Assembly: GCF_009914755.1 (NCBI RefSeq)
Contig: NC_060927.1
DNA: 64,000 bases
Origin: the human T2T-CHM13v2.0 reference genome, Homo sapiens
Direction: 5' to 3' (one strand)
Below are positions 1-64,000 of this stretch, piece by piece. The notes beneath the pieces are model-generated. The model worked only from the letters and a program-made list of their open reading frames with translations, was not told where the DNA came from and did no database searches. Positions within the stretch are counted from its first letter, which is position 1; every line of letters begins with the position of its first letter. The translations under genes were made by a program, and so were the position numbers.

Positions 1-9
1 CCCAGGTGT

Positions 10-262
10 GGCCGGGTGCGGTGGCTCATGCCTGTAATCCCAGCACTTTTGGATAAGGAGGCAGGTGGATCATGAGGTCAGGAGTTCAAGACCAGCCTGG
101 CCAACATAGTGAAACCCCGTCTCTATTAAAAGTATAAAAAATTAGCCGAGTGTGTTGGCAGGCACCTGGAATCCCAGCTACTCAGGAGGCTGGGGCAGGA
201 GAATCCATCCTGGACCACAGTGCAAGACTCCATCTCAAAAAAAGAAGAAACAAACAAAGAAA
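10..262 (+). mobile_element. Alu (AluS-like, internal deletion in right arm)
   Basis: ggccgggtgcggtggctcatgcctgtaatcccagc start; A-rich tail. Confidence 0.9.
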
Positions 263-266
263 ACAA

Positions 267-585
267 CCCAAGTACAATGACATGGCAGCACCACAGTGTT
301 GGTCAGCCTCGGAAAGCCAGTCCCCCACCATCACTGACATCGCCGCCGGCGGGGTCACGTGCCGGGACCGGGTTCCGGTGTGGAGAGCCCCTCATCCTGG
401 GAAAAGGTGCTGCCAGAAAGGTGGCGCCCCCTCACTCATCACGCAAGTCACGTTGAACCTGATGCTAAACCAATCATAGATGACCCGCTTCTGGGTTGGG
501 GTTTCCTAGGTAGCTAAGCAGATCCCTGGCTGCAATCTATTCAAAGTCAGTCCTTGACACTGGGGTTTGTTTAAAAAAAAAAAAA
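267..585 (+). pseudogene. Retrocopy of the 3' end of 28S rRNA with poly(A) tail
   Basis: gaacctgatgctaaaccaatcatagatgacccgcttctgggttggggtttc...ctattcaaagtcagtccttgacactggggtttgt matches the 28S 3' terminus (..GCTAAACCATTCGTAGACGACCTGCTTCTGGGTCGGGGTTTC..GACACAAGGGTTTGT) with CpG decay, followed by A13. Confidence 0.9.
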
Positions 586-740
586 GCTTAAAGAAAAAGG
601 AGAAGAAAGAAAAAACTTTTAGTCCACATTAACTTTGAAAATCTTAGTGTTAAATAACCTATAACATCCACATAGATGTGATGAGCCCACTAACTAAAAC
701 ACTGACAACAAATAAAGTACATTAAACAGGCTGCACCTCA

Positions 741-1076
<336 letters not shown>

Positions 1077-1649
1077 TTAGGGTTCCTAGAAATAAACAGA
1101 AGTCAAAATTATGTTACTGTTTTTAGCAGGAAATGCCCAGAAGCAATTACCCTTGCATAAGAGTGGAATATATTCAGGGCAGCTGTATACATATAGAATC
1201 AAAAAATAAAGTTTTATTATACCACCTTATTTTTTCAATTAATGGATGTTTGAAAATTATTTCTATTAACATTTCTTAAATAAAACTATCACACTGAAAA
1301 CAAAAAAACAAACACATGCTTCACAATACTGGATGAAACAGGCTGAAAACACACTTCCTACCCAGCACTAGGTCAATCCCATCTTCTCTGCAGAGCCAAG
1401 CACTGGACAGTAAATGTCACATGCAAAACTGCTCTGTGACCATCACAGAGAGGACACCAAGCAAGGAGGAAGCTAGGGGCAGGGATTCCTATGGATATGT
1501 TTTATTTCCAAGTATTTCCTACAGCAGAGATAGGTATGCCACCTAGTTGTGGCAAGACACAAGAGGCAGAGGATATGTTCTTCATCTCCCATCAGAAAAA
1601 CCAAAAATCCTATTTTGCCATGTGGTGCTCACATTCTTTTGCAACACAG

Positions 1650-1880
1650 CTTACTACTGGTTAAAAGCATGGACTCTGGAGCCAGGCTGCCTGGGTTCAA
1701 ATCCCAACTTTATGTCTCCTTTATTATGTAACTCTAGAAAAGTCAATTAACCTTAGTTTTCTTGTGAGTAAATGGGGACACAATAGTACTTACCTCACAG
1801 TTGACATAAGGATTAAATAAGGCATTTAGAAAATCATCTAGCACATAGATAGCACTACAGAAATGTAACTAATACTATTA
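1650..1880 (+). mobile_element. MIR SINE
   Basis: MIR core: ggttaaaagcatggactctggagccaggctgcctgggttcaaatccc..gtaaatgggga..aatagtacttacctcacag..aggattaaa. Confidence 0.75.
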
Positions 1881-2287
1881 AAATAATTCTGGAAAAAAGG
1901 TAAATAGTGCTTTAAATATCCAGGTCACTACTAAAATTCAGAAATAAATTCTACAAGTTTTCATCAGGTATTTAATTACCTTAAGAATTAACCTGCAGAC
2001 GTACAGTTAACTCTCATCATCTGAGGGAAAAGTGTGCAATCTGTGGACTGCTGACCCCTGTCGCTGCTACCTTTGTACCATCCTCCCTTCAACAGCCCGA
2101 CCTCCAGAACAAAAGTAGCAGCAGGATGAAAGAGTAACAGAAAACAAGCGAACGTTTTTGCCAAAAAGGATTATCAGACAATTCTGAATGTCTGGAAAGG
2201 TGATTTGTTCCCTTGAGCAATCAGGATAGATACACTAGACTGACCAGATGCTCTACCTTATGTTACAGATATAAAATATGTGGGTAA

Positions 2288-7584
<5,297 letters not shown>

Positions 7585-7667
7585 TAGAAATAATAGTAAT
7601 AATTTAAAAGACAAACAAGCTTGAGGTAGGAAAAATTCCATAAAACCATTAGAAAATATCAATACTA

Positions 7668-13425
<5,758 letters not shown>

Positions 13426-13469
13426 ATGGTTCTATTTTCAATCAGGAAACTAAAATTTGTATTTTTCCC

Positions 13470-14090
13470 AAATATTGACGGATTGTAAACTGGCACAACC
13501 ACTTGCATTATCTAGTGAAGCTGAAAATATCCATTCCACGAACCTGAGCAATTTTACCCATCAGTATATATGAAGGAACTTTTTTTTAAACAAGGGTACT
13601 TAATACAAGAATGTTCACAGCAGCATTGTTAAGAGCCAAAAGCTGGAAGCAACCCAGATATCTATCAATAGTGGAATAGATAAATACCTTATGGTGTATT
13701 CATACAACAGAATACTACATAAAAAATGGAAATGAACAGCTGCACACAATGTGAACAAATTTCAGAAACATTATGCTAAGACAACATAATACAGCATGAC
13801 TCCATTTATACAAAACTCATAAGGAAACAAATCTAAACTAGGTTAAGGGCTACGGAGATGGTAAATGTAAAAAGAAGAAGAATGTTATCACAGAATAACA
13901 GCTGTCTGTACGGCTTGAGAAGCTGTGATCAGGAAGGGACCCACGAAGGGTTCAGAGATACTGGCATCGTTTTATTTCTTGAAAAAGTAGTACTTTCGCC
14001 AGCATTTACTTTATAATTTGTCATTAAATTGTACAGAGATCGCCTAAATTTACATGGATGGATAAATATTTCACAAATTTTAAAACAAAG
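13470..14090 (+). mobile_element. Old L1M (L1ME/MC-type) ORF2 end and 3'UTR fragment
   Basis: acaagaatgttcacagcagcattgtt..gccaaaagctggaagcaacccaga..atggtgtattcatacaacagaatactac..atgactccatttata are typical L1M 3' motifs. Confidence 0.75.
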
Positions 14091-14098
14091 AAAAACAT

Positions 14099-16163
<2,065 letters not shown>

Positions 16164-16464
16164 TTAAGTGTATCCTAGAAAAACTTTACAGCTTTTCTTT
16201 GAACCATTTAGGTCCGTTTAAAAGCTGAGCCTGCAAACGCTTAAATCTGCGGGTTCCACTGACTTATATCCTAAGAGGAGAAAACTGAGCAAGTAGCGAA
16301 CTGTGGCTGAATTCAAAGATGCCGTTCTCCCACATCTTCATTTTACAGCACCTAATAGTTTCTGGAAGACAGCACCCAGAATTGACAGGATTTGTAATGC
16401 TTCAGTATTACCAGAAAAAAAACTGTGCACAGATACTTCCAGGATATGAACAATTTTAACTCAC

Positions 16465-16524
16465 CAGTCACCATGTTGCATGTATTTCTGCTGCTTGTCC
16501 TGAGTTCTTAAGACTTCTAATATT
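16465..16524 (-). other. QRICH1: QRICH1 alternative 60-nt 5'UTR cassette exon
   Basis: Strong acceptor TTTTTTGTTCTATCTTCTTCAG and donor CTG|GTGAGT; contains two ATGs. Confidence 0.75.
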
Positions 16525-17379
16525 CTGAAGAAGATAGAACAAAAAAGTTCCTTCCATCCTCAGCCTCTTTTTATTAATAATTTTAACTTTGTTCTTAAAA
16601 ACAATACAGTACATTAGAAAGAACTACCCCACCATTATCAAATTTGATGGCTAATTTTACTTCCTCTTAGCTTCCTATTCCTTAAGCTTAATTGAGCAAG
16701 ACTGTAAATCAAACTAGCAGATGTTTTGTATTAGAAAAAAGAGGTGCCTATTTCTCTAGAACAAACCTAGAACTTCCTTGACACCAAAACACAGCGGCAG
16801 GGTCAAAAAAAGAGCTGAAAAGGACTGAAATCCTACACCAAAAGTGACTTTTACAGTGATACACTATCAGATTTTAGTAATTTCTGCTGGGATTTCTGCA
16901 ATTTCAAAAAAGGTAAAGCACTGATTCTCAGGTTGTTCCATTTTGTTTAAGGCCAACTTTTTGGCTGAGGCAAAGGTGGGCCTTTAATATAATAAAGTAA
17001 GCCCCTCCCACTTACGCAAAAGAAAAGCTGCGTTTAAGGATTTAAACTGGCATTTTAGAGCTCGGAGTTCACATGGGCCACATAAGCGAATTCCCTTCCG
17101 GAGCGCACAGAGGTGACGTGTATGAATTACGCTTATGGACGTATTAGTTTCTAATGAAAGATAAGCAGGTACCACTCAAGGGCCTTCTAATATTAACCTT
17201 CCCTGCCCGGCAGAAAGCCCAGTACAAGGTGAGGAAATCCGAAGGGGCTCACTGCCCTCTCAAACCAAGAGGGCTTGGTTTCCGAAGCAGAGAAACACCC
17301 TACCCAAGCACCCGCACCGTACTTGGGCCTCAAGTAACGGCATTCTTCGAGGAGAACGGGCAATCTCGCCCCCCTCACA

Positions 17380-18520
17380 GAGGAGCGGAACCGCAAGCCA
17401 GACAGCAAAGCTGGTTGGTTTCTCTCCAGGCCGAGGCCACGGATGCCCGGGAACGTCACCAGACCAGAAAGGACCCAATCCTCAACCTTCCCAGCGCAAC
17501 GAGCCGCGGCCGGCCCTCTGCTCAGCAGAAGCCTCCTGCGCGCTCTCGAGGCAGCACCGCCACCCGATATCAGAGCGCGCGCCCCAAAACTGGGGGTCGT
17601 CACGGGCGCGCGCTCCAGAAAGCCGCGGTTGCCCACGGGCCACAGCTCCTAGAGCAGAGATATCCGGGCCGGGAACGCGCACGTCGGCGGCCACGCGCAC
17701 CGAGAGCCGCACAGCGCGCGCGCGTAAAAACAGGCTCAGCCGCGCGCCCGCACCGGCGCGCCATCTCGCGCCGCGCCCACCCAAATCCCCGGGCCACCCC
17801 TCCCCCATCCACAGGGCGGGGTGCGCTAGCCCAGGAACGTTTTCGGCTCCGGAGCCGCCCCGAACTCTCCAGGGCCCAGCGGTAGTGGCCCGCCCGCCCC
17901 CGCCCGCCGTTGTGTGGGGTGGGCCCCCCGTCTCAGGCCTACAGCTTCGCCGCATCCCCACCCGCACTGGAGCCCTCACCCGGCGACGTCACTGCCGCCG
18001 CCGCCGCCGCCTCCGCTGCACCCGCCGGCCCCGCCGCACCGCCAGGGACCCTGGTTCTGCCGTCGTCGCTCCAAGACCGACAGGGTTTTCTCCTCACAGC
18101 TCCCTGGGCGCCATCTTACATTCAACCCTCACAGCCAATAGGAGCCGATTGCTCCTCTCGCGATAATCGGGGCGTCGGATCCCGCGAGATCTGGGACTGC
18201 CTACCGGCCAAAATTAAAGTGAACGCTTCAGCAGGGGAAGGTGGCCGCGCTTCTGGCCGCTAGAGCGGATAGTGGATCCTAGGGTATGGAGCGGCTCGCT
18301 CCGCCCATGGACGCCTCTCCATGTGGGGCGGAGCTAGGGCCGTGGCTTGGCCTAGTAGTGGAGTCTCGGAAGGCTAGGGCTCCAAGCTAGCTCTTTGGAC
18401 CCACCTTCCGTCGCCCGCCAGAGCCTCCTTTGGTCGAGCACGCCCACGCGGGGCGGGGCCTGGCCAGGCTCGGCCTCTCGCTTAAGGTGGACCCCACAAA
18501 CTTCTGTCCTGGGCCTGGCG
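17380..18520. promoter_or_regulatory. CpG island / QRICH1 promoter
   Basis: Very high GC and CpG density; CCAAT at 18135-18139; two TCTCGCGAGA-like (BANP/ZBTB33-type) motifs at 18156-18165 and 18180-18189. Confidence 0.85.
17980..18145 (-). other. QRICH1: QRICH1 non-coding exon 1 (TSS approximate)
   Basis: Donor CGG|GTGAGG at 17979, inside a CpG island; (GGC)6 at 17994-18011; YY1-type AAGATGGCG at 18109-18117. Confidence 0.8.
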
Positions 18521-19051
18521 TCCCCAGCCGTGCCCTGCCTGGGAAGCCTCTAGGTTGCTCACCTCCTGGAGGAGTCAGCATCTGGTACTCCCGCTGTCTG
18601 CTGCCATCTGAGTTCAGCCTTCCGCAGTTGGGTCCACCTTAAAGCGGGCCCCCGGGTAGCCTAGTGTTTGTATACAGGGAAAATGTGGAAGGCGTTAAAG
18701 CTGCAGGCACACTCGGGCCTCAGCAGCAGCCTACACTGCCCCCAGAGGGCTTCCAGCCTGCTGTAGACTCTTTTTGCCTCGGAGCTTTTGCCCTTGTTCC
18801 TCTTATCCTGGCAAACTCCCCGTAGTCTTTCGTGATTCCCTTCAGAAGTCACTTCGTTAGAGTAATGTTTTCTGAGGCCCAGGCTGGGTCAGGAACCTCT
18901 TCCAGTCTTGCACAGGCCCCAGGGAGACCGCTCCCATACAGTGCTTGGTCACCCATTTCCCCTCCCGTGAACTTGGAAGGCCACCACAGCACGTATGCCC
19001 CATCTCACTTTGCCTGGCACGTAGTAGGCACTCAAAAATTATATGCCGAAT

Positions 19052-19777
<726 letters not shown>

Positions 19778-20021
19778 TCAGACCAGGTGCGGAGGGTATG
19801 AATCCTACCCAGGCCCCTGCCTTTAAGCACCAAAAAGTGCACCGGTGCTTTCAAAGCTGTCAGTACCACTCTGTTCTGGGAAAGTCCATTCTCACAGACA
19901 AAATGTGCAAAAGGCACATCTCCATCCCCCAATCATACCACCACCGCCAGCATGTCTTCAGGGCCTTCAGATGCTAGAAGTGCAGAGATAACACACAGAC
20001 TCTAGGAGAATTTAGCTGTTC

Positions 20022-20027
20022 TTTATT
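20022..20027 (-). terminator. QARS1 polyadenylation signal
   Basis: AATAAA about 70 nt after the stop; GU-rich element (GTCTGTGTGTT) downstream. Confidence 0.9.
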
Positions 20028-20097
20028 GACATGGAATTTGGGGTGGCGAGGGTAGCCACACCCTCCAGGAGGATGAGGTAGGTTCAGTGCTTCCAGC

Positions 20098-31495
<11,398 letters not shown>

Positions 31496-32136
31496 AAGAA
31501 GGAAGGCTTCAGGAACTCTTAAGGGAAGACTCTTCAGGCTGGCAGGCCCCAGCACCCTCCCTCCAATAGAAGTCAGACAAGATTCACTCTGGTCCTCTCT
31601 GCTTGTCCTCTTTTCAGGGCAGCAAGATCTGCCCCACAGCAGTTTTCCTCCTGCTCTGTTACCTGCAGGGATGCAGTTAGTGTTCAAGTTACAGCAAAGA
31701 AAAAGCTGAGGACAGGAGAGGAGGAGGAAGATCTCCCAGTACTTCTGTCCCCCAAGTCCTCCCTGACTTGTCAGCCCCAGGCTGCTCTGGTGAATGCACC
31801 TTTTACTCCACGCTGTCAGCTCCAGTGCTTCATATACTCCTCTGTCCCTTGGCTATATTGAGATCCTGACGATGCCTACCAAGCTGCCTCTTATGTAGGA
31901 TCCAGAACCAGTGGGATGAAAGAGCAGCAGGTAGGCTCCAAAGAGCTGATAGCACTGGGGGCTTCATGACCCATAGGACATGAGCTGGGACCCCATCATC
32001 TCCCTTCAGACTAGGGCACTTTCAGGGTCTCTCATATATAAACACACATACACACACATACACACCGCAAATGATGGGGAGGGGAGGTGGCCCCAGCATG
32101 TGGTGGATCACAGTCACTAAGTCTACTTACTTATTA

Positions 32137-32142
32137 TTTATT
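32137..32142 (-). terminator. USP19 distal poly(A) signal
   Basis: AATAAA at the end of an AU-rich 3'UTR segment. Confidence 0.8.
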
Positions 32143-32483
32143 TTTAAAATATATTTAAACAGCAGCAGTCACTTCCAAAATGCAAAAAAAATTACAATTT
32201 TTAGAATAAAATTATAATGTTTATAATGCGGGTCAGAAGAATTGAAGGTACAACAGAATCAAATCACGCAGCACTGGAGGCGGCTGGAGAAGCCAAAGCC
32301 CACTGGTCAGGGGTCCAAGCTGACAAGAAGTCCCAACCTGAGAGGTCTCCACACCCAAATCATACCCCTCAGCTTCCCACTGACAGAGCCAGTGTCCTCT
32401 GGGTTAGAGAAGGAGAAGCGGCAAGGAGCTGGCCCTCTGTGTGGGTGTCCCAAACCCAGTCCCCCCCATCAGCCAGGGACCTG

Positions 32484-32600
32484 CTAATCCACCTCCTCCA
32501 TGTTGCTGTAGGTGGGGGCTGGCCGATCCACAGGGGGGGCGAAGCGTTCAGGGGCTGTCCGCGTGGGGGCCACCTCGGGGGCCTGGCCAGGGCCTAGTCC
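32484..32600 (-). CDS. USP19: USP19 alternative distal last exon (cytosolic isoform ending MEEVD)
   Basis: Acceptor TCTGTTGCAG|GGA, phase 0; GLGPGQAPEVAPTRTAPERFAPPVDRPAPTYSNMEEVD*. Confidence 0.92.
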   Translation of the reverse strand, partial: GLGPGQAPEVAPTRTAPERFAPPVDRPAPTYSNMEEVD

Positions 32601-32764
32601 CTGCAACAGAATACGAGGACAGGGGTTGGGGGCTGCCCAGCATGCCGCCTGGCATCCCGGGGGTGCTGGCTTGGAGCCCTGGCACCCAAGGGAGGGTCCC
32701 AAGGCAGGCGCAGACAGCAGCGGCGTTGAGACAGAGAGACGAGATTGGGCCTGAATAGTCTGGT

Positions 32765-32770
32765 TTTATT
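32765..32770 (-). terminator. USP19 proximal poly(A) signal (TM isoform)
   Basis: AATAAA lying between the two last exons. Confidence 0.85.
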
Positions 32771-33029
32771 AACACTTTTAAGTACAGGAAGTAGCTTGGG
32801 CAGGGCCAAGCCTGAGGCCAAGGGTCAGAGCAGCAGGATGAATGGACAGACAGCCAGATGGATACACACCCTAGGATACTCTGCCCCTGCAGGGGCCACA
32901 ACCTCCCCACCCTCTCCCACCAGATGCATAAGCTGAGGCCCAAAGCCCAGAGGTGTTCCCCACAACAAAGGCAGGCATGGCCTGGGGCAGGCAGGTAGGC
33001 CAGCTCACAGCAGCTGCCTGCAGGCGAGC

Positions 33030-43217
<10,188 letters not shown>

Positions 43218-44399
43218 CTTGAGCCGCTTGGTCGACAGCCAGAGTGCCCCGGGGTCGGCAACAGCGTCTGGGTCAGGGCTGCGGCGCTTTCTTCCTGGCC
43301 CAGCTATCTTGGCAGCTCTTTGTGGCCAAATTCTCCAGCAAGGAACGGACAGCCTAATGGAAAGAAGCCAGTGATCACTGCCAAGACCCAACAACTTGCT
43401 CTTTAGCTACACCCAGGGCTCAGCAACACAGGACACTAATGCTACAGAGCTGTATCTTCTCATCTCTTAAGTACCCCTGGACACTCTCAGGATATTCTGA
43501 AGAGGTAATAAATAATGCAAGTAGCAGCAACCACTTCTGGCCAAGCCTCATAGATACCCACCATAACAGTCCCACACAGGTGAAAGCCTCACTGAGGGGG
43601 CACCAGGTCAAGGAAGTCATGGCCTGGGACCAGGCTACTCCACCAATCTGGAGAGGAGCCACGGCTCCAGCCCACAGGGCTGGCACTCCGAGCAGGGTGC
43701 TCACTTTTCCTTCACTCTCACTGGCTGCTTAGTCACCACTGGAGAAATAGAAGGTGGAGGAGGAAGGCAGGACAGGAGACAAGCCGCAGGAGAACCAGGC
43801 TCTGTGGCTGTAAACAGGCTCAACCCAGGTTCTACCATTGCCCAGAAAAAGTCCTGGGGCTAAGGCACTCCACCTGCCTCCTGCCAGCTCCCACCCTTGG
43901 CAAGAACCTGCTCCTATGTACTGCTTGGTCCTTCTTCATTTCAAGAGAAAGTCCTCTCCCCAGCTGCTGTCCCAAGCAGAAAGGGACTGAAAAGTGTATC
44001 TAGATGTCACGCTACCTCTTCAGCAGCAACCCTGCTCCAGTACTAAGGCAGGATGGGCATCCAGTTTGAGACTGGAACAGAAATTATCACCTTCCTTCCC
44101 AGATGCCTTCACTCATGAGCTCTGAGCCACAAGGACCACTACAGTTTCCCACAGACCCACCAGTGGATTCTGGACTGTTTCCTCCTCCAAAATGAAGGTC
44201 TTGAAACTAGATACTGAGATGAGGCTGGGGAGGACCACAGATCCAGGACTCCTGGCAGCCTCAAGCCTGGCCTGAACCAGTAGCAGGACAGATAATGACT
44301 AGTCTGTGTTCCCCTAAGTGTGTAAAGGAGGAAGGAGGGATGGCAGGATACCCTTCTACAGGTCAGATGTGGTACTGGTGGGCTGGATCTTTAATGACA

Positions 44400-45160
44400 C
44401 CTGCCACCGACGCCTCCTTCTTGCACCCAGGCCCCAGCCGAAGGTCGCGTCCCTCCCCCATGCCCCAGGGACGTCGAGGCGGGTAAGGGGCTGTTTAGAG
44501 ACCCGAGCCGGCCTGAAATGGCAGCGCGGGGTTACTGACCACAGATCAGCGCCCCGGTCGAGCTGCGACCCAGCTTCAGCCTCTGAACCCCGAGCCCGCC
44601 ACCACCTCTCCCACGAAGTTGCCCTCGCTGGCCGCCAGTCCTCTCCCAGGTGGGAGGCTGGCCACAGGCATAGCGTAACGGCCCTGCCGGCATCAGTGGG
44701 CTGGCACGCTGCGGGGCACTAGGGGTAGGGACTGGCACGGCCCGTGACCTTGAACAGGCCGCCGCGGCCGCGCGTTGCGGCCTCCCCGCTGCGGCCAAGC
44801 CAGCGAGTTGCAGCCTGCTCCACTCACCGAGCGAGACCGCCGCAGCCAGCCCTCTTCGGGCCCTGGCAACCCGCTCTCCGTTCCGGTTCCGGCGCAGGTC
44901 GGTTCCGGTTCCGGCGCGCCCCTCCCCCGTCCCGGCGCCGCCGCCACCGCCTTAGCGGCTTGTTTTGTTTCGACTTCTAGCTAAGGCCGAGGGAGGCGGA
45001 GCGCCAAGCTGGTGACGCACTTCCGGCGGGAATGGGCTCGGAGCGACCCGCAGCTCCGGGGCGGGCCCGAGCGGAAGGAGGCGGTGCTCGGGTGGCTTAG
45101 CGGTGCATGGGTTCTGCTGGGGGCAACCTCGAGGTTCCCCTGGAGACTCCCCCGCCCGCC
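44400..45160. promoter_or_regulatory. USP19 CpG-island promoter and non-coding exon 1 (donor GTGAGT at 44827; possible alternative donor at 44748)
   Basis: CpG-rich; CCGGAAGT ETS site at 45019-45026 abutting TGACG; tandem TTCCGG repeats at 44881-44914; GC box near 45057. Confidence 0.85.
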
Positions 45161-45201
45161 CCAAATCAGAGTCCAGACAACACAGTGGGGGTTCACACTG
45201 G

Positions 45202-45207
45202 TTTATT
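45202..45207 (-). terminator. LAMB2 poly(A) signal
   Basis: AATAAA about 90 nt after the stop; TGTGTTGTC element downstream. Confidence 0.9.
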
Positions 45208-45297
45208 GGGGGCCCTGCCGGGCCAAGAGCTCTTCAGTGCATAGGCAGACATGCATGTGGGGCAGTGCTAGGAACTGGGGTAGGCCTTGGGCAGGGG

Positions 45298-58020
<12,723 letters not shown>

Positions 58021-58237
58021 TCCAGGGAAGAAAGCTGATGATAGTTCCTCAGGGGAATCACCCCACTTCACAAAGGAGCATGGGGGCGGCGGGGGTGGGG
58101 GTTGGGTGAGGGTTGGGTGGGGGTCAGTCAATCCGTTGGACTTTAGGCATCGCTGGGAGTTATTCTGGATATCCGGAGTAGAGGTCTCCAGTCACCCTGA
58201 GGATCATGTAGTCAACCTGGGGGATCAGGGATACTAG

Positions 58238-58555
<318 letters not shown>

Positions 58556-59029
58556 TAAATAGTGCCAGGCCCCATCTATTTATTTTGAGTGGAGAATGCC
58601 AGCACTGTAGTCTCACAGTTTTAGATCACTCAGAGATAAAGGTGTATCAAGGTCTGGGACACTAGATGGCCTCAGGGAGTTACATGATCTGTCTGCTTTC
58701 TCAAGGTCAGAGGGCCACTGGGGGACATCGTGGGGCCACATGGGGGGGTCACTCAGGGTCAGTGGGCACTCAGTAGGATCTTTGGTCTCCCAAGGCCAGG
58801 AGATTCCTGGATCACTCTAGGGCCACTTTGAGTTACCCAGGTGATCCCACAGTCCTTCTTAATGGCTTCCATAGACAGTAATTAGCAGGTGGCATACTTA
58901 TTGGTGGCAAAGCACATCATGTGCCCAAGCAGCTCAGCTGCCTGCTGCTCCAGGGCCTGCAGGGTGGCTGCCTTCTTGCCCAGTGCCTGTGCATTCTGTG
59001 TCAGGCGGCACTCCAACCCTGGGGTCAGG

Positions 59030-59275
59030 TCATCTGAGCCAGGCTCTGACCCCTGGCTCTAACCTCTGATCCTGGTCCCAGTCTCTATCACAACCCTGAC
59101 CCTGACCCAGCCCTAACCTTAAATAAACCCTGAACCTAATCAACACTTGATCCCTGGTCTAAACCTTGACCCTAGCCCTGATCCCTACATGAGTCAAGAT
59201 CTGATCTGGACCCAGCCTTAACCCTTCCACAACATCCCTATTCTGGCCCTGACCTTTCCATCTGACCCTAAGCCG
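59030..59275. repeat. Degenerate (TRACCC)n telomere-like hexamer tract
   Basis: Recurrent tgaccc/taaccc/tagccc/tgatcc units at 6-7 nt spacing. Confidence 0.65.
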
Positions 59276-60540
59276 TTCCCTGTGCCTGCCCTATTGCAGG
59301 CCAGCCATGCACCATGCAGGCAGCTGAAGCTGCTTTATGCCTTCTTCAGGAGCTCCTGGGCCTCAGCTCAAGCCTGCTGCACCCATTCTTTTGCATCCTG
59401 CACAGTGGCTACCAGGCCATATGTGTCCTCCTGCAGCTCGGCCACAGCCAAAGGGGCCACCTACAACTCCTAGGGCAGGGCTGGACCTGAATCCCCACCC
59501 CACCCAGAATATATTGCCTCAAATATATTACTGCCTAAGGTTCCTGGAGAAAAGGAGAATTTAGAACTGAGATCCCGCCTCAGTCCAGTATAGCCCAGCC
59601 CCAGCCCAAACCCCACTTTCCACTGTTCCAGAGGGGTCCCTGAGACCCCAGTGCCCACTCTTCCCCATTTCATCTTGCCCAGGCCCTCAGCCCTGCCTAC
59701 GACTCATGCTGCCCATTCTTCTGCCTCCTGGGCCTGCTGCTGACTCAGGACAAAACATGCCCTGAGCACCTTAGCTACACTGGACAGACGCCCTGGGACT
59801 GGGGTCACCTCAACTGCCAGTGCCATCTGGGCCAGGCGCCCTACTACCTGGGGCAAAGGTTAGGGGGTCACAGAGAGGACACAGCACAGTAGCAACTAGG
59901 CTGAGTGTTATCACGGTCAAGGTACTTGGTAGCACTGTGGTATCATAGTGAGTCAAGGATCTCAGGGAGAATGGAAATCACAGCAGTCATTGAACAAGGG
60001 ATGTAAAGGAGCTGAGGGTACAAGTAGGGTATCACCTCCTGTACAGTGCCCTCCAGGCCTTCAAGTGCCAGCTTCACTTCCTGTAGCCCTTGCTCTGCGG
60101 CCCCTGCATGAGTTCCATTCCCCCCTCAGCCAGCACCCCCTGAACATCCAGTGCTTGGTGCTGGGCCCAGGTTGTACCCTCCTTGAAGAACACAGGTGTT
60201 CAGTTAGGCATCCCTTTTCTGGCCACCCTCTGACTTCCACCTCCAGCCTCCTGGCCCTTCACCTGGTTCACTCTGCCTGATGGAGGATGCCTTCAGCTTT
60301 GGGCAGCTTCTGGCCCATGGCATCCGGTACAGGGAGAGCACCCTGGATCTGACCCAGCAGAAGAGCAATGCCTACTGCCCCCACCTTGGGGAAGGGGCAC
60401 TGACAGCCAGCTCCACACTTGTGGTGTCCACACCTTTGTCTGTGGGGAAGAGGGTAGGGATCTTAGGCCTGAACCCTGAACTCTGAGCCAACAAACCCTG
60501 ACCCTAGCCTCTCACTGATCCTGCCTTAGACACAACTATC

Positions 60541-61689
<1,149 letters not shown>

Positions 61690-62511
61690 TCATTCTGGAA
61701 GGAGTATCATGATAGTGTCCTGCATACCCTATTAACCCTGCCCTTGGCTGTGAACAGACATGCAACAAGCAGATATGTACCCATGAGGAAGCGCTGGATG
61801 ATCTGCACGGCTGCTTGCATGTGGGTCATGGCAGTCATGCCCCAAGGTCCCCTTTCCCAATACCATGTCTCCTGTGCCTGGATTCCTGTGGAGCTTGCTA
61901 TGGCCTGGATTTGCTGCAGCTGGTGGGCGTGGGTCAGATGTGGAATATGTTGCCTACAACACCATGTCCAAGCCATGGTTTCCTGTGACTCCCCCATGGC
62001 TCCCACCCACAGTCCCCCTGGCTGTGTACCTGTTGTTGATGCTGCTCCAAGGCTGTGACTCTATGTCCAGGCTATGGGAGGAGTTGTGGAAGGCAACAAG
62101 AGCCCACTGAACAGTGGGCAGGGTCCCAGGTTGGAGGGAGCAGCCTGTGCCTGCTACAGTACCCAATCTAGGACCTGCAGGTGTCCACCCTGGCCCCTAA
62201 CACCCCCACCAGGCATCCCCTAGCATAGGGTGGCCACCTCTTGGGCCACAGCTTCCAGCTGCAGTGGGAGCAGAGCCAGGAGTTGGTCTCAGAAGGTGAA
62301 GCAGGTGGGACAGGAGGTGCAGTGTGGGAAGGCACCTCTGGAGCCATGAGCACATGCCTGGCACCTCAGCCCTAAGATGCCCTCTCTGAAGAAGCAGGTG
62401 CCCATGTGTGAATCACAGCTGGGCAAGATGGAGCCCTGTGGGTCACAGGCACAGGCTGCAGAGGAGAGATAGGGTCAGGGTAGAGAGCAGATGACACTAG
62501 CTCTAGCCTTA

Positions 62512-63710
<1,199 letters not shown>

Positions 63711-64000
63711 ACTGAAGGATGAGAATGGCCCTGTGTAGGTGTGAGGGTGCACACCAACCCTTGCCTAAGCCACTGCTCAGAACTGCCATGGGCACTGGCA
63801 TTTACCCTGGACAGAGAGGCCATACTGCATGGCAGTATTTGGGCAGGAAAACAGCACAGGGTTCCAGGGGCTCTACAGCCCTGTCAGGGGTCAACCAGAG
63901 TCAAGGGCTGGCAGGCAGGGTGAGGAAAGAGCCACCTGATGTGTCCTCTCTATAGGCATCCCTCGCCTAGCCTTGCTGTTTCCCTTCAGCTGTTTTCACA

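What the first reader, a model, noticed from the sequence alone, without database searches (positions are those of the whole stretch)
61781..62127. The fossil laminin gene keeps an intron that LAMB2 lacks
Seen: LAMB2 exon 27 is a single 349-nt exon. In the fossil the equivalent is split by a 110-nt intron (donor CAG|GTACAC at 62029; CTGAC branch point and CCACCAG acceptor at 61920). The downstream part, LQQIQAIASSTGIQAQ...QIIQRFLM-G (139 nt, phase 0 to 1), aligns with [16 protein letters not shown]...QSVKDFLN, the last 145 nt of exon 27. As I recall, LAMB1 has 204+145-nt exons here. Inference: the paralog split off before LAMB2 lost this intron, so it is not a recent duplicate of LAMB2.
Basis: partly seen in the sequence, partly recalled or inferred. 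Interest (0 to 1): 0.75.

Follow-up and report, generated by a model that had tools for sequence, protein, structure and literature searches.

The report
Old intron kept in laminin pseudogene
A dead laminin gene just upstream of human LAMB2 still carries a small intron that LAMB2 has lost, an ordinary ancestral trait showing the dead gene is an ancient relative of LAMB2 and not a recent copy of it.

Summary
On the minus strand, 62127-62030 and 61919-61781 are the remains of one ancestral coding block. They are separated by a 110-nt GT...AG intron (62029-61920).

Intact "laminin beta-2-like" proteins of other mammals run straight across this gap. The match is 82% identity upstream and 65% downstream (E 6e-13).

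LAMB1 (204+145 nt), LAMB4 (204+145) and LAMB3 (198+145) all have a phase-0 intron at this spot, 34 codons after the last knob cysteine. LAMB2 has a single 349-nt exon there, exactly 204+145. So the intron is ancestral, and LAMB2 lost it precisely.

The fossil is the 3' part of the unprocessed pseudogene LAMB2P1/LAMB2L. In my trees it belongs to a lamb2l clade that runs from sharks to mammals and groups with LAMB4, not LAMB2 (AU test p 1.7e-59).

A deletion joins the exon-24-like piece directly to them.

This is a sound but ordinary result: a known pseudogene keeping an ancestral intron.

The parts
62142..62474 (-). Exon-24-like piece of the fossil: the last LE (EGF-like) repeat and the start of the coiled coil. 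It carries three in-frame stops.
   Evidence: tblastn with LAMB2 aa 1136-1218, E 1.2e-8. With the Rhinolophus LAMB2-like protein P0140 from aa 1208; homology ends at ...HLQVLDWVL*QAQA, 62142.
62128..62141 (-). Deletion junction. About 185 codons of the orthologous protein are missing (P0140 aa ~1319-1503), together with the introns between them. In LAMB2 terms this is the rest of exon 24, exons 25-26 and the start of exon 27.
   Evidence: P0140 aa 1305-1500 finds nothing in 84 kb except its first 14 residues at 62183-62142. The homology to the upstream half of the split block starts at 62127.
62030..62127 (-). Surviving 3' 98 nt of the upstream half ('27a'). It reads GTLPTVQWALVAFHNSSHSLDI, then a 1-nt frameshift, then VTALEQHQQQ.
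   Evidence: P0140 aa 1504-1525 at 62127-62062, 82% identity. P0140 aa 1527-1536 at 62059-62030 in another frame.
61920..62029 (-). Retained phase-0 intron, 110 nt: GTACAC...CTGAC...CCACCAG.
   Evidence: Sequence read directly. Ortholog residues 1536 and 1537 flank it exactly. No coding similarity to 419 laminin proteins. Same alignment column as the LAMB1 and LAMB4 introns.
61781..61919 (-). Downstream half ('27b'), 139 nt, open, phase 0 to 1, followed by GTACAT.
   Evidence: tblastn with P0140 aa 1537-1582, 65% identity, E 5.9e-13. With P0125 aa 1486-1531, 63%, E 3.1e-11. blastx hits 8 mammalian LAMB2-like proteins at E 2e-15 to 4e-10.
60263..60439 (-). Exon-28-like piece. Its acceptor is ...ccccacag, and its first two bases AC complete the codon G|AC begun at 61781. 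It has two frame changes and one stop.
   Evidence: tblastn with P0140 aa 1602-1644 at 60396-60265, and P0125 aa 1544-1558 at 60418-60374. Sequence and frames. Borders are approximate.
60033..60184 (-). Exon-29-like pieces of the fossil.
   Evidence: tblastn with P0140 aa 1645-1666 (73%) and aa 1672-1693 (68%).
59653..59850 (-). Exon-30-like piece, with one stop.
   Evidence: tblastn with P0140 aa 1692-1758, 58% identity.
59311..59469 (-). Exon-31-like piece, with three stops.
   Evidence: tblastn with P0140 aa 1751-1803, 62% identity, E 7.9e-10.
58882..59019 (-). Last exon of the fossil. It ends ...KYATC followed by the stop codon TAA.
   Evidence: tblastn with P0140 aa 1803-1846, 73% identity, E 3.8e-11. 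Sequence.
46776..47124 (-). LAMB2 exon 27, for comparison: a single 349-nt exon, exactly 204 + 145 nt.
   Evidence: Gene table. Sequence.

Best explanation
The stretch is part of the 3' end of the unprocessed pseudogene LAMB2P1 (formerly LAMB2L). This is the dead human copy of the vertebrate gene lamb2l. It lies head-to-tail upstream of LAMB2 on the minus strand.

The 110 nt at 62029-61920 are an ancestral phase-0 spliceosomal intron. It splits the beta-knob/coiled-coil coding block 34 codons after the last knob cysteine. LAMB1, LAMB3, LAMB4 and lamb2l all inherited it. LAMB2 alone lost it, by a precise excision that left a 349-nt exon (204 + 145).

What is shown:
- the coordinates, splice dinucleotides, phases and exon lengths in the five human loci;
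- the homology of both flanks to intact orthologous proteins;
- the placement of the fossil's lineage outside LAMB2.

What is inferred:
- that the intron was really spliced in the living gene, because the orthologs are gene predictions;
- that the loss in LAMB2 was a single event after the LAMB1/LAMB2 split;
- the way it was lost; a spliced-cDNA-mediated loss is the usual model, and I did not test it.
For: 1. Fossil extent. The fossil is collinear with LAMB2 exon by exon from window position 83296 down to 62226. With ortholog queries it continues down to 58885.

2. Living orthologs. Its LN-domain exon hits 29 proteins at E <= 1e-3 among 57 candidates. The named full-length ones are 'laminin subunit beta-2-like' of Echinops, Phyllostomus, Eptesicus, Molossus, Rhinolophus and Dama, at 78-84% identity.

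3. The gap. P0140 residues 1527-1536 end at 62030 and residues 1537-1582 start at 61919. The protein is continuous where the DNA has 110 nt that begin GT and end AG.

4. Human paralogs.
- LAMB1: 204 + 145 nt...ATG|GTAACT and ...TTTAG|GTC.
- LAMB4: 204 nt, CAG|GTAAAT, plus 145 nt. The 145-nt exon is the only one of 13 open AG...GT candidates that ends F-L-x.
- LAMB3: 198 + 145 nt, CAG ATG|gtaagt and ...caacag|ATT.
- LAMB2: 349 nt undivided.

5. Alignment. A MAFFT alignment of 18 rows puts the LAMB1, LAMB4 and fossil introns after the same column, which is LAMB2's 204-nt point.

6. Length difference. Shark and coelacanth lamb2l align without gaps to LAMB2 across this block, 68 + 48 residues. The 139 nt (against 145) and the shortened knob are therefore changes within the mammalian lineage.

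7. Trees. Mammalian LAMB2-like proteins nest in species order inside a lamb2l clade with SH-aLRT support 100. That clade joins LAMB4 (100), while LAMB2 joins LAMB1 (99). A PMSF tree gives the same grouping. Forcing LAMB2 + lamb2l together costs 113.8 log-likelihood units, p-AU 1.7e-59.
Against: - The orthologous proteins are computational gene models, one of them flagged LOW QUALITY. I saw neither their DNA nor any transcripts, so splicing at this junction rests on inference.
- The fossil's donor GTACAC is a poor match to the consensus. That is expected after decay but is not proof of past use.
- The direct fossil-to-LAMB2 similarity of the 139-nt piece is only 10 of 46 residues, so the homology is transitive, through the orthologs.
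- Three of the nine LAMB2-like proteins I asked for (P0127, P0142, P0145) lacked my anchor motif and were left out of the alignment.
- The trees are quick searches on 30-32 rows. They show flagged compositional heterogeneity and long branches. LAMB4 is represented only by unnamed or fused models that I assigned by similarity to human LAMB4 exons.
- The group used in the AU test was named after the first tree had been seen.
- I could not examine intron positions in any non-human genome.
Confidence: 0.9

Rival explanations
1. The 110 nt are not an intron. They are decayed coding sequence, or an insertion that entered the pseudogene after it died. On this view the living gene had an undivided exon like LAMB2.
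For: The donor GTACAC is weak. The fossil is full of other lesions: stops, frameshifts and a large deletion.
Against: The 110 nt start GT and end AG exactly between two codons that are adjacent in six orthologous proteins. The position and phase equal those of the LAMB1, LAMB4 and LAMB3 introns. blastx of the 110 nt against 419 laminin proteins gives nothing better than E 0.086, on the opposite strand. Only two codons are unaccounted for (139 against 145 nt), and they are missing in all mammalian orthologs too.
Confidence: 0.03
2. LAMB2 never had this intron. Instead, the intron was gained in parallel at the same site in the other beta-chain genes, including lamb2l.
For: None from my calls. 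Parallel intron gain at preferred sites is a known possibility in general (established knowledge).
Against: It needs at least three gains at the same codon boundary and phase: in LAMB1, in LAMB3 and in the LAMB4/lamb2l stem. A single loss in LAMB2 explains the same data, given the tree in which LAMB1 is sister to LAMB2. LAMB2's exon equals 204 + 145 to the base.
Confidence: 0.03
3. My own first alternative: 62127-62030 is the tail of the exon-24-like piece, the 110 nt correspond to LAMB2 intron 24 (96 nt), and the 139-nt piece is exon 25, which also ends ...NFLG in phase 1.
For: The stretch lies only about 100 nt after the exon-24-like match. LAMB2 exon 25 ends in phase 1 with a similar F-L motif. 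A weak LAEGG match at 60166-60089 looked like the 'real' exon 27.
Against: Orthologous proteins place 62127-62030 at residues 1504-1536 and 61919-61782 at residues 1537-1582, directly before the DEGAD... block that aligns with LAMB2's exon 28. The 60166-60089 match belongs to a later exon, P0140 aa 1645-1666. The ortholog's exon 25-26 equivalents are absent from all 84 kb.
Confidence: 0.01
4. The fossil is a young segmental duplicate of LAMB2, as its name suggests, that diverged fast after it died.
For: It is adjacent to LAMB2 in the same orientation, and it is named 'LAMB2 pseudogene 1'.
Against: It shares only 35-50% residue identity with LAMB2 in conserved domains, against 78-84% with LAMB2-like proteins of other mammals. 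The clade reaches back to sharks. The AU test rejects a clade with LAMB2. The fossil also retains an intron that LAMB2 lacks.
Confidence: 0.01

Closest known systems
LAMB2P1 (formerly LAMB2L), the transcribed unprocessed pseudogene upstream of human LAMB2
   Same: Same locus, strand and gene. The RefSeq row at 76928-78470 covers the fossil's LN/LE exons, which I mapped at 78358-77177.
   Different: RefSeq annotates only about 1.5 kb. The recognisable fossil runs from at least 83296 to 58882, so its whole 3' part inside this window, including the intron, has no annotation row. I recall that Durkin et al. (1999) described LAMB2L as a non-processed pseudogene. I could not see that paper. My library searches found no paper that describes its exon structure.
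Vertebrate lamb2l (the 'laminin, beta 2-like' gene of zebrafish and other teleosts)
   Same: The mammalian LAMB2-like proteins, and hence the fossil, nest inside this clade in species order. In teleosts lamb2l lies in tandem with lamb2 (PMC9504374, passages read). In Spea, Bufo, Amia, Gouania and Phyllopteryx the contig listed for the lamb2l-clade protein has the same length as the one listed for LAMB2.
   Different: Non-mammalian lamb2l keeps the full knob and a 68 + 48-residue block, like LAMB1 and LAMB2. In the MAFFT alignment the mammalian branch shows a net 9-residue shortening of the knob half (a 14-residue gap and a 5-residue insertion) and 2 fewer residues in the downstream half. It has a long stem branch (0.61-0.91) and no PF23219 match. 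The human copy is dead.
LAMB1, LAMB4 and LAMB3 exon pairs at the beta-knob
   Same: A phase-0 intron 34 codons after the last knob cysteine. The downstream exon ends F-L-x plus one base.
   Different: Their downstream exon is 145 nt; the fossil's is 139 nt. Their introns measure 673 nt (LAMB1), about 4.0 kb (LAMB4) and 301 nt (LAMB3), against 110 nt in the fossil.
LAMB2 exon 27
   Same: Homologous coding block with the same start and end phases.
   Different: It has no intron. Its 349 nt equal 204 + 145 exactly.

Membership tests
Laminin beta-chain gene family | N-terminal LN domain followed by LE (laminin EGF-like) repeats | tested here: met
   Collinear tblastn matches to LAMB2 aa 133-312 (LN) and to many LE repeats, from 83296 down to 62226. 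The orthologs carry PF00055 and PF00053.
Laminin beta-chain gene family | Coiled-coil region interrupted by the cysteine-rich beta-knob, with a C-terminal cysteine | tested here: met
   Remnants at 62127-58882 match the ortholog's coiled coil and end ...KYATC followed by a stop. In the human copy most of the knob has been deleted.
Unprocessed (duplicated-gene type) pseudogene | Introns retained at the parental positions; not a retrocopy | tested here: met
   The exon-like pieces are spread over about 24 kb in the parental order. There is a GT-AG intron at 62029-61920.
Unprocessed (duplicated-gene type) pseudogene | Disabling lesions | tested here: met
   In-frame stops and frameshifts in most pieces, and a deletion of about 185 codons.
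lamb2l orthology group | Phylogenetic placement inside the clade, apart from LAMB1, LAMB2 and LAMB4 | tested here: met
   Clade support is 100 and 99. The human fossil itself was not a row in the trees. It is tied to the clade by 78-84% identity to the mammalian members and 58-82% in the 3' pieces.
lamb2l orthology group | Tandem position upstream of LAMB2 in the same orientation | tested here: met
   Human: the fossil is at 83296-58882 and LAMB2 at 57187-45186, both on the minus strand (and the gene table).
U2-type GT-AG spliceosomal intron | GT donor, AG acceptor, branch-point-like motif and a pyrimidine-rich tract | tested here: met
   GTACAC ... CTGAC with the branch A at -15 ... CCCACGCCCACCAG. 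The donor matches 6 of 9 consensus positions by my own count.
U2-type GT-AG spliceosomal intron | Actually removed from transcripts | not testable with these tools
   No transcript data were available. The inference comes from orthologous protein models that skip the interval.

The most novel reading that the evidence does not exclude
The gene named 'LAMB2-like' is not a LAMB2 duplicate at all. It is the whole-genome-duplication partner of LAMB4.

On this reading an ancient head-to-tail pair of beta-laminin genes existed before the vertebrate genome duplications. It survives as LAMB4-LAMB1 on chromosome 7 and as LAMB2L-LAMB2 on chromosome 3. Vertebrates would then ancestrally have had one more full-length beta chain than the four counted in humans. 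That chain is still encoded by apparently intact genes in sharks, fishes, frogs, reptiles and several mammalian orders (afrotherians, bats, ruminants), but it died in the human lineage.

The retained intron is one small trace of that history. LAMB2 is the only human beta-chain gene that lost the intron.
Probability: 0.7. Interest if true: 0.4.

Novelty: already known. Interest (0 to 1): 0.3.

Why it matters
The finding matters modestly.

- It confirms that the sequence between LAMB2 and the annotated 1.5-kb LAMB2P1 is the rest of one large dead gene. Conserved-looking or 'regulatory' blocks upstream of LAMB2 may therefore be exon relics. For example, the RefSeq silencer at 60320-60614 overlaps the exon-28-like piece.
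- It pins down a clean, base-exact intron loss in LAMB2, a disease gene (Pierson syndrome).
- It corrects a naming trap. 'LAMB2-like' suggests a recent copy, and one paper I read (PMC9504374, passages) attributes lamb2l to the teleost genome duplication. My hits and trees instead put the gene in sharks, coelacanth and tetrapods, next to LAMB4.
- Whether the surviving mammalian copies make a working laminin chain is an open, testable question.

Tried and rejected
1. LAMB2 protein as the only guide. It found the exon-24-like piece but nothing credible at 61781-62127. It also gave a misleading weak match (LAEGG, 60166-60089) that I first took for the real exon 27. Ortholog queries showed that match belongs to a later exon.

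2. The hypothesis that the 139-nt piece is exon 25 and the 110 nt are intron 24. Searches rejected it.

3. Own-genome searches with LAMB2 exon 27 and with the LAMB1 downstream exon. These did not find the fossil, LAMB3, or the downstream exon of LAMB4. I found those later by fetching the loci and scanning locally.

4. tblastn with LAMB2 aa 1400-1798 against 23 kb of the LAMB4 region (21.5 kb of it downstream of the knob exon). It found only the knob exon.

6. Literature searches. They found no paper in the held library that describes the exon structure of LAMB2P1/LAMB2L or its relation to LAMB4. The older key papers (Durkin et al. 1996 and 1999; Sztal et al. 2011) are recalled only and were not seen.

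7. No structure prediction, Rfam search or complex prediction was run, because none bears on this question.

Full report
**The observation**

On the minus strand the sequence reads ...CATCAACAACAG | GTACACAGCC ... CATCTGACCCACGCCCACCAG | CTGCAGCAAATC....
- The last exon base is 62030.
- The intervening stretch is 62029-61920, 110 nt.
- The next piece runs 61919-61781 (139 nt). It is open, and it is followed by GTACAT.

LAMB2 exon 27 is 46776-47124. It is 349 nt, phase 0 to 1 (built from the hub's gene table; sequence).

**What the surroundings are**

tblastn with LAMB2 against 57201-84000 covers the rest of the window plus 20 kb that I fetched from the same chromosome. It gives a collinear, exon-by-exon series of matches on the minus strand, from 83296 (LAMB2 residue 133) down to 62226 (residue 1218). 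Many pieces carry in-frame stops. This is one large unprocessed pseudogene. RefSeq's LAMB2P1 row (76928-78470) covers only a few of its exons.

The last LAMB2-detectable piece, 62474-62226, corresponds to LAMB2 exon 24. It lies only about 100 nt upstream of the finding. LAMB2 itself gave no credible match to its exon-27 residues in 61781-62127: the three HSPs there (E 0.59-9.8) matched unrelated parts of LAMB2.

**The decisive evidence: living orthologs**

The fossil's LN-domain exon (L007:4140-4358, minus strand) was searched in the protein database. Of 57 candidates, 29 proteins scored E <= 1e-3. The named full-length ones are 'laminin subunit beta-2-like' of tenrecs, bats and ruminants, at 78-84% identity.

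I then used two of them, Rhinolophus P0140 and Echinops P0125, as tblastn queries. The matches with P0140 were:

| Window coordinates | P0140 residues | Identity / notes |
|---|---|---|
| 62474 to about 62142 | 1208 to about 1318 | exon-24-like piece |
| 62127-62062 | 1504-1525 | 82% |
| 62059-62030 | 1527-1536 | after a 1-nt frameshift |
| 61919-61782 | 1537-1582 | 65%, E 5.9e-13 |

Five further exon-like pieces follow, down to ...KYATC followed by a stop codon at 58882.

Residues 1536 and 1537 are neighbours in the protein, but 110 nt (GT...AG) apart in the human DNA.

Two controls:
- blastx of the 110 nt against all 419 stored laminin proteins gave nothing better than E 0.086, on the opposite strand and at an unrelated place.
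- The 139-nt piece hit 8 mammalian LAMB2-like proteins at E 2e-15 to 4e-10.

Ortholog residues of about 1319-1503 have no counterpart anywhere in the 84 kb. A deletion with its junction at about 62128-62141 removed the rest of exon 24, the equivalents of exons 25 and 26, and the first part of the knob exon. Only the last 98 nt of the upstream half survive.

**Is it the same intron as in the paralogs?**

I read the human loci directly.

| Gene | Upstream exon | Downstream exon | Borders |
|---|---|---|---|
| LAMB1 | 204 nt | 145 nt | ...AAG ATG\|GTAACT; ...ATATTTAG\|GTC TCT |
| LAMB4 | 204 nt | 145 nt | CAG\|GTAAAT; ...ttccag\|...\|gtaatt |
| LAMB3 | 198 nt | 145 nt | ...ccacag\|CTC TGT ... CAG ATG\|gtaagt; ...caacag\|ATT |
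| LAMB2 | 349 nt, undivided | – | – |

- For LAMB4, the 145-nt exon was the only one of 13 open AG...GT candidates that ended in F-L-x.
- In all three genes, and in the LAMB2-like proteins, the boundary lies exactly 34 codons after the last cysteine of the beta-knob, in phase 0.
- A MAFFT alignment of 18 rows places the LAMB1, LAMB4 and fossil introns after the same column, which is the 204-nt point of LAMB2 exon 27. The rows were four human sequences, six mammalian LAMB2-like proteins and eight LAMB2 orthologs. Three more LAMB2-like models lacked my anchor motif and were left out.
- LAMB2's 349 nt equal 204 + 145 to the base, which is the signature of a precise intron loss.
- The fossil's 139 nt (against 145) reflect a two-codon deletion shared by all the mammalian LAMB2-like proteins examined. 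Shark and coelacanth lamb2l align without gaps to LAMB2 through the whole block.

**How old is the paralog?**

- A full HMMER search with a sheep LAMB2-like fragment gave representatives of all beta chains.
- One close representative (P0152) turned out to be a shark protein. Its relatives occur in chimaera, coelacanth, amphibians, squamates, turtles, gar and many teleosts.
- Several teleost members are named 'Laminin, beta 2-like' by UniProt.
- In five species the contig listed for the lamb2l-clade protein has the same length as the one listed for LAMB2.

Two trees agree (30 rows, PMSF model; 32 rows, LG+G4):
- The mammalian LAMB2-like proteins nest in species order within this lamb2l clade (support 99-100).
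- The lamb2l clade joins LAMB4-like sequences (99-100).
- LAMB2 forms its own fish-to-human clade, which joins LAMB1 (99).
- Forcing LAMB2 and lamb2l together is rejected (delta lnL 113.8, p-AU 1.7e-59).

The caveats are real:
- These were quick searches.
- Composition is heterogeneous.
- The mammalian stem branch is long.
- The LAMB4 rows are unnamed or fused models that I assigned by similarity to human LAMB4 exons.

The gene order fits the trees. On chromosome 7, LAMB4 lies 5' of LAMB1. On chromosome 3, the fossil lies 5' of LAMB2. All four are on the minus strand. An old tandem pair that was later duplicated as a block explains both the trees and the gene order.

**Verdict on the interpretation**

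The intron is an ancestral character that every human beta-chain locus keeps except LAMB2. The trees say it separated much earlier, before LAMB1 and LAMB2 diverged. The intron alone cannot date anything, because I could not see LAMB2 gene structures of other vertebrates.

**What is known**

- The pseudogene is annotated as LAMB2P1.
- From memory, it was described in 1999 as a non-processed LAMB2-like pseudogene.
- Also from memory, the LAMB2/LAMB1 exon comparison dates from 1996.
- I saw neither paper.

Six library searches found no description of the fossil's 3' exons, of this intron, or of a lamb2l-LAMB4 relationship.

The passages I read in PMC9504374 report two tandem pairs in teleosts, lamb2l-lamb2 and lamb4-lamb1a. 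They ascribe lamb2l to the teleost genome duplication. My data do not support that.

PMC5785718 (passage read) counts four human and six zebrafish beta genes.

Supplements were not consulted.

**Scores**

The finding is real and correctly read, but it is an expected plesiomorphy in a known pseudogene. Interest is 0.3.

The boldest reading still allowed is that 'LAMB2-like' is in fact the lost partner of LAMB4 and an additional ancestral vertebrate beta chain that survives in several mammalian orders. I put it at about 0.7 probability. If true it would be of moderate interest to matrix biologists.

Noticed in passing
window 62128-62141 (minus strand): A deletion in the human fossil joins the exon-24-like piece directly to the last 98 nt of the knob exon. 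About 185 codons of the orthologous protein, and the introns between them, are missing from the whole 84 kb examined.
   Followed up: yes
window 58882-64000, continuing to about 83296 outside the window (L006, L007): RefSeq's LAMB2P1 row covers only 76928-78470. The recognisable fossil spans at least 24 kb and ends about 1.7 kb upstream of the LAMB2 transcript start.
   Followed up: yes
proteins P0125, P0130, P0134, P0135, P0140, P0144: Apparently intact full-length LAMB2-like gene models exist in afrotherians, bats and ruminants. None from primates or rodents appeared in this word-limited search. The mammalian branch has a long stem, a shortened beta-knob with fewer cysteines, and no PF23219 match. 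Whether these genes still work is open.
   Followed up: partly
G000:C7 109.25-109.43 Mb (L002, L003, L010, L011) compared with the window: LAMB4 lies 5' of LAMB1 on chromosome 7, in the same head-to-tail, same-strand order as the fossil and LAMB2 on chromosome 3. In the trees, lamb2l groups with LAMB4, and LAMB2 groups with LAMB1.
   Followed up: partly
proteins P0308 (pigeon, 2980 aa) and P0303 (Polypterus, 2855 aa): Both are gene-model fusions of two neighbouring beta-laminin genes. P0308 is LAMB4-like plus LAMB1. P0303 is lamb2l-like plus LAMB2-like. This fits the tandem arrangement in those species.
   Followed up: partly
window 60263-60439: The exon-28-like relic of the fossil overlaps the RefSeq 'silencer' element at 60320-60614. 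Some functional-element calls upstream of LAMB2 may sit on dead exons.
   Followed up: no
G000:C1 about 208.869 Mb (L013; LAMB3): The LAMB3 exon before the shared intron is 198 nt, not 204 nt. Its intron is 301 nt, and its downstream exon is again exactly 145 nt.
   Followed up: yes
PMC9504374, discussion section: The paper lists lamb2 and lamb2l among the extra laminin genes that teleosts gained from the third genome duplication. The lamb2l clade found here includes sharks, coelacanth, amphibians, reptiles and mammals.
   Followed up: partly
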